Made by a program: the position numbers and the translations under genes. A DNA stretch of 64,000 bases from Alistipes sp. (GTDB taxonomy: Bacteria; Bacteroidota; Bacteroidia; Bacteroidales; Rikenellaceae). Below are positions 1 to 64,000 of the stretch, piece by piece. Location: positions 22,959 through 86,958 of the forward strand of contig JAHHQL010000004.1 of assembly GCA_020026415.1 (NCBI GenBank), in the 5' to 3' direction. Each line of letters starts with the position of its first letter. The stretch's first letter is position 1. Under the pieces are notes generated by a model. It ran no database searches, was not told where the DNA came from, and saw only the letters and a program-made list of their open reading frames with translations.

Positions 1-866
1 AAGCGTTACCGTTGTTGGTGAATCCCGCAACAGGACGCATCCATACGTCTTTCAATCAAGCCGTTACCGCCACGGGACGACTCTCCTCGACAAATCCCAA
101 CCTTCAGAACATTCCCGTGCGTGATGCCCTCGGCAAGCGTATCCGCGAGGCGTTCATCCCCTCCGACAAGGATCATCTGCTGCTCTCGTGCGACTATTCG
201 CAGGTCGAGTTGCGCATGATGGCGCATCTGTCGGAAGACGAAGGTCTGATTGCCGCCTTCGAACACGGTGCCGACATCCACGCCGCCACCGCCGCCCGAT
301 TGTTCCACAAGGAACTTTCGGAGGTGACCTCCGACGAACGCCGCAAAGCCAAAACCGCCAATTTCGGCATCATCTACGGCATCTCGCCCTTCGGTCTGAG
401 CCAGCGTCTGGAGATCCCCCGAAAGGAGGCCAAGGAGATCATCGACAATTACTTCGCCTCCTATCCCAAGGTCAAGGAATATATGGATCGCGTGGTGGAT
501 CAGGCGCGTCAGGACGGCTATGTGAAGACCATCTGCGGCCGTCGCCGTTTCCTCGCGGACATCACCTCCCGCAATGCCGTTGCCCGAGGTCTGGCCGAGC
601 GCAACGCCGTCAATGCCCCGATTCAGGGTTCTGCCGCCGATGTGATGAAATTGGCAATGATCCATGTCAGCCGACGTTTCAAGGAGGAAGGAATCCGTTC
701 GCGCGTGATTCTTCAGGTACATGACGAATTGATCGTCGATATGCTTGTCGAAGAACAGGAAAAAGTCGTACGGATCGTGCGCGACGAGATGGAGAATGCC
801 GTGCATCTGCGCGTGCCGCTGACGGCCGATGCAGGCATCGGAAAAAACTGGTTGGAAGCGCATTAG
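1..866 (+). CDS. polA: DNA polymerase I, C-terminal fragment (5' end outside window)
   Basis: Frame is open to the window edge. Family-A polymerase motifs are present (TATGRLSSTNPNLQNIP, ANFGIIYG, QVHDELIV). Stop at 864-866. Confidence 0.95.
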   Translation, partial: ALPLLVNPATGRIHTSFNQAVTATGRLSSTNPNLQNIPVRDALGKRIREAFIPSDKDHLLLSCDYSQVELRMMAHLSEDEGLIAAFEHGADIHAATAARLFHKELSEVTSDERRKAKTANFGIIYGISPFGLSQRLEIPRKEAKEIIDNYFASYPKVKEYMDRVVDQARQDGYVKTICGRRRFLADITSRNAVARGLAERNAVNAPIQGSAADVMKLAMIHVSRRFKEEGIRSRVILQVHDELIVDMLVEEQEKVVRIVRDEMENAVHLRVPLTADAGIGKNWLEAH

Positions 867-882
867 ACGTTCCCATGAACAC

Positions 883-916
883 AAAACAGGAGGCTTTTCA
901 AAGCCTCCTGTTTTAT
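883..916. terminator. bidirectional intrinsic terminator between polA and the EEP gene
   Basis: AACAGGAGGCTT-TTCA-AAGCCTCCTGTT hairpin flanked by an A-run and a T-run. Confidence 0.8.
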
Positions 917-1962
917 TTGTAACAGAGATCTGCCGCAACCAATTTGTGGTCGCTCAGCCGATCCTCCAATGTTCGGAATCGGACGCAGCGGAACGAATCA
1001 TCGTAGAAAACATAGTCGATACGCAACACACCCAAAATTCCACGGAAAGTCGCCCCGAATCCGTTACCCGCCTCGCGGAACGAATCGTGCAGACGTTTTG
1101 TCATCATGCGATAGGAATAGGACGCGGGCGTATCATTGAAATCACCCGTCACCAGCACGGGATAGGGACTCGAATCCACCATTTCGCAGATCGTTTCAAC
1201 CTGTTCCCGACGAAGCCGGTTGTTTTTTTCCAGCGTGGAGACTATTTTCCGAATTGGAGCCTCACTTCCTTGTTCTTTATGATATTGCCCGCGCAATTGG
1301 GAAACACCCGAAGTTTGCAGATGCACCGTAATGACACGGACAGTGTCTTTCGGTGTCACAATATCCGCCCACATATAATCGTTGCCCGAATCGAATTTTT
1401 TGTATTCGGATTTAAGAATCGGGAAACGACTTATGATCGCAATTCCATCTTCGGTTGTAGTATAATATCCCATTCGATTCCGAAAACTTTGTAATATCCA
1501 TTCTCCGGTAGTTCGCCAAAGCCACTGACAATCCTTAAACTCCTGAAGGCAAAGCACATCGAACTTCTCATATTTACACACCTGAATAAGTTTATCAACA
1601 ATATTTATCAGACTATTACCTTCCCACATGAAATAACAGGCATTGAGCGATGCCACCCTCAAATCCTGTTTTTCATCCGAGGAACGGGTATATTGGAAGT
1701 TTGAGAGGATGTAATCCCCGTTGAAAAGAATCGCCAACAGAGGGAGCAACGAAACCCACCACCTCCGTCTTAACAGCCAAAAAACCAGCACAAAACCGTT
1801 TGCAACCAATATCAAAGGAGTCAAAAGGGCTATGATGCCCCAGAAACGACCGTCTGCGGGCGGAAGAAACGAGACGAACCAGCACAACAACGCCACCACC
1901 AGAAGACCGAGTGTCAAAAGCAGCCCGGTGAAGAAAAGTTTCGGATATTTAAGTTTATTCAC
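913..1962 (-). CDS. membrane-anchored endonuclease/exonuclease/phosphatase (EEP) family protein
   Basis: 349-aa ORF. The first ~90 aa are hydrophobic helices, followed by EEP-like motifs (VASLNACYF, VTGDFNDTP, SDHKLV). Confidence 0.8.
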   Translation of the reverse strand: MNKLKYPKLFFTGLLLTLGLLVVALLCWFVSFLPPADGRFWGIIALLTPLILVANGFVLVFWLLRRRWWVSLLPLLAILFNGDYILSNFQYTRSSDEKQDLRVASLNACYFMWEGNSLINIVDKLIQVCKYEKFDVLCLQEFKDCQWLWRTTGEWILQSFRNRMGYYTTTEDGIAIISRFPILKSEYKKFDSGNDYMWADIVTPKDTVRVITVHLQTSGVSQLRGQYHKEQGSEAPIRKIVSTLEKNNRLRREQVETICEMVDSSPYPVLVTGDFNDTPASYSYRMMTKRLHDSFREAGNGFGATFRGILGVLRIDYVFYDDSFRCVRFRTLEDRLSDHKLVAADLCYK

Positions 1963-2054
1963 GTTGCGAAAAGATATTTAATATTCTAAAGAACGCTCCC
2001 CGCCAAAAAATATTATTCGGTTCAATACGAATTAGAAAACCGCGACGAAGGTAT

Positions 2055-2087
2055 GAAAAAGGCCTCTTTCCACCAAGAAAGAGACCT
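2055..2087 (-). terminator. intrinsic terminator downstream of the GNAT gene
   Basis: Reverse strand: GGTCTCTTTC-TTGGTG-GAAAGAGGCC followed by TTTTT. Confidence 0.65.
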
Positions 2088-2179
2088 TAAATCTTCCATT
2101 TGTACTCATTTCGGAGAGATCCCGTTCCAAATTTCCGAAAGAGCGATCAAATGATATTCCGAAAAACGATTGTTTCGGT

Positions 2180-3184
2180 TTATTCCTTGCGTAATTTGAT
2201 CCGCTCCAGATGCGCCCGCAGACGGTCGGCAAACTCCTCGCGGCGGTGTTTCAGGTTGGCCTGCCAACCCTCCCAGCGCGTGTAGCGGTCGCGTTTTTCG
2301 GGATAGATGTCCGAGATGGTGATCAGAATACCCGTCTCCTCGACATCGCCGAAATCGGGATTGCACACCGTGTCGAACACCTTCATCGACGGCGAAAGGT
2401 TCATGTAGGCGTTGATCAGCGGCGGGATATTCTCGTTAAATTCACGGATTTTCTGAATCAGGATGCGGTAGTTCTCCATGTAGTTGCGCCCCGTGAACAA
2501 CTGCTCGTAATAGGGGTCGTCCAAATCCAACTCAATGGGCTCCACACCCGTTATAAGTCCCTCTCGATCGGGGAAATAACGACGCAGGAACCAGATCAGC
2601 GCATTGCGTGCCACCGCCTTGTAGGAGGTGTACATCGTCACCTTGCCGAAGAGGTATTTCACCGAAGGATTCAGCACCAGAATGGCTCCCAGTCCGTCCC
2701 AGAGATTGTCCAACGCAAAGAGGCTCTTGGGGTTCTGACGCACCTGATAGGCATGTTGGACGAACGAGCGTCCCAATTCCATAGTTTTGGGGAGGTATTT
2801 CTTGCGGAAACGGTCGCTGAAGTGGAAATAATGCTCCGTGGAGAGGTGTCGGGGAAACTCCGATGAACAGATGATGAAGCGGTAACCGCCGACGATCTCC
2901 TCGGCCTGCGGATCCCACACGATGAGTTGGAAGTAGCCGTCCGACGCCAAATCCTCTTCATCGACATCAAGCGGTTTTCCCGTACCTCCGCCCGCATTGC
3001 GGAATGCCTCCTCGCGCAAACGTCCCACCTCGCGCATCAGCATCGGACACTCGGTGGCAGAAAACAGGTAAATTTCATTTCCCGCCTTGTGCGTATCGCG
3101 CACCTTACGCACGGCGGCAAGTTCTTTTTTGAGTGCCTCGCGTTCGACACGGGGAATGATCGGTTGTTGTGATTCTGACTGCAT
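2180..3184 (-). CDS. GNAT-type N-acyl amino-acid synthase (OlsB/GlsB-like N-acyltransferase)
   Basis: 334 aa from ATG at 3184 (MQSESQQP...). The 678-aa track ORF is an artefactual upstream extension into the next gene. Sequence and size are typical of hemolysin-like/OlsB-type GNATs, and it is paired with an acyltransferase. Confidence 0.8.
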   Translation of the reverse strand: MQSESQQPIIPRVEREALKKELAAVRKVRDTHKAGNEIYLFSATECPMLMREVGRLREEAFRNAGGGTGKPLDVDEEDLASDGYFQLIVWDPQAEEIVGGYRFIICSSEFPRHLSTEHYFHFSDRFRKKYLPKTMELGRSFVQHAYQVRQNPKSLFALDNLWDGLGAILVLNPSVKYLFGKVTMYTSYKAVARNALIWFLRRYFPDREGLITGVEPIELDLDDPYYEQLFTGRNYMENYRILIQKIREFNENIPPLINAYMNLSPSMKVFDTVCNPDFGDVEETGILITISDIYPEKRDRYTRWEGWQANLKHRREEFADRLRAHLERIKLRKE

Positions 3185-3190
3185 AATAAG

Positions 3191-3198
3191 CAAAGTTA
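3191..3198 (-). promoter_or_regulatory. -7 box TAACTTTG 6 nt upstream of the GNAT ATG
   Basis: Exact TAnnTTTG on the reverse strand. Confidence 0.45.
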
Positions 3199-3231
3199 TC
3201 TCTTTTATGCGAATATTTGTCGTTTTATCCT

Positions 3232-4050
3232 CTATTTTTTCAATCGCCCGCCCAAAGCATAGCACTTTTGCCGTACAAAATCGAGTTGTCCGGCAAGCGA
3301 TCCGTGGAGGGCGAGTTTCTCCTTGGAGAGGGGTTCGCCGACAATGATGCGGAAATGTCTGCCCGCCTGACGGAACATCTCGTCCGGGAGCCACAACATC
3401 TCGATGTTGAAACGGATGCCCAACGCCTTGCGGATGCGGTCCACACGATAGAAGAAATCGGAAAGTTCGCCCTCGACAAAAACCGGCACGATCCGGCGAT
3501 CCGAGGCATAGGCTTTTTTCAGGAAATTGGGTCGCCACTTCAAGTCCTGCACCCGCCCGTCGATGCGCCGCGAACACAGTCCCGCGGGGAACGTGAGGAT
3601 GGGTTTGTCGCTTCGGAATGCCTCCTCGATGCGTTGCGCATAGGCCTGATTCTGAACGCCGTGCTTGTTTACGGGAAGCCACAGCGGACGCAGGGGTTCG
3701 ACGTGCATCAGGATGTCGTTCACCACCACCCGCACATCGCCGAAACGGTCGATCAACTTGTCGGCCAACATCATGCCGTCCATTCCGCCGAACGGGTGGT
3801 TCGACACGAAGAGATAACGCCCTTCGCGGGGCAGACGATCCAACCCCTCGGTCTCGTAGGTGATGTTCCACTCCCGAAAACAGGCCTCGATGAAGGGTTG
3901 CGGAGCGAGGTGCCAGGAGGTTTGAAGAATGTGGTTGAGTTCGCGTTCGCGGATCGTGCGGCGAAGCCAACTGACAACCCACCGCGGAACCCACCGCGCC
4001 AATCGGGGAGCCTTTTCCCTGAGGACGGCTCCAACATCTATTTCGGGCAT
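3232..4050 (-). CDS. lysophospholipid (PlsC/OlsA/GlsA-like) O-acyltransferase
   Basis: Start taken at ATG 4050 (MPEIDVGAV...), preceded by a TAnnTTTG box. Acyltransferase motif SNHPFGGMDG is present. It lies 47 nt upstream of the GNAT gene on the same strand. Confidence 0.8.
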   Translation of the reverse strand: MPEIDVGAVLREKAPRLARWVPRWVVSWLRRTIRERELNHILQTSWHLAPQPFIEACFREWNITYETEGLDRLPREGRYLFVSNHPFGGMDGMMLADKLIDRFGDVRVVVNDILMHVEPLRPLWLPVNKHGVQNQAYAQRIEEAFRSDKPILTFPAGLCSRRIDGRVQDLKWRPNFLKKAYASDRRIVPVFVEGELSDFFYRVDRIRKALGIRFNIEMLWLPDEMFRQAGRHFRIIVGEPLSKEKLALHGSLAGQLDFVRQKCYALGGRLKK

Positions 4051-4076
4051 AAAGGTGCTTAAAAAATATATCTGAA

Positions 4077-4084
4077 CAAAGATA
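4077..4084 (-). promoter_or_regulatory. -7 box TATCTTTG upstream of the acyltransferase gene
   Basis: Exact TAnnTTTG on the reverse strand, 26 nt from ATG 4050. Confidence 0.55.
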
Positions 4085-4107
4085 GGGATTCTTTTTTGAA
4101 AAATCGT

Positions 4108-4115
4108 TATCTTTG
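4108..4115 (+). promoter_or_regulatory. -7 box TATCTTTG upstream of rsmH (dcw promoter)
   Basis: Exact TAnnTTTG, 30 nt from ATG 4146. Confidence 0.55.
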
Positions 4116-4145
4116 ATCCCAAATAGACCTATGTAAAAAAAGAAT

Positions 4146-5048
4146 ATGTCGCAATACCACACACCCGTCCTTCTGGAGGAGTCGGTCGGCCTGCTTGAGA
4201 TCCGCCCCGACGGCATCTATGCCGACCTTACGTTCGGTGGCGGAGGACACTCCCGCCGTATCCTCCAAGACCTTGATTCCAAAGGACATCTATATAGTTT
4301 CGATCAGGATCGGGATACCCGCCAGAACTGCCCCGATGACGAGCGTTTTACCTACGTGGAGAGCAATTTCCGCTTCCTGCGCGGGGCACTGCGCCTGCGC
4401 GGTGTGCGCGAAGCGGACGGCATTCTGGCCGATCTGGGTGTGTCGTCACACCACTTCGATGCCGTGGAACGCGGTTTTTCGTTCCGTGGCGATGCCCCGC
4501 TCGACATGCGCATGAATCAGCGCGGATCGCTCACCGCCGCCCGCATCGTCAATGAATACTCGTCGGAGGATCTGACCCGCATTTTAGGCGATTGGGGCGA
4601 AGTGGAAACCCCGTGGAAGGTGGCGAACTGCATCGTCAAGGCACGCGCCAAAGCCCCCATCGAAACCACCGCAGAACTCGTCGAGGCCGTTGCGCCCTGC
4701 ACCCCCAAGAAAGATCCGTCGAAATTTCTGACCAAACTGTTTCAGGCACTCCGCATCGAGGTGAACGGCGAAATGGAGGCCTTGAAGATGGCTTTGGAGC
4801 AGAGTCTCAAGGTGTTAAAGCCCAGAGGAAGGCTGGTTGTGATCTCCTACCACTCGTTGGAGGATCGTCTGGTGAAGAATTTCATGCGAAGCGGTAATTT
4901 CAGGGGCGAAGTCGAGAAGGATTTCTTCGGCCGCGCCGAAACGCCCTTCAAGATCATCACCCGCAAGGCCGTCACCCCGACCAACGAAGAGTTGGAGCGC
5001 AATCCGCGTTCGCGTTCGGCACGACTGCGCGCCGCCGAAAAATTGTAA
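4146..5048 (+). CDS. rsmH: 16S rRNA (cytosine1402-N4)-methyltransferase
   Basis: MraW family motifs (DLTFGGGGHS, DLGVSSHHFD). First gene of the dcw cluster. Confidence 0.95.
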   Translation: MSQYHTPVLLEESVGLLEIRPDGIYADLTFGGGGHSRRILQDLDSKGHLYSFDQDRDTRQNCPDDERFTYVESNFRFLRGALRLRGVREADGILADLGVSSHHFDAVERGFSFRGDAPLDMRMNQRGSLTAARIVNEYSSEDLTRILGDWGEVETPWKVANCIVKARAKAPIETTAELVEAVAPCTPKKDPSKFLTKLFQALRIEVNGEMEALKMALEQSLKVLKPRGRLVVISYHSLEDRLVKNFMRSGNFRGEVEKDFFGRAETPFKIITRKAVTPTNEELERNPRSRSARLRAAEKL

Positions 5049-5051
5049 GCC

Positions 5052-5579
5052 ATGTATCGGGACGACCGCTATAACCCCGAATCGGACACCGCCCCCCGCG
5101 AGGAGACGGAGTACGAACGCCGTGTGCGTCTCGAAGTACACCGTCATACGGACGAAAACCCCTTCCGAGAGGATACTGACGAAGCCCCCAAGGAGGAGGA
5201 TCAGCCCAAAGACCCCAAGAACGACACCCGTCTGGAGGAGGATCAGCCGCGCCCGCGGAAACGCCGTCGCGCAAGCACCGCACGCCAACTTCTGACGGGG
5301 TCGATCCTCATCCGCGAGGATATTTCGAAATATTACCGCTATCTGTGGGGCATTGCCGCCATGTGCTTTGTGAGCATCTTCGTGATGTTTCTGGCCTTGC
5401 AGTGCGACGTGAAATGCAGTCGGCTGGAACGTGAGGTGCGCATCCTGCGTGCCCGCGCCATCATCATGGAGAGCCGCCGCTTCCACCAGACCACCCACAC
5501 CGCCATCGTGCGCGAACTCGAAGCCCGCAACATCCCGTTGCGCACGCCCGAACGCCCAGCCCGCAAACTCGACGACTGA
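5052..5579 (+). CDS. FtsL-like cell-division protein with long acidic N-terminal extension
   Basis: Positioned between rsmH and ftsI. Single TM helix (YLWGIAAMCFVSIFVMFLAL) followed by a short coiled-coil-like segment. The first ~85 aa are D/E/P-rich. Confidence 0.7.
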   Translation: MYRDDRYNPESDTAPREETEYERRVRLEVHRHTDENPFREDTDEAPKEEDQPKDPKNDTRLEEDQPRPRKRRRASTARQLLTGSILIREDISKYYRYLWGIAAMCFVSIFVMFLALQCDVKCSRLEREVRILRARAIIMESRRFHQTTHTAIVRELEARNIPLRTPERPARKLDD

Positions 5580-5581
5580 CC

Positions 5582-7837
5582 ATGAACGAAGAACAACCCA
5601 ACATAAAAAAAGACATTCTGTTCCGGGTGCATTTCCTGTATCTGGTCTTTGTCCTGATCGGCGTGGTGGTCTTCGGACGGCTGATCTGGGTGCAGTGGGG
5701 AAGCAGCGAGGTGCGTTCCAATTCGGAGCGTGTCTCGACGAAAATCTTCACCGAGGAGATCCTTTCTGCACACCGCGGGAACATCCTCTCGCGTCACGGT
5801 GTCCCGTTCGCCACGTCGCTGTTCCGCTATCAGGTCGAATTCGATTTTGCGGCGCAGGGACTCGACTCGCTCGAAACCTACCACGAGCAGGCCGATTCGC
5901 TGGCGGGACTTCTGGCGAAATTTTTCAAGGACAAACCCGCCCGTGCCTACCGCAAAATGTTCCGCGAGGAGCATGCACGCCGCTATCGCCTTGTCAATCC
6001 CCACCCCGACACCACGATGCGTTCCGAGGGGTGGTTCGGACAACTCATCGACCGCATCACGGGCAAGCCCTACAAGATCCGCACGGTCTATGACACGCTC
6101 CGCGACCATCGTCCCGTGAAGATCTTCCCCCGCACGGTAAACTATGCCGAGTGGTCGGTGCTGAAGGAGTACCCGCTTCTGAACTGGAACATGGGCATGG
6201 TCTATCACTTGGTCGAAACCGACGAACGCATCTATCCCTTCGGGGGATTGGGACGGCGCACGATCGGTTCGATCGCCACCGAGGGGCACGGCTACGGCAT
6301 CGAGGATGCCTTCCGCAAAGAATTGGAGGGCAGGAACGGCAAAGCCCTGCGCCAGCGCATCGCCCACGACTTTTTCGGACGTGTGGCGGGCGAGATCGAG
6401 AACCCCGTGGACGGATTGGACATCGAGACGACGCTCGATGCCGAATTGCAGGTCATGGCGGACAACTACCTGCGCGAGCAGATGATCCGTCAGAAGGCTC
6501 TGTGGGGTACGGCGATGATCATGAAGGTCGAAACGGGCGAACTGCTCGCACTGGTAAACCTCGACCTGATGAAGGACGGCGTTTACCGCGAGGCCGAGAA
6601 CCGCGCACTGAAGATGACGATGGATCCGGGATCGACCTTCAAGTTGGCAACGGTGCTTACGCTGTTGGACGATGCGGGGATGTCGCCTCTGGAGGAGCAC
6701 GACTCGAACGACGGAAAGCCGATGATCGTGGGCGGTGTCCGCGTGGTCGATTCGCACCGCGGCGACCACAAGATCGCCCTGAAACGTGCCGTGGCCGGTT
6801 CGTCGAACATCTATTTTGCCCAAGCCGTATGGGAACACTACGGACTGACGGGCAAAAAGAAACAATACTCCGACTTTCTGGCGGAAAACCTCTGTCTGAA
6901 CGCCCCGATGGGATTGGAAATGCTGGGCGAACGCCCTCCGAGGATCGTTTCGGAGGGAAGTTGGGCGGAAGTGCCCGACCCCGCGTTCAAGTTGGTGAAG
7001 ATGGCCTACGGCTATCGCGTGGCAATGGCTCCGATCCACATGCTGACGCTCTACAACGCCATTGCCAACAACGGACGGATGATGGCTCCGATGCTGATCC
7101 GTGCCTTGAAACGCAACGGAAAAACCGTGCGCGAATACGACCCCAAGACATTGAGCCGTTCGATCTGTTCCGATCGGACTTTGGAGATCGTCAAGGAGTG
7201 CCTCGAAGAGGTGGCCAAGACGGGTACCGCCTCGCGGTTTTTCCGCGACACCGCCTTTTTGCGGGTGGCGGCCAAGACGGGTACGGCGCAGGACACCTCG
7301 CCCGACGGACGCAAATACAACCGGTACCTCGGTTCGATGGTGGCCTTTTTCCCCGCCGACAACCCCAAATACACGGTGATGACCTCGATTCTGACGCGCC
7401 GTCAGTCGGGTTACGCCTATTACGGTGCTCCGCTGGCAGGCCCTGTCGTGAAACGCATGGTCGATTACATCGCAATGCACCAGCCGCAGGAGACACCCCT
7501 TGCCGAGGAGAACCGCTATGCCCCCGTCCGCTTGAAGGGCGGTGACCGGGAGCAGATCGCCGAAGTCGCCGACGAGTTGTTGCCCGACTGGGACATCGAC
7601 AACGAAAAAGGATGGATTCGTGTCCGCAAGGACAGCCTCCTCCACATCGAGGAGATCGACCCCTCGCCGAACCTCGTGCCCGACGTGCGGGGCATGGGAC
7701 TTAAAGAAGCCTTGTTCCTGTTGGAGAGCCGCGGCCTGAGGGTCGAGGTCGAGGGACAGGGCGCAGTTTATGCACAAAGTATTGCTGCCCGTCAGAAAAT
7801 AAAGGTCGGACAGAAAATAAAGATAAACCTCAGATAG
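5582..7837 (+). CDS. ftsI: penicillin-binding protein 3 (peptidoglycan D,D-transpeptidase FtsI) with C-terminal PASTA-like domain
   Basis: Transpeptidase motifs STFK (PGSTFKLAT), SSN (AGSSNIY) and KTGT (AAKTGTAQ). dcw context. Confidence 0.93.
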   Translation: MNEEQPNIKKDILFRVHFLYLVFVLIGVVVFGRLIWVQWGSSEVRSNSERVSTKIFTEEILSAHRGNILSRHGVPFATSLFRYQVEFDFAAQGLDSLETYHEQADSLAGLLAKFFKDKPARAYRKMFREEHARRYRLVNPHPDTTMRSEGWFGQLIDRITGKPYKIRTVYDTLRDHRPVKIFPRTVNYAEWSVLKEYPLLNWNMGMVYHLVETDERIYPFGGLGRRTIGSIATEGHGYGIEDAFRKELEGRNGKALRQRIAHDFFGRVAGEIENPVDGLDIETTLDAELQVMADNYLREQMIRQKALWGTAMIMKVETGELLALVNLDLMKDGVYREAENRALKMTMDPGSTFKLATVLTLLDDAGMSPLEEHDSNDGKPMIVGGVRVVDSHRGDHKIALKRAVAGSSNIYFAQAVWEHYGLTGKKKQYSDFLAENLCLNAPMGLEMLGERPPRIVSEGSWAEVPDPAFKLVKMAYGYRVAMAPIHMLTLYNAIANNGRMMAPMLIRALKRNGKTVREYDPKTLSRSICSDRTLEIVKECLEEVAKTGTASRFFRDTAFLRVAAKTGTAQDTSPDGRKYNRYLGSMVAFFPADNPKYTVMTSILTRRQSGYAYYGAPLAGPVVKRMVDYIAMHQPQETPLAEENRYAPVRLKGGDREQIAEVADELLPDWDIDNEKGWIRVRKDSLLHIEEIDPSPNLVPDVRGMGLKEALFLLESRGLRVEVEGQGAVYAQSIAARQKIKVGQKIKINLR

Positions 7838-7839
7838 AG

Positions 7840-9291
7840 ATGAAAAAACTTTCGGATTTAATTGCCCGCACCTCCACGTTGGGGGTGTATCCCGACGCAA
7901 AAGTTGAGGTTGCGTCATTGACATACGACTCCCGTCAGGCGGCCGCAGGTTCTTGTTTCTTTGCCGTGCGCGGCACGCAGTGCGACGGTCACCGTTTCAT
8001 CGCATCGGCCATCGAAGCGGGTGCCGTGGCGATCGTCTGCGAGGAGTTGCCCGAAGTACGCCCCGAAGGCGTATCGTTTGTGTTGGTGAAGGATTCGCAG
8101 GGTGCCATGGCCGACATGGCAGCCGCCTTCTACGACTTTCCGAGCCGCGATTTGAAGTTGGTCGGCATCACGGGTACGAACGGCAAAACCACGACCGTCA
8201 CCCTCCTCTACGACCTTGTACGCCGTATGGGCTGCAAGGCGGGACTGATCTCGACGGTGGTCTATAAGATCGAGGAGCGGGAAATCCCCGCCACGCACAC
8301 CACCCCCGACTCGATCCGTCTGAACAGCCTCATGCGCGAAATGGTCGATGAGGGTTGTACGTTCTGTTTCATGGAGTGTTCGTCGCACGCCATCGTGCAG
8401 GAGCGCACGCGCGGTCTGTGCTTTACGGGCGGTTTGTTCTCGAACATCACCCACGACCACCTCGATTACCACAAAACCTTCGCCGAATACATCCGCGCCA
8501 AGAAACTCTTCTTCGACCATCTGCCAAAGGAGGCGTTCGCGCTGGTGAACATCGACGACCGCAACGGCCGTGTCATGGTGCAGAACACCGCGGCACGCAT
8601 CCGCACCGCTTCGCTCAAGGAGTTGGCCGACTACCGTTGCAAGATCCTCGAAATGCACCTCGACGGCATGTTATTACGTCTGAACGACAACGAATTATGG
8701 GTCAAACTTGTCGGACGGTTCAATGCCGAGAACCTTCTGGTGGTTTACGGTGCGGCGTGCGAATTAGGACTCGACCGCGAAGAGGTGTTGCGCATCCTGA
8801 GTACGCTGGGTGCCGTGCGCGGCCGTTTCGAGGTGATCCGCTCCGAGGAGGGCAAAACCGCCGTGGTGGATTACGCCCACACGCCCGATGCGCTGGAGCA
8901 TGTGATCGAAACGATCGAGGAGTTGCGCAAGAAAGATCAGCAACTCATTGTCGTTTGCGGTTGCGGGGGCAACCGCGACAAAACCAAACGCCCCGAAATG
9001 GCTGAAATCGCCGTACAGCACGCCTCAACCGCAGTTTTCACATCGGACAACCCCCGTCACGAAGACCCCGAAGCCATCTTGGACGACATGGTCGCCGGAC
9101 TGAAACCCACGGATCGCTATCTGCGCATTGCCGACCGCCGCGAAGCCATCCGCACGGCGGTCATGCTGGCGCGTCCGAACGATGTGATCCTCGTTGCGGG
9201 CAAGGGTCACGAGGATTATCAGATCATCGGCGACGAGAAGCACCACTTCGACGACCGCGAAGAACTGCTCAAATGTTTTCAAATGAAATAA
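7840..9291 (+). CDS. murE: UDP-N-acetylmuramoyl-L-alanyl-D-glutamate--2,6-diaminopimelate ligase
   Basis: Mur ligase P-loop GITGTNGKTT and the DNPR motif (TSDNPRHEDP). dcw context. Confidence 0.95.
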   Translation: MKKLSDLIARTSTLGVYPDAKVEVASLTYDSRQAAAGSCFFAVRGTQCDGHRFIASAIEAGAVAIVCEELPEVRPEGVSFVLVKDSQGAMADMAAAFYDFPSRDLKLVGITGTNGKTTTVTLLYDLVRRMGCKAGLISTVVYKIEEREIPATHTTPDSIRLNSLMREMVDEGCTFCFMECSSHAIVQERTRGLCFTGGLFSNITHDHLDYHKTFAEYIRAKKLFFDHLPKEAFALVNIDDRNGRVMVQNTAARIRTASLKELADYRCKILEMHLDGMLLRLNDNELWVKLVGRFNAENLLVVYGAACELGLDREEVLRILSTLGAVRGRFEVIRSEEGKTAVVDYAHTPDALEHVIETIEELRKKDQQLIVVCGCGGNRDKTKRPEMAEIAVQHASTAVFTSDNPRHEDPEAILDDMVAGLKPTDRYLRIADRREAIRTAVMLARPNDVILVAGKGHEDYQIIGDEKHHFDDREELLKCFQMK

Positions 9292-9303
9292 ACCCCAAGC
9301 AAC

Positions 9304-10545
9304 ATGTTATACCATCTTTTCAAATATCTGGATGAGGCTTTCGACATGCCGGGTGCGGGTATGTTCCAATACATCTCGTTCCGCTCGGCGACGGCCATCA
9401 TCATCTCCCTGCTGATTGCGATCATCTTCGGCCGCCGAATCATCGACTTCCTGCAACGCAAACAGATCGGCGAGACCATCCGCAACCTCGGTCTGGAGGG
9501 TCAGATGCAGAAGAAGGGTACTCCCACCATGGGCGGTGTCATCATCCTTCTGGCGATCCTCGTCCCCACCCTCCTCTTCGGCAAACTGACCAACACCTAC
9601 GTCCTTTTGATGATCATCTCGACCATCTGGCTCGGTCTGATCGGCGGTCTGGACGACTACATCAAGGTCTTCCGCCACAACAAGGAGGGTTTGAACGGTC
9701 GTTTCAAAATCGTGGGACAGGTCGGACTGGGCATCATCGTGGGACTGACGATGTGGCTCTCGCCCGACATCGTTGTCCGCGAAAAAGTCACCCGCGAGGC
9801 CGAAACCACCTTCATCGACAAGACGGGCGAGGCAGTGAACCTCCACCAGAATGTGGTGATCGACTCGCGTCCCACGAAAACCACCAAAACGACCATCCCC
9901 TTCATCAAGGACAACGAATTTGACTACGGGTGGCTCACGGGCGGCGACGAAAAAGCGATGTGGATCGTCTATGTGCTGGTGGCGATCCTCGTGGTGACGG
10001 CCGTATCGAACGGCGCAAACCTCACGGACGGATTGGACGGTCTGGTGACGGGTGTCTCGGTGCCGATCGTCATGGTATTGGCGGTCTTGGCCTACCTTTC
10101 GGGACACATCATCTATGCCGACTACCTCAACATCATGTACATTCCCGATGCGGGTGAATTGGTGGTGGTGGCCGCCGCCATCATGGGTGCACTGGTCGGT
10201 TTCCTGTGGTACAACTCCTACCCCGCCCAGATCTTCATGGGCGATACGGGTTCGCTGGCCATCGGCGGTGTGATTGCCGTCTTTGCGCTGTGTCTGCGCA
10301 AAGAGTTATTGCTGCCCCTGCTGTGCGGTATCTTCTTCGTGGAGAGCCTCTCGGTGATGATTCAGGTCAGCTACTTCAAATACACCAAACGAAAATACGG
10401 CGAAGGACGGCGCATATTCCTCATGTCGCCCCTCCATCACCACTATCAGAAGAAAAACATCTTTGAAACCAAGATCGTGCTGCGTTTCTGGATCATCTCG
10501 CTGCTGTTGGCGGCCATGACCCTCATCACGCTCAAGATCAGATAA
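9304..10545 (+). CDS. mraY: phospho-N-acetylmuramoyl-pentapeptide transferase
   Basis: Polytopic membrane protein with NLTDGLDGL and MGDTGSLA motifs. dcw context. Confidence 0.95.
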
Positions 10546-10596
10546 AACGACATTGCGAGAGCCCCAACCGACTCCCGGACAAAACAAATTGGAATC

Positions 10597-11952
10597 ATGC
10601 AACAAAAAACGATTGTAGTGCTTGGCGGCGGAATCAGCGGTTACGGATCGGCGATTCTGGCTCAGAAAAAAGGGTTTGACGTATTTCTGTCCGATTCGGG
10701 CAGGATTGCCGATCGGTTCAAGAAGCATCTGGACGAATGGCACGTGCCCTACGAGGAGGGCGGTCACTCGGAGGAGCGTATTCTTCGTGCCGACGAAGTG
10801 ATCAAGTCACCGGGCATTCCCGAAAAAGCCCCCATTGTGCGCAAGTTGCGCGAAAAGCACATCCCGATCATCTCCGAGATGGAGTTTGCCTGCCGCTATC
10901 TGGGCAAGGCACGCACCATCTGCATCACGGGATCGAACGGCAAGACCACAACCACCTCCTTGATCTACAAGATCATGCGCGATGCGGGCATGAATGTGGC
11001 TCTGGGTGGCAACATCGGCGAGAGTTTCGCCTATTCGGTCGCCACGGGCAATTATGACTGGTATGTGTTGGAGTTGAGTTCGTTCCAGTTGGACGGCATG
11101 TACAAGTTCCGTGCGAACATCGGCCTGTTGATGAACATCACCCCCGACCACCTCGACCGCTACGACTACTGCTTCCAGAACTACATCAATTCGAAAATGC
11201 GCATCACGCAGAACATGAAGTCGAACGACTACTTCATCTATTCGGGCGATGACGAGACGATCTGGGCGCAGTTCCCCCAATACGATTTCCGCATGAAACA
11301 ACTCCCCTTCGCCGCCAAAGCCGCCGTGGCAAGCGGTGCGGGCGATGCCTTCCTGTTGGACGGACACTTCACGGCATCGGTCGGCAAGCGTTCGGTCGAG
11401 ATCGACATGGCGAAGATGCAGATCAAGGGTCTGCACAACGCCTACAACGCCATGGCAGCCTCTCTGGCAACCCTTGCCGCAGGCGTAGAGCCCGAACAGA
11501 TCACCCGTTCGCTCTACGACTTTGCCCCCGTGGAGCATCGTCTGGAGCCTGTCCGCGAAGCGGACGGCGTACTCTGGATCAACGACTCGAAAGCGACCAA
11601 CGTCGATTCGGTATGGTACGCGCTGGAAAGCATGACGCGCCCCTTGGTGTGGATTGCCGGCGGTACGGACAAGGGCAACGACTACACCCCGCTCAAGGAA
11701 TTTGCCCGCAAGAAGGTACACACGCTCATCTGCATGGGTCTGAACAACGAGAAACTCCTCCACGAATTTAAGGACGTCATCCCCCACATCGAGGCTTACG
11801 ACAACTTCGAAGGTGCGATGCAGGCCGCTCACAAGGCCTCGCACAAGGGTGATGTGGTGCTGTTGTCGCCTGCCTGCGCAAGTTTCGACCTGTTCCACAG
11901 TTACGAACACCGCGGCGAAGAGTTCAAGAAGTGGGTTAAGGAAAACCTCTAA
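10597..11952 (+). CDS. murD: UDP-N-acetylmuramoylalanine--D-glutamate ligase
   Basis: Mur ligase P-loop ITGSNGKTTT. Position follows mraY. Confidence 0.95.
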   Translation: MQQKTIVVLGGGISGYGSAILAQKKGFDVFLSDSGRIADRFKKHLDEWHVPYEEGGHSEERILRADEVIKSPGIPEKAPIVRKLREKHIPIISEMEFACRYLGKARTICITGSNGKTTTTSLIYKIMRDAGMNVALGGNIGESFAYSVATGNYDWYVLELSSFQLDGMYKFRANIGLLMNITPDHLDRYDYCFQNYINSKMRITQNMKSNDYFIYSGDDETIWAQFPQYDFRMKQLPFAAKAAVASGAGDAFLLDGHFTASVGKRSVEIDMAKMQIKGLHNAYNAMAASLATLAAGVEPEQITRSLYDFAPVEHRLEPVREADGVLWINDSKATNVDSVWYALESMTRPLVWIAGGTDKGNDYTPLKEFARKKVHTLICMGLNNEKLLHEFKDVIPHIEAYDNFEGAMQAAHKASHKGDVVLLSPACASFDLFHSYEHRGEEFKKWVKENL

Positions 11953-11967
11953 ACCGAACCGAGGCCG

Positions 11968-13260
11968 ATGACACTGAACAAAACAACCCTTTACGACACG
12001 CTCCGCAAAGCACGCCGTCCGATTGATCACCCGTGGACGATCTTCACGGGCGACCGCGTGTTGTGGGTCATCATCATCGCCCTGATGGTCATCTCGGTGC
12101 TGGTCGTCTATTCCTCGACCGCCAAAATGGCCTACTCGTCCTATGCCTCGACCTCCTCGGCACAATTCTTAAAGCAGCAACTCACGATCATCTTCGGAAG
12201 TTTCTTCGTGATGATGATCGTCCAGCGCATCAACTGCCGCATCTATCACTTCCTCACCCCGATGGTCTTTCTCCTGTCGCTGTTAGGTACGGTGGCGGTC
12301 TATTTCGTCGGCACTTCGACCAACGGCGCGGCACGATGGATCGACTTGGGATTCATCCAGTTGCAACCATCCGAAGCGTTGAAGGTGAGCGTCATCATGT
12401 TCATGGCGCGGCAGTTGGCCGCCCGTCAGAAGAAGATCGACACGCTGCGAATCGTCCCCTCGTGGAAGTTCTGGACGTGGTTCCGCGACCCCGCACAACG
12501 TAAAATATGGCGCGAGGGAACCCGCCCGATCCTGCTGCCGATCGTCATCTCGTGTGCCGTGATTCTGCCGGCACACACCTCGTCGGCGGTGCTGTTGTTC
12601 GGCGTGTCGTGGGTCATGATGCTGATCGGGCGCGTGCGGTTCTCCGAATTGATGAAACTCGTCGGATGGGCTCTGGCGGGAGTTTTGCTTATCTGGTCGC
12701 TGAATTTGGGTCGAAGCGAGACCGCCGAGGGGCGTGTCGGCACGTGGATCGACTTCTGGTTCTCCTCCAACGAAGAACCCAAACCCATCGAGCACCTCTC
12801 GGATACGGAGCGTTCACTCATCGCCATCCACGACGGAGGCCTTATCGGCAAGGGTGCGGGACAAAGTGCCATGCGCGTGGAGATGATCCACCCCGAAAGC
12901 GACTACGCCTACGCCTTTTTTGTCGAGGAGTACGGATTCATCCTCGCCTCCGCCCTTCTGATGCTCTACCTGTGGATTTTCTTCCGCGCCATCGAAATCT
13001 TCCGACGGTGCGGAACGGCTTTCCCCGGACTTTTGGTGTTGGGTATGGGACTGATGATCACCTGTCAGGCATTGCTGCACGTGATGGTGACCCTCAACAT
13101 CATCCCCGAAACGGGTCAGACCCTGCCGCTTATTTCGCGCGGAGGATCGTCGATGCTCTTCACCTCGATTGCACTGGGCATGATCCTCAGCGTGAGCCGT
13201 CAGAACGACGAGCATTCCCACCTCAAACCCCGTGGCGAAAGCCTTCTGGAAAAACCATAA
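11968..13260 (+). CDS. ftsW: SEDS-family peptidoglycan glycosyltransferase FtsW
   Basis: Polytopic membrane protein with the conserved PETGQTLPLISRGGSS motif. Position follows murD. Confidence 0.92.
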   Translation: MTLNKTTLYDTLRKARRPIDHPWTIFTGDRVLWVIIIALMVISVLVVYSSTAKMAYSSYASTSSAQFLKQQLTIIFGSFFVMMIVQRINCRIYHFLTPMVFLLSLLGTVAVYFVGTSTNGAARWIDLGFIQLQPSEALKVSVIMFMARQLAARQKKIDTLRIVPSWKFWTWFRDPAQRKIWREGTRPILLPIVISCAVILPAHTSSAVLLFGVSWVMMLIGRVRFSELMKLVGWALAGVLLIWSLNLGRSETAEGRVGTWIDFWFSSNEEPKPIEHLSDTERSLIAIHDGGLIGKGAGQSAMRVEMIHPESDYAYAFFVEEYGFILASALLMLYLWIFFRAIEIFRRCGTAFPGLLVLGMGLMITCQALLHVMVTLNIIPETGQTLPLISRGGSSMLFTSIALGMILSVSRQNDEHSHLKPRGESLLEKP

Positions 13261-13281
13261 ACCCGTTTATCAACATTCACT

Positions 13282-13686
13282 ATGGATCAAATACGTTTGG
13301 ACAAATATCTGTGGGCAGTACGTGTATTCAAGACCCGCAGCGATGCCGCCGAAGCCATCCGCACCAATAAGGTATGGGTGAACGGATCGACCGTGAAACC
13401 CTCGCGGGAGGTCAAGATCGGCGATAAAATAGAGGTACGCAAAGTACGCATTACCTATTCTTACAAAGTCCTCGATCTGGTATCGAGCCGTCAGCCCGCC
13501 GCCAATGTTCCCGCTTACTGCCTCAACATCACCCCGCAGGAGGAGTTGGACAAGTTGGTCGTTCCCCGCGAGACGATTTTCGTGTCGCGCGACCGCGGTA
13601 CGGGACGACCCACCAAAAAGGAACGCCGCGAAATGGATGCCCTGATGGAGGACTTCTACTACGGCGACGAGGACGACGAAGATTAA
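13282..13686 (+). CDS. RNA-binding S4-domain protein (Hsp15/HslR-like)
   Basis: 134 aa. N-terminal S4 motif IRLDKYLWAVRVFKTRSDA and an acidic C-terminal tail. Followed by an intrinsic terminator. Confidence 0.85.
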   Translation: MDQIRLDKYLWAVRVFKTRSDAAEAIRTNKVWVNGSTVKPSREVKIGDKIEVRKVRITYSYKVLDLVSSRQPAANVPAYCLNITPQEELDKLVVPRETIFVSRDRGTGRPTKKERREMDALMEDFYYGDEDDED

Positions 13687-13710
13687 CCCTTACACAGAGT
13701 AAATCTTCGG

Positions 13711-13755
13711 AAAGACCGATTTACGGACAGCGGGCGTAAATCGGTCTTTTTTTTA
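13711..13755 (+). terminator. intrinsic terminator ending the dcw-S4 transcription unit
   Basis: AAAGACCGATTTACG / CGTAAATCGGTCTTT stem followed by T8. Confidence 0.85.
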
Positions 13756-13856
13756 TTAACACATTGATTTATAGTTGATTAACATATTTTGCGGATTTCA
13801 GACAGGATGAAAATCGTTAAAAAATTGTTAAATATATTTAAAATATTCCTAAAAAA

Positions 13857-13887
13857 TTTGCAGTTCCGAAAAACTGCCGTATCTTTG
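13857..13887 (+). promoter_or_regulatory. Bacteroidota sigma-A type promoter (-33 TTTG / -7 TATCTTTG, 19-nt spacer)
   Basis: TTTG at 13857-13860 and TATCTTTG at 13880-13887, inside an AT-rich island. No CDS downstream. Confidence 0.6.
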
Positions 13888-13893
13888 CAGCGA

Positions 13894-14094
13894 AGTTTTA
13901 AGGTTCATTTAGGTTAGTAGTTTTAGGTTGGTTGAGGAAGATTGAGAAGGTTGCAACCCGACAAGGTTGCTAAGACATTGTGAGCGGTGCTCGCCACAGA
14001 TGTCGAACACCTTCCAATTCCGACTCTTTAACAACAGCGGGTGGTTCCCTGTTGTTAAAAAAAGTCGTTCGAGAAATCGGACGACTTTTTTGTT
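13894..14094 (+). ncRNA. candidate ~200-nt structured small RNA (family unknown)
   Basis: Bounded by a consensus promoter (13857-13887) and a hairpin + T-tract terminator (14063-14094). No credible ORF. A long imperfect helix pairs 13926-13950 with 14010-14035, with internal hairpins at 13953-13970 and 13982-13992. Confidence 0.45.
14057..14094. terminator. bidirectional terminator (sRNA candidate / nucleotidyltransferase gene)
   Basis: AGTCGTTCG-AGAAAT-CGGACGACT hairpin flanked by A7 and T6. Confidence 0.75.
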
Positions 14095-15167
14095 TATACC
14101 CTGCGGCATTTCTTTTCGGACACGAACCTCCTTTTCCAACGGTTTGCCCAATGTCGGCACATCTTGAACCCCACACGCACCGCCCACGGCGCATCTTTTT
14201 GGAGTTTCCACGGAAAGCGCGGGCGGATCACCTCCTTTACGAAGTCGCCCAAATCCTGCTCCGAAACACGTTCGCCGGGAACATATTCTTCCTCCAGCCC
14301 AAGGCATTCGGTCGCAAACGTATTCAGCGCAACCATAAATCGGGAAATACCCCATTTCCGCGCCACCGCTTCGATCCGCGTCCAGTCGATTTCCGAATGA
14401 TGGCAACGGATGTAGAGTGTCCAATCCGCCACATGTCGCATACGGATCACCCCCGTGCGGAATTTCAGAGCCGCATGGCGCAACATATAAATAAGGGCGA
14501 GGTTCGCATCGGGAAGGCGCACCTCCACCCCGTCGATTTCGGCAATATGGTCGCATCCCGCGCCCAGCCATTCCGCCTCAGGCAGGCAGTGGTGGTTTTC
14601 CACCAGCACGGGATCCATCCGAAAGAGGGTTTGTCCCGCGGGATCCTGTTCGATGCGCACCTTTCGGGCATTTTTCAACAATTCGTCCGCCACCTTTTGA
14701 TCACCATACAGCCAAATATCCACATCACCACATTCGCGTGCCGAAGGGGTCGGATAGCAGAGACTTACGCCGTAGCCGTTCAACAGAAGCATACGGATAT
14801 TGTGTCCGGCATAGAATGCACCGAGCCTTCGCACCACCTCGGTTTGTTGTTCATAACGCTGTTCGCGGTGCTCGGCGGTGTCGATCCACTTACGGATTAA
14901 GTCGTTGGAGGGCAGTTGGTTATTGGTTATTTCACGAGTTATCAACAATTGTTGAATACCGTCCCACACGGGTTTCACAACCCGATGCTCGACCGCCATG
15001 CGACAGACCGCCTCCCAGTCGGGTGCAGCAAAAAAGGCAGACACTGCGTCTGCCTTTTTCGAGGTGGAAAGCACCTTTGCGAGTTGTTCGGACGAGGCCT
15101 CAAGCCCCAGACCGCGACACAACGTATAAACAAATCCGTGCTCCGCCGTAAAATCGGGTTCGTTCAT
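14094..15167 (-). CDS. uncharacterised nucleotidyltransferase family protein (NTP_transf_5-like)
   Basis: 357-aa ORF with a GDVDIW nucleotidyltransferase-type acidic motif. Its stop codon lies inside a bidirectional terminator. Confidence 0.7.
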   Translation of the reverse strand: MNEPDFTAEHGFVYTLCRGLGLEASSEQLAKVLSTSKKADAVSAFFAAPDWEAVCRMAVEHRVVKPVWDGIQQLLITREITNNQLPSNDLIRKWIDTAEHREQRYEQQTEVVRRLGAFYAGHNIRMLLLNGYGVSLCYPTPSARECGDVDIWLYGDQKVADELLKNARKVRIEQDPAGQTLFRMDPVLVENHHCLPEAEWLGAGCDHIAEIDGVEVRLPDANLALIYMLRHAALKFRTGVIRMRHVADWTLYIRCHHSEIDWTRIEAVARKWGISRFMVALNTFATECLGLEEEYVPGERVSEQDLGDFVKEVIRPRFPWKLQKDAPWAVRVGFKMCRHWANRWKRRFVSEKKCRRV

Positions 15168-15169
15168 GA

Positions 15170-16969
15170 CTACTCCAACGTCAGTTTATAGGGACAGTAC
15201 ATGACGATTCCGCGTTGCGAGACCGCCTCACGCAGTTGGTCGAAGCGGTCGGCAACGACATTTTCATCGGTCAGAAGCGACATCACACCCATCTTCGAGA
15301 GGAGTTTCATCTGCGAAGAGTTGAGCGAAGAGAGCAGTTCAGCCAGCCATGTGGCCTCATCGGTCACTTCGCGCACGGAGAATTTCTCGCCCATGCCGGC
15401 GCGCTCCACAGCCAGAGCAATCGCCTCCTTCAGACCGCCGATTCCGTCGGCAAGACCGATCTCAAGGGCATCGGCACCCGACCATACACGGCCGCCTGCC
15501 AACTCCAGCACCTTCTCGTATTCGAGGTTGCGTCCGTCAGATACAAGATGTGTGAAACGACTGTAAATGTCGTCCACACCGCGCATGATCGCCTTCTTTT
15601 GTACGGGCGACAACTCGCGCATCAAAGACATCGAAGCCTCCTTGTTGGTCTTCACGCCGTCGAACGTCACACCGAGGTTCTTCTCCAGAGCCTTACCCAC
15701 ATTGGGGATCATGCCGAATACGCCGATCGAACCCGTCAGCGTCATGCGGTTGGCAAGGATCAGATCCGAACCCGACGAAATGTAATAACCGCCGCTTGCG
15801 GCATACGAACCCATCGAAACGACCACGGGTTTCTTGTCGCGCAGGAGTTCGATCTCACGCCAGATGATATCCGATGCCAGAGCACTGCCGCCCGGCGAAT
15901 TAACACGCAGTACGACCGCCTTCACATTCTCGTCGAGGCGTACCTTGCGGATCTTCTCCGCCAGCGAGTTGCCGAATATCTTCGCACCCGATCCCTCTCC
16001 ATCGACAATCTCTCCGTCGGCGTAAACCACGGCAACCTGATTCTTGGGATACATCATCACGGGGAAAACCTTCAGCGAAACATATTCGCCGAGGGTGATC
16101 ATGTTGAATCCGCCCTCCGCATTCTCCCTGACGCCCAAGTCGGAAAAGACCTTGTTCATCTCGTCCTCATAGATCACGCCATCGACAAAACCTGCCTTGA
16201 GGGCTTCGGGAGCGAGCGTAACCTCCAGACCGTCCGCGATGCGGTTCAAGGTTTCGGGGTCGATCTTACGCGCCTCGGCCACCGTCTTGGAGATCGTGCC
16301 CCACATCGAGTGCATCAGAGCCTCCATCTGTTCGCGGTTGGCAGCCGACATCTTGTCGAGGAAGTACGGCTCGACGGCACTCTTGTATTTGCAGACCGTC
16401 GGGCGGAAAATCTCGACGTTGATACCCAATTTGTCGAACAGCCCTTTATAGAACATCAACTCCGACGAAAGACCCATCCACTCGAAACCGCCCTGCGGCG
16501 TAAGGTAGATCTTGTCGGCAACCGATGCGAGGTAGTAACTGCCCTGCGTATAGGTCTCGTTATACGATACGATGAATTTACCGCTCTGCTTGAACTCCTC
16601 AAGGGCGCGACGCAATTCTTCCGCAAGACCCGATCCCGCGACACCGCCCATGCCGTTCATGCGCAGATAGATACCCTTGATGTTGGGATCGACCTTGGCG
16701 ACATCCAACGCCGTCAGCACCCGGAACAGGGGCAGCGGCTGAATGCTCTGCATGGTTGCGGGGTCGAACTGCCCCATCATATCAAAATTCGGCGAATCGA
16801 CGATCGGTTCCGCAAGGTCGATCTTCAGCACCGATTCGGGTTGCAACACCACGGGCTTCTCCATTGATCCGAGGATGCCGCCCACGATTGCAAAGAAGAT
16901 CATCGGCAGAATCAGAAGACCGACCAGCACGGCCAGAAGGGATGCCAAAAAGTTTCTGAGAAATTTCAT
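15170..16969 (-). CDS. sppA: signal peptide peptidase SppA, 67K type
   Basis: 599 aa. N-terminal TM helix, two tandem S49 domains, SMGSYAASGGYYIS motif. Confidence 0.92.
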   Translation of the reverse strand: MKFLRNFLASLLAVLVGLLILPMIFFAIVGGILGSMEKPVVLQPESVLKIDLAEPIVDSPNFDMMGQFDPATMQSIQPLPLFRVLTALDVAKVDPNIKGIYLRMNGMGGVAGSGLAEELRRALEEFKQSGKFIVSYNETYTQGSYYLASVADKIYLTPQGGFEWMGLSSELMFYKGLFDKLGINVEIFRPTVCKYKSAVEPYFLDKMSAANREQMEALMHSMWGTISKTVAEARKIDPETLNRIADGLEVTLAPEALKAGFVDGVIYEDEMNKVFSDLGVRENAEGGFNMITLGEYVSLKVFPVMMYPKNQVAVVYADGEIVDGEGSGAKIFGNSLAEKIRKVRLDENVKAVVLRVNSPGGSALASDIIWREIELLRDKKPVVVSMGSYAASGGYYISSGSDLILANRMTLTGSIGVFGMIPNVGKALEKNLGVTFDGVKTNKEASMSLMRELSPVQKKAIMRGVDDIYSRFTHLVSDGRNLEYEKVLELAGGRVWSGADALEIGLADGIGGLKEAIALAVERAGMGEKFSVREVTDEATWLAELLSSLNSSQMKLLSKMGVMSLLTDENVVADRFDQLREAVSQRGIVMYCPYKLTLE

Positions 16970-17011
16970 ATTTTACTTAAATTTAAAGTTGTCAGGATTC
17001 GGAGGTTTGAA

Positions 17012-17019
17012 CAAAGATA
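17012..17019 (-). promoter_or_regulatory. -7 box TATCTTTG upstream of sppA
   Basis: Exact TAnnTTTG on the reverse strand, 42 nt from ATG 16969. Confidence 0.55.
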
Positions 17020-17082
17020 TAAATATTTCGCCAAAAACAAACGAATTATCACGAGTATCAACCCGATAAACGCTCCTATTTT

Positions 17083-17113
17083 TATCTTTGTTCCAAAATA
17101 TACGTTATCTTTG
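17083..17113 (+). promoter_or_regulatory. two tandem -7 boxes (TATCTTTG at 17083-17090 and 17106-17113) upstream of apbC/mrp
   Basis: Two exact TAnnTTTG matches. ATG at 17156. Confidence 0.5.
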
Positions 17114-17155
17114 TACCAAAAGCGAATTTATTTTCACACAAAAAAACACCATACT

Positions 17156-18208
17156 ATGGAAGAACAAATCAAGGAGGTGCTTTCGAAGATCATCTACCCG
17201 GAAACGGGCAGAAACATCCTCGAAGAGGAACTGCTGGAAAACATCGCATCGGAGGGCGACAAAATCGCCGTCACGCTGCGTTTCCGCAAGGTTCGAGACC
17301 CCTTTGCACTGAAGATCAAAACCATGGCGGAGGATGCCCTGCGTGCCGCCCTGCCCGGCAAGGAGGTTTTCGTGCTGCTCAAAGAGGGAGTTGCCCCGAA
17401 ACGTCCCGAACCCAAACTTACGACCACAACCAAGAACATCGCCCGCGTAATCGCCATCGCATCGGGTAAGGGCGGTGTCGGCAAATCGACCGTCACGGCC
17501 AATCTGGCCATCGCCCTGCGCAACATGGGTTTCCGCGTCGGCATCCTCGATGCCGACATTTACGGTCCTTCGCAACCCAAAATGTTCGGTTGTGAGGATT
17601 ATCTGCCCGATGCCGTCACCGAAGACGGGGTTGATCACATCGTACCCGCCGAAGCCCTCGACATCAAGTTGATGTCGATCGGATTCTTCGTCAAGAAAAC
17701 CGATGCCCTGTTGTGGCGCGGTGCCATGGCCGTAAACGCCTTAAAACAAATGATCCACCAGACAAAATGGGGTCCGCTGGACTTCCTTTTGTGTGACCTT
17801 CCTCCCGGCACGGGCGACATTCACCTGTCGATCATCGGCGAACTGAATCTCGATGCGTCGGTCATCGTCTCGACCCCGCAGCAGATTGCCGTGGCGGACG
17901 TGGTGCGCGGTGTGGAGATGTTCCGCAACAAGAGCGTCAATGTACCCGTTGCGGGCATCATCGAGAACATGGCGTGGTTCACGCCCGAAGAACTCCCCGA
18001 TCACCGTTACTATATCTTCGGCAAGGGCGGCGCAAGAGCCTATGCCGAGGAGCACGGCGTGGATCTGTTGGGCGAAGTGCCGATCGTACAGTCGATCATG
18101 GAGGGCGGCGAAGAGGGACAGCCCGCCGCAGGCATCGACCCCAGAGTAGAAGAGTGGTACCGCAAGATCGCCGAAAAGGTGGTTGAAAAGGTGATGAAAG
18201 GGTGTTGA
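17156..18208 (+). CDS. apbC: Mrp/NBP35-family iron-sulfur cluster carrier ATPase
   Basis: Start taken at ATG 17156 (MEEQIKEV...); the track start at 17111 is a TTG. Deviant Walker A IASGKGGVGKSTV and CDLPPGTGD motifs are present. Confidence 0.92.
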   Translation: MEEQIKEVLSKIIYPETGRNILEEELLENIASEGDKIAVTLRFRKVRDPFALKIKTMAEDALRAALPGKEVFVLLKEGVAPKRPEPKLTTTTKNIARVIAIASGKGGVGKSTVTANLAIALRNMGFRVGILDADIYGPSQPKMFGCEDYLPDAVTEDGVDHIVPAEALDIKLMSIGFFVKKTDALLWRGAMAVNALKQMIHQTKWGPLDFLLCDLPPGTGDIHLSIIGELNLDASVIVSTPQQIAVADVVRGVEMFRNKSVNVPVAGIIENMAWFTPEELPDHRYYIFGKGGARAYAEEHGVDLLGEVPIVQSIMEGGEEGQPAAGIDPRVEEWYRKIAEKVVEKVMKGC

Positions 18209-18416
18209 TAACCGTTTAAAAAGCCGATCATAACTTTTGAAAACAATTCACAAAAAGTATTTGGAAAATCCCGGAGGACACTGCTTAATCGGAAAAAGCC
18301 AAAAACCAAAAATAGTTTTTAAAAAGTTTGATCAGCCGCAACGGACAAAAACTTGAAAAGATTGTCAATAATATTTTGATGTCGATATGTTGAGAAAGAT
18401 TTCAACAAATGTTTAT

Positions 18417-18424
18417 TACTTTTG
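18417..18424 (+). promoter_or_regulatory. -7 box TACTTTTG upstream of nadA (implies a ~160-nt leader)
   Basis: Exact TAnnTTTG in the 380-nt AT-rich intergenic region. Confidence 0.4.
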
Positions 18425-18589
18425 CATATCGCTGAAAGACACTCTTCCAACGCCGATAAATAATGAAGAATGATGGGCTGCCGATGTAGATAACTCCAAA
18501 CATGTTTCGGTTATCAACATTATGAACAGGGTTTATTATTCTTATTATTTTTTATTATTTATAAAAAGGATAAAATTAAAAGAAAGAAA

Positions 18590-19528
18590 ATGGTTAATAA
18601 CTTCGAGCAACTCAAAAAACGCATTCTTGAGTTGAAGCGCGAAAAGAATGCCGTGATCCTCGCCCACTACTACACCACTCCGGATGTGCAGGCCGTGGCG
18701 GATTTTTTGGGCGATTCGCTGGCCTTGTCGATCAAGGCGCAAAGCGTCGAAGCCGATACCCTGCTGTTTGCGGGGGTGCACTTCATGGCCGAAACCGCCA
18801 AGGTGCTCTGTCCCCGGAAACATGTGCTGATCCCCTGCCTTGAGGCCGGCTGCTCGTTGGCCGATTCGTGCAAGGCCGCCGATCTGGCAGCACTGAAAAA
18901 GCAATATCCCGACCATCTGGTCGTCTCCTATGTAAATACGACGGTCGAAGTGAAGGCTCTGACCGATATTTGCTGTACGTCGTCCAACGCACTGAAAGTC
19001 ATCGAGTCGATTCCCAAGGAGCAGCCCGTCATCTTTGCCCCCGACCGCAACTTGGGCGGATACATCAAACGTCTGACGGGGCGCGACAACATGATTCTCT
19101 GGGACGGAGCCTGCCATGTGCACGAGGATTTTTCGCTGGACAAACTCCGCGCCATGAAGGCAAAACACCCCGATGCCAAGGTGGTCGCTCACCCCGAGTG
19201 CAAGAGGGAACTGGTCGAGGAGGCCGATTATGTGGGTGCCACATCGGGCATCCTGAAGTTCTGCGGCACGGATCCCTGCAAGGAGTTTCTGGTCGTGACC
19301 GAGTCGGGCATCATCTCGGAGATGACGCGCCTTTATCCCGACAAACGCTTCATCCCCGCCCTGCCCCACAACTCGAACTGCTGCTGCAACGAGTGCAACT
19401 ACATGAAGATGATCACGCTGGAGAACATCTGCGCGTGTCTGGAGAAGGGCGAGCCCGAAGTGGAGATCGACGAAGACATCCGCCACAAGGCCGAGCGTTC
19501 GATTCTGAATATGATCGCAATCAAATAA
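18590..19528 (+). CDS. nadA: quinolinate synthase
   Basis: 312 aa with a typical NadA N-terminus (NAVILAHYYTTPDVQAVADFLGDSL) and conserved Cys residues. Confidence 0.93.
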   Translation: MVNNFEQLKKRILELKREKNAVILAHYYTTPDVQAVADFLGDSLALSIKAQSVEADTLLFAGVHFMAETAKVLCPRKHVLIPCLEAGCSLADSCKAADLAALKKQYPDHLVVSYVNTTVEVKALTDICCTSSNALKVIESIPKEQPVIFAPDRNLGGYIKRLTGRDNMILWDGACHVHEDFSLDKLRAMKAKHPDAKVVAHPECKRELVEEADYVGATSGILKFCGTDPCKEFLVVTESGIISEMTRLYPDKRFIPALPHNSNCCCNECNYMKMITLENICACLEKGEPEVEIDEDIRHKAERSILNMIAIK

Positions 19529-19553
19529 TTTCTTAACAACTAACAAAAACTAC

Positions 19554-21701
19554 ATGATGAAACGATTGTTTTTATTGGTGTGCGCCGTGTTTGTATCGCT
19601 GGCGGCACGCGCCGACGAGGGTATGTGGCTGCTGCCCTATCTGCAAAAGATGAACATCCAGCAGATGAAAGAGTACGGATGCCGTCTCTCGGCCGAAGAC
19701 ATTTACAGCATCAACCATTCGTCGCTGAAGGATGCCATCATCATCTTCGGTAACGGATGTACCGGCGAGATCGTCTCGAAGGAGGGTCTGATCTTCACGA
19801 ACCACCACTGTGGTTACGAATCAATCCAGAAACTCTCGTCGGAGGCTCACGACTACCTGAAATATGGTTTCTGGGCAAAGAACAACGAAGAGGAGTTGCC
19901 GGTGGACGGTCTGGAGGTGCGCTTCATCCGTCAGATCATCGACGTGACGGCCGAGATGACGGGCAACATCCCCTCGACCGCCAAGCAGACCGAGTATGAG
20001 GCCAAAGTCAGAGAGAACCGCGAGGCTCTCGTGAAGGCTCTCAAAAAGAAGAACCCCGGCATGGAGATCGTTGTGAAGGATTTCTTCGGCGGCAACCAGT
20101 TCTTTGCATTCGTGAAGGAGGTTTATACCGATATTCGTCTGGTGGGTACGCCTCCCTCGGCCATCGGAAAGTTCGGCGGTGACACCGACAACTGGATGTG
20201 GCCGCGTCATACGGGTGACTTCTCGGTATTCCGTGTGTATGCCGACAAAAACAACCGCCCCGCCGCTTATTCGAAGAACAACCGTCCCTATCAGGCAGAG
20301 ACCTTCCTGAAGGTTTCGACCGAGGGCTACGAGGAGAACGACTTCGGTATGATCATGGGTTTCCCCGGATCGACCCAGCGTTACATGACCTCGTATGAGA
20401 TCGACCACATGCTTGAGGTGGAGAACCCCCAGCGCATCTTCATCCGCGGCGAGCGTCAGAAACTCCTCATGGAGGATATGCTCGCGAGCGACAAGGTGCG
20501 TATCCAGTACGCATCGAAATACGCCGTTTCTTCGAATTACTGGAAAAATTCGATCGGTATGTCGCGTGGCATCGAGAAACTCGGTGTGAAGGCTCGAAAA
20601 CAGCAACAGGAGGAGTCTTATCAGACTTGGGCCGATGCCAACACGATGCCTCAGGAGGGTTTGCAGGGTGCCTTGAAGCTGATCCGCGAGAGCGTTGAGG
20701 GTAAGGAACCCTACTACGCATCAATGCAGTACATCAGCGAAGCACTGATGCGTGCCGTCGAGTTGATCACTCCTGCCCGCATCGCAACCGGTTACAGCGA
20801 GATGCTCTCTTCGAAGAAACTCAACGACAAGAAGAAGGCTGAAGCCGAGGCTGCCCTCGTGGAGATGATGACGAAGTTCTATAAGGACTTCAACCTCGCA
20901 ACCGACCGCAAGGTGGCACGCCGTATGTTTGAGATCACGAAGCAGAACTGCAAGGAACTGCCTTCGGTATTTGCGGAGGTGATCGACACCAAGTTCAACG
21001 GCAACACCGACGCATACGTCGATTATCTGTATCAGCATTCGGCGTTCTCGTCGTTGGAGAAGGCTCTGGAGGCTACCAAACTGGCTCCCGCCAAACTGGC
21101 TCAGGATCCCGCCGTGGTTCTGGCCGGTTCGGTAATGGCCAAGATGCAGGAATTGAGCGGCAAACTGGCCGAATCGAACGAGAAGTTCCGCGAGGGGCAC
21201 CGCCTCTACATCAAAGGTCTGATGATGCAGCAGCCCGACAAGGCTTGGGCATCGGATGCCAACTTCTCGATCCGCCTTACGTACGGTCGCATTCTGCCCT
21301 ACTCGCCTGCCGACGGTATCCGCTACAACTACTACACCACGCTGAAGGGTGTGATGGAGAAGGAGAATCCCGAAAGCCACGAGTTTGTCGTTCCGGAGCG
21401 TCTGAAGGAACTCTACAAGAACCGCGACTTCGGCGGTTATGCCAACGCCGCAGGCGAACTGCCCGTTGCATTCCTCGTGAACTGCGATATTACGGGCGGT
21501 AATTCGGGTTCGCCCGTCATGAACGCCGACGGTGAACTGATCGGTCTGGCATTCGACGGCAACTGGGAGGCTATGTCGGGCGACGTTGCCTTCGAGCCCG
21601 AATATCAGCGCACGATCGCCGTGGATGTTCGTTACGTACTCTTCGTGATGGACAAGTTCGGCGGTGCAGGCTGGCTGCTGAAGGAGATGGACATCCGTTA
21701 A
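19554..21701 (+). CDS. dpp7: S46-family dipeptidyl-peptidase, DPP7-like (Gly at S1 specificity position)
   Basis: Signal peptide followed by DEGMWL. Catalytic motifs TNHHCGY and GGNSGSP. Gly lies 18 residues after the catalytic Ser (FDGNWE). Confidence 0.85.
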   Translation: MMKRLFLLVCAVFVSLAARADEGMWLLPYLQKMNIQQMKEYGCRLSAEDIYSINHSSLKDAIIIFGNGCTGEIVSKEGLIFTNHHCGYESIQKLSSEAHDYLKYGFWAKNNEEELPVDGLEVRFIRQIIDVTAEMTGNIPSTAKQTEYEAKVRENREALVKALKKKNPGMEIVVKDFFGGNQFFAFVKEVYTDIRLVGTPPSAIGKFGGDTDNWMWPRHTGDFSVFRVYADKNNRPAAYSKNNRPYQAETFLKVSTEGYEENDFGMIMGFPGSTQRYMTSYEIDHMLEVENPQRIFIRGERQKLLMEDMLASDKVRIQYASKYAVSSNYWKNSIGMSRGIEKLGVKARKQQQEESYQTWADANTMPQEGLQGALKLIRESVEGKEPYYASMQYISEALMRAVELITPARIATGYSEMLSSKKLNDKKKAEAEAALVEMMTKFYKDFNLATDRKVARRMFEITKQNCKELPSVFAEVIDTKFNGNTDAYVDYLYQHSAFSSLEKALEATKLAPAKLAQDPAVVLAGSVMAKMQELSGKLAESNEKFREGHRLYIKGLMMQQPDKAWASDANFSIRLTYGRILPYSPADGIRYNYYTTLKGVMEKENPESHEFVVPERLKELYKNRDFGGYANAAGELPVAFLVNCDITGGNSGSPVMNADGELIGLAFDGNWEAMSGDVAFEPEYQRTIAVDVRYVLFVMDKFGGAGWLLKEMDIR

Positions 21702-21723
21702 GGAAAACTTCTTCAAAATATGG

Positions 21724-21763
21724 AAACAAAGGTAATCCCGCGGGGGTTACCTTTGTTTTTTTT
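21724..21763 (+). terminator. intrinsic terminator after the S46 (DPP7-like) gene
   Basis: AAACAAAGGTAA...TTACCTTTGTTT stem followed by a T-run. Confidence 0.85.
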
Positions 21764-22050
21764 AACAGGACGGAAGAGCGTTTTCAACAGTTGTTTTTCG
21801 GAGGCGGGAAAGATGTCGATAAACAGGTTTTTGCCTTTCTCAATACGCTGACAAACAGCGGAATGAAAATTGTGAACAACTGTTTATAACCTGTTGAGAA
21901 ACACTCCTTGGGGTTTTGCGCGAAAAGGGGTTGTAAACCGCTTGTGCGACAACCGTTTTAGAGAAAAAACGAGGTAATGCTTTTCTATCTTATTAAAAAT
22001 GTTTAAATTTACCCCATATTCGCTGAAAATACAAAAACACAATCAAATAC

Positions 22051-24093
22051 ATGGCAAAAGAATTTAAACGCTACCTCGTGACATCGGCTCTGCCCTATGC
22101 CAACGGTCCCGTGCACATCGGACACTTGGCCGGAGTGTACATTCCTTCGGATATTTATACGCGCTACCTGCGTTTGAAAGGTTGTGACGTGATCTCGGTC
22201 TGCGGATCGGACGAACACGGCGTACCCATCACCATCAAGGCCCGCAAAGAGGGTGTGAGCCCACAGGCGATTGTCGATCGCTACCATGCGCTCATCAAAC
22301 GTTCGTTCGAGCGTCTGGGCATGTCGTTTGACATCTATTCGCGCACCTCGTCCGAGACCCACGCCAAAACTGCCTCGGAGTTCTTCCGCAAACTCTACGA
22401 TGACGGCAAGTTCATCGAGAAAACGTCCGAGCAGTACTACGACACGGAGGCCGATACGTTCCTTGCCGACCGTTATATCGTGGGTACCTGCCCCAAGTGC
22501 GGTAACGAGCGTGCCTACGGCGACCAGTGCGAGGCGTGCGGTTCGACGCTTTCGCCCGACGAACTGATCAACCCCCACAGTGCCGTGTCGGGTTCGGTGC
22601 CCGTCAAGAAAAAGACCACCCACTGGTACCTTCCGCTGGATCAGTACGAAGGATTCCTGCGCGAGTGGATTCTGGAGGGGCACAAGGAGTGGAAAACCAA
22701 CGTCTATGGCCAGTGCAAAAGTTGGTTGGACGGCGGTCTCCAGCCCCGTGCCGTGAGCCGCGACTTGGATTGGGGTATTCCCGTGCCGGTGGAGGGTGCC
22801 GAGGGTAAGGTACTCTACGTATGGTTCGACGCCCCGATCGGTTACATCTCCGCCACGAAGGATCTGACGCCCGACTGGGAGAAGTATTGGAAATCGGAGG
22901 ATACGAAACTCGTTCACTTCATCGGTAAGGACAATATCGTGTTCCACTGCATCGTGTTCCCCTCGATGTTGAAGGCACACGGCGGTTACATTCTGCCCGA
23001 AAACGTACCCTCGAACGAGTTCCTCAATCTGGAGGGCGACAAGATCTCGACATCGAGAAACTGGGCGGTCTGGTTGCACGAATACCTCGACGAGTTCCCC
23101 GGCAAGGAGGATGTCCTGCGTTATGTGCTGTGTGCCAATGCCCCCGAAACGAAGGACAACGACTTCACGTGGAAGGATTTTCAGTCGCGCAACAATTCGG
23201 AACTGGTTGCCGTGCTGGGTAACTTTGTAAACCGTGCCTTGGTTCTGACGCAGAAATATTTTGACGGTGTGGTTCCCGCTTGTGGCGACTTGACCGACTA
23301 CGACCGCGAAACGATCCGTGAGATGTCGGAGGTGAAAGCCCGTTTGGAAGACAACATCGAGCATTACCACTTCCGCGAGGCATTGAAGGATGCCATGAAC
23401 TTCTCGCGTATCGGTAACAAATATCTGGCCGACACCGAGCCTTGGAAGGTCTGGAAGACCGATCCCAAGCGTGTGGAGACCATCTTGAACATCGCGCTTC
23501 AGATCACGGCCAACACGGCGATCGCCATCGAGCCGTTCATGCCGTTCTCGGCCGAGAAGATCCTCCGCATGTTGCAGTTGGAGAACTTCGGATGGGAGCG
23601 TATGGGTGCCACCGACCTCGTTGAGGACGGTCACCGCATCGGCAAGCCCGAACTGCTGTTCGAGAAGATCGAGGATGACGTGATCCAGAAGCAACTGGAC
23701 AAACTCGCCGCCACGAAAGCCGCCAATCAGGCAGCCGAGGCTGCGCAGAACATCGAACCGCAGAAGGAGAGCGTGTCGTTCGACGATTTCCAGAAGATGG
23801 ATATCCGCGTATCGACCATCCTTGAGGCGGAGAAGGTTGCCAAGACCAAGAAACTCCTCAAACTGACGATTGATACGGGTATCGACAAGCGTGTCATCGT
23901 ATCGGGTATCGCCGAGCATTTCACCCCTGAGGAGTTGGTGGGTCGTCAGGTGCTGGTTCTGGTGAACCTCGAACCGCGTATGTTGCGCGGCATCGAGTCG
24001 AAGGGTATGATCCTCATGGCGGAGGATGCTTCGGGCAAACTGCGCCTGTTGCAGCCCGACGACAAGGTTACGTGCGGTGCGCAGGTGGGTTAG
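22051..24093 (+). CDS. metG: methionine--tRNA ligase with C-terminal tRNA-binding domain
   Basis: HIGH motif ([11 protein letters not shown]), Zn knuckle CPKCGN..CEACG, and a KISTS (KMSKS-type) loop. Confidence 0.96.
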
Positions 24094-24178
24094 TCCCTCG
24101 CGCGTACGCTTTTAAAGAATATATTCACATCGGGTGCATCCCTCCGCCAAAAAGGAGGGATGTGCCGTATTCAAATAA

Positions 24179-25198
24179 ATGATTATGGAAAACATGGATT
24201 GGTCGAATTTAGGTTTTGATTATCACAAGACCGATTATAATGTGCGCTATACCTATACCGACGGTGCATGGAGCGAAATGCAGGTGACGCAGGATGAGTT
24301 TATCAACATCCACATGTCGGCATCGTGTCTGCACTACGGTATCGAACTCTTCGAGGGTTTGAAGGCTTTCCGCGGTCAGGACGGCAAGGTACGTCTGTTC
24401 CGTGTCGAGGAGAACGCACGCCGTCTGCAATCCTCCGCCAAACGACTCTGCCTGCCCGTACCGACGGTCAAGATGGTCGTCAAGGCGTGTGAAGAGGTGG
24501 TGCGCAGAAACCTCAAATTCGTACCCCCCTACGAATCGGGTGCTTCGCTTTACCTGCGTCCGGTGATGTTCGGAACGTCCGTGGGGCTGGGCATCAAACC
24601 CTCGAAGGAGGCTCTGCTGGTGATTTACGCATCGCCCGTGGGTGCTTATTTCAAGGAGGGCATCAAACCCATCCGTGTGGTAATCGACCGTATTCAGGAT
24701 CGTGCGGCACCCCGCGGTACGGGTGACGTGAAGGTGGGCGGTAACTATGCCGCAAGCCTCATGTCGGGCGAGAAGGCACACGATGACGGCTATTCGAACG
24801 TGATGTATCTCGATGCCGCCGAGCACAAATACATCGAGGAGTGCGGTGCCGCCAACTTCTTCGGCATCAGACAGGGCAAATACATTACCCCTCACTCTTC
24901 GTCCGTTCTGCCCTCGATCACGAACAAATCGCTGCGCCAACTGGCCGCCGATATGGGGCTGGAGGTCGAGCAGCGTCTGATTCCCGTTGAGGAACTCTCC
25001 ACGTTCGAGGAGTGCGGTGCGTGCGGTACGGCTGCCGTGATCGCTCCGATCGAGTTGATCCACGACCGGCAGACGGGCGTCACCTACAAATACGGCAACA
25101 AGGTGGGCGAATACTCGCTGCGTTTATATACCGCTTTGCAGGATATTCAGTACGGCCGTGCCGAGGACAAATACGGTTGGTGTACCGTCATCGAATAA
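24179..25198 (+). CDS. ilvE: branched-chain amino acid aminotransferase
   Basis: 339 aa, fold-type IV aminotransferase-like sequence (CLHYGIELFEGLKAFR, VGGNYAASL). Confidence 0.9.
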   Translation: MIMENMDWSNLGFDYHKTDYNVRYTYTDGAWSEMQVTQDEFINIHMSASCLHYGIELFEGLKAFRGQDGKVRLFRVEENARRLQSSAKRLCLPVPTVKMVVKACEEVVRRNLKFVPPYESGASLYLRPVMFGTSVGLGIKPSKEALLVIYASPVGAYFKEGIKPIRVVIDRIQDRAAPRGTGDVKVGGNYAASLMSGEKAHDDGYSNVMYLDAAEHKYIEECGAANFFGIRQGKYITPHSSSVLPSITNKSLRQLAADMGLEVEQRLIPVEELSTFEECGACGTAAVIAPIELIHDRQTGVTYKYGNKVGEYSLRLYTALQDIQYGRAEDKYGWCTVIE

Positions 25199-25219
25199 GA
25201 GATTCGTATATATATAAGG

Positions 25220-25260
25220 GAAAAGCCGTGATGCAGATCTTGCAGCACGGCTTTTTTTTG
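25220..25260 (+). terminator. intrinsic terminator after ilvE
   Basis: GCCGTGATGCA-GATCT-TGCAGCACGGC stem (1 mismatch) followed by T8. Confidence 0.8.
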
Positions 25261-25275
25261 TGGTTATGAACAGAC

Positions 25276-27189
25276 TTATCGTCCGAAACGGATCAACAAC
25301 ACATTGACATCGGCGGGCGAGACTCCCGAAATGCGCGAAGCCTGTCCGATGGTCTGCGGACGGATGCGCGAGAGTTTCTGACGCGCTTCGATCGTAAGGG
25401 CGTTCATCGACATGTAGTCGAAATCGTCGGGAATGCGGATGTTCTCCAGACGGTGGAGTTTCTCGGCGATGAATTTCTCACGCTCAATGTAGCCGCGATA
25501 TTTGATCTGAATCTCGGCCTCTTCGACGACTTCACGATCCATCTCCTCCGTGGCGATGAATTTCTTCAGACGGGGGAGTGCCTCCTGAATCGAGGAGAAA
25601 GTCACGTTGTTGCGGCGCAGGACATCGTAGAGTTTGCGCCCCTGCGTCAGCGGGTCATTGCCCACGGACACCAGATAATCGTTGATTTCGTCCGCTTTGA
25701 CGCTGTATTTGCGGGTGTAGGCGATGAGTTTTTCGACCTGCTCGTTCTTGCGCACGAAATCGGCGTAACGCTCCTCGGAAATCAGACCGATGCGGTGGCC
25801 GATGGGCGTAAGACGGATGTCGGCATTGTCCTGACGGAGCAGGATGCGGTATTCAGCACGCGAAGTGAACATACGGTAGGGTTCATCGACCCCTTTGGTG
25901 ACGAGATCGTCGATCAGCACACCGATATACGCCTCATCGCGTTGCAGGATGACGGGTTCCTTGCCGACCAAAGACTGGTGGGCATTGATGGCCGCCATCA
26001 GACCCTGTGCGGCGGCTTCTTCGTAGCCTGTCGTGCCATTGACCTGCCCCGCGAAGTACAGACCCGACACCGGACGGGTTTCGAGCGAGTGGTGCAACTG
26101 TGTGGGCGGAAAATAGTCGTATTCGATGGCGTAACCCGGACGGAAAATATGGAGGTTCTCCAAGCCGCGGATCTTGTGGATCGCCTCCCACTGCACCTCC
26201 CACGGGAGCGACGACGAGAAGCCGTTGAGGTAGTATTCGTTGGTCGAACGGCCTTCGGGTTCGAGGAACAATTGGTGCTGATCCTTATCGGCGAACGTGC
26301 GCAGTTTGTCCTCGATCGAGGGGCAGTAGCGCGGGCCGATGCCGTGGATCGTGCCGTTGAACAGGGGTGAACGGTCGAATCCCGTACGCAGGATGTCGTG
26401 CACCTCCTTCGAGGTGTAAACCAAGTAGCAGGGCATCTGATTCTCCACGGGGCGGGTCTGCTTCGAGAAGGAGAATTTGGCGGGATCCTCGTCACCGGGT
26501 TGGGGTTCGAGGATCGAGAAGTCGATCGTGCGGGCATCCAGACGCGAGGGCGTACCCGTCTTCATGCGTCCCGACCGAAAGCCGACGGCTTCGAGTGAAG
26601 CGGTGATGCCGTGCGAGGCGGCATCTCCCGCACGACCGCCCTCGGCGTGGGCGGCACCGCAGTGCATCATGCCTTCAAGGAACGTACCGGCGGTGAGGAT
26701 CACCTTGCGTGCAGCAAATTCAACACCCATACGGGTTCTCACGCCCACCACGCGGCGGGTCTGCTCCGAGAAATTGCGCTCGTCGCCCTCCTTCAGATCT
26801 TCAAAAATAAGGTCGGTCGCCGCATCTTGCCAGATGTAGAGGTTGTCGGTATTTTCGAGCGTGTGACGCCATTCCTCCGAGAAGCGCGACTTGTCGCACT
26901 GGGCGCGGGGACTCCACATGGCGGCTCCCTTTGAGCGGTTGAGCATGCGGAACTGGATGGCCGTGAGGTCGGTGATGCGACCCGTCTGACCGCCGAGCGC
27001 GTCGATTTCGCGGACGATCTGTCCCTTGGCAACGCCACCGATGGCGGGGTTGCACGACATGTTGGCCGTCTTGGTCATATCCATCGTCAGGAGCAGGGTG
27101 CGCGAACCGAGGCGTGCCGCAGCCGAAGCCGCCTCACAACCGGCGTGACCGCCACCGATGACGATGATGTCGTATTCGAGTTTTTTCAT
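25276..27189 (-). CDS. mnmG: tRNA uridine-5-carboxymethylaminomethyl modification enzyme MnmG (GidA)
   Basis: 637 aa with FAD motif YDIIVIGGGHAGCEAA and the typical GidA sequence throughout. Confidence 0.96.
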   Translation of the reverse strand: MKKLEYDIIVIGGGHAGCEAASAAARLGSRTLLLTMDMTKTANMSCNPAIGGVAKGQIVREIDALGGQTGRITDLTAIQFRMLNRSKGAAMWSPRAQCDKSRFSEEWRHTLENTDNLYIWQDAATDLIFEDLKEGDERNFSEQTRRVVGVRTRMGVEFAARKVILTAGTFLEGMMHCGAAHAEGGRAGDAASHGITASLEAVGFRSGRMKTGTPSRLDARTIDFSILEPQPGDEDPAKFSFSKQTRPVENQMPCYLVYTSKEVHDILRTGFDRSPLFNGTIHGIGPRYCPSIEDKLRTFADKDQHQLFLEPEGRSTNEYYLNGFSSSLPWEVQWEAIHKIRGLENLHIFRPGYAIEYDYFPPTQLHHSLETRPVSGLYFAGQVNGTTGYEEAAAQGLMAAINAHQSLVGKEPVILQRDEAYIGVLIDDLVTKGVDEPYRMFTSRAEYRILLRQDNADIRLTPIGHRIGLISEERYADFVRKNEQVEKLIAYTRKYSVKADEINDYLVSVGNDPLTQGRKLYDVLRRNNVTFSSIQEALPRLKKFIATEEMDREVVEEAEIQIKYRGYIEREKFIAEKLHRLENIRIPDDFDYMSMNALTIEARQKLSRIRPQTIGQASRISGVSPADVNVLLIRFGR

Positions 27190-27310
27190 GTTGTCGGATG
27201 TTCAAACATAATGCCCGGCGGAAGAAAAGCCTCGGACGCGGGGCGGCCTTTCGGTTTCTTTCGGACGGAGCGGTATTATGTGCCTTACGGCGGGAAGGAC
27301 GGGAACTTTC
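27190..27310 (-). repeat. spacer between ybeY and mnmG that is C-rich and G-poor on the transcribed (-) strand
   Basis: G-rich on the + strand. Contains CTCGGACGCGG and TCGGACGGAG (27261-27270), related to the 50860-50983 spacer. Confidence 0.5.
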
Positions 27311-27757
27311 CTAACGGAGATACTCCATGGGTTCGCCTTTCCAGAATCGGAGGTATTTGTCCTCCTTGCGGTGCATCTGTTTGTTGGTGCGGGGTGTTTT
27401 GTCGTTCTGACCGCAGAGGTGCAGCACGCCGTGAACCACCACGCGGCGCATCTCCTGAAGTTTCGTGAAGCCGTAAATACGGGCATTGTCCGCCACGGTC
27501 TCCACGTCGATGAACACCTCGCCCTCGACGATTTTCGTCCCTTTGCGGTCGGAATAGTCGAACGTGATGACATCGGTGAAGTAGTCGTGATGGAGGAACT
27601 GGCGGTTCATCTCCAGAAGTTTCTGTGCCGAGCAGAATACGTAGGTCACATCGCCCAGCGTGTAACCCTCCGCCTCGGCCACTTGTTTGAGCCATTCCGC
27701 CGTGCGTCGTTTTTCGGGCAGGCGGTAGGTGCAGTCGTCGTTATAGTACCTTACCAT
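27311..27757 (-). CDS. ybeY: rRNA maturation endoribonuclease YbeY
   Basis: 148 aa with the metal-binding motif HGVLHLCG. Confidence 0.93.
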   Translation of the reverse strand: MVRYYNDDCTYRLPEKRRTAEWLKQVAEAEGYTLGDVTYVFCSAQKLLEMNRQFLHHDYFTDVITFDYSDRKGTKIVEGEVFIDVETVADNARIYGFTKLQEMRRVVVHGVLHLCGQNDKTPRTNKQMHRKEDKYLRFWKGEPMEYLR

Positions 27758-27809
27758 AGAAATTTATGTAAGTTCCGCGGGGGCGTGATTGCCCCGGTCG
27801 CGTTTGGTG

Positions 27810-27817
27810 CAAAAGTA
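27810..27817 (-). promoter_or_regulatory. -7 box TACTTTTG upstream of ybeY
   Basis: Exact TAnnTTTG on the reverse strand, 52 nt from ATG 27757. Confidence 0.5.
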
Positions 27818-27891
27818 CGAAAATATGTTGAGAACGCGGTTGAAAATTGTCGTTTTTACAAAATTAGTACTGGAAAGCGGGACGGCGGGTG

Positions 27892-29025
27892 TTATTTCCG
27901 GAAGCAGTCGCGGGCATTCATCTGGGTCGATTCGTTCGGCGGATAGATGCCGAAGATGATGCGGTAGTCGAGGTTCATCGTCGAGATGTCGAGCGACGAT
28001 CCGATCGTGCCGATCTGTTGGTTGCGCTCGACCTTCGCCCCCTTTTCGACGCATACCGTCGAGAGGTTGGCATAGGTCGAAATATACTCTCCGTGAGCCA
28101 CATACACATCGAAATGGTTGTTGATGCGGTTGCGGCGGATATCGACCACCTTACCCGTGTAGATCGTGATGACCTGCGCGCCCTTCGCGCCCGTGATCTC
28201 CGCCATGTTGCCCATGTAGCGTTTGACGTTACCGCCCACGACGGGAAGTCTTAAGCCCGTGGTCTTGCGCGAGAACGAATCACCCTCCTTGTTGCCCTTT
28301 GTCAGACGACGCATCTCGGCAATCGCCGAATCGAGTTCCTGTTCGCGCGAATTTTTGCGGTTCAGGGCACGGCGTTCGCTCGAAGAGAGTTTTTGGACGG
28401 AGGCGCGGGCGGAATTGATCTCGCGTTGGAGTTTCTGACGTTCGTCCGTCAGTTTTTCGGACACCTTGTCCAATGATGCTTTGCGTTCGGTAAGCAGGGC
28501 AAGTTGTTTCTTGAGTTCGGCGTTCTCGGTGTTGATCTGCACCATCTTGTTGCGACGGGCGGCACTCATTTCGCGCAGGATGGTGAGTTTACGCGCCATC
28601 TGTTCGAAGTCTTTCGAGGCAAAAAGATAGGTCAGAAAGTTGTTGTGCTGATAATTGCGGTAGGCCTCGCGTACCATGACGGCATATTGACGGCGGTTCG
28701 CCTCCAGCGAGGTGCTCAATTTGCCCATCGTCTCGTCGGCCTTGCGGATGTCGGCCGCGAGCATGTCGCGCTCCTTCTCGGTCTCCTCGATCAGACGGTT
28801 ACGGTTCGAGATCTGCCGGGCGACACGACGGATGCACTCCTTGGCGGAGGATTTGCTCTTGCGGAGTTTCTGGATGTTGGCCTCCTCGCGGGCAATCTCA
28901 TGTTCGAGACGTTCGATTTTCTCCTTCTGGCGTTTGAGTTGCTCGGTATTCTGTGCAAAGAGGGTCGTCGTACCGAAGACCGCGAGCAGCAGCAGGGTGA
29001 TCAGCGTGTGTTTGAACTCATTCAT
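27892..29025 (-). CDS. M23-family murein hydrolase activator (EnvC-like, coiled-coil + LytM domain)
   Basis: Start taken at ATG 29025 (MNEFKHTLITLLLLAVFG..., a signal peptide). Long Q/E/K/R-rich coiled coil and a C-terminal M23 domain. Overlaps the upstream TPR gene by 8 nt. Confidence 0.85.
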   Translation of the reverse strand: MNEFKHTLITLLLLAVFGTTTLFAQNTEQLKRQKEKIERLEHEIAREEANIQKLRKSKSSAKECIRRVARQISNRNRLIEETEKERDMLAADIRKADETMGKLSTSLEANRRQYAVMVREAYRNYQHNNFLTYLFASKDFEQMARKLTILREMSAARRNKMVQINTENAELKKQLALLTERKASLDKVSEKLTDERQKLQREINSARASVQKLSSSERRALNRKNSREQELDSAIAEMRRLTKGNKEGDSFSRKTTGLRLPVVGGNVKRYMGNMAEITGAKGAQVITIYTGKVVDIRRNRINNHFDVYVAHGEYISTYANLSTVCVEKGAKVERNQQIGTIGSSLDISTMNLDYRIIFGIYPPNESTQMNARDCFRK

Positions 29026-30802
29026 GGGACTTTTCCTTTTCGATTCTGAGCATTTCCATGCGGCGGTTGATCTCGGCGGCATCGTAGTTGCATTCCGAAG
29101 CCTTGCGCCAATAGGTCTCCGCAAGGAAATACTCCTTAAGTTTGAAGAGAATGTCGCCGTAATGAATCATCAGATCCGCACTCATGCGGTTGTCGCGGGC
29201 AATGGCCTGTCGCATGGCGGTCTTCGCCTCGGCGTAGCGTCCCGTCTTGTAGAGAATCCACGCATAGGTGTCCAGATAGGTCGCATTGTCGGGTTCGGCC
29301 GCGATGACCCGTTCGGACAAACTCAGCGCACGCTCCAACTCGATCTCCTCGACCGAAAGGAAGTAGGCGTAGTTGTTCATCACCACGATGTTGTCGGGGT
29401 CGTATCTCAGGCTGCGGTTGTAGGCCTTGTAGCAGGCCTGCATGAGTTTTCGGTCGGGCTTCCGGGTATTTCCGCGTTTGACTGCCATCTGATGGTAGGT
29501 GTCGCCCACGATGCACCACACACTGCTGCGCACCGAGTCGGTCGGGGCGTATTTCAGTGCCCGACGATAGGTCTTCAGTGCCTCGTCGTATTTTTCCGCC
29601 TGATACTGCACGTTGCCCCGAATCAGGTGGAGGTTCAGATCATTCGGGAAGAGATTCATGGCGCGGCGGGTGTAGAGGCTTGCCGAGTCGATGTGTCCGA
29701 GGTAGAGTTCGATGTCGATGATCGAAAGGTAGTAGTCCTTTCGGACAGGTTTGTCGCCGAGGTGTGCCTTGTAAAGGTCGAGTGCCGTCTGTACTTCGCC
29801 CGCGGCAATCAGATGTCCCGCATAGAGATCCACCACCCGTTTATCCTGCGGGTAGAGGATGGCGAGCGTGTTCATCAGATCGCGGATTTCGAGGTAGTAA
29901 CTGCCGTAGAAACGCATGTCGGACGTGAGACGTTCGATATGACCGAGTTTTTCGTCAAGCGAAATCTCGCGGACGGCGAACATCCGTTTGAAGGTCTTCA
30001 GTAAGGCTCGGTAATTCTGGCGGTCGTTGTGGAGCGAGGCCAAAGAAAGATACGCTTCGGGGTTCGTCGGATCCATGCGGATGGCGTGCTCGAACTCCTT
30101 CATGGCCAGCGAATCTCGACCCGCAAGACCGTAGAGATTACCCAATTCGATGTGGTTCTGCCGGTTGTAGGGATCGCTTTCGACCAAAGCCTTCTGTTCG
30201 TCCACCGCCTTGTCCACTTGGTTGGTGGCGATCAGCAGACGGCGTTTGATCATGCTCAGGTAGGGGATTCGTCCGCACCGCAACTCCGCCGAATCGAGCG
30301 TCGTGAGGGCAATGTAGGGGTTGTTGTCCTCTTCGTAGAGTGCCGCGAGGATGCGGTAATGGTCGGGATCGTCGGGTTCTGCCTGCACGAGACGTTCGTA
30401 GGTGCGGAGTGCCTCCTTATAGCGTCGGGCGAGGATGAGCGACTGCCCGTAGTAGCGCAAATACCAGTTGTTGAGCGTGTCCAAACGCCATGCGTGTCCG
30501 GCAAGCGCGACCCCCTCTTCGGGCGTGGAGTACATGCCGTAAACGAACAATTGGAAATAGGCGGGGGCGAAGGTCGAATCGGCCTTCAGCGTGCGGCGGA
30601 AATAGTGGCGGGCGCGTGCCGTGTCGCCGTGGATGGCGTTTCGTTTGATGCCTTCGGTGAAGAGCCACAGCGGCGAGAGGGTGTCGTTCTTCTCGATATG
30701 GAGCGAATCGGATTCCGGGAATCGGGTATATACACCCCGTCCCTCGACCAGTGCGGTCGAGAAAAGTAACAGCAGAGCGCAGAAAATCAGAATCCGTTTC
30801 AT
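29018..30802 (-). CDS. tetratricopeptide-repeat protein (secreted)
   Basis: 594 aa with a signal peptide and repeated TPR-like A/Y/L patterns throughout. Confidence 0.85.
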   Translation of the reverse strand: MKRILIFCALLLLFSTALVEGRGVYTRFPESDSLHIEKNDTLSPLWLFTEGIKRNAIHGDTARARHYFRRTLKADSTFAPAYFQLFVYGMYSTPEEGVALAGHAWRLDTLNNWYLRYYGQSLILARRYKEALRTYERLVQAEPDDPDHYRILAALYEEDNNPYIALTTLDSAELRCGRIPYLSMIKRRLLIATNQVDKAVDEQKALVESDPYNRQNHIELGNLYGLAGRDSLAMKEFEHAIRMDPTNPEAYLSLASLHNDRQNYRALLKTFKRMFAVREISLDEKLGHIERLTSDMRFYGSYYLEIRDLMNTLAILYPQDKRVVDLYAGHLIAAGEVQTALDLYKAHLGDKPVRKDYYLSIIDIELYLGHIDSASLYTRRAMNLFPNDLNLHLIRGNVQYQAEKYDEALKTYRRALKYAPTDSVRSSVWCIVGDTYHQMAVKRGNTRKPDRKLMQACYKAYNRSLRYDPDNIVVMNNYAYFLSVEEIELERALSLSERVIAAEPDNATYLDTYAWILYKTGRYAEAKTAMRQAIARDNRMSADLMIHYGDILFKLKEYFLAETYWRKASECNYDAAEINRRMEMLRIEKEKSHE

Positions 30803-30883
30803 CTTGCAGGCGGAGGTTTTAATTCGGGAAAAGTCCTCCTCCGCGAGGGGGGAGGACTTTTCCCGAAGGTGTTTTTATTCGAT

Positions 30884-31909
30884 TTACAGATCGGTGTCGA
30901 ACTGGTGGAGGAAGCGTACGTCGTTCTCGAAGTACAGACGCAGATCCTTCACGCCGTATTTCAACATGGCGATACGTTCGATACCCATGCCGAATGCGAA
31001 TCCCGAATATTTTTTGGGGTCAATGCCGTTCAGACGGAGTACGTTGGGATCGACCATGCCGCATCCCATGATCTCCAGCCAGCCCGTACCCTTGCAGACG
31101 GGGCAACCCTTGCCGCCGCACAGGTTACACGACACATCGACCTCGGCCGAAGGCTCCGTGAAGGGGAAGTACGACGGACGCATGCGGATGGCGGTATCCT
31201 CGCCGAAGATCTCCTTGGCGAAGTACTGCAACGACTGCTTCATGTCGGCGAATGACACGCCCTCGTCGATATAGAGTCCCTCGATCTGGTGGAAGATGCA
31301 GTGTGCGCGGTAGGAGATCGCCTCGTTACGGAACACACGTCCCGGACAGATCACACGGATGGGCGGTTTCTGATGCTCCATCGTGCGTACTTGGATCGAC
31401 GAAGTATGCGTACGGAGCAGGATGTCGGGGTGCTTCTCGATGAAGAACGTATCCTGCATGTCGCGTGCGGGGTGTTCGGGCGGGAAGTTCAGCGCACCGA
31501 ACACGTGGTGGTCATCTTCGATTTCGGGGCCGTCGGCCACGGTGTAACCCAGACGCGAGAAGACCTCGACGATCTCGTTCTTGACGCGCGAAATGGGGTG
31601 GCGCGAACCGAGCGTCTCGGCCGTACCGGGACGGGTCATGTCGCCTGTGGCGGATTTCTGATCGGCGGCGACATCCTGCATCTGTTCGCGCAGGGTGTTG
31701 ATGCGCTCCGTGGCGGTTGTTTTCAGACGATTGATTAACTGTCCCAATTCGCGTTTCTGCTCTGCGGGAACGGTTTTGAACTCATCCATCAAGGCCGTGA
31801 GTTCGCCTTTTTTGCCGAGTATTTTGATGCGGAACTCCTCGACGTCGGCCGCTGTTTGGGGTTGAAACTCCTCGACACGTTTGAGAAGTTCGTTAATTTT
31901 GTCTGTCAT
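30884..31909 (-). CDS. pheS: phenylalanine--tRNA ligase alpha subunit
   Basis: 341 aa with class II aaRS motifs (FPFTEPSAEVD, GMGIERIAML). Confidence 0.96.
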   Translation of the reverse strand: MTDKINELLKRVEEFQPQTAADVEEFRIKILGKKGELTALMDEFKTVPAEQKRELGQLINRLKTTATERINTLREQMQDVAADQKSATGDMTRPGTAETLGSRHPISRVKNEIVEVFSRLGYTVADGPEIEDDHHVFGALNFPPEHPARDMQDTFFIEKHPDILLRTHTSSIQVRTMEHQKPPIRVICPGRVFRNEAISYRAHCIFHQIEGLYIDEGVSFADMKQSLQYFAKEIFGEDTAIRMRPSYFPFTEPSAEVDVSCNLCGGKGCPVCKGTGWLEIMGCGMVDPNVLRLNGIDPKKYSGFAFGMGIERIAMLKYGVKDLRLYFENDVRFLHQFDTDL

Positions 31910-31989
31910 ATTTTGTTTGTTTATCCTTTTTCTATACTTTTGAACCTATCGTGCGCACGGCGCACCGGAATATAACGTATATTAATACG

Positions 31990-31997
31990 CAAAGTTA
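31990..31997 (-). promoter_or_regulatory. -7 box TAACTTTG upstream of pheS
   Basis: Exact TAnnTTTG on the reverse strand, 80 nt from ATG 31909. Confidence 0.45.
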
Positions 31998-32012
31998 TAA
32001 AAAATTTGAGAC

Positions 32013-34331
32013 ATGTTGCGTAAAACCCTTTCATTTCTCATCGCTTTGATGTTCACCCTTTCTGCTTCGGCGCAAAAACAGCCGTCGGGCATCGGTTTGG
32101 TGATGAGCGGAGGCGGTGCCAAAGGACTTTATCATATCGGCGTACTGGAGGCTTTGGAGGAGAGCGGAGTCCCGATCGACTATGTGGCGGGAACCTCCAT
32201 GGGATCAATAATCGCGGCGATGTATGCCGCGGGTTATTCGCCGGCGGAGATGCGTCGGATCGTGCTGTCGGGTGCCGTGCGCGAGTGGGCGTTCGGAATG
32301 ATCGACCCGAACCGCTACATGGCTTTCTATCGTCAGGTGGCACAGGCTCCCGCACTGGTGAACATCCGCCTCGACTTCAAGAAGGGAAGTTCCAAACCGC
32401 TGCTGATGCCCACAAACCTCATCTCCTCGACACAGGTCGATCTGGCGTTGATGGGTTTGTTTGCCCCCGCAACGGCTGCCGCAGGAGAGGATTTCGACAA
32501 ACTGATGATCCCGTTCCTGTGTGTGGCAAGCGACATGAAGGAGCGCAAACCCGTGGTTCTGCGGGACGGCGAACTCTCCGAAGCGGTGCGTTCGTCGATG
32601 TCCATCCCGTTGGTTTACAAGCCGATGAAGCGTGGCGACATGATTCTTTATGACGGCGGTGTGTTCGATAATTTCCCGTGGAAGGCTCTCCGGCGGGAAT
32701 TTGATCCCGAATTTATCGTGGGCAGCATCTGCACGAGCGGAAACAGCGTACCCGACGAGAATACCGACATTTTCGATCAGGCGTTTGCTCTGGCGATGCA
32801 GGAGACCGATTACGACATTCCCGAAGAGACGGGTGTCACGATCGTGCGCGACGTGAAGGTCAATATGTTGGACTTCGACCGTGCCGAAGAGATTATGGAT
32901 GCGGGTTATACGGATGCCATGAAGAAGATGCCGGAGATCCTTTCGCGGGTGTCGCGCCGTTTTACGGCGGCCGAGTTCAAGGCACGCCGCGAGGAGTTCC
33001 GCAAGAAATGTCCGCCGCTCTATTTTTGTGATTATCACCTCGAAGGCATGAATCGGGCCCAACGGGAATACATCCGCGATTTCGTGCATGTCGATCGTCA
33101 GATCAAGGGTCGTCAGCGCGTGATGTCGTTCGAGAAACTGCGCGGAAAACTCTTCGAGGTGTTGGCATCGGGCGATTTCACGATGGATTTTCCCCATGCG
33201 CGTTACGATGCCGAGACAGACGGTTATTCGTTTACCGCCAATTTCCGCACCAAACCCAATTTCAAACTATCGCTCGGCGGTTGCATCTCTTCGACAGCCT
33301 TCAATCAGGCCTACATCGGCATCAACTATCAGAAAATCGGACGTGTCGCTCAAGTGGTCGGAAGTGAATTTTTCTTGGGACCTCTGCATACGTGGGGTTC
33401 GGTGGGCGGACGAACGGACTTCTACATGTGGAAGCCTCTGTTTATCGACTATTCGTTCAATTTCGGCGTGCGCAACCTCCATCACGGCTATTTCGGCGGT
33501 TTGACGCACATCGACAACGCCAAGAAAGTGCGCGAAAACGACTACTTCGGGTCGTTCGGATTCGGCATGCCGATGAATCTGCGCGGTATATTTTCGCTGC
33601 GCGCCAATGTCGGTCAGCAAAACTTTCGTTATCAGGCTCTGAACGGTGTACCGGATGATTTCGACCATTCGCGTTTTTCGTATTTCGGCCTCAAACTTGA
33701 GGCGCGTCGCTGTACGCTTGACCGTTTTGTGTTCCCGCGTCACGGATCGGATCTGGATCTTTCGGCGGTCTTTGTGACGGGACACGAGAAACTCGATCCG
33801 ATGGATACCGATCGTTTTGTGTCGGAGGAGTGCCGTCAATGGGTCGGCGGGCGTTTCAAGTGGGAAAAATACATTGATTTTGCCCGAAAAGGGTGGTTCT
33901 CGGTCGGTTTGTACGTCGATGCCGTTGTGACGAATCATCCCGATTTCGCACGCGATCGTGCCACGCTGATGTCGCTTCCGGTCTTTGCACCGATTCCCCA
34001 CTCGAACATGATCTACATGCCGACGTTCCACGGCAAACGATTTTTGGCGGGCGGTATCATGCCGACCTTCAACTTTACGCAGAATTTGTTCCTCCGCACG
34101 AGTGTCTATACGATGTGGCGCAACCGCCGCGTCCACATTCCCGATATTCGGGAACTCGAAGGCGAGCGCGAGCGTCTGCATTACATTGCCGACATGTCGC
34201 TCGTTTATCACACGCCCGTGGGTCCTGTGTCGCTCAGTCTTACCAAATACGACTTCAAATCGTGGCGCAACATGTATCTGACCCTTACACTCGGATACGC
34301 CATCTTTGCCCCCAAGGGAACATTCTATTAA
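32013..34331 (+). CDS. patatin-like phospholipase fused to a C-terminal outer-membrane beta-barrel-like region (PlpD/type Vd-like)
   Basis: Signal peptide. Patatin motifs GGGAKG, GTSMG (GxSxG) and DGG. About 450 aa of beta-strand-like sequence ending in an aromatic residue (...APKGTFY). Confidence 0.85.
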   Translation: MLRKTLSFLIALMFTLSASAQKQPSGIGLVMSGGGAKGLYHIGVLEALEESGVPIDYVAGTSMGSIIAAMYAAGYSPAEMRRIVLSGAVREWAFGMIDPNRYMAFYRQVAQAPALVNIRLDFKKGSSKPLLMPTNLISSTQVDLALMGLFAPATAAAGEDFDKLMIPFLCVASDMKERKPVVLRDGELSEAVRSSMSIPLVYKPMKRGDMILYDGGVFDNFPWKALRREFDPEFIVGSICTSGNSVPDENTDIFDQAFALAMQETDYDIPEETGVTIVRDVKVNMLDFDRAEEIMDAGYTDAMKKMPEILSRVSRRFTAAEFKARREEFRKKCPPLYFCDYHLEGMNRAQREYIRDFVHVDRQIKGRQRVMSFEKLRGKLFEVLASGDFTMDFPHARYDAETDGYSFTANFRTKPNFKLSLGGCISSTAFNQAYIGINYQKIGRVAQVVGSEFFLGPLHTWGSVGGRTDFYMWKPLFIDYSFNFGVRNLHHGYFGGLTHIDNAKKVRENDYFGSFGFGMPMNLRGIFSLRANVGQQNFRYQALNGVPDDFDHSRFSYFGLKLEARRCTLDRFVFPRHGSDLDLSAVFVTGHEKLDPMDTDRFVSEECRQWVGGRFKWEKYIDFARKGWFSVGLYVDAVVTNHPDFARDRATLMSLPVFAPIPHSNMIYMPTFHGKRFLAGGIMPTFNFTQNLFLRTSVYTMWRNRRVHIPDIRELEGERERLHYIADMSLVYHTPVGPVSLSLTKYDFKSWRNMYLTLTLGYAIFAPKGTFY

Positions 34332-34351
34332 CAGACTTTAAGCATAAATAA

Positions 34352-34388
34352 AAGGACGGGAAAACACCGAGTTTTCCGTCCTTTTTTT
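34352..34388 (+). terminator. intrinsic terminator after the patatin gene
   Basis: GGACGGGAAAAC / GTTTTCCGTCC stem followed by T7. Confidence 0.85.
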
Positions 34389-34549
34389 GTGCGGGTGGGG
34401 TAGTGCGCCACAAACCTCTTTTCTCTGCTTCTGCGCCCGCCTCTTGCCGTCTGCCGTTCGCCCTTTTGCGTTGCGGGCACTCCCTTCCGCCCACTGCCCG
34501 TCCTCCTGCGTCTTGGGCACTCCTTTCCGCCGCCCGCTCCCAAAAGGCA
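34389..34549 (+). repeat. C/T-rich, A-poor spacer with a 25-nt degenerate direct repeat (period 40 nt)
   Basis: TGCGTTGCGGGCACTCCCTTCCGCC (34467-34491) and TGCGTCTTGGGCACTCCTTTCCGCC (34507-34531) match at 21 of 25 positions. Confidence 0.7.
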
Positions 34550-34581
34550 TAAAAAAAGGGAACCTCCCGAAGGAGATTCCC
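34550..34581 (-). terminator. intrinsic terminator after the M13 peptidase gene
   Basis: Reverse strand: GGGAATCTCC-TTCG-GGAGGTTCCC followed by T7. Confidence 0.8.
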
Positions 34582-34604
34582 GAAGTATCTTTTTGTGGAA
34601 AAGA

Positions 34605-36638
34605 CTACCAGATGATCACACGCTCCGATTCGGGCATGAACATCGCATCACCCTCCTTGATGTTGAAGGCATCATAGAAGGGCTGGAGGTTACGCAGCGA
34701 TGCGTTTACGCGCCACTTGCCCAGCGAGTGAACGTCCAACTTGGTCAGACGGGCGATCTCCTCGTCGCGGATGTTCTGTCCCCAGAGGGTTGCGTAAGCC
34801 AGATAGAAACGCTGATCGAACGAGAACCCGTCGGTCATGGGGTCTGCCTGACCCTCTGCGAGGGTGTTGTGGAATGCGGTGTAGGCCACGTTCAAACCGC
34901 CCTGATCGGCGATATTCTCTCCCAGACAGAGTTTGCCGTTGGCCATCAGTGCGGGTTTGCCGTCCTTGGCGGGCAGTACCTCCAACCGGTTGAACTGATC
35001 GACCAGTACTTCGGCCTTCTTCATGAATGCTTCGGCATCCACATCCGACCACCAGTTGTTCATGTTACCGTCCTTGTCGAAGTTACGACCCTGATCGTCA
35101 AATCCGTGGGTCATCTCGTGACCGATCACCACGCCGATTGCACCGTAGTTTACGGCATCATCGGCCTCCGGGTTGTAGAACGGGGGCTGGAGAATGGCTG
35201 CCGGGAAGCAGATCTCGTTGGTGCCGGGGTTGTAGTAGGCGTTTACGGTCTGCGGGGTCATGTGCCACTCGTCCTTATTGACCTCGGTACCCAGATCCTT
35301 GATGTTGTCGGCAGTGTACCAGCGGTTGGCTGCCATGATGTTCTCCCAGTACGACTTTTCGGGATCGATCTCAAGACCCTTGTAGTCCTTCCATGTGTCG
35401 GGATAACCGACCTTGATGCGGAATGCGGCGAGTTTCTCCTGTGCCTTAGCCTTGGTGGCGTCGGTCATCCAATCGAGGTTGGCGATGTGCTGCGAAAGCG
35501 ACTTTTGCAGGTTGCGAACCAACTCGACCATGCGAACCTTGTCCTCTTCGGGGAAGTATTTCTCGACATACATCTTGCCGACGGCCTCACCCAGCGTGCT
35601 GTTGGGAATGCGCATGGCGCGCTTCCAACGGGGCTGCTGCTGCTGTGCACCCGACATCACACGGCCGTAGAAATCAAACGAAGCGTTGATGAAATCATCG
35701 CTCAGATAACTTGCGGCGGCGTTGATATACTGTTCGGCGAGATAGTAGCGGATCTGCTCCACGGGAGCCTCGGTCAGGACCTTCGTGGCACCCTCAAGAG
35801 CCGAAGGAGTCATGACGATGATGTGGTCGAACTCGCCGATGCCCATCAACTTATAATAGGTTGCCCAATCGACTGCGGGGTATTTCTTCTCGAACTCCTC
35901 GCGCGACATCGGGTTGTAACGAGCGGCGGTGTTACGCAACTGTACGTTCGACCAAGTGGTCTCGGCAAGTTTCGTTTCGATGGCCATTACGCTCTCGACG
36001 GCTTTCGAGATCTCCTCCTCGGCGATGCCCGTCAGGCGGAAAATCTTTTCCAGATAAATCTTGTAGGCATCGAGGATGTTTGCGTTGGCGGGGTCGAGAT
36101 AATAGTCACGGTCACCCAGCGTCAGACCCGACTGCGAAGCATACATTACGTTGAGCGAACTGTTCTTCATGTCGGCACTTACTCCCATGCTGAAGAACGG
36201 ATTGGCACAACCCATGTGCATCTGTGCGATCTTCTCCGAGAAAGCGGCGCGGTCGTTGATCGAAAGGATCTCCTCGACGGCGGCCTTGATGGGGGCTGCA
36301 CCCTCCTTGTTCAGACGAACCGAATCGAGACCCATCTTATACAGGTCGGCGATTTTCTGCTCGACACTGCCCGGAGTGTTCTGCTGTTTGGTCATCTCCG
36401 AGAAGAGTTCGTTGATGCGTTTCTCGTTGTTGTTTGCCAGCACGTCAAACGAGCCGAAACGCGAATACTCCGGTTTCAAGGGGTTGTTCTTCTGCCAGCC
36501 GCCTGTGGCATACTGATAGAAATTCTCCTGAGGGGTGTACGTCTTGTCCAAGTTGGACAGCGTAAGACCCGTGTTTTTGCTGGTGGGCTGACAGGCCGCC
36601 ATACACACTGTGGTTGCGATTAATAATAATTTTTTCAT
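34605..36638 (-). CDS. M13-family zinc metallopeptidase lipoprotein (PepO/endothelin-converting-enzyme-like)
   Basis: Lipobox (TTVCMAAC), HEMTHGFD (HExxH), NAYY and ENIADQGG motifs. Confidence 0.92.
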   Translation of the reverse strand: MKKLLLIATTVCMAACQPTSKNTGLTLSNLDKTYTPQENFYQYATGGWQKNNPLKPEYSRFGSFDVLANNNEKRINELFSEMTKQQNTPGSVEQKIADLYKMGLDSVRLNKEGAAPIKAAVEEILSINDRAAFSEKIAQMHMGCANPFFSMGVSADMKNSSLNVMYASQSGLTLGDRDYYLDPANANILDAYKIYLEKIFRLTGIAEEEISKAVESVMAIETKLAETTWSNVQLRNTAARYNPMSREEFEKKYPAVDWATYYKLMGIGEFDHIIVMTPSALEGATKVLTEAPVEQIRYYLAEQYINAAASYLSDDFINASFDFYGRVMSGAQQQQPRWKRAMRIPNSTLGEAVGKMYVEKYFPEEDKVRMVELVRNLQKSLSQHIANLDWMTDATKAKAQEKLAAFRIKVGYPDTWKDYKGLEIDPEKSYWENIMAANRWYTADNIKDLGTEVNKDEWHMTPQTVNAYYNPGTNEICFPAAILQPPFYNPEADDAVNYGAIGVVIGHEMTHGFDDQGRNFDKDGNMNNWWSDVDAEAFMKKAEVLVDQFNRLEVLPAKDGKPALMANGKLCLGENIADQGGLNVAYTAFHNTLAEGQADPMTDGFSFDQRFYLAYATLWGQNIRDEEIARLTKLDVHSLGKWRVNASLRNLQPFYDAFNIKEGDAMFMPESERVIIW

Positions 36639-36662
36639 AAAGGTTTAGGTTAATTTTTGGCA

Positions 36663-36705
36663 AAAACGGGAGTTGCCTTCCTTTGGAAAAGGCACTCCCG
36701 TTTTC
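36663..36705. terminator. bidirectional-type terminator downstream of pgk
   Basis: AAAACGGGAGTTGCC / GGCACTCCCGTTTT stem with flanking A and T runs. Confidence 0.75.
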
Positions 36706-36725
36706 GGTTGTTGCTTATTTTGGTC

Positions 36726-36775
36726 GGGGATTTTCGCGTGCGGGGCTTTGGAAAACCTTGCACGCGAAAATCCCC
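36726..36775 (-). other. perfect 16-bp hairpin immediately after the pgk stop (no U-tract)
   Basis: GGGGATTTTCGCGTGC (36726-36741) pairs perfectly with GCACGCGAAAATCCCC (36760-36775). 18-nt loop. Confidence 0.6.
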
Positions 36776-36786
36776 TTCAGGCACTC

Positions 36787-38049
36787 TTACTTGCGGATGG
36801 CTGCCACACCGGGGAGATCACCGAACTCGATGTATTCGAGCAGTGCACCACCGCCGGTCGAGATGTACGACACCTGATCGGCCAGACCGAACTTGTTTAC
36901 ACAAGCCACCGAGTCGCCGCCACCGATCAAAGAGTAAGCACCGTTCTTGGTAGCCTCGGCGATGGCCTCGGCAACCTCCTTCGAACCGGTTGCGAACTTG
37001 TCGATCTCGAATACGCCCACGGGACCGTTCCACAGGATGGTCTTGCAACCGAGGATGTGCTCGCGGAAACGCTTCTTGCCCTCAGCGGCAATATCGACAC
37101 CCTCCCAGCCTTCGGGAATGTTGTCGGCGGCAGCCTCCTTGGTGTTGGCGGCAGCCGAGAAATCGTCGGCGATCAGTGCGTCGGGCGACATGACGAGTTC
37201 GACTCCCTTCTCCTTGGCCAGCTGAAGGATCTCCAGTGCCACGGGGAACATATCGGGCTCGCAGATCGAGTTGCCGACCTTACCGCCCTGTGCGGCGGCG
37301 AACGTGTAGGTCATACCGCCGCCGATAACGATCGAATCGACCTTCTCGATGAGCGACTTGATGACGCCGATCTTGGTCGAAACCTTCGAACCGCCGATGA
37401 TGGCGCAGAAGGGGTGTGCGGGCTTCTCCATCAGCGAGGCCAGAGCCTTCACCTCTTTCTCCATCAGGTAACCGAACATCTTGTCGTTGGGGAAGTACTC
37501 GGCGATAAGGTACGTCGAAGCGTGCTTGCGGTGAGCCGTACCGAATGCGTCGTTGATGTAGCAGTCGGCATACGAAGCGAGTTTCTTGACGAACTCCTTC
37601 TGGGGACCTTCCTTCAGGGCTTTCTTGGCGGCATCCTTCTCCTCCTTGGAGGCATCGGCTGCCAGACCGCGGGGTTTGCCCTCCTCTTCGGCGTAGAAAC
37701 GGAGGTTTTCGAGCAACATGACTTCACCGGGTTTCAATGCGGCGGCCATTTCGGCGGCTTTTGCGCCCATGCAGTCGCCTGCGAAGGCAACCTTGTGACC
37801 CAGACGATCCTCTACGGTCGAAACGATCTGTTCGAGCGAGAATTTGGGATCGGGATTCTTTTTGGGGCGACCCAGATGCGACATGAGGATCACCGAACCA
37901 CCTTCGGCGAGTACCTTTTTGATGGTGGGCAGAGCGGCACGGATACGCGTATCGTCCGTTACCTCGCCTTTGTCGTTCAAGGGTACATTGAAATCAACGC
38001 GGATGATGGCGCGTTTCCCTTTGAAATCGTAATTGTCGATTGTTACCAT
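36787..38049 (-). CDS. pgk: phosphoglycerate kinase
   Basis: 420 aa with the RVDFNVPL motif and typical PGK sequence. Confidence 0.96.
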
Positions 38050-38101
38050 AATTTCTTAACAGTTATTGTAAATTCGTTGTCTTTCTAAATTTTGCTCGGT
38101 G

Positions 38102-38109
38102 CAAAGTTA
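38102..38109 (-). promoter_or_regulatory. -7 box TAACTTTG upstream of pgk
   Basis: Exact TAnnTTTG on the reverse strand, 52 nt from ATG 38049. Confidence 0.55.
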
Positions 38110-38239
38110 TGAAAAAATTTTAACAATATATGAAAAATCGTATTTCCCGTCCCTAAAAAGTGCGGATTTTGTCATTTTCCGGGGATCGGGGAGTTCGCTT
38201 TCCGAAGGTAACGGATTCCCGCGGGCGATTATTGTATTT

Positions 38240-38273
38240 CCGCGGGGCGGATTACGGGAACTCCGCCCCGCGG
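38240..38273 (-). other. GC-rich 12-bp perfect hairpin after the ABC permease gene (possible terminator, no U-tract)
   Basis: CCGCGGGGCGGA / TCCGCCCCGCGG with a 10-nt loop. Confidence 0.4.
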
Positions 38274-38284
38274 TAAACAGGGTG

Positions 38285-39613
38285 TTAATATTTGTAGTTG
38301 ATCCACTTGAGGATCTCCTTGATGCCGGGTTTTTTGCCGTACATCAACACGCCCACGCGGTAGATCTTCGAGGCGAACCACACCATGACGACAAACGACA
38401 GGTAGAGCAGCACGAGCGAGAAGATGACCTCCCACATGGGGATCTCGTAGGGGATACGCGCCATCATGACAATGGGCGAGGTGAAGGGTATGATCGAGAA
38501 CCAGAAGGCCACCGACGAGTTGGGATCGTTCATGACGACCATCGAGATGATGAGGGCAAGGATGATCGGCAGGGTGATGGGTGTCTGCAACTGGGCGGAG
38601 TCCTGTACGCTCTCGACGGCGGAACCCACGGCGGCGAACATTGCCGAATAGAAGAGGTAGCCGCCCAAGAGGAACAGCGTGAGGAATCCGAAGATCTTCG
38701 CCAGATATGCCGTATCGGTTGCGGTGGTCACGGCCTGCAACATGTCGGAGTCGAGATTGGCGTTCATGGCGACCAGTTCGGCGGAACCGCCTTGGTGGAC
38801 GGCTTCGACACCCTGCATGATGTCGTCGGGCATCATCGTCGGGATCAGTACCGAACCCACACCGAGTACCAATACCGCCCAGATCAGCAACTGCGTCAGG
38901 GCAACCGAGGCCACACCGAGAATCTTGCCCATCATCAGATCGAACGGACGCACCGACGAGACGAGTACCTCCATCACGCGGGAACTCTTTTCTTCGATGA
39001 CCGCCTGCATGACCATCGAACCGTAGATCAGGATGAACATATAGAGCAGGAAGCCGAGGATGTAGCCGATGACCGATGCGGCGGCGGTGGATTGTGCCTG
39101 CGTGTCCTCCTCCTGCGATTTGTCGTTGCGGAAGACCTGCATCGTCACGGGACTTTCGACCTCCTTGAGGATGGTTTCGAGGTTGTCGATGTTGTACCCC
39201 TTGAGTTTTTCGGTCTCGATGTAGTCCTGGATTTGGTCGCGGATCTCGTTTTCGAGTTTCATCGACGAGGAACTATTGGCATAGAGGCGGATGTCGCTCT
39301 GGTCGGTCATGATCTCGGAGCCGATGTGCAGAATACCGAATTTGTCGGTCATCAGACTGCGGGCCTCATCGACTTTGACATCGCTCGGTGTGAATTTCAG
39401 CGACGGGGTGTTCTTCAGATGCGGGGCGATCAGACGGCTGTCGTCGATCACCACGACCTCTTTTTCGTCTCCCGTGGCGTAAACCATGACGAGTGCCGGA
39501 ACGACCATCAGGGCGATCATCAGCACGGGCATCAGAAGGGTGGTCAGAATGAATGATTTTTTGCGGGCGCGTTCGTTGAACTCGCGCTGCATGATGAGAA
39601 ATATGTTGCTCAT
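38285..39613 (-). CDS. ABC-2-type transporter permease (NatB-like)
   Basis: 442 aa. N-terminal TM helix, a large extracytoplasmic loop and a C-terminal multi-TM domain. Lies 13 nt downstream of the ATPase gene. Confidence 0.85.
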   Translation of the reverse strand: MSNIFLIMQREFNERARKKSFILTTLLMPVLMIALMVVPALVMVYATGDEKEVVVIDDSRLIAPHLKNTPSLKFTPSDVKVDEARSLMTDKFGILHIGSEIMTDQSDIRLYANSSSSMKLENEIRDQIQDYIETEKLKGYNIDNLETILKEVESPVTMQVFRNDKSQEEDTQAQSTAAASVIGYILGFLLYMFILIYGSMVMQAVIEEKSSRVMEVLVSSVRPFDLMMGKILGVASVALTQLLIWAVLVLGVGSVLIPTMMPDDIMQGVEAVHQGGSAELVAMNANLDSDMLQAVTTATDTAYLAKIFGFLTLFLLGGYLFYSAMFAAVGSAVESVQDSAQLQTPITLPIILALIISMVVMNDPNSSVAFWFSIIPFTSPIVMMARIPYEIPMWEVIFSLVLLYLSFVVMVWFASKIYRVGVLMYGKKPGIKEILKWINYKY

Positions 39614-39626
39614 GGTTGTTCGGTTT

Positions 39627-40550
39627 TTAGAGTTTGCCGTTCACGGCACGGATGAAAATGTCGTTCATCGAGGGGATGATCTCGCGGAACGAACGCAATT
39701 CGACCAGATCGTTCGTGCGGGCGATGACCGTTTTTAAGTCCTCGTTGCGTTCGACATGGAATTTGAGGGTGTGCAGTTCGCCGAAAGACTCCTCTTCGGA
39801 GGGGAGAATCTCGCCGAAACGGGTCAGATTTTCCGTAAGTCGCTCCTCGTCACCGCGGAACTGCACCTCGAAGATGTTCGCTCCGTGGCGGCGGCGGATC
39901 TCTTCGGTCTGACCTGAAAGGATGTTGTGCGATTTGTTGATCAGTGCGATGTGGTCGCAAAGTTCTTCGACGGATGCCATGTTGTGGGTCGAGAAGATGA
40001 TCGTTGCGCCCTTTTTGTGCAGACGGAGAATTTCGTCCTGAAGCACCTTGGCGTTGATGGGGTCGAAGCCGGAGAACGGCTCGTCGAAGATGAGCAGTTC
40101 GGGTTCGTGGAGCACCGTGGTGATGAACTGCACTTTCTGTGCCATACCTTTCGACAATTCATCGACCTTCTTGTTCCACCACTCCTCGATGCCGAAACGC
40201 TCGAACCACTCCTTCAGACGCATCAGTGCGTCGTGGCGCGAGATACCTTTCAGACGGGCGAAGAACAGTGCCTGTTCGCCGACTTTCATTTTCTTGTAGA
40301 GTCCGCGCTCTTCGGGCAGATAACCGATGCGGAAGATGTCTTCGGGACTCAGCGCATGGCCGTTGAACAAGACGCGACCCGTGTCGGGTGCCGTGATGCG
40401 GGTGAGGATGCGGATCAGTGTGGTTTTGCCCGCACCGTTGGGACCCAAAAGACCGAAGATCGATCCTTTGGGGATGGTGAGGGACACGTCGTCCAAAGCC
40501 TTGTGGTTGGTGTATTGCTTCGAAACGTGTTCGATCGAGAGTAAATCCAT
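39627..40550 (-). CDS. ABC transporter ATP-binding protein (NatA-like)
   Basis: Walker A GLLGPNGAGKTT, signature LSKGMAQK, Walker B LLIFDEP. Confidence 0.93.
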   Translation of the reverse strand: MDLLSIEHVSKQYTNHKALDDVSLTIPKGSIFGLLGPNGAGKTTLIRILTRITAPDTGRVLFNGHALSPEDIFRIGYLPEERGLYKKMKVGEQALFFARLKGISRHDALMRLKEWFERFGIEEWWNKKVDELSKGMAQKVQFITTVLHEPELLIFDEPFSGFDPINAKVLQDEILRLHKKGATIIFSTHNMASVEELCDHIALINKSHNILSGQTEEIRRRHGANIFEVQFRGDEERLTENLTRFGEILPSEEESFGELHTLKFHVERNEDLKTVIARTNDLVELRSFREIIPSMNDIFIRAVNGKL

Positions 40551-40576
40551 AGTTTATGGTGGTTTAAATGATTTTG

Positions 40577-40584
40577 CAAAGATA
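40577..40584 (-). promoter_or_regulatory. -7 box TATCTTTG upstream of the ABC ATPase gene
   Basis: Exact TAnnTTTG on the reverse strand, 26 nt from ATG 40550. Confidence 0.55.
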
Positions 40585-40613
40585 GAATTTTTCCGAAATA
40601 TGTCGTTTCCAAA

Positions 40614-40644
40614 CAAAAAATCGGCAGATTGATTCTGCCGATTT
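40614..40644 (-). terminator. intrinsic terminator after nrnA
   Basis: Reverse strand: AATCGGCAGA-ATCAAT-CTGCCGATT followed by T6. Confidence 0.8.
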
Positions 40645-40657
40645 CGGGAATCGGGAT

Positions 40658-41692
40658 TTATTCGGCGTCGAGGTTGCCCTCTTCGACAAATTCACGCACG
40701 GAACGCACGTAGTGTTCGATGGTCTCCTCCATCGTCACGAACGACTTGCCGCCCGCGGCGTTTTTGTGGCCGCCGCCGCCGAAATATTTCCGTGCGAAGA
40801 TATTCACATTGACATTGCCCTTCGAACGCAGCGACACGCGGATGAATTTGCGGTGCTGGGTGAACATCGCCGACATGACGACCTCCTTGATCGAGAGCGG
40901 GTAGTTCACAAAACCCTCGCTGTCGCCCTGCTGGAACTGGAACCGCCGCATCTCGGACTCCTTGAGCGACATGTACGCCACACGACCGCCCTCGAAGATC
41001 TGCATCTTGCGGTTGATGCAGTAGCCGAACAGACGCGCACGCCCCTCGGTGTAGGAGTTATAGACGCGGTTGTGGAGTTCGGGGATGTTGATGCCGCGCT
41101 CGATGAGCGTTGCCACGCAACGGAACAATTCGGGCGTGAGGTACGAGAAGGCGAAGTTGCCCGTGTCGGTCATCATGCCCACATAGAGCGATTCGGCGAT
41201 CTTTTTGGTGATCTGCTCCGAGCCGAACATATCCTCGATCAGGGCATAGACCAGATAACAGGTCGAACACATGTCGGGATAGGAGAACGACACGTCGAAC
41301 TCGGCGGGTTGGAGGTGGTGATCTATGAGGATACGCTTGGCGGAGGTGTTGGCGGCGATGATGTCGGAGAGGTTCTCCAGACGCGACAGCGTGTTGAAGT
41401 CGAGACAGAAGATCAGGTCTGCCTTTTCGACCGCCTTGGCGGCGCGTCCCTGCTCATCGGTCTTGAAAACGACCAGTTCGTCGATACCGTCCATCCATTC
41501 AAGATAATAGGGGTATTTGGTGGGAACGATGCAGGTCACCGTATGCCCCAGCGTGCGCAACATTTCGGCCCATGCGATCGACGAGCCGATGGCATCGCCG
41601 TCGGGATTGGTGTGGGCAACGATCACGATATTCTGACCCGGCGGCGTGATGAGTTTGAGCAACGCCTCGGTTTTTTCTTTCGGAAAATTCAT
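40658..41692 (-). CDS. nrnA: DHH/DHHA1-family oligoribonuclease / pAp phosphatase (NrnA-like)
   Basis: Start taken at ATG 41692 (MNFPKEK...); the track ORF over-extends. AHTNPDGDAIGS (DHH) and GGGHKNAAGG (DHHA1) motifs are present. Confidence 0.88.
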   Translation of the reverse strand: MNFPKEKTEALLKLITPPGQNIVIVAHTNPDGDAIGSSIAWAEMLRTLGHTVTCIVPTKYPYYLEWMDGIDELVVFKTDEQGRAAKAVEKADLIFCLDFNTLSRLENLSDIIAANTSAKRILIDHHLQPAEFDVSFSYPDMCSTCYLVYALIEDMFGSEQITKKIAESLYVGMMTDTGNFAFSYLTPELFRCVATLIERGINIPELHNRVYNSYTEGRARLFGYCINRKMQIFEGGRVAYMSLKESEMRRFQFQQGDSEGFVNYPLSIKEVVMSAMFTQHRKFIRVSLRSKGNVNVNIFARKYFGGGGHKNAAGGKSFVTMEETIEHYVRSVREFVEEGNLDAE

Positions 41693-41725
41693 TTCTAAAA
41701 CCTTTTTCGGTTGAGTCTTTCTTGA

Positions 41726-41733
41726 CAAAGATA
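41726..41733 (-). promoter_or_regulatory. -7 box TATCTTTG upstream of nrnA
   Basis: Exact TAnnTTTG on the reverse strand, 33 nt from ATG 41692. Confidence 0.55.
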
Positions 41734-41767
41734 TGAAAAAAACTCTGAAAATTACAATCTGTTGTCC

Positions 41768-41775
41768 TATATTTG
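41768..41775 (+). promoter_or_regulatory. -7 box TATATTTG upstream of the HAD hydrolase gene
   Basis: Exact TAnnTTTG, divergent from the nrnA promoter. Confidence 0.45.
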
Positions 41776-41932
41776 CAGGTAAAGGGCTCTGTTTTTCACC
41801 CGATTGTGGCGGTCGGGAATCCTGCTTCGGTCCGCAAACCGACAAAAATGGCGGATTCTTTCCCAAAAAAACACCCGGAAAGAGGAATCTTCGCCGAAAA
41901 ATCTTATCTTTACACATTAAATGTGCATCACC

Positions 41933-42778
41933 ATGGAGAATAAACCACTGACCATCGCTTTGATCTACGATTTTGACGGGACGCTGGCTCCCGGCAACAT
42001 GCAGGAGTATGATTTCATTCCGGCCGTCGGAAAGAGCAACAAGGAGTTCTGGACGGAATCCAACTCGCTGGCCGAAGATCAGGATGCCGACGGAATCTTG
42101 GCGTATATGTGGCGCATGTTGCAGGCGGCACGTTCGAAGGGATTGTCCCTAAGGCGCGAGGCGTTTCAGGAGTCGGGACGCGGTGTGGAACTCTTCGAAG
42201 GGGTACGCGAATGGTTTTCTCGTATCAACCGCTACGGCGAGCAGCGCGGTATCCGCATCTGGCACTACATCAATTCGTCCGGCCTGAAGGAGATCATCGA
42301 GGGTACGCCCATTGCGGGCGAGTTCCGCAAGATCTATGCCTGTTCGTACCTCTACGATGTGGACGGCATCGCCTACTGGCCTGCCGTGGCGGTCAATTAC
42401 ACGAACAAGACGCAGTTCGTCTTCAAGATCAACAAGGGCGTGGAGTCGGTGTACGACAGCCGCGAGGTCAATCGCTACATTCCCGAAAAGGAACGCCCCA
42501 TCCCGTTTGCGCACATGATCTATGTGGGTGACGGAACGACCGACATCCCCTGTATGCGTCTGGTGAAGAGTTCGGGCGGGCATTCGATTGCCGTGTATAA
42601 TCCCGCGAAAAGCGGGGCGCGCCGCGAGTTGTCGTCGCTGATCCACGACAACCGCGTGAATTACGTCTGCGCCGCCGATTACCGCGAAAATTCCGAGATG
42701 GATACTCTGGTGAAAACCATCATCGACAAGATCGCGCTGGACGACCGTCTGGAGCGGATGAAGGTCGCCGTAAAATAA
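41933..42778 (+). CDS. HAD-superfamily hydrolase
   Basis: Motif I YDFDGTL and motif III VGDGTTD. Start could be ATG 41933 or ATG 41921. Confidence 0.8.
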   Translation: MENKPLTIALIYDFDGTLAPGNMQEYDFIPAVGKSNKEFWTESNSLAEDQDADGILAYMWRMLQAARSKGLSLRREAFQESGRGVELFEGVREWFSRINRYGEQRGIRIWHYINSSGLKEIIEGTPIAGEFRKIYACSYLYDVDGIAYWPAVAVNYTNKTQFVFKINKGVESVYDSREVNRYIPEKERPIPFAHMIYVGDGTTDIPCMRLVKSSGGHSIAVYNPAKSGARRELSSLIHDNRVNYVCAADYRENSEMDTLVKTIIDKIALDDRLERMKVAVK

Positions 42779-42801
42779 GCATATAAACAAAAAAAGATAC
42801 A

Positions 42802-43383
42802 ATGGAACTGATATTTGCAACAAACAACGCCCATAAAATCAGCGAAGTGGCTGCCACGTTGGACAGTCGCTACCACATCGTCACCCTCAAGGAGTGCGGC
42901 ATCACGGAGGATATTCCCGAAACGCATCCGACCATCGAGGGCAATGCCTCGCAGAAGTCGCACTACATCTACGAGCGCACGCACCGCAACTGCTTTGCCG
43001 ACGATACGGGTCTGGAGGTCATGGCTCTGGACGGCGCACCGGGCGTGCGTTCGGCACGCTATGCGGGCGACCGGCACGATTTCGATGCCAACAACCGCCT
43101 TCTGTTGAAGAATATGGAGGGCAAAACCGACCGCCGAGCACGTTTCCGCACGGTCATCTCGCTGATCTTGGACGGTGAGGAGCATCTCTTCGAGGGGGTC
43201 GTCGAGGGACGTATCATCGACCACGAGGTCGGTACGGGCGGATTCGGCTATGATCCGATGTTTGTTCCCGACGGTTACGACCGTACGTTTGCCGAGATGA
43301 CTGCCGACGAGAAGAACGCCATCTCGCACCGCGGACGCGCCGTGAAGAAATTGGCGGCATATTTGCAATCTATTGAAAAATAA
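42802..43383 (+). CDS. rdgB: non-canonical purine NTP pyrophosphatase (RdgB/HAM1 family)
   Basis: 193 aa with a typical N-terminus ([12 protein letters not shown]) and GFGYDPMF motif. Confidence 0.93.
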
Positions 43384-43385
43384 GG

Positions 43386-43393
43386 TACTTTTG
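43386..43393 (+). promoter_or_regulatory. -7 box TACTTTTG 6 nt upstream of the folE ATG
   Basis: Exact TAnnTTTG immediately after the rdgB stop. Confidence 0.45.
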
Positions 43394-43399
43394 CACCCT

Positions 43400-44014
43400 A
43401 TGGAACACGAAATCAGCAATTACCTGAAGCAGGAGCACTACAATCCCGATAAGATTGAGGCCCTCAAACAACATTATAGAGCCATCCTCGAACTGTTGGG
43501 CGAAGATGCCGACCGCGAGGGGCTGTTGAAAACTCCGTTGCGCGTGGCGAAGGCCATGTCGTTCCTCACGAAGGGATATGAGGAGGATCCGATGGCCATC
43601 ATCCGCGGTGCCATGTTCAAGGAGGAGTACAAACAGATGGTTTTGGTCAAGGACATCGAACTCTACTCGATGTGCGAACACCACATGCTGCCCTTCTACG
43701 GCAAGGCACACGTCGCCTACATTCCGAACGGCTACATCACGGGTCTGTCGAAGATTGCCCGCGTGGTGGAGACCTTTGCACGCCGCCTGCAAGTGCAGGA
43801 GCGTCTGACGGTACAGATCCGCGACTGCATTCAGGAGGCATTGAATCCGATGGGTGTGGCGGTGGTGGTCGAGGCGAGCCACATGTGCATGCAGATGCGC
43901 GGTATCGAGAAACAGCAGTCCGCAACGACCACTTCGGCCTTCACGGGGATCTTCCTGTCGGATCACCGCACCCGCGAGGAGTTCATGAACCTCATTTCGC
44001 ACAATTACAGATAG
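43400..44014 (+). CDS. folE: GTP cyclohydrolase I
   Basis: Start taken at ATG 43400 (MEHEISNY...). Motifs [14 protein letters not shown] and CEHHMLPF are present. Confidence 0.94.
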
Positions 44015-44040
44015 TTATCCGTCCTTCGGGACAACGCATA

Positions 44041-44084
44041 AAAAAAGGAGAAAATTCCCCGAACGGGAGTTTTCTCCTTTTTTG
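44041..44084. terminator. bidirectional terminator between folE and mscL
   Basis: AAAGGAGAAAA...TTTTCTCCTTT stem flanked by A6 and T-runs. Confidence 0.8.
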
Positions 44085-44098
44085 TTCCACGTGGAAAC

Positions 44099-44527
44099 TT
44101 ATTTGCGCTCTTTCAACAGGTCGCGGATCTCGGTCAGCAGCACCTCCTCCTTCGAGGGCGCGGGTGCCGGAGCGGGTTTGGCGGCCTCTTCCTTCTTGTG
44201 ACGGTTCGAGATGCGCTGGATGAGGCTGACGAACACGAAAATCGAGAAGGCGATGATCAGAAAATCGACCGTCGTCTGGATGAATTTGCCGTAGGGCAGG
44301 GCGGCCTCGGTGATGCCTGCCGCTTCGTCGGCTTCGCGGATGACCCATCTCAGATCCGAGAAGTTCACTCCGCCGCCGATCAGACCGATCAACGGCATGA
44401 TGATGTCGTTCACCAGCGAGGTGACGATCTTGCCGAATGCACCGCCGATAATCACACCGACTGCCATGTCAAGCACGTTGCCTTTCATGGCAAACGCCTT
44501 GAAATCCGATAGAAATTTGCTTTTCAT
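44099..44527 (-). CDS. mscL: large-conductance mechanosensitive channel
   Basis: 142 aa with a typical MscL N-terminus ([27 protein letters not shown]). Confidence 0.94.
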
Positions 44528-44553
44528 GCGTATGTGGGTTTAAATGTTGTGTG

Positions 44554-45201
44554 TCAGAGTTTGCGGCTTGCCACGATCACTTCGGCGGTGGCAAAATCCT
44601 CAGGGTAGTCGATGTCGAGTCCTTCGATGCGGTCCACGACCGACATGAACGGATGATCGCCGATGCGTTGGTGGCGTTCCACCCACAATGTGCGCGGGAA
44701 GATGAAGAATGCACTCGTCTCGATGTAGATCGGTTCGAGGGTCTGGGTGCGCGGGATGTTGTCGAGCGAGTAGTTCAGCGGACGCCCCCGATACCATGTG
44801 TAGGTGCGGATGCACTCGGCACTGAACGAGGAATCGTATGCCCCGGACTGCACTTCGCGGATGGCACGCGAGATGGTGTCGGCCTTGATGAAAGGCGAGG
44901 TGGCGTGTGCCAGCACGTAGAGGTCGGCTTCGACCTCGCTGACAAACGCATCGTAAATTTCGGCACCGAGTGTCGTGTTTTCGTCCAGACGTTTGTCTCT
45001 TTTGAGCAGACGAACGCCTTGGGGAAGATATTCGCGGATCTCCTCCGAACTGCAATATACATAGATTTCGTCCAACTCCTTGACTTGGGTCAAAGTCCTC
45101 AGGATGTGACACATCAGCGGTTCGCCGCCCAACAGGCGGAGGTTTTTTCCCCGAACGCGCTGACTGTTCAGACGAATGGGTACAAAGGCAACGGTTTTCA
45201 T
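44554..45201 (-). CDS. acylneuraminate cytidylyltransferase-family (CMP-sugar synthetase-like) protein
   Basis: 215 aa. The N-terminal VAFVPIRLNSQRVRGKN motif is typical of CTP_transf_3. Confidence 0.8.
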   Translation of the reverse strand: MKTVAFVPIRLNSQRVRGKNLRLLGGEPLMCHILRTLTQVKELDEIYVYCSSEEIREYLPQGVRLLKRDKRLDENTTLGAEIYDAFVSEVEADLYVLAHATSPFIKADTISRAIREVQSGAYDSSFSAECIRTYTWYRGRPLNYSLDNIPRTQTLEPIYIETSAFFIFPRTLWVERHQRIGDHPFMSVVDRIEGLDIDYPEDFATAEVIVASRKL

Positions 45202-45215
45202 AGTCGGAAGGTGTT

Positions 45216-46184
45216 TTATTGAACCAGAAGATTGCAGCCGCGGATGTCGCTGTGGGCGATGCGCCCCTCGATTTCGAACGAGCCGTCACGGTGGACGATA
45301 CCCGCATCTTCGGTTTGGATGAAGGCACACGACCAGCGGTTCGCAAGGTCGATGATGTTCAGTCCGCCGCGCTCCTCCTTTTCGAGCAGGGCGAACGGGT
45401 CGTTGATGTCGCGCGTTACGACCTGCATCCATCGCGGACAGTAGAAGCGGTTGTGTCCGTGAGAATAGGCCTGCGAGGTGAGTTCCGCCATGCCGTATTC
45501 CGAATGGATCTCTTCGACGCCGAACGCATCGCACAGGATTTTGTGGAACGCTTCTTTCGAGATCTCCTCGCGGTAGCCTTTCATGCCGCCCGTCTCCATG
45601 ACGATGGTGTCCTTGAGTTTCGGGGCGTACTCCTCGGCCAGATCCCACAATGCGTAACTTACGCCCAAGAGAATCTTGGGCTTCGGATCGGCGGCCATGT
45701 CCTTCAGCAGGCGTTCGTGGTCGTCGAGGTAGAATCCTCCCGAACCGCACGCCTTGATCAGTCGGTCGGCCATATAGACCAGCGACGAACCTTTACGGCG
45801 CAGGTAATTCGGCAGGAGCGCATAGAGGCTGAGCCTGCCGGGGTCGCCGTAGAAGGTGCGGAATGCTTCGGTAAAGGCGCGTTCGTAGAGGGCGAGCGAG
45901 CGCATCGGATGGCGTGACGAGGTCATGCCTGTGGTGGCCGAAGAGGTGAAGACCGCTTCGGGAGCCTTGTCCCCGCAATAAACCTCGTGGGTCTTGAACA
46001 GGGAGATGGGCATAAACGGGATTTCGCGAAGGGAGCCTACCTGCATGGGGTCGATGCCCAATTCGCCGATATATTGGCGGTAGGGCGGAGTGCGGAGTGC
46101 TTGGTCGCGGAAAATCTCCATCGCCGTGTGTTCGAACTCTTCGTCGGTCGAAATTCGGAATATTCTGTCGTGGTTGTTCATCAT
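45216..46184 (-). CDS. LuxE-like acyl-protein synthetase / adenylate-forming enzyme
   Basis: 322 aa with an AMP-binding-like FTSSATTGMTS motif and METGGMKG. Lies 14 nt upstream of the cytidylyltransferase gene. Confidence 0.7.
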   Translation of the reverse strand: MMNNHDRIFRISTDEEFEHTAMEIFRDQALRTPPYRQYIGELGIDPMQVGSLREIPFMPISLFKTHEVYCGDKAPEAVFTSSATTGMTSSRHPMRSLALYERAFTEAFRTFYGDPGRLSLYALLPNYLRRKGSSLVYMADRLIKACGSGGFYLDDHERLLKDMAADPKPKILLGVSYALWDLAEEYAPKLKDTIVMETGGMKGYREEISKEAFHKILCDAFGVEEIHSEYGMAELTSQAYSHGHNRFYCPRWMQVVTRDINDPFALLEKEERGGLNIIDLANRWSCAFIQTEDAGIVHRDGSFEIEGRIAHSDIRGCNLLVQ

Positions 46185-46187
46185 TTA

Positions 46188-46195
46188 CAAAGGTA
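46188..46195 (-). promoter_or_regulatory. -7 box TACCTTTG 3 nt upstream of the LuxE-like gene ATG
   Basis: Exact TAnnTTTG on the reverse strand. Confidence 0.45.
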
Positions 46196-46237
46196 GCGAT
46201 TTTTTCCGTTCCCCGACTCTCGATTGTCGAAATTGTC

Positions 46238-46698
46238 GGCCGGGGGCGGAGGATCGGGTGCAGATCGGGCGGTCGGAGGGGTGTGTGGAGGGGCGGTTTT
46301 ATGCGGTGGCGGCGGTGGGTATTGCGGTGCTTTGTTGCGCGCGGGTATCGGGAGGCGGATGAGGCGGGCACTCCTTATAAGATGTACAGAAACAGACTGA
46401 CCGCCTTTCCCTCGGTCGGTCTTTCACTCACACAGCCCGTTTTGCTGCCGTTTTCGGCAGCCTGCTCTCAAGCCTATCCGCTCACTTGCGCTTGCGCCCG
46501 CGCCCGTCCTCCTCTTCGTCCCTCGTGCCCGCATTCGTTCTCCGCTCTCTTCCCCGTTCGCGTCCTTGTCCGCTCTTCTTCTTGTCCTGCCCTCGTTGGT
46601 TCATCCGCCCGCTTATACCTGTTTTTCTCCAACTCTGTCTTGCACACAGCCCTGTTTGCGCCTGCTTATCCGCGTGTCTGTCTGCCTTGCCGCCCGCC
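46238..46698. repeat. strand-skewed non-coding tract: G-rich 46238-46370, then C/T-rich 46400-46698
   Basis: Composition is visibly asymmetric. It shares GCGGGCACTCC / GGGCACTCCTT and GCCCGTCCTCCT strings with the 34389-34549 spacer. No credible ORF. Confidence 0.65.
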
Positions 46699-46742
46699 CC
46701 AAAAACACAAAATTCCCGACCGTATCTCTCGGTCGGGAATTT
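46699..46742 (-). terminator. intrinsic terminator ~95 nt after infC
   Basis: Reverse strand: AAATTCCCGACCG-AGAGATA-CGGTCGGGAATTT followed by TGTGTTTTT. Confidence 0.8.
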
Positions 46743-46834
46743 CTGAAAAGCCCGTAACTCACTATGCCGCAGAGTAATCCCTTTCGGGAAGACCCCTGCC
46801 GCCGACAGGCTTTGAATATGTATGTGCGAGAAGA

Positions 46835-47455
46835 CTACTTCTTGCCCTTGGGAGCAAGCATCATGTTCATCTTCTTACCGTCCAATTTGGGCATGGCTTC
46901 AACCTTGGCGAACTCTTCCAAATCGGTTGCAAAACGCAACAGAAGAATCTCACCCTGCTCCTTGAAGACGATCGAACGTCCGCGGAAGAACACATAGGCC
47001 TTCACTTTCGCACCTTCCTTCAGGAAGTTCTGCGCATGCTTCAACTTGAAGTTGTAGTCATGGTCGTCGGTCTGCGGGCCGAAACGGATCTCCTTGACAA
47101 CCACTTTGACCTGATTGGCCTTGATCTCCTTGGCCTTCTTCTTCTGCTGATAGAGGAATTTCTGGTAGTCGGCAATGCGGCATACCGGAGGATCGGCCTT
47201 GGGAGAGATCTCAATCAGATCCAACTCCATCTCATCTGCCAGACGAAGAGCCTCGCGCGTGGACATCACCTTTGCTTCGGGGATGTTGTCGCCGACAACG
47301 CGGACTTCGGGGACATTGATTTGATCGTTGATACGATGCGGATTCTCTTTGTCGGAGGGTTTACGTCCGAAATTGTGATCTTTTTTTACGACCGGTTTCG
47401 GTCGGTTATTCCCGGGGGTAAAAGGCCGCTGCGGGAATGGTTTGGGTGCTGCGAT
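46835..47455 (-). CDS. infC: translation initiation factor IF-3 (inferred non-canonical ATC start)
   Basis: The conserved IF3 N-domain ([18 protein letters not shown]) is encoded upstream of the first ATG/GTG/TTG (GTG 47269). The frame is open up to a TAA at 47468-47470. The only near-cognate candidate is ATC at 47455. Confidence 0.85.
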
Positions 47456-47592
47456 AGTACTTAAATTTTAGTTAATGAATCAGTTAATCGGTTCGGTTCC
47501 ACGGGGAACCCGTATTTCGGGCTTTCGCCCGCAGTTTGTCCCTTCGGAGCGACCTCCCCGCAAGGGGAAGTCGCCCGGTCGGGGCAGAGAGA

Positions 47593-49545
47593 CTACTTCC
47601 GGGGAAGTTTGTTGTTCTCAAATTCGTCCTTGACGAGTTTGAGGATCATATCCTTGAACTCTTCGAGTTTCATCTGACCCTTGTCGCCCTCGCCTTGCGC
47701 ACGAACCGAGACCATGTTTTCGGCCTCCTCCTTCTCGCCGACGATCAGCAGGTAGGGGATGTGCTTCAACTCGTTGTCGCGGATCTTACGGCCGATCTTT
47801 TCGTTGCGGTCGTCGATCATCGTGCGGACATCATTGTCATTCAGGAACTTGACTACCTTTTCGGCGTAGTTGTTAAACTTCTCCGAGATGGGCAGTACAA
47901 CCACTTGGTCGGGGCTCAGCCACAACGGGAATTTGCCACCCGTGTGCTCCAACAGCACGGCCACGAAACGCTCCATCGAACCGAACGGTGCTCGGTGGAT
48001 CATGATCGGGCGGTGGAGTTTGTCGTCGGCACCCTTGTACGTCAGGTCGAAACGCTCCGGCAGGTTGTAGTCCACCTGAATGGTACCCAACTGCCATTTG
48101 CGACCGATGGCATCCTTGACCATAAAGTCGAGTTTCGGGCCGTAGAATGCGGCCTCGCCGGTCTCGACAACGGTGTTCAGACCCTTCTCGGCAGCGGCCT
48201 TCATGATGGCCGACTCGGCGCGTTCCCAGTTTTCGTCCGTACCGATGTACTTCTCCTTGTCGTTGGGGTCGCGCAACGAAACCTGTGCGGTGTAGTTGTC
48301 GAACTTCAGCGTCTTGAAGATGTACAGCACGATGTCGATTACACGCTCGAACTCTTCCAACAACTGGTCGGGGCGAACGAACAAGTGGGCGTCATCCTGC
48401 GTAAATCCGCGGACACGGGTCAATCCGTGCAATTCGCCCGACTGTTCGTAGCGGTAAACGGTACCGAACTCGGCAAAACGCAGAGGCAGATCCTTGTACG
48501 AACGGGGTTTTGAACGGTAGATTTCGCAGTGGTGCGGGCAGTTCATCGGTTTGAGCAGGTATTCCTCGCCCTCTTCGGGGGTGTGGATCGGCTGGAACGA
48601 ATCCTTGCCGTATTTTGCATAGTGACCCGAAGTCACATACAGAGCCTTGTTACCGATGTGCGGGGTGATGACCTGCTGGTAGCCGTACTCTTTCTGCACG
48701 CGGCGCAGGAACTGCTCCAGACGATCGCGCAGGGCGGCACCCTTCGGCAACCACAACGGCAGACCCTGACCCACGCGCTGCGAGAAGCAGAACAACTCCA
48801 ACTCCTTGCCCAGTTTGCGGTGGTCGCGTTTCTTGGCCTCCTCCATCATGACGAGGTACTCGTCGAGCATCGACTTCTTGGGGAAGGTGATACCGTAGAT
48901 ACGGGTCAGCATCTTGTTCTTCTCGTTGCCGCGCCAGTAGGCACCCGCAACCGAGGTCAGTTTGATGGCCTTGATGAATCCCGTGTTGGGAATGTGCGGG
49001 CCGCGGCACAGGTCGGTGAACTCGCCGTTGGTATAGAATGAGATGGTTCCGTCTTCGAGGTCGTTGATCAACTCGCACTTGTACGTCTCGCCCTTCTCCG
49101 AGAAATCCTTCATGGCCTCGGCCTTGGGTACGTCACGACGGATGAGCGGCTCCTTCTGGCGGGCCAACTCCAACATCTTCTTTTCGATCTTCGGAAGATC
49201 GGCCTCAACAATGGGTGTCGGTGAATCCACATCGTAGTAGAATCCGTTTTCGATGGCGGGACCGATACCGAACTTAATGCCCGGATAGAGCGATTGCAAT
49301 GCTTCGGCCAACAGGTGCGAAGAGGTGTGCCAGAACGCATGCTTGCCCTCCTCGTCATCCCATTTGTAGAACTTGATCGAGGCGTCCTCCCCGATCGGGC
49401 GCATCAGATCCTGAGTTGCGCCGTTTACCGAAGCCGCAAGTGAGTCGGCAGCTAAACGAGGGCTGATACTCTCTGCGATTTGGTAGGCTGTTGTCCCTTT
49501 GGCAAACTCTTTCTGCGTGCCATCGGGAAAAGTGATTTTAATCAT
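47593..49545 (-). CDS. thrS: threonine--tRNA ligase
   Basis: Start taken at ATG 49545 ([10 protein letters not shown]..., a TGS domain). Class II motifs including [11 protein letters not shown]. Confidence 0.96.
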
Positions 49546-49630
49546 TTTGTTTTTTATTAGGTGAAACCGCCTGAAATGCTTCCACAATTACGAGACGGAA
49601 TACATTCTCGGTCGGTAAAATTTCTTGGGT

Positions 49631-50722
49631 TTAGTCGCGGTCGCTCTGCGGAAGATCCTTGACGGACATGTCGCGGTGCGATCGTTCGCGTTCGGCATGA
49701 GGCAGGGGGTTGCGGTTCATTTCCGACCATGTCCTGCGGTGGCGGATGATGTCCAACGCGCCGAAAATGGCGTTGCGCATCGACTGCGGGTCGGCCTTGT
49801 CCTGTCCTGCAATGTCGAAAGCCGTGCCGTGATCGGGCGAGGTACGCACGCATTCCAGACCCGCCGTGAAATTCACGCCGTCGGGCGAAAGGCTCTTGAA
49901 GGGTGCCAGACCCTGATCGTGGTACATCGCTAAAATGCCGTCGTACTTGGTGTAGCCGCCTCCTGCAAACAGACCGTCGGCGGCAAAGGGGCCGAACGCC
50001 AGAATACCCTGATCGAAGGCCTCGACGATGGCGGGGCGGATGATTTCCTCCTCCTCCCTGCCCAGAAGACCACCGTCACCGGCGTGGGGGTTGAGTGCCA
50101 TCACGGCGATGCGCGGCTCGACAATGCCGAAATCCTCCTTGAGCGACTGACGCAGGGTGCGGAGATCCTGAACGATCTTCTCCTTGGAGATGTTCTGCGG
50201 AATTTCGGCTACGGGAATGTGCTTCGTCACCAAACCGATGCGCAGTATGTCGCTGTAAAGAATCATCATCGCCTTGCCCTCAAATTCGGCATCGAAGAAC
50301 TCGGTGTGACCCGTATAGCGGAAATCGTCGCTCTGGACGCTCTGCTTGGCGAACGGGGCGGTCACCACGGCATCGATGTAGCCTGCCTTGAGGTCTTTGG
50401 CGGCGGTGCGCAGTGCCTCGACGGCGGCATGACCCGCCTCCCCGGAGATCTCGCCGGGGGTGATGCGGCTCGTCTTGCCGCACGGTACGATGTTCACCTT
50501 GCCGCGGCGGGCGTCCTGTGCCGAGGAGATGATGTTGAAGGGAATATCCTCGATTTCCGAGATGGTTCCCCGATAGTAGTTGGCGGCTTCGGGAGATCCG
50601 TAGATGACGGGGATGAAAAACTCCGCCATACGGCTGTCCGAGAGGGATTTGAGAATCACCTCCCAGCCGATTCCGTTGGGATCGCCCTGCGTGATGCCTA
50701 TTTTGAATTTTGTTTCGGTCAT
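49631..50722 (-). CDS. pdxA: 4-hydroxythreonine-4-phosphate dehydrogenase
   Basis: Start taken at ATG 50722 (MTETKFKIGITQGDPNGIG...). Typical PdxA sequence (NPHAGDGG, HGTAFDIAG). Confidence 0.92.
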   Translation of the reverse strand: MTETKFKIGITQGDPNGIGWEVILKSLSDSRMAEFFIPVIYGSPEAANYYRGTISEIEDIPFNIISSAQDARRGKVNIVPCGKTSRITPGEISGEAGHAAVEALRTAAKDLKAGYIDAVVTAPFAKQSVQSDDFRYTGHTEFFDAEFEGKAMMILYSDILRIGLVTKHIPVAEIPQNISKEKIVQDLRTLRQSLKEDFGIVEPRIAVMALNPHAGDGGLLGREEEEIIRPAIVEAFDQGILAFGPFAADGLFAGGGYTKYDGILAMYHDQGLAPFKSLSPDGVNFTAGLECVRTSPDHGTAFDIAGQDKADPQSMRNAIFGALDIIRHRRTWSEMNRNPLPHAERERSHRDMSVKDLPQSDRD

Positions 50723-50811
50723 ATCTTTATGCGGGATTTTCTTCGGCCTTCCCAAGAGGCATCCTCTCCGGCGGACTTAAACCGCGGCGAGTGAATAGCA
50801 TATACAATTTA

Positions 50812-50819
50812 CAAAGATA
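50812..50819 (-). promoter_or_regulatory. -7 box TATCTTTG upstream of pdxA
   Basis: Exact TAnnTTTG on the reverse strand, 89 nt from ATG 50722. Confidence 0.5.
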
Positions 50820-50859
50820 CAACTTATATCCGAATATCAAAATGCTGTGCGATATTTTT

Positions 50860-50983
50860 CGGTGGGTCAGGCCGTTCGGGGGTATGGCGGGTGTGTCCCG
50901 CGACTTTTGGGAAGGCGGGATGCGGCTCGGATGAAACGGGGGTTCGGTTCGGGGCGGTTTGCGGCTCGGACGGAGGCGGAAAA
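50860..50983 (-). repeat. spacer that is C-rich and G-poor on the transcribed (-) strand, with an 11-nt exact repeat at 39-nt period
   Basis: TGCGGCTCGGA occurs at 50921-50931 and 50960-50970. It shares TCGGACGGAG (50966-50975) with 27261-27270. Confidence 0.65.
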
Positions 50984-51724
50984 TTACAGCAGGCGGCGGC
51001 GAAATTCGGCGCAGACGATGCCCGTGGCCATCGCCACGTTCAGCGATTCGGTCGTGCGGCAATCTTCGGGATAGTTCGGGATGAGGATCTTGCGGCTGAC
51101 CGAAAGGGCGGTGTCGGGCGAGATGCCGCGACCTTCGTTACCCATGACGATAATGCCCTCCCCGGAGAGTTCCGTGTGGTAGATATTTTCCCCTTCGAGG
51201 AAGGTGCCGTAGATGGGAATCTCCATCTTCGAGGCTTTTGCAAGGGTCTCTGCCAAAGGAAGATAGTGGATTTCGACACGCAGAATTGCACCCATCGTTG
51301 CCTGCACGACTTTCGGGTTGAAGCAGTCGGCGGTCGAGGGCGAAGCGAGGATGTGGTGGATGCCGAACCAGTCGGCAACACGCATGATCGTACCCAAGTT
51401 GCCCGGGTTCTGCACATCGTCCAGCGCGATCATCAGTTCCCCGCGGTGATCCTCCATACGAAACGCGCGGTGCGGGATTTCGACCAGTGCCAGCGAATTT
51501 GAGGGGGTTTTCAACAGCGACAGACGCTCCATGTCCTTGCGCGTGACGGTCTCCACCTCCCGACCCTCAAAAACGCCCTCCAAAGCGAAGATTTTACGGA
51601 TGCGGAGCTGCGAAGAGCGGATCTCGCCGATGAGTTTCTCGCCCTCGGCGACAAAAAGACCCTCCTCCGTGCGTGCGCGTTTGTCGTTGAGCGAGCGCAC
51701 CAACTGAATTTCTGCTTTTGTCAT
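50984..51724 (-). CDS. TrmH/SpoU-family RNA 2'-O-methyltransferase
   Basis: 246 aa with SpoU motifs (DDVQNPGNLGTIMR, IVMGNEGRGIS, SLNVAMA). Its ATG overlaps the rnz stop (ATGA). Confidence 0.88.
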   Translation of the reverse strand: MTKAEIQLVRSLNDKRARTEEGLFVAEGEKLIGEIRSSQLRIRKIFALEGVFEGREVETVTRKDMERLSLLKTPSNSLALVEIPHRAFRMEDHRGELMIALDDVQNPGNLGTIMRVADWFGIHHILASPSTADCFNPKVVQATMGAILRVEIHYLPLAETLAKASKMEIPIYGTFLEGENIYHTELSGEGIIVMGNEGRGISPDTALSVSRKILIPNYPEDCRTTESLNVAMATGIVCAEFRRRLL

Positions 51725-52644
51725 TTCTGCTTTTCGATTTCAAAGGTTTTTCCCTCAACGGCGGCGTAGGTTTCCGCAAATACGGTCTGTGCCTCCCGAA
51801 CGAGTACCTCCTCGTCCTTGTAACGCGACGAATAGTGACCGATGATGAGGCGTTTGGCTCCTGCTTTCAGAGCGGCTTTGGCGGCGTCGAGGGTGGTGGC
51901 GTGACCGCGGTCGCGGGCATTGCGCTGCTCGTCGGCGGCATAGGTTGCCTCGTGGTACATCAGATCGACCCCCGTGCAGAGCGTGGCGGCCTTGGCCGAG
52001 AAATTCGTATCCGAAAGATAGGCATACGAACGCGCCTTGTAGGGAATGTAGGTGATTGCTTCGTTGGGGATTATGCGTCCGTCGTCGAGCGTAAGATCCT
52101 CCCCGCGTTTGGCGGCGGTGATTTGGGCGATCGACAGTCCCAATTCCGAGATCTTCTCCTTATCGACATTCAGCGGCGGCTGTTTTTCTCGAAACAGGAA
52201 TCCCGCACACGGCACACGGTGGCGCAAAGGAATGCTCCACACCTCCAAGGTGCGGTTTTCGAAGAGCAATTCGTGACGCGTGGTGTGTGTTTCGTGCCAG
52301 ACGACTTCGTAGGGCAGATCCTTGTCGAAGAATTTCAGATGGCTCTCCAGAATCTCGCCGAACGGAGCGGGTGCATAGACATCGAGCGGGGTTTTGCGGC
52401 CGCCCAACCCCAAGGTGGAGATCAGGGGAAACAATCCGAAGACATGATCGCCGTGGAGGTGTGAGATGAATATGCCCCTGAGTTTGAGCGGATTGATCCC
52501 CGCACGCACCATCTGCTGCTGGGTGCCTTCGCCGGCATCCACCAGATAGTATTGTTCTTCGAGGTTCACGATTTGTGCCGAAGGATGGCGGTTGGCGGTC
52601 GGACGTGCCGACGCAGAACCGAGTATGGTGACGGAGAAACTCAA
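51721..52644 (-). CDS. rnz: ribonuclease Z
   Basis: 307 aa, metallo-beta-lactamase motif HLHGDH, typical RNase Z N-terminus. Confidence 0.93.
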   Translation of the reverse strand: MSFSVTILGSASARPTANRHPSAQIVNLEEQYYLVDAGEGTQQQMVRAGINPLKLRGIFISHLHGDHVFGLFPLISTLGLGGRKTPLDVYAPAPFGEILESHLKFFDKDLPYEVVWHETHTTRHELLFENRTLEVWSIPLRHRVPCAGFLFREKQPPLNVDKEKISELGLSIAQITAAKRGEDLTLDDGRIIPNEAITYIPYKARSYAYLSDTNFSAKAATLCTGVDLMYHEATYAADEQRNARDRGHATTLDAAKAALKAGAKRLIIGHYSSRYKDEEVLVREAQTVFAETYAAVEGKTFEIEKQK

Positions 52645-52665
52645 AACGGGACGAATTTTTAAAGA

Positions 52666-52711
52666 TTAAAAAAATCCCGCTTCCCGTGCCCTGCAAGGCA
52701 TTGGGAAGCGA
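52666..52711 (-). terminator. intrinsic terminator after trxB
   Basis: Reverse strand: CGCTTCCC...GGGAAGCG stem followed by T7. Confidence 0.8.
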
Positions 52712-52730
52712 GATGGTTTTCGGGAACAGA

Positions 52731-53654
52731 TTAACGGTGCAGGAAACGCTCGCAATCCAGAGCGGCGATGCAGCCCGAACCTGCGGCGGTGATGGCCTGA
52801 CGGTAGTGGGGATCCTTCACGTCGCCGGCGGCGAATACGCCCTCGACGCTCGTTCTCGACGAACCGCCCTCTACAACGATGTAACCCTCCTTGTCGAGTT
52901 CCAGCTGACCCTCGAATACCTCCACGTTGGGGTGGTGTCCGATGGCGAGGAAGAAGCCCGAAATCTCGATCGTGCGCTCCGTGCCGTCGGTCTTGCGCAA
53001 CAGGGCACCCGTCACGCCGTGCAGGTCGTCGCCCAGCACCTCGACGGTGTTGTGCTCGAACAGCACTTCGATGTTCTCGGTGTTGAACACACGCTCCTGC
53101 ATGGCTTTCGAAGCACGCAGGAACGGCTTGCGGACGATCAGATAAACCTTGCGGCACAGCGATGCGAGGTAGGTGGCCTCCTCACAAGCCGTGTCACCGC
53201 CACCGACTACGGCGACATCCTTCTTGCGATAGAAGAAACCGTCGCACGTAGCGCAGGCACTTACGCCCTGACCGCGGAATTTGGCCTCCGAGGGAAGACC
53301 CAGATATTTTGCCGAAGCACCCGTAGCCACGATCAGCGATTCGGCTTCGATCTCGTGTTCGCCGTCCACGACAACGTGGAAGGGACGCTTCGAAAGGTCG
53401 ATTTTGGTGATGATGCCCTTACGCATGTCGGCACCGAAACGTGCGGCCTGCTTGCGGATGTCTTCCATCATCTCCGGGCCGCTGATGCCCTGAGGATAAC
53501 CCGGAAAGTTCTCCACTTCGGTGGTGGTCGTCAGCTGACCGCCCGGTTCGATACCCGAATAGAGTACGGGATTGAGGTTTGCGCGCGAGGTGTAGATGGC
53601 GGCAGTGTATCCTGCCGGGCCGCTACCCATGATCAATACTTTTACATGTTCCAT
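52731..53654 (-). CDS. trxB: thioredoxin-disulfide reductase
   Basis: FAD motif GSGPAGYTAA, redox-active CATC, NADPH motif VVGGGDTA. Confidence 0.96.
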   Translation of the reverse strand: MEHVKVLIMGSGPAGYTAAIYTSRANLNPVLYSGIEPGGQLTTTTEVENFPGYPQGISGPEMMEDIRKQAARFGADMRKGIITKIDLSKRPFHVVVDGEHEIEAESLIVATGASAKYLGLPSEAKFRGQGVSACATCDGFFYRKKDVAVVGGGDTACEEATYLASLCRKVYLIVRKPFLRASKAMQERVFNTENIEVLFEHNTVEVLGDDLHGVTGALLRKTDGTERTIEISGFFLAIGHHPNVEVFEGQLELDKEGYIVVEGGSSRTSVEGVFAAGDVKDPHYRQAITAAGSGCIAALDCERFLHR

Positions 53655-53686
53655 TTTTAAATTGTTTTTGGTTGATATATGATAAT

Positions 53687-54655
53687 TTATTCGTTTAGGG
53701 TTTTCTGTCCTCGCGGGGCGAACTCCGTGAGAGGTTGTCCCGTGTAGTCAAATTCCGCCCACAGGTCACCGCGACGCACCTCGAAAATACTCTCTTCGGG
53801 GTGGTAGTCCACAATGTCGTACATCATCGGCAGGATGCAGCGGCCTTCGCGGTCGATGACACCCATGCCCGTCGTGCGTTCGACGACGGCGCGTCCCTCC
53901 GCAAAATCATCCGCCCAGAGGTATTGTGACGGGATGACGGGTTGGTTCCTGTCGTCCACATAGCCGTAACCCTCCTTGTCGCGGACGCAGGTCAGTCCTT
54001 CGAACGTATGGCCGACCCAGAGGTGTCCCTTCAGATCGGGTGCGGGGTTGTACGGTGCATCGAAATCCGACACAAAGTCGCCGCCCAACTCGTCCAAGCG
54101 TGCCCGCAGCAGGTCGAATCCCTTCCGATCGCCACTCGGATCGCCGCCGATCACGGCATCCTGATAGCGGATCGGGATGAAGCGGTGTCCGTCCCAACGG
54201 ATGTTCGAGGGTTTGAGGTTGCGGTGGACAAATCCCGCCCGTTGCAACTCCTCCTGAAGCGTGTCGAGAGCCTTTTGCAGTTCGGCTTTCAAGGCATGCG
54301 TTGCCGCCTCCTCGAAACTGCATCCGGGGCAGGGCTGGAGGATCAGGTCTTGGCGGTTGCCCTCCTCGTCCGTGAGTTCTCCGCGCAGGATGCGTACCGA
54401 TGTCAAGGAGGGGCATTTGAGGCGGTCGAGTGCCGAGAGCGTATGTTCCGCGTGGAACATTCCTTCGCGCGAAAGCGGCATGGCGAGCAGATACCGTTCG
54501 CCACGGTAATGCACCACGGCATCGACAAATTCCGTCGTGCGGTGCAGGGCGGGAAGCCCCGTGTCGGTCACTTCGACCGTGATCCCGTGCAGGCGGCGGA
54601 GCCACAGGTCGGGCGCGGTGAGTGCGCGGGTGAAGGAGTGAACGGATACGGCCAT
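53687..54655 (-). CDS. predicted pseudokinase with C-terminal WG-type repeats
   Basis: 322 aa. The kinase-like catalytic loop reads HRNLKPSN (Asp replaced by Asn) and I see no DFG. C-terminal WG-repeat-like units (GYGYVDDRNQPVIP, GMGVIDREGRCILP). Paralogous architecture to 57353-58507. Confidence 0.7.
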   Translation of the reverse strand: MAVSVHSFTRALTAPDLWLRRLHGITVEVTDTGLPALHRTTEFVDAVVHYRGERYLLAMPLSREGMFHAEHTLSALDRLKCPSLTSVRILRGELTDEEGNRQDLILQPCPGCSFEEAATHALKAELQKALDTLQEELQRAGFVHRNLKPSNIRWDGHRFIPIRYQDAVIGGDPSGDRKGFDLLRARLDELGGDFVSDFDAPYNPAPDLKGHLWVGHTFEGLTCVRDKEGYGYVDDRNQPVIPSQYLWADDFAEGRAVVERTTGMGVIDREGRCILPMMYDIVDYHPEESIFEVRRGDLWAEFDYTGQPLTEFAPRGQKTLNE

Positions 54656-54656
54656 C

Positions 54657-55517
54657 TTATTCGCGTTTTACACTGATTGAACCTATGTTGAGCATCGTCA
54701 CCAACTGGGCGGCGGATGCGTTGTAACTCATTCCGCGGAACGGCGGCATGGCACCGATTCCCTTGGCTTCGCGGATCGCTTCGTCGAACGACGCGGGCAT
54801 CGTACTCGAACAGGCGTAGAGGATCGAGGCGTAATGTTCGGGGTAGCGCGTTTCGTCCTCCGTGGGGAAGAACAGACGCTCGGAATCCTCGCGGCTGCCG
54901 AGGTGGATGTTGATCAGAAGCACGTTTCCGTCACGTGTGCCGAGGCGTTTGATCTGGTTGGAGACGGCCTCCAACTCCTCGTCGCGGGCATCGGTCGCCT
55001 CGCCGTCGGTGATGTTGAACACCACGGGCGGGAAACTGTCGGCATGAGCCTCCGACATACACCACGAGCGCAGGAAATCGCGTGCCGTGCGCAGTGCCTC
55101 GCACATGGGCGTTTTGCCCTGTGCCTCGGCATGAATCCACACGGGAGTGGGGATCTCGCGCAGGGCAATCTCCCCGTCGGGCAGATGTTGTTCGAAGACC
55201 TCGCGGCGGATTTCGGGTTTGAGATGCGAAAGTTCGCACACCGACATCGACTCGCGCTCGTCGGGCAGGAGCGAACGCACCTCGTCATCGCCCGAATAAC
55301 TCCAGACGGCGATGTCGTAGTAGTCGCGTACCCCGTCGTCACGGCGTGCCCGTTCGATCAACTCGAACAGCAGGTCGTTCGTAATCGAAGCCACGGCTTC
55401 GGCCTTGGTGGTTTCCTTGCCCCGGTAGCGGGTTTTCTCGGCCATCGAACCCGAACCGTCGATCAGAATCAGAAAGGCGGTGCGGTGTTGGCGGGTGATG
55501 CTTTGGGTGTGTGACAT
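54657..55517 (-). CDS. soluble von Willebrand factor A (vWA) domain protein, TerY-like
   Basis: 286 aa with MIDAS motifs LIDGSGSM and NITDGEATD. No TM segment or signal peptide seen. Confidence 0.8.
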   Translation of the reverse strand: MSHTQSITRQHRTAFLILIDGSGSMAEKTRYRGKETTKAEAVASITNDLLFELIERARRDDGVRDYYDIAVWSYSGDDEVRSLLPDERESMSVCELSHLKPEIRREVFEQHLPDGEIALREIPTPVWIHAEAQGKTPMCEALRTARDFLRSWCMSEAHADSFPPVVFNITDGEATDARDEELEAVSNQIKRLGTRDGNVLLINIHLGSREDSERLFFPTEDETRYPEHYASILYACSSTMPASFDEAIREAKGIGAMPPFRGMSYNASAAQLVTMLNIGSISVKRE

Positions 55518-55535
55518 GACTTTGGCGTAAAAGGT

Positions 55536-57302
55536 TTAACTCTTCAGACCGCGTACCGTACAGTAGTCGCGGCGTATTTCTTCTTCGTCGTCGGTGTCGA
55601 TACCGTAACCGACGGCCATGTCCATCGAACAATCGCGGCGGCAGTCCTGATCGGTCATGCGGCGCAGGGCGGCGTGTGCATTCTCTCCTGCCGTAACGGC
55701 TTCGGCGATCTCTTCGGCCGAAGGGATGTGTCCCAGAAGGCCTGCATAGACCCCCTCTGCCCACGAACGCGCATAGTCGGCGTAGTGGACATGAAACACG
55801 CGCAGGCGGTTGTCGATGTCGGCGAAGGTCTTCAAGTGACCCTCTTCGACGGCATCGGCGACAGCCTCGGCTTCGCGTTTGGTGATGTATTGACCGCCCA
55901 GATCGATCCACGATCCCGATCCGTCGTATCGTTGTTGCGGAATCCCCTCCCGGAGCATTGCTCCGAGCGAGGCCACAATGGCTTTGTTGTAGAGCATGAT
56001 GCCGCGTTGCAGTCCGGAGGGGCGGATCGTCACTTTGTTATAGACATACGTGGCGGCATCGGGATCTTCCTCCCGCAGGCATTGCAGGGTGTCCACGGCA
56101 CGGAGCATCCCTTCGGTGATGTAGGGGTTGTACTCCTCGAAGTTGATCACGTCGCGGAATACCGTGCGGTGGTCGCGGCGCGGCCATTTCTCCACATCGC
56201 GCACCGCTCCGTAACTGGCAAGGTTCGCACCCGGCATCAGCACCGATTTACCCTCCCGCTCGACGAGATACGAGTAGGGGAAGATGCGCGTGTCGTGGTG
56301 GAAGGAGTGATGCCCCATGATCATCGTGAACGCACCTTCACGGGCAGGCGACATCACATAGGCACTGCTGGCGAACTTGCAACCGCGCAGATGGATCGCC
56401 TGATGGACGGCACCGCTCTTGAACAGGTGGTTGCTCTGGTTCGATCCGCTCCCCGCATTGAAAAACGAGAAATAACCCGCAATTAGAAGGGATGATTTGT
56501 GGTGGGTGACGGTGTAGGGGCCTGCGAAAATCGAGGCGGCCTCGCCGTTCTCGCAATGGCTGTTGGCAAAGAACAGCGAATCGGAGGCGGTGAAGTTCTT
56601 GTCCATGACCGATCCCTCGCCCACAAAACAGCGTTCGAGGATCACACCGTTGTCGATGCGTGTCCCTTCGGCGAGGATGAAGTCGTAGGCCTTGACATCC
56701 ATGCCGACAAACGCCCCGTCGAGGATCGTTCCGTTCTGGAGGACGGTTGCGCCGTCGATCCGAACGCCCTTGCCGATGCGTACCTCGCGGACGAAGCGGA
56801 CACCGTTCAAAACCGAATCGTCACCGATTTCGCCCAGCGTATCACGGCGCGAGGCGGCATATTGGCGGGTCATCTCGTCGAGGCGGGCGACAAGTCGCGG
56901 GCGGTGGCGGTAGAAGGCACTCATGTAGGCGGTCTGTGCCGTCATCCGATCGTGGATGAGGGTCGTGCGTCCGCCGCATTCGTTTACCGCCGCCACGGGG
57001 GTGGCATTGCCGAACGCCGATTCCTCGCGGCACTCCAACGCCGTGACGTTGTTGAGCCTTACGTTGCGACCGAGACGGTAGTTTCTGACCTGCGCGTTGA
57101 GGATCCGAACCCCCGACGCGATCTCGACACGACCTCCCAGACAGCAGTTGTGCAGTTGGTCGGGCGTGAAATCCTCCGCCACAAGCACCTCCTCCCACCT
57201 TTCGGCGGAAGTGTGGTTTGCCTTCAGCAGTTCGATCTCCATGTCGGTCAGATGTCTCAAAGTTGTTTCTTTTTTGAAGATTGAATTTCCCGTTTTGAAC
57301 AC
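55536..57302 (-). CDS. DUF4954-like left-handed beta-helix (hexapeptide-repeat) protein
   Basis: Long runs of hexapeptide-like repeats (GRVEIASGVRILNAQVRNYRLGRNVRLNNV, VRIGKGVRIDGATVLQNGTILDGAFVG). Start is ambiguous: GTG 57302, TTG 57260 or ATG 57242. The track start at 57500 overlaps the upstream gene and a promoter box. Confidence 0.7.
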   Translation of the reverse strand: MFKTGNSIFKKETTLRHLTDMEIELLKANHTSAERWEEVLVAEDFTPDQLHNCCLGGRVEIASGVRILNAQVRNYRLGRNVRLNNVTALECREESAFGNATPVAAVNECGGRTTLIHDRMTAQTAYMSAFYRHRPRLVARLDEMTRQYAASRRDTLGEIGDDSVLNGVRFVREVRIGKGVRIDGATVLQNGTILDGAFVGMDVKAYDFILAEGTRIDNGVILERCFVGEGSVMDKNFTASDSLFFANSHCENGEAASIFAGPYTVTHHKSSLLIAGYFSFFNAGSGSNQSNHLFKSGAVHQAIHLRGCKFASSAYVMSPAREGAFTMIMGHHSFHHDTRIFPYSYLVEREGKSVLMPGANLASYGAVRDVEKWPRRDHRTVFRDVINFEEYNPYITEGMLRAVDTLQCLREEDPDAATYVYNKVTIRPSGLQRGIMLYNKAIVASLGAMLREGIPQQRYDGSGSWIDLGGQYITKREAEAVADAVEEGHLKTFADIDNRLRVFHVHYADYARSWAEGVYAGLLGHIPSAEEIAEAVTAGENAHAALRRMTDQDCRRDCSMDMAVGYGIDTDDEEEIRRDYCTVRGLKS

Positions 57303-57332
57303 GAAGTGTTCCTTGCGTGTGGGATTAACGGA

Positions 57333-57364
57333 CAAATATACAGAAATCCCCGTTAAATCGCAAA
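57333..57364 (-). promoter_or_regulatory. promoter for the DUF4954-vWA-pseudokinase genes (-33 TTTG / -7 TATATTTG, 20-nt spacer)
   Basis: Reverse-strand TATATTTG at 57333-57340 and TTTG at 57361-57364, straddling the kinase gene stop. Confidence 0.55.
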
Positions 57365-58507
57365 CTCTTTGCCCGTGGTGTCGATTTCTGCCCGCTGATT
57401 TCCCCTTTCGACGGTGGCGCGACCACGGCGGAAGGGTTTCACGGCGGTGTATTGCGGACAGCGCAGAAGCGTTGCGCCGTCCCGTGAGATGTAACTCCAC
57501 GTGCGGTTCAGACGCACGGCTGCCAAGCCTTCGCTAAAGTCAAATCCCGCACTGTACATCGGCGGGATGATCCATTCGCCCGTCTCGCCACGGAATCCCC
57601 ACAAATTGCCCCGCACATCGAGTTCTGAAGGGGTCGAATCAAGCGGTGGGTAGCCGTCGAGTTCGTGTCGGGCGTACTTTAGAAGTTCGGGAAGCGCGGG
57701 TAGGTGCATCAGGGGACTCAGGAGCAGTTCCGCGATGCGGTATTGGGCGGCAAAGCCGTGACGATCAAAGAGATCCATTGTCTGTCGGAGCCGCGGGTCG
57801 GTCGCAATACGGCGCGGATCGAACAGCAGCCCGTCCTCGTGGTTCAGGTTTTTGCCGAGTGCGGGATCAAGTTCTAAAGCATGGAGTGCCGTCGAGATCA
57901 GTGCCGCGGGGTAGTCGTCCAATGTCGCGTCGAAATCATCGGCGGTACGGGCGGGATGCTGGTAGGCGGCAGTCCCCAATTCGGGACTGCGCAAGCCCTT
58001 AAATTCGGGGCGGAAGACCGCATCGAAATCAATCAGACGGAGCGATCCGTCTTCGAGCGCAAGGATGTTTTCGGGTTTCAGATCGCCGTGCGCCCAGTCG
58101 TCCGTAACGAGCGTTTCGGCCAAAAGATCGAACGAGCGTGCCAGATTTTTCAGCGTTGCGTGATCCCCTGCCTGCACTGCCTGTTCGATGCGTCGGCGGA
58201 GCGAGGTGCCCTCGATCCAGTCGAGCAGTACCACATCGACCCATTCGCCGCGGGTGGCATCGCACAAGTAGAGTGCCTTGGGGCGGAACGCATCGCCGTA
58301 GATCTCCCGAAGTCGCGCCGCAGGCCTTAAAAAACAGCGCAATACCTTCTTCCGTCCGTTGTGGCGGATGAGGAATCCGACGGCGTTGTTGCCCGCAAAA
58401 CAGCGGGGGCGTCCGCTTGCATCGGTGCATACCTCCACCGTCCCTTCAAGCCGCAAAAGGCGGTCGGGATCGGTCATCGTCGTAAGGTATTGGCGGAGGG
58501 TGTACAT
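57353..58507 (-). CDS. atypical Ser/Thr-type protein kinase with C-terminal WG-type repeats
   Basis: 384 aa. Catalytic loop HGDLKPENIL, DFD (DFG-like), GTAAYQHP (APE-like). C-terminal units LWGFRGETGEWIIPPMY and SEGLAAVRLNRTWSYISRDG. Confidence 0.8.
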   Translation of the reverse strand: MYTLRQYLTTMTDPDRLLRLEGTVEVCTDASGRPRCFAGNNAVGFLIRHNGRKKVLRCFLRPAARLREIYGDAFRPKALYLCDATRGEWVDVVLLDWIEGTSLRRRIEQAVQAGDHATLKNLARSFDLLAETLVTDDWAHGDLKPENILALEDGSLRLIDFDAVFRPEFKGLRSPELGTAAYQHPARTADDFDATLDDYPAALISTALHALELDPALGKNLNHEDGLLFDPRRIATDPRLRQTMDLFDRHGFAAQYRIAELLLSPLMHLPALPELLKYARHELDGYPPLDSTPSELDVRGNLWGFRGETGEWIIPPMYSAGFDFSEGLAAVRLNRTWSYISRDGATLLRCPQYTAVKPFRRGRATVERGNQRAEIDTTGKEFAI

Positions 58508-58513
58508 CGCGGG

Positions 58514-58549
58514 TAAAAATTAAGAGCAACCGATCGCTCGATTGCTCTT
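58514..58549 (-). terminator. intrinsic terminator after slyD
   Basis: Reverse strand: AAGAGCAA...TTGCTCTT stem followed by AATTTTT. It ends only ~7 nt before the kinase ATG. Confidence 0.7.
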
Positions 58550-58575
58550 GTTATGCTTTCTAAAGAAGCGATCTG

Positions 58576-59121
58576 TTAGTGGCAGCAGCCGCCTTCGCAA
58601 CCGCCTTCTTCGTGGTCGTGATCGCAGTGGCAATCGCTGCCGCAATCACATCCGCAACCACCCTGCTCGTCTTCGGGCGTCAGGTCACGAACCATAACCA
58701 CCTCAACATCGAAGTTCAGCGTCTTGCCTGCCATCGGGTGGTTGAAGTCCATTTTGACGGTCTCATCCGCAACTTCTTTGATCGTACCCATCATGCGGTG
58801 ACCTTCGGCATCGCTCATGGGAACCTGCGAACCTACGAAGAGAATATCCTCGGCCAGTTTGCCATCAACCATGAAGATGGTCTTGGGAAGATCGACGATG
58901 GCTTCCTCGTGGATTTCGCCGTAGCCGTCCTTGGGTTCGAGGGTGAACGATACCTTCTCGCCGGGCTCTTTGTCCAGAATAGCCTCTTCGAACTTGGGCA
59001 GCAACATGCCGCGACCGAAGATGAACTCAAGGGGCTGACCCGGTTGCGATTGATCTGCGATTTTTCCGTCAACGGTCAATTTATAATCGACAGCGACCTT
59101 TTTGTCTTGTGCTACTTTCAT
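58576..59121 (-). CDS. slyD: FKBP-type peptidyl-prolyl isomerase SlyD with Cys/His-rich metal-binding tail
   Basis: 181 aa with an FKBP + IF-domain pattern. The last 28 aa are GGCGCDCGSDCHCDHDHEEGGCEGGCCH. Confidence 0.9.
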   Translation of the reverse strand: MKVAQDKKVAVDYKLTVDGKIADQSQPGQPLEFIFGRGMLLPKFEEAILDKEPGEKVSFTLEPKDGYGEIHEEAIVDLPKTIFMVDGKLAEDILFVGSQVPMSDAEGHRMMGTIKEVADETVKMDFNHPMAGKTLNFDVEVVMVRDLTPEDEQGGCGCDCGSDCHCDHDHEEGGCEGGCCH

Positions 59122-59169
59122 AGTTTTTTCGTGTATTTAAGTGTTGATTTGTTTCCGTCTTATATCCCA

Positions 59170-59177
59170 CAAAGATA
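59170..59177 (-). promoter_or_regulatory. -7 box TATCTTTG upstream of slyD
   Basis: Exact TAnnTTTG on the reverse strand, 48 nt from ATG 59121. Confidence 0.55.
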
Positions 59178-59255
59178 GGCACTTCGCCGTCATGCACCAA
59201 ATAATCCGGGGAAATAAATCCCCGCATGCCCTAATTTTTTATGGTAAGACACTTC

Positions 59256-59309
59256 GGGAAAACGAGTGCGGGGGGCGGTTTCCTGCTTTGGAGAAGAACC
59301 GCCCCCCGC
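59256..59309 (-). terminator. terminator-like 13-bp GC hairpin after the PCMD lipoprotein gene
   Basis: GCGGGGGGCGGTT / AACCGCCCCCCGC perfect stem. Short U-run on the reverse strand. Confidence 0.6.
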
Positions 59310-59337
59310 AGGGGAAAAGGTTTCGGAAGAGGGCTTT

Positions 59338-61167
59338 TTAATAGACCCACTCCAGACCTTTGATGTCGAGTTCGTTTGTCGAACAGCCGTTCAAGTATTC
59401 GCCGTAACGGCTCGTGGCACAAGAGATTACGATCGTATAACGTCCCGCGGGGGCGGTGTCGGTCTTGCGGAAATAGCGGAGCGGAATCTCCAGATCGGTC
59501 TGCGACCCCGTGCGGATGTATCGTACGCCCGATGCGATGACTGTTTCTGCCGAAGAGAGGCCTTTGAGGGTTTCGGGATTCCAGACACCCGTGGGTTTGG
59601 CCATACCCGAAGTGGTGGCGTGGCGTTGCGCCCAGTCGATGATGCACACCATGATCATCGCTTCGTCGGGTTGTCCCACGGCGATGTGGGAGGCATGTTT
59701 GTTGTGGGTGACATTGCCCGTTTTGGCACGATAATTCACGCGGAGTGCCGTGGGGCGTGCCGTGTAGGTGTAGGGCTGGCCGAAATTGGCGGTGCCGTTC
59801 GTGCCGTTCATCGCAAAGGTGCCCGTGAAGAGGTTGCCCGGCGTGAGCAACTTGATGATTCCCATGATGTTCACCGCACTTGCCTGAAGATGGGCGTAGG
59901 TATTGCGGTAGGTGCAGAGGGTTTTGGCCTGCGAGTTGTTACCGCTGCTCCAGAACGACGAATTGGTATTGGCGGTGGTATAGCACGACAGGCTGCCGTC
60001 GGAAAGGGTCGGGATGGGATCGCCTTGGTGATTGCTCGAAAAACGACCCGAACGGAGGACTTTCCCTTGGTCGATCAACTGCCAGTCGTAGTCGGCACGG
60101 GCAAAGACACCCGTCAGGCGGTCGGGGCGCATCGTGCCGTCGGCGGAGTTTGTCCAGCGGGGTTCGATCATGCGTTGCGAACCCGTGCCCGTGGCGGTCT
60201 GCCAGAGGGTCTCGGTCGTGCGTTTATATTGAAGGCGTGCCGTGGAGGGGGCATTTTTCAGGGTTGCCGTGGCTGTGTTTTTCCAAAGATTGATGTTGCC
60301 GATCGTCACCTCGACATCGGGTGTCCACTCCGTGAGGTTGCGGGTGGCATAGACCAGTTCGCCTGCCTTGAAGGTGGCTTCGGCCGAGAGGTCGAGGACG
60401 GCGTGGTGGCGTTCGGTCGTGATCTCGGCGCGAAGGCGGCGGTAAGTGCCCTGCGGCAGGTTGAAAAAGGCCTTTGCATCGGCGGCCGAGGGTTCGGTGC
60501 CGGGGGCGTAGTTCAGCAGGATCTCGTGGCGGGGATTCGATGTGGAGAGTCTGCCCGTCAGCGTGTTGCGGTCGATTTCGAAATAATCGGCGGCGAGGGG
60601 ATCACCCTCTGCCGTAAGGCGGATGGAGCGCACTTTCTCGTTTTTCACCGCCGCGTCCGCCGTGTGGAACGACAGCGAAAGAATGGCGGTCAGCGATCGG
60701 AAATCGAAGGTCACGGGTGTGCCGTTCACCGATCCCGTGGCGTGTTTCAGGGTGGAGACGAGCGGGTAGAACAGGGCGTTGAATCGGTTGCCCTGCTGGG
60801 TGCGTATTCCGCCGAAGGGGATTCGGGTGGGCGTGTCTGCCACATGGGGAAGAACGGCTTGAAAGTTCCATGAAGAACTGTTGTCGAGCAGGCGTCCCTC
60901 GAAAAGGCTGGTCGCGGGGTTATAGTCGAAGCGGGCGGTCTGGTTGTTGGCAAAGACCGTGATCCGATCGCCCGATTGCCAGTCGCAACGGAATTTTCCC
61001 GCCGCCTCATCGACCGTAAGGTCGGCACGGGTCGTGCGGGTGGGGTCGGATGCCCCGAATGTCACCGTGACGGGTTCTTGTCGGGGCGTGACGGGTTCGG
61101 TCTTGTCGTCCGAGCAGGACGCAAGCGCAAACAATGCGGTAAAGAGTAATGCAAAATGTCGTTTCAT
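59338..61167 (-). CDS. PCMD-domain lipoprotein with fimbrillin-like N-terminal region
   Basis: Start taken at ATG 61167 (MKRHFALLFTALFALASC, a lipobox). The C-terminal ~200 aa resemble the Bacteroidales PCMD domain as I recall it; this part of the call is less certain. Confidence 0.65.
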   Translation of the reverse strand: MKRHFALLFTALFALASCSDDKTEPVTPRQEPVTVTFGASDPTRTTRADLTVDEAAGKFRCDWQSGDRITVFANNQTARFDYNPATSLFEGRLLDNSSSWNFQAVLPHVADTPTRIPFGGIRTQQGNRFNALFYPLVSTLKHATGSVNGTPVTFDFRSLTAILSLSFHTADAAVKNEKVRSIRLTAEGDPLAADYFEIDRNTLTGRLSTSNPRHEILLNYAPGTEPSAADAKAFFNLPQGTYRRLRAEITTERHHAVLDLSAEATFKAGELVYATRNLTEWTPDVEVTIGNINLWKNTATATLKNAPSTARLQYKRTTETLWQTATGTGSQRMIEPRWTNSADGTMRPDRLTGVFARADYDWQLIDQGKVLRSGRFSSNHQGDPIPTLSDGSLSCYTTANTNSSFWSSGNNSQAKTLCTYRNTYAHLQASAVNIMGIIKLLTPGNLFTGTFAMNGTNGTANFGQPYTYTARPTALRVNYRAKTGNVTHNKHASHIAVGQPDEAMIMVCIIDWAQRHATTSGMAKPTGVWNPETLKGLSSAETVIASGVRYIRTGSQTDLEIPLRYFRKTDTAPAGRYTIVISCATSRYGEYLNGCSTNELDIKGLEWVY

Positions 61168-61181
61168 GGCGGTTGTCGGGT

Positions 61182-61345
61182 TTAATATTCGTCGGCGGAA
61201 GTCCAATCGTAAGAGGTCAGCGGGCGGGCAGGGCCTTCGATGCCTTCCTGCAAGGAGAGTCCGAAGCCGCCTTCGACACGGCATTCCAAAACAATTATTT
61301 CGGGCGACGAATAAGTGCGCGCCTCGGTTTGGGGTGTGGTATTCA
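61182..61345 (-). CDS. hypothetical small acidic protein (54 aa)
   Basis: ATG 61345 lies 24 nt downstream of an exact TAnnTTTG box (61369-61376). It ends 14 nt before the lipoprotein gene. No signal peptide and no family recognised. Confidence 0.4.
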
Positions 61346-61368
61346 TAATTCGTAAATTTTTAGTTTGA

Positions 61369-61376
61369 TCAAAAGT
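61369..61376 (-). promoter_or_regulatory. -7 box TACTTTTG upstream of the small ORF / PCMD lipoprotein operon
   Basis: Exact TAnnTTTG on the reverse strand, 23 nt from ATG 61345. Confidence 0.5.
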
Positions 61377-61479
61377 AGTCGGAACGACCTCCTTTTGCAA
61401 CTAAATTCAACCAACTGGCGGATTTTCCCCACGAACCGTTCCGTGCGGAACGGTTTGATCACAAACATCCCGAAAATTC

Positions 61480-61529
61480 CCATAAACAAGAAACGACCGC
61501 TCTTCTGTCTGAAGAGCGGTCGTTTCTTG
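61480..61529 (-). terminator. 19-bp perfect hairpin after the S46 (DPP11-like) gene
   Basis: CAAGAAACGACCGCTCTTC (61487-61505) pairs with GAAGAGCGGTCGTTTCTTG (61511-61529). Weak U-tract. Confidence 0.65.
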
Positions 61530-61543
61530 GGAAAAATGTCCGA

Positions 61544-63523
61544 TTAGCGGAGTTCCATCTCGTCGATCAGATAACCGGCGTTACCGACGCGCTCGATGAG
61601 GAACAGCACATAACGGATATCCACGGCGATGTTGCGGCACTTGACGGGATCGTATGCCACATCGCTCATCGTCGAGAGCCATGTGCGGTCGAAGTTGATG
61701 CCGATCAGTTCGCCTTTGCCGTTGATCATCGGCGAACCCGAATTGCCTCCCGTGGTGTGGGGCGTGGCAAGGAAGCAGACGGGGACGGTCTTGCGCCCGT
61801 TCATCTCGATGCCCCAACGGCCGTAATCCTTGGCCTTGTAGAGGTCGCGCAACGACTGCGGGATGTCGTAGTCGTAGATTTCGGGGTTGTCCTTGGCGAT
61901 GATGCCGTCCAGCGTGGTCTGCGGGTAGTGATACTCGCCGTCGCGGTACTCGTAGCCCTTCACCGAACCGTATGCCACACGCAGCGTGAGGTTGGCATCG
62001 GGATAGAAGGCGCGGGTGGTGTCCCACTCCTGAAGGCCGCGGACATAGACCGTATAGAGTTCGCTCAGGTGTTTCGAATTGAGGTTACGCAGGTCACGGC
62101 CGTCGAGTTCCAGTTCGCCGCCGATCTTCTTCATCTGGGCCATGATCGACTCGCGGAGCGGTGCCGACTCTTCGTTCTTGCCGTTCCAGATCTCCTCGAA
62201 GATCTTCTCGCCGTAAGCCTCAGGCGAGCCTGCTTTCTTCACACCCTCCGTGAAGAGCGGAGAGCGGTAAGCCTCCGGGCAACGTGTGGCGTACTCCTTG
62301 AACAGGAGGCGGAACAGGTCGCGTTCGGTCTCCTCGCGCTGTGCGAAGCAAACTTCCCGACGTTCTGCGTCGGTGTATTTTTCGGGAAGGGTCAGCAGGG
62401 TCTCGATCGTCATCTCGCGGGCGAAGTAAGCGTCCATGATGCGGGCATATTCCTTCTTCAGATCGGCGACGATCGTCTTGTATTCGGGGCGGTTTTGTGC
62501 CCATGCCTCGAACTGACGCTCGTAGATGCGTTTCTTATCGACGGTCTTGTTGTTGATCCCCAACACGCGACCCTGCCATTTTTTCCAAGCATTGGCGATC
62601 CACACGTATTTCGAGGCGTAGTGGATACGCAGGGCGGGATCCGCCTCCTGTGCCTTGCCGATGATGTTCAGACGCTCGGTGCGGATGGCGATTTTCGCCG
62701 GATCGGAACGCTCGGCAAGGTATGCCACATCGTCCGAGAGGATATACTCCTGTGTGTTGCCCGGAAAACCGTAGATCATCGTGAAATCACCCTCCCTGAT
62801 GCCCTTGGTCGAGATGGGGAAGAAGCGTTTCGGGGTGTAGGGTACGTTGTCGGGCGAATAAGCGGCGGGTTTGTTGTTTTTGTCGGCATAGATGCGGAAG
62901 ATCGAGAAATCGCCCGTATGGCGCGGCCAGATCCAGTTGTCGGTATCGCCGCCGAACTTGCCGATCGACGACTGGGGTGCACCCACGAGGCGCACGTCGT
63001 CGAACTGCTCGTAAACGAACAGGAACTGCTGGTTGCCGTAGTACATCTGTTCGATCGAAGCCTTGTAGCCTGCGCCTTCCTTCGAGGCCTCCTCGATGAT
63101 CTTCGCAGCCTCCTCGCCCTTTGCAAGGCGGTCGGTGACATCCTCCATGCGTACGAGGAAACGGACGTTGAGCCCTTCGTTGGGGAGTTCCTCTTCCAGC
63201 GAGCGTGCCCAGAAGCCGTAGGTCAGATAGTCGTGCTCGATGGTCGAGTGTGCCTGAATGGCATCATAACCGCAGTGGTGGTTCGTGAGGATCAGACCGC
63301 GATTCGAGACGAGTTCTGCGGTACAGCCGCCGTCGAACAGCACCACGGCATCTTTCAAAGAGGCCTGATTGATCGAGTAGATGTCCTCGGCCGTGAGTTG
63401 GAAGCCTTTCGCGCGCATATCGTCGATACGGCTCGAAATCAGGCTCGGAAGCCACATGCCCTCATCGGCCCGAACGGGCAGGAATAGGAGGGTTGCGAAC
63501 AGAATGAGTAAGTAGCGTTTCAT
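61544..63523 (-). CDS. dpp11: S46-family dipeptidyl-peptidase, DPP11-like (Arg at S1 specificity position)
   Basis: Signal peptide followed by DEGMWL. TNHHCGY and GGNSGSP motifs. Arg lies 18 residues after the catalytic Ser (FDRTW). Confidence 0.85.
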   Translation of the reverse strand: MKRYLLILFATLLFLPVRADEGMWLPSLISSRIDDMRAKGFQLTAEDIYSINQASLKDAVVLFDGGCTAELVSNRGLILTNHHCGYDAIQAHSTIEHDYLTYGFWARSLEEELPNEGLNVRFLVRMEDVTDRLAKGEEAAKIIEEASKEGAGYKASIEQMYYGNQQFLFVYEQFDDVRLVGAPQSSIGKFGGDTDNWIWPRHTGDFSIFRIYADKNNKPAAYSPDNVPYTPKRFFPISTKGIREGDFTMIYGFPGNTQEYILSDDVAYLAERSDPAKIAIRTERLNIIGKAQEADPALRIHYASKYVWIANAWKKWQGRVLGINNKTVDKKRIYERQFEAWAQNRPEYKTIVADLKKEYARIMDAYFAREMTIETLLTLPEKYTDAERREVCFAQREETERDLFRLLFKEYATRCPEAYRSPLFTEGVKKAGSPEAYGEKIFEEIWNGKNEESAPLRESIMAQMKKIGGELELDGRDLRNLNSKHLSELYTVYVRGLQEWDTTRAFYPDANLTLRVAYGSVKGYEYRDGEYHYPQTTLDGIIAKDNPEIYDYDIPQSLRDLYKAKDYGRWGIEMNGRKTVPVCFLATPHTTGGNSGSPMINGKGELIGINFDRTWLSTMSDVAYDPVKCRNIAVDIRYVLFLIERVGNAGYLIDEMELR

Positions 63524-63526
63524 AGG

Positions 63527-64000
63527 TCAGTTTTTATTTATAAAGTTGTTTAATTCGGTGTAAACCCGCTGTACGGGAAGTCCCATCACGTTGTAGAACG
63601 ATCCTTCGATGCGTTCGATGGCGATGTATCCGATCCATTCCTGAATGCCGTATGCACCCGCCTTGTCGTAGGGGCGGCAGGTGTCGATGTAGTGGCAGAT
63701 CTCCTCGTCGCTCAATGCCCGAAACCACACCCGGCTCTCCGAAGAGAAGGTTTTTGTCCGGGTGGCGGAGCGGAGCGTGACACCCGTCACGACCTTGTGG
63801 CTGTGTCCCGACAGCGAGCGGAGCATCGCGCAGGCCTGTGCGCGGTCGCGGGGTTTGCCGAGGACACCCTCCCTGCCGATCACGACCGTGTCGGCCGTCA
63901 GGAGGATCTCGTTCGGGGCGAGCGGCGTGGGGCAGGCTTCGCTTTTGAGGCGCGAAAGGTAGGCGGGAACCTCTTCCGCGGGAAGTGTCGCAGGGTAGAT
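63527..64000 (-). CDS. maf: Maf-like nucleoside triphosphate pyrophosphatase (5' end outside window)
   Basis: In-frame to the window edge with typical Maf sequence (ADTVV, GKPRD, KAGAYGIQ). Stop lies 3 nt before the S46 gene start. Confidence 0.9.
   Translation of the reverse strand: MYPATLPAEEVPAYLSRLKSEACPTPLAPNEILLTADTVVIGREGVLGKPRDRAQACAMLRSLSGHSHKVVTGVTLRSATRTKTFSSESRVWFRALSDEEICHYIDTCRPYDKAGAYGIQEWIGYIAIERIEGSFYNVMGLPVQRVYTELNNFINKN

What the first reader, a model, noticed from the sequence alone, without database searches (positions are those of the whole stretch)
53687..58507. Kinase / DUF4954 beta-helix / TerY-like vWA / pseudokinase cassette with no described function
Four same-strand (-) genes are packed with gaps of 50, 18 and 1 nt. 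trxB follows 32 nt later, and the first terminator comes only after trxB (52666-52711).

Gene 1 (57353-58507) has an intact eukaryotic-type kinase catalytic loop (HGDLKPEN), a DFD (DFG-like) triad and C-terminal WG-type repeats. Gene 4 (53687-54655) has the same architecture but reads HRNLKPSN and lacks a DFG, so it is a predicted pseudokinase.

Between them lie a soluble vWA protein with a complete MIDAS (DGSGS ... TDGEATD) and a ~590-aa left-handed beta-helix protein of the uncharacterised DUF4954 type. That beta-helix gene has its own full consensus promoter (57333-57364).

vWA plus a Ser/Thr kinase is the core of the comparative-genomics 'TerY-P triad' (vWA + kinase + PP2C phosphatase), which has been linked to stress and conflict systems. 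Here there is no phosphatase. A pseudokinase and a DUF4954 protein occupy that place, and a redox enzyme sits at the 3' end. I know of no characterised system with this composition.
Basis: partly seen in the sequence, partly recalled or inferred. Interest (0 to 1): 0.8.

Follow-up and report, generated by a model that had tools for sequence, protein, structure and literature searches.

The report
Phosphatase-less TerY-type kinase/vWA/pseudokinase module
Three of the four genes (an active kinase, a metal-binding vWA protein and a dead kinase copy) form an Alistipes-specific, phosphatase-less offshoot of the known TerY-P signalling/anti-phage triad, whereas the DUF4954 gene and trxB are resident neighbours, not parts of it.

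Summary
All five ORFs, the gaps (50/18/1/32 nt), the motifs, the promoter before DUF4954 and the terminator after trxB are present as described.

- The vWA protein (V) matches PADLOC's TerY model over its full length (3.6e-56).
- The kinase (K) matches the TerY-P kinase model (1e-28).
- Their closest non-Alistipes relatives lie in canonical vWA–PP2C–kinase triads on cyanobacterial plasmids.
- Gene 4 (P) is a conserved pseudokinase. It has a kinase fold, and none of 98 orthologues has the catalytic Asp.
- I found no PP2C in the 64-kb window.

DUF4954 and trxB are not components.
- DUF4954 occurs alone in about 50 non-Rikenellaceae genomes, often after hflX or recX.
- Two Alistipes lineages keep FKBP–DUF4954–trxB but have lost K, V and P together.
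- Three others keep FKBP–K–V–P–trxB with DUF4954 gone, and the same promoter then sits directly before V.

The module is confined to Alistipes and its relatives, is inherited vertically in a housekeeping region, and is under purifying selection.

Best reading: a domesticated TerY-P derivative in which a pseudokinase, translationally coupled to the vWA protein, takes the phosphatase's place. Its biological output is unknown. It is a new variant of a known kind, of moderate interest.

The parts
57353..58507 (-). K: active Hanks-type Ser/Thr kinase of the TerY-P kinase family, with a C-terminal WG beta-repeat domain
   Evidence: PADLOC STK_OB scores 1e-28 over aa 4-246, and WG_beta_rep scores 1.9e-12. 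K shares the motifs GN.AV.F, [RK]C[FY], AHGDL[KQ]..NI, LID[FY]D and G..[AG][FY]QH..R with the kinases of canonical cyanobacterial triads. The catalytic Asp is kept in 56/56 orthologues and the D.D motif in 54/54.
54657..55517 (-). V: TerY-like cytosolic vWA protein with an intact MIDAS
   Evidence: PADLOC TerY scores 3.6e-56 over model positions 1-271 of 277. V is 33-35% identical over its full length to the vWA of vWA-PP2C-kinase triads on Calothrix and Acaryochloris plasmids. D20, S22, S24, T136 and D171 are invariant, and the motifs are present in 90/90 orthologues.
53687..54655 (-). P: pseudokinase paralogue of K, with a kinase-like domain truncated after the catalytic-loop region (aa 1-190) and WG beta repeats (aa ~213-303). 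It starts 1 nt after V.
   Evidence: BLASTP of K against P gives 6e-5 for the N-terminal domains and 7e-6 for the WG region. The AF2 model has pLDDT 85.9, and Foldseek gives probability 1.0 to protein kinases. H-x-N-L-K/R-x-x-N is conserved, with Asp at the catalytic-base position in 0/98 orthologues and no DFG Asp. The V-P gap ranges from -4 to +4 nt in five loci.
57333..57364 (-). Bacteroidetes-type promoter (TTTG-N20-TATATTTG) inside the 3' end of K. It is predicted to drive DUF4954-V-P-trxB.
   Evidence: Exact consensus, with 6 sites in the window against 0.17 expected. There is no other -7 box before V, P or trxB. The same box sits directly before V in the DUF4954-less loci L144, L162 and L163.
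55536..57302 (-). DUF4954/DUF6819 left-handed beta-helix protein. It is a resident neighbour and not a component of the module.
   Evidence: Pfam DUF4954 scores 2.9e-133. It occurs alone in ~50 non-Rikenellaceae loci, after hflX in 14 and after recX in 9. It is retained where K, V and P are lost, and absent where K-V-P are kept. The AF2 model gives only weak matches to LbH acyltransferases.
52731..53654 (-). trxB (thioredoxin-disulfide reductase). It is a backbone gene that is probably co-transcribed with the module, not a component.
   Evidence: TIGR01292 scores 382 bits against a cut-off of 343. The DUF4954-trxB-rnz order is kept with or without V-P. trxB has the highest conservation of the block, with a median identity of 82%.
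52666..52711 (-). Intrinsic terminator after trxB
   Evidence: A hairpin of -28.1 kcal/mol (z = -4.9) followed by U7.
58522..58549 (-). Terminator-like hairpin between the FKBP gene and K
   Evidence: 12-bp stem, -17.5 kcal/mol (z = -4.7), followed by AAUUUUUA.

Best explanation
The real unit is three genes: K, V and P.
- K is an active Ser/Thr kinase of the TerY-P kinase family.
- V is a TerY-like vWA protein with a complete MIDAS.
- P is a kinase-dead, truncated paralogue of K.
- K and P both end in WG beta-repeats, where canonical TerY-P kinases carry an OB fold or a zinc ribbon.
- The PP2C phosphatase of the canonical triad is missing.

The unit is a vertically inherited, Alistipes-lineage derivative of the TerY-P triad. 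It has settled into a housekeeping transcription unit (DUF4954-trxB, followed by rnz). DUF4954 and trxB are bystanders that share a promoter and a terminator with V and P.

Shown here:
- family membership of K and V;
- kinase fold and dead active site of P;
- conserved catalytic and MIDAS residues;
- purifying selection on all three genes;
- joint loss of K, V and P, and independent loss of DUF4954.

Inferred mechanism:
- V and P are translationally coupled and form a complex.
- V's MIDAS metal binds an acidic or phosphorylated epitope.
- K supplies the phosphorylation.
- P acts as scaffold, allosteric partner or phospho-acceptor, much as an HRN-type pseudokinase such as ErbB3 works with its active partner. 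It thereby takes over the regulatory role that PP2C has in the canonical triad.
- The WG repeats are the input or partner-binding domains.

The output is not determined. It could be anti-phage, as for TerY-P, or an endogenous stress signal.
For: - PADLOC matches: TerY 3.6e-56 over the full length, and STK_OB 1e-28.
- The nearest non-Alistipes V homologues sit in vWA-PP2C-kinase triads, and K hits the kinase of the same triads.
- K shares family-specific kinase motifs with those kinases. The MIDAS is invariant, including in the cyanobacterial TerY proteins.
- K and P are paralogues. P has a kinase fold and lacks the catalytic Asp in 0/98 orthologues. This is already true in the basal lineages.
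- No PP2C was found: in the annotated +/-10 kb, by phmmer across the window and loci, or by a PADLOC scan of the other 43 ORFs.
- K, V and P are lost together in L016 and L017. These are nested in the K/V/P-bearing clade with bootstrap 100 and 96.
- DUF4954 is absent, with K-V-P contiguous, in L144, L162 and L163. These fall at three separate tree positions and keep the promoter.
- DUF4954 stands alone in all sampled loci outside Rikenellaceae.
- V-P gaps are -4 to +4 nt.
- Within-species dN/dS: V 0, P 0.06-0.10, K 0.27-0.35.
Against: - No interaction, phosphorylation or phenotype was tested.
- K scores below Pfam's Pkinase gathering threshold. It has Arg rather than Lys at the beta-3 position, although the canonical triad kinases do too.
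- In the window, K is separated from V-P by DUF4954 and has no consensus promoter of its own.
- Basal lineages (L020, L033) have V-P but no K within 10 kb, and L027 keeps V alone. K may therefore not be obligatory.
- V always lies just after DUF4954, or after its promoter, in every genome seen. A regulatory tie to that transcription unit is not excluded.
- The trees are NJ on 3-4 proteins.
- The PP2C search covers only the window and the loci, not whole genomes.
Confidence: 0.7

Rival explanations
1. All four genes, with or without trxB, form one functional system. K, V and P would regulate or act through the DUF4954 beta-helix protein, or the redox enzyme.
For: - In the window and in 47 of 50 fully covered metagenome loci the order is K-DUF4954-V-P-trxB.
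- V follows DUF4954 across the whole depth of V divergence in Rikenellaceae, from 35% to 100% identity.
- One consensus promoter and one terminator bracket DUF4954-V-P-trxB.
Against: - DUF4954 occurs without V, K or P in every sampled locus outside Rikenellaceae and in several Rikenellaceae lineages.
- DUF4954-trxB persists after joint loss of K, V and P.
- K-V-P-trxB persists after loss of DUF4954 at three independent tree positions.
- DUF4954 has no hit in PADLOC.
Confidence: 0.1
2. K, V and P are a working anti-phage defence system. This would be a TerY-P variant in which kinase activity, triggered by infection through the WG repeats, is the effector.
For: - K and V are specific homologues of the TerY-P parts held in PADLOC. 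TerY-P is reported to defend against T7-like phages (PMC7699616; PMC11090510).
- K and P evolve faster than their neighbours. Median identity is 50% and 44%, against 75-82% for rnz, the FKBP gene and trxB.
- K has a variable insertion, with pentapeptide repeats in some Alistipes.
- The module is sporadically lost.
Against: - The module sits at a fixed chromosomal site in a housekeeping region: MetRS, GidA, PGK, Mur ligases, FtsW, ThrRS and IF3.
- There are no neighbouring defence genes that form a system.
- There is no sign of mobility.
- V has no relatives in phage or viral collections.
- The phosphatase of the tested triad is missing.
- The module is restricted to one genus-level lineage and inherited vertically.
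Confidence: 0.3
3. The genes are decaying remnants of a former TerY-P triad, so the adjacency has no present function.
For: - The PP2C is lost.
- P has a dead active site and a truncated C-lobe.
- L027 keeps only a divergent V.
- The module has been lost in some lineages.
Against: - Reading frames are intact in about 100 loci.
- The MIDAS is present in 90/90 V orthologues, K's catalytic Asp in 56/56, and P's H-x-N-L-K/R-x-x-N loop is conserved in all.
- Within-species dN/dS is 0 to 0.35.
- The tight V-P coupling is conserved.
Confidence: 0.05

Closest known systems
TerY-P triad (TerY-like vWA + PP2C phosphatase + Ser/Thr kinase), described by Anantharaman et al. 2012 and shown as a stand-alone anti-phage system by Gao et al. 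2020, as summarised in PMC11090510 and PMC7699616
   Same: V is a full-length TerY homologue with the same MIDAS. K's kinase domain belongs to the same kinase family and shares its idiosyncratic motifs. All the proteins are cytosolic.
   Different: - There is no PP2C.
- The extra component is a pseudokinase paralogue directly downstream of the vWA gene.
- WG beta-repeats replace the OB fold or zinc ribbon at the kinase C-terminus.
- The gene order is K...V-P rather than V-PP2C-K.
- The module is not on a plasmid or island. It is fixed in a housekeeping operon of one genus.
TerY-P modules embedded in Type II/III-A CoCoNuT (McrBC-related) systems (PMC11090510)
   Same: A TerY-type vWA plus kinase used as an accessory signalling module next to other genes.
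   Different: There are no CnuB/C/H/E, McrBC or HEPN genes here. The neighbours are housekeeping genes.
Kinase/pseudokinase pairs such as ErbB3 (HRN catalytic loop) with ErbB2/EGFR. This is a works-like analogy from general knowledge only.
   Same: A paralogue with Asp-to-Asn in the catalytic loop is retained under selection alongside an active kinase.
   Different: There is no evolutionary relationship beyond the kinase fold. P is also truncated after the catalytic-loop region, and pairing of K with P is untested.
DUF4954 (PF16314) / DUF6819 (PF20683) family
   Same: The window's 588-aa protein is a clear member (2.9e-133).
   Different: Nothing is known about its function. No paper characterises it, and there is no solved homologue. 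It is not specifically linked to vWA or kinase genes.

Membership tests
TerY-P triad | TerY-like vWA protein with MIDAS | tested here: met
   PADLOC TerY scores 3.6e-56 over the full length. DxSxS, T and D are invariant and shared with the TerY of canonical triads.
TerY-P triad | Ser/Thr kinase of the triad-associated family | tested here: met
   PADLOC STK_OB scores 1e-28 over the kinase domain. tblastn hits the kinases of the same plasmid triads. The motifs are shared.
TerY-P triad | PP2C phosphatase encoded with the vWA and kinase genes | tested here: not met
   There is no PP2C among the annotated genes within +/-10 kb. phmmer with two triad PP2Cs found nothing in the window or in 85 loci. 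A PADLOC scan of the other 43 window ORFs found no TerY-P part. Whole genomes were not searched.
TerY-P triad | Kinase C-terminus is an OB fold (Gao-type) or a zinc ribbon (CoCoNuT/Ter-type) | tested here: not met
   The STK_OB model matches only positions 6-262 of 562. The C-terminus is WG_beta_rep.
TerY-P triad | Components contiguous in one operon | tested here: inconclusive
   In the window, K is separated from V-P by DUF4954 and its promoter. In L144, L162 and L163, K-V-P are contiguous.
TerY-P triad | Confers phage resistance | not testable with these tools
   This needs an experiment.
Hanks-type (eukaryotic-like) protein kinase: K | Catalytic loop HxDxKxxN, Mg-binding Asp (DFG), beta-3 Lys and Gly-rich loop | tested here: inconclusive
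   HGDLKPEN and DFD are present and conserved. The beta-3 position is Arg or Lys within [RK]C[FY], and the Gly-rich loop is degenerate (GN.AV.F), as in the canonical triad kinases. Pfam Pkinase scores 26.8 bits, below the 31.7 cut-off. Activity is untested.
Pseudokinase: P | Kinase fold with catalytic residues missing | tested here: met
   Foldseek gives probability 1.0 to protein kinases over ~180 columns. The catalytic base is Asn or Gly in 98/98 orthologues, there is no DFG Asp and no beta-3 Lys, with P60 invariant.
DUF4954 (PF16314) | Match to the family profile above its cut-off | tested here: met
   445 bits against a cut-off of 26.2, plus DUF6819 at 66.6 bits.
Thioredoxin-disulfide reductase TrxB (TIGR01292) | Equivalog model above its cut-off | tested here: met
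   382 bits against a cut-off of 343.

The most novel reading that the evidence does not exclude
A major human-gut genus carries in its core genome a constitutively co-transcribed, phosphatase-less TerY-type switch. A pseudokinase bound to the vWA protein would replace PP2C as the regulator of the active kinase, and WG-repeat domains would act as sensors. This would be a previously undescribed architecture for vWA/kinase signalling, serving immunity or stress sensing. A bolder sub-variant holds that it controls the DUF4954/trxB transcription unit it lives in.
Probability: 0.25. Interest if true: 0.6.

Novelty: new variant of a known kind. Interest (0 to 1): 0.45.

Why it matters
The mechanism of TerY-P is unknown. 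A natural variant that drops the phosphatase and adds a pseudokinase translationally coupled to the vWA protein points to which contacts matter: vWA with a kinase-like domain. It also offers a minimal three-protein set for biochemistry.

The result shows a defence-type module fixed in a housekeeping operon of an abundant gut genus. This bears on how such modules are domesticated.

It also removes a false lead. DUF4954 and trxB should not be annotated as parts of a conflict system on the basis of this adjacency.

Tried and rejected
- **HMMs from stop-to-stop ORFs.** The vWA HMM was contaminated by off-frame translations of DUF4954 and produced spurious 'vWA' hits inside DUF4954 genes. I discarded those hits. 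The K and P HMMs were usable and found no extra kinases upstream of DUF4954 in L020, L027 or L033.
- **ORFs upstream of DUF4954 in L020, L027 and L033.** These encode RecG, a coiled-coil protein, and RsgA plus SpoU. None is a kinase.
- **Biopython bootstrap.** It timed out, so I replaced it with a numpy NJ bootstrap.
- **Phage records and viral contigs.** V has no relatives in either.
- **PDB sequence searches.** Nothing for V or for the WG domain. DUF4954 gave only chance-level hexapeptide hits.
- **Foldseek of the DUF4954 model.** Only weak matches to LbH acyltransferases, best E = 4e-3, so no function could be assigned.
- **trxB or rnz as a PADLOC candidate.** Rejected. The strong PDC-S34 hit in the window belongs to an unrelated HAD hydrolase 12 kb away.
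- **Literature.** There is no paper on DUF4954 function, and none on WG-repeat kinases in Bacteroidetes.
Full report
**1. Observation**

- K: 57353-58507, 384 aa.
- DUF4954 protein: 55536-57302, 588 aa, GTG start.
- V: 54657-55517, 286 aa.
- P: 53687-54655, 322 aa.
- trxB: 52731-53654.

The gaps between them are 50, 18, 1 and 32 nt.

Profile searches gave the following:
- K: WG_beta_rep 1.9e-12, and partial Pkinase 4e-6, which is below the Pfam cut-off.
- DUF4954 2.9e-133, plus DUF6819 2.9e-18.
- V: a weak VWA_2 hit (1.7e-4).
- P: WG_beta_rep only (2.8e-10).
- trxB: TIGR01292, above its cut-off.

PADLOC was more specific. V matches the TerY model end to end (3.6e-56). K matches the kinase half of the STK_OB model (1e-28). 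These are the two models of the TerY-P system. DUF4954 and P hit nothing significant there.

**2. Transcription signals**

- The sequence at 57333-57364 is an exact Bacteroidetes-type promoter, TTTG-N20-TATATTTG.
- The window holds six such sites against 0.17 expected by chance. One lies before DUF4954 and one before the upstream FKBP gene.
- There is no -7 box before V, P or trxB, and only a degenerate one before K.
- A strong terminator follows trxB (-28 kcal/mol, z = -4.9, U7). A second hairpin follows the FKBP gene.
- The predicted main transcript is therefore DUF4954-V-P-trxB. K may be read through into it or be weakly expressed on its own.
- In related genomes the exact -7 box recurs before DUF4954 in about half of the Rikenellaceae loci. 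It never occurs before V, P or K.

**3. What K, V and P are**

V's closest relatives outside Alistipes are the first gene of vWA-PP2C-kinase triads on Calothrix and Acaryochloris plasmids. They are 33-35% identical over the full length. K's kinase domain hits the third gene of the same triads.

K shares family-specific motifs with those kinases:
- GN.AV.F
- [RK]C[FY]
- AHGDL[KQ]..NI
- LID[FY]D
- G..[AG][FY]QH..R

V shares the complete MIDAS (D20, S22, S24, T136, D171) with them.

P is a distant paralogue of K in both the N-terminal domain and the WG repeats. Its AF2 model (pLDDT 85.9) has a kinase-like domain at aa 1-190. Foldseek assigns that domain to protein kinases with probability 1.0. 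WG beta strands follow.

Motif census across orthologues:
- P never has Asp at the catalytic-base position: HNNLR 47, HNNLK 40, HRNLK 5, others 6. That is 0 of 98.
- P has no DFG Asp and no beta-3 Lys. This is already true in the basal lineages.
- K keeps the catalytic Asp in 56/56 and the D.D motif in 54/54.
- V keeps the MIDAS in 90/90.

Selection and rates:
- Within-species dN/dS is 0 for V, 0.06-0.10 for P and 0.27-0.35 for K. None of the three is a pseudogene.
- Median identity to the window proteins is P 44%, K 50%, V 59%, DUF4954 62%, rnz 75%, FKBP 76% and trxB 82%. The module evolves faster than its neighbours.

No PP2C was found:
- among the annotated genes within +/-10 kb;
- by phmmer with the two triad PP2Cs across the window and the loci;
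- by a PADLOC scan of the other 43 window ORFs.

The rest of the window is housekeeping: MetRS, GidA, PGK, NadA, Mur ligases, FtsW, PheRS, ThrRS and IF3.

**4. Is DUF4954 (or trxB) part of it?**

*DUF4954-anchored survey.* I took 80 species-representative genomes from a scan in which 592 matching stretches encoded DUF4954 relatives.
- The full order FKBP-K-DUF4954-V-P-trxB-rnz occurs only in core Alistipes.
- About 50 loci from other Bacteroidales and from Planctomycetota have DUF4954 alone. It is typically right after hflX (14 loci) or recX (9 loci).
- Tidjanibacter also has DUF4954 alone.
- One Alistipes/Rikenellaceae clade (L022-L026) has DUF4954-trxB-rnz only.
- Basal L020 and L033 have DUF4954-V-P-trxB without K.
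- L027 has V only.

*Joint loss of the module.* L016 and L017 have FKBP-DUF4954-trxB-rnz with K, V and P all missing. They are sister to L011, which has the full set, with 100% bootstrap. They are nested in the module-bearing clade at 96%. This is a joint secondary loss of the three genes from both sides of DUF4954.

*P-anchored survey of metagenomes*.
- 47 loci have K-DUF4954-V-P-trxB.
- 30 shorter loci are consistent with that order.
- Three loci (L144, L162, L163) have FKBP-K-V-P-trxB-rnz with no DUF4954.
- In those three, the TATATTTG box now sits directly before V.
- The three fall at three separate positions among DUF4954-bearing relatives. One of them is next to the window's own lineage.

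*Conclusion.* Both reciprocal states exist. K, V and P behave as one unit, and DUF4954 behaves as an independent resident gene. trxB-rnz is present in all states and is simply the downstream backbone.

**5. DUF4954 itself**

- The AF2 model is confident (pLDDT 84.8, pTM 0.86).
- It shows a beta-helix followed by a helical domain.
- It has only weak similarity to LbH acyltransferases, best E = 4e-3.
- There is no solved homologue and no literature on its function.
- Its function stays unknown.

**6. Mechanism (inferred)**

The V-P gene gap is -4 to +4 nt in five loci. This argues for translational coupling and a stoichiometric V-P complex.

By analogy with the proposal for TerY-P (PMC11090510), V's MIDAS would engage an acidic or phosphorylated epitope. 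K would provide the phosphorylation. P would serve as scaffold, allosteric partner or substrate in place of the phosphatase. The WG repeats would be the input or docking domains. They are shared by K and P and absent from canonical triad kinases.

Some Alistipes K proteins carry an insertion, with pentapeptide repeats, between the kinase domain and the WG repeats. This is consistent with a variable sensing region.

Whether the output is anti-phage is open.
- For: homology to a validated defence system (PMC7699616), and fast evolution.
- Against: a fixed core-genome location, vertical inheritance, no mobility, no defence-gene neighbours, and no viral relatives.

**7. Verdict**

The entity is a new variant of a known kind. 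It is a phosphatase-less kinase/vWA/pseudokinase derivative of TerY-P, confined to Alistipes and its relatives.

Caveats:
- The trees are NJ on a few proteins.
- Only loci, not whole genomes, were searched.
- Nothing about interaction or activity was tested.

Noticed in passing
L144 5095-5145; L162 5085-5143; L163 2673-2713: Three metagenome Alistipes loci lack DUF4954 between K and V but keep its TATATTTG promoter box. They sit at three separate tree positions, so the gene was removed from this site repeatedly and cleanly. The deletion mechanism is unknown, and so is whether DUF4954 lives elsewhere in those genomes.
   Followed up: partly
window 41921-42775 (+): A 285-aa HAD-family hydrolase matches the PADLOC candidate single-gene defence family PDC-S34 very strongly (8e-131). 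It lies next to Ham1 (ITPase) and GTP cyclohydrolase I genes.
   Followed up: partly
P0337, P0341, P0347, P0356; L088 3506-5452: Some Alistipes K orthologues (595-664 aa) carry extra sequence with pentapeptide repeats, and many others are 445-470 aa with an insertion between the kinase domain and the WG repeats. Their gene context is the same (FKBP-K-DUF4954).
   Followed up: partly
window 55536-57302 (-), aa 268-299 of the protein: The most conserved DUF4954 motif (HHKS..., NAGSGSNQSNH) is the only internal region that AF2 models with pLDDT below 50. It may be an active-site or oligomer-interface loop. The family also occurs in Planctomycetota. In other Bacteroidales it often follows hflX or recX.
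   Followed up: partly
L027 11724-12542: One Alistipes lineage keeps only V. It is 35% identical, has an intact MIDAS and carries a ~14-aa deletion. Neither P nor K is nearby.
   Followed up: partly
window 59170-59201 (-) and 58522-58549 (-): The SlyD-like FKBP gene upstream of K has its own exact consensus promoter and a terminator hairpin that ends 15 nt before K's ATG. This leaves K without a recognisable promoter.
   Followed up: partly
window 51721-52644 (-): The RNase Z gene after the trxB terminator carries a Pfam 'Anti-Pycsar_Apyc1' hit in the precomputed annotation. It gave no PADLOC hit. This is probably a cross-hit within the metallo-beta-lactamase fold.
   Followed up: partly
window 39630-40550 (-) and 32013-34328 (+): An ABC-type ATPase hits the PADLOC models mad3, AriA and mad8 (best 3.8e-28). 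A patatin-domain protein weakly hits phospholipase effector models (4e-10). Both look like generic domain matches in housekeeping genes.
   Followed up: no
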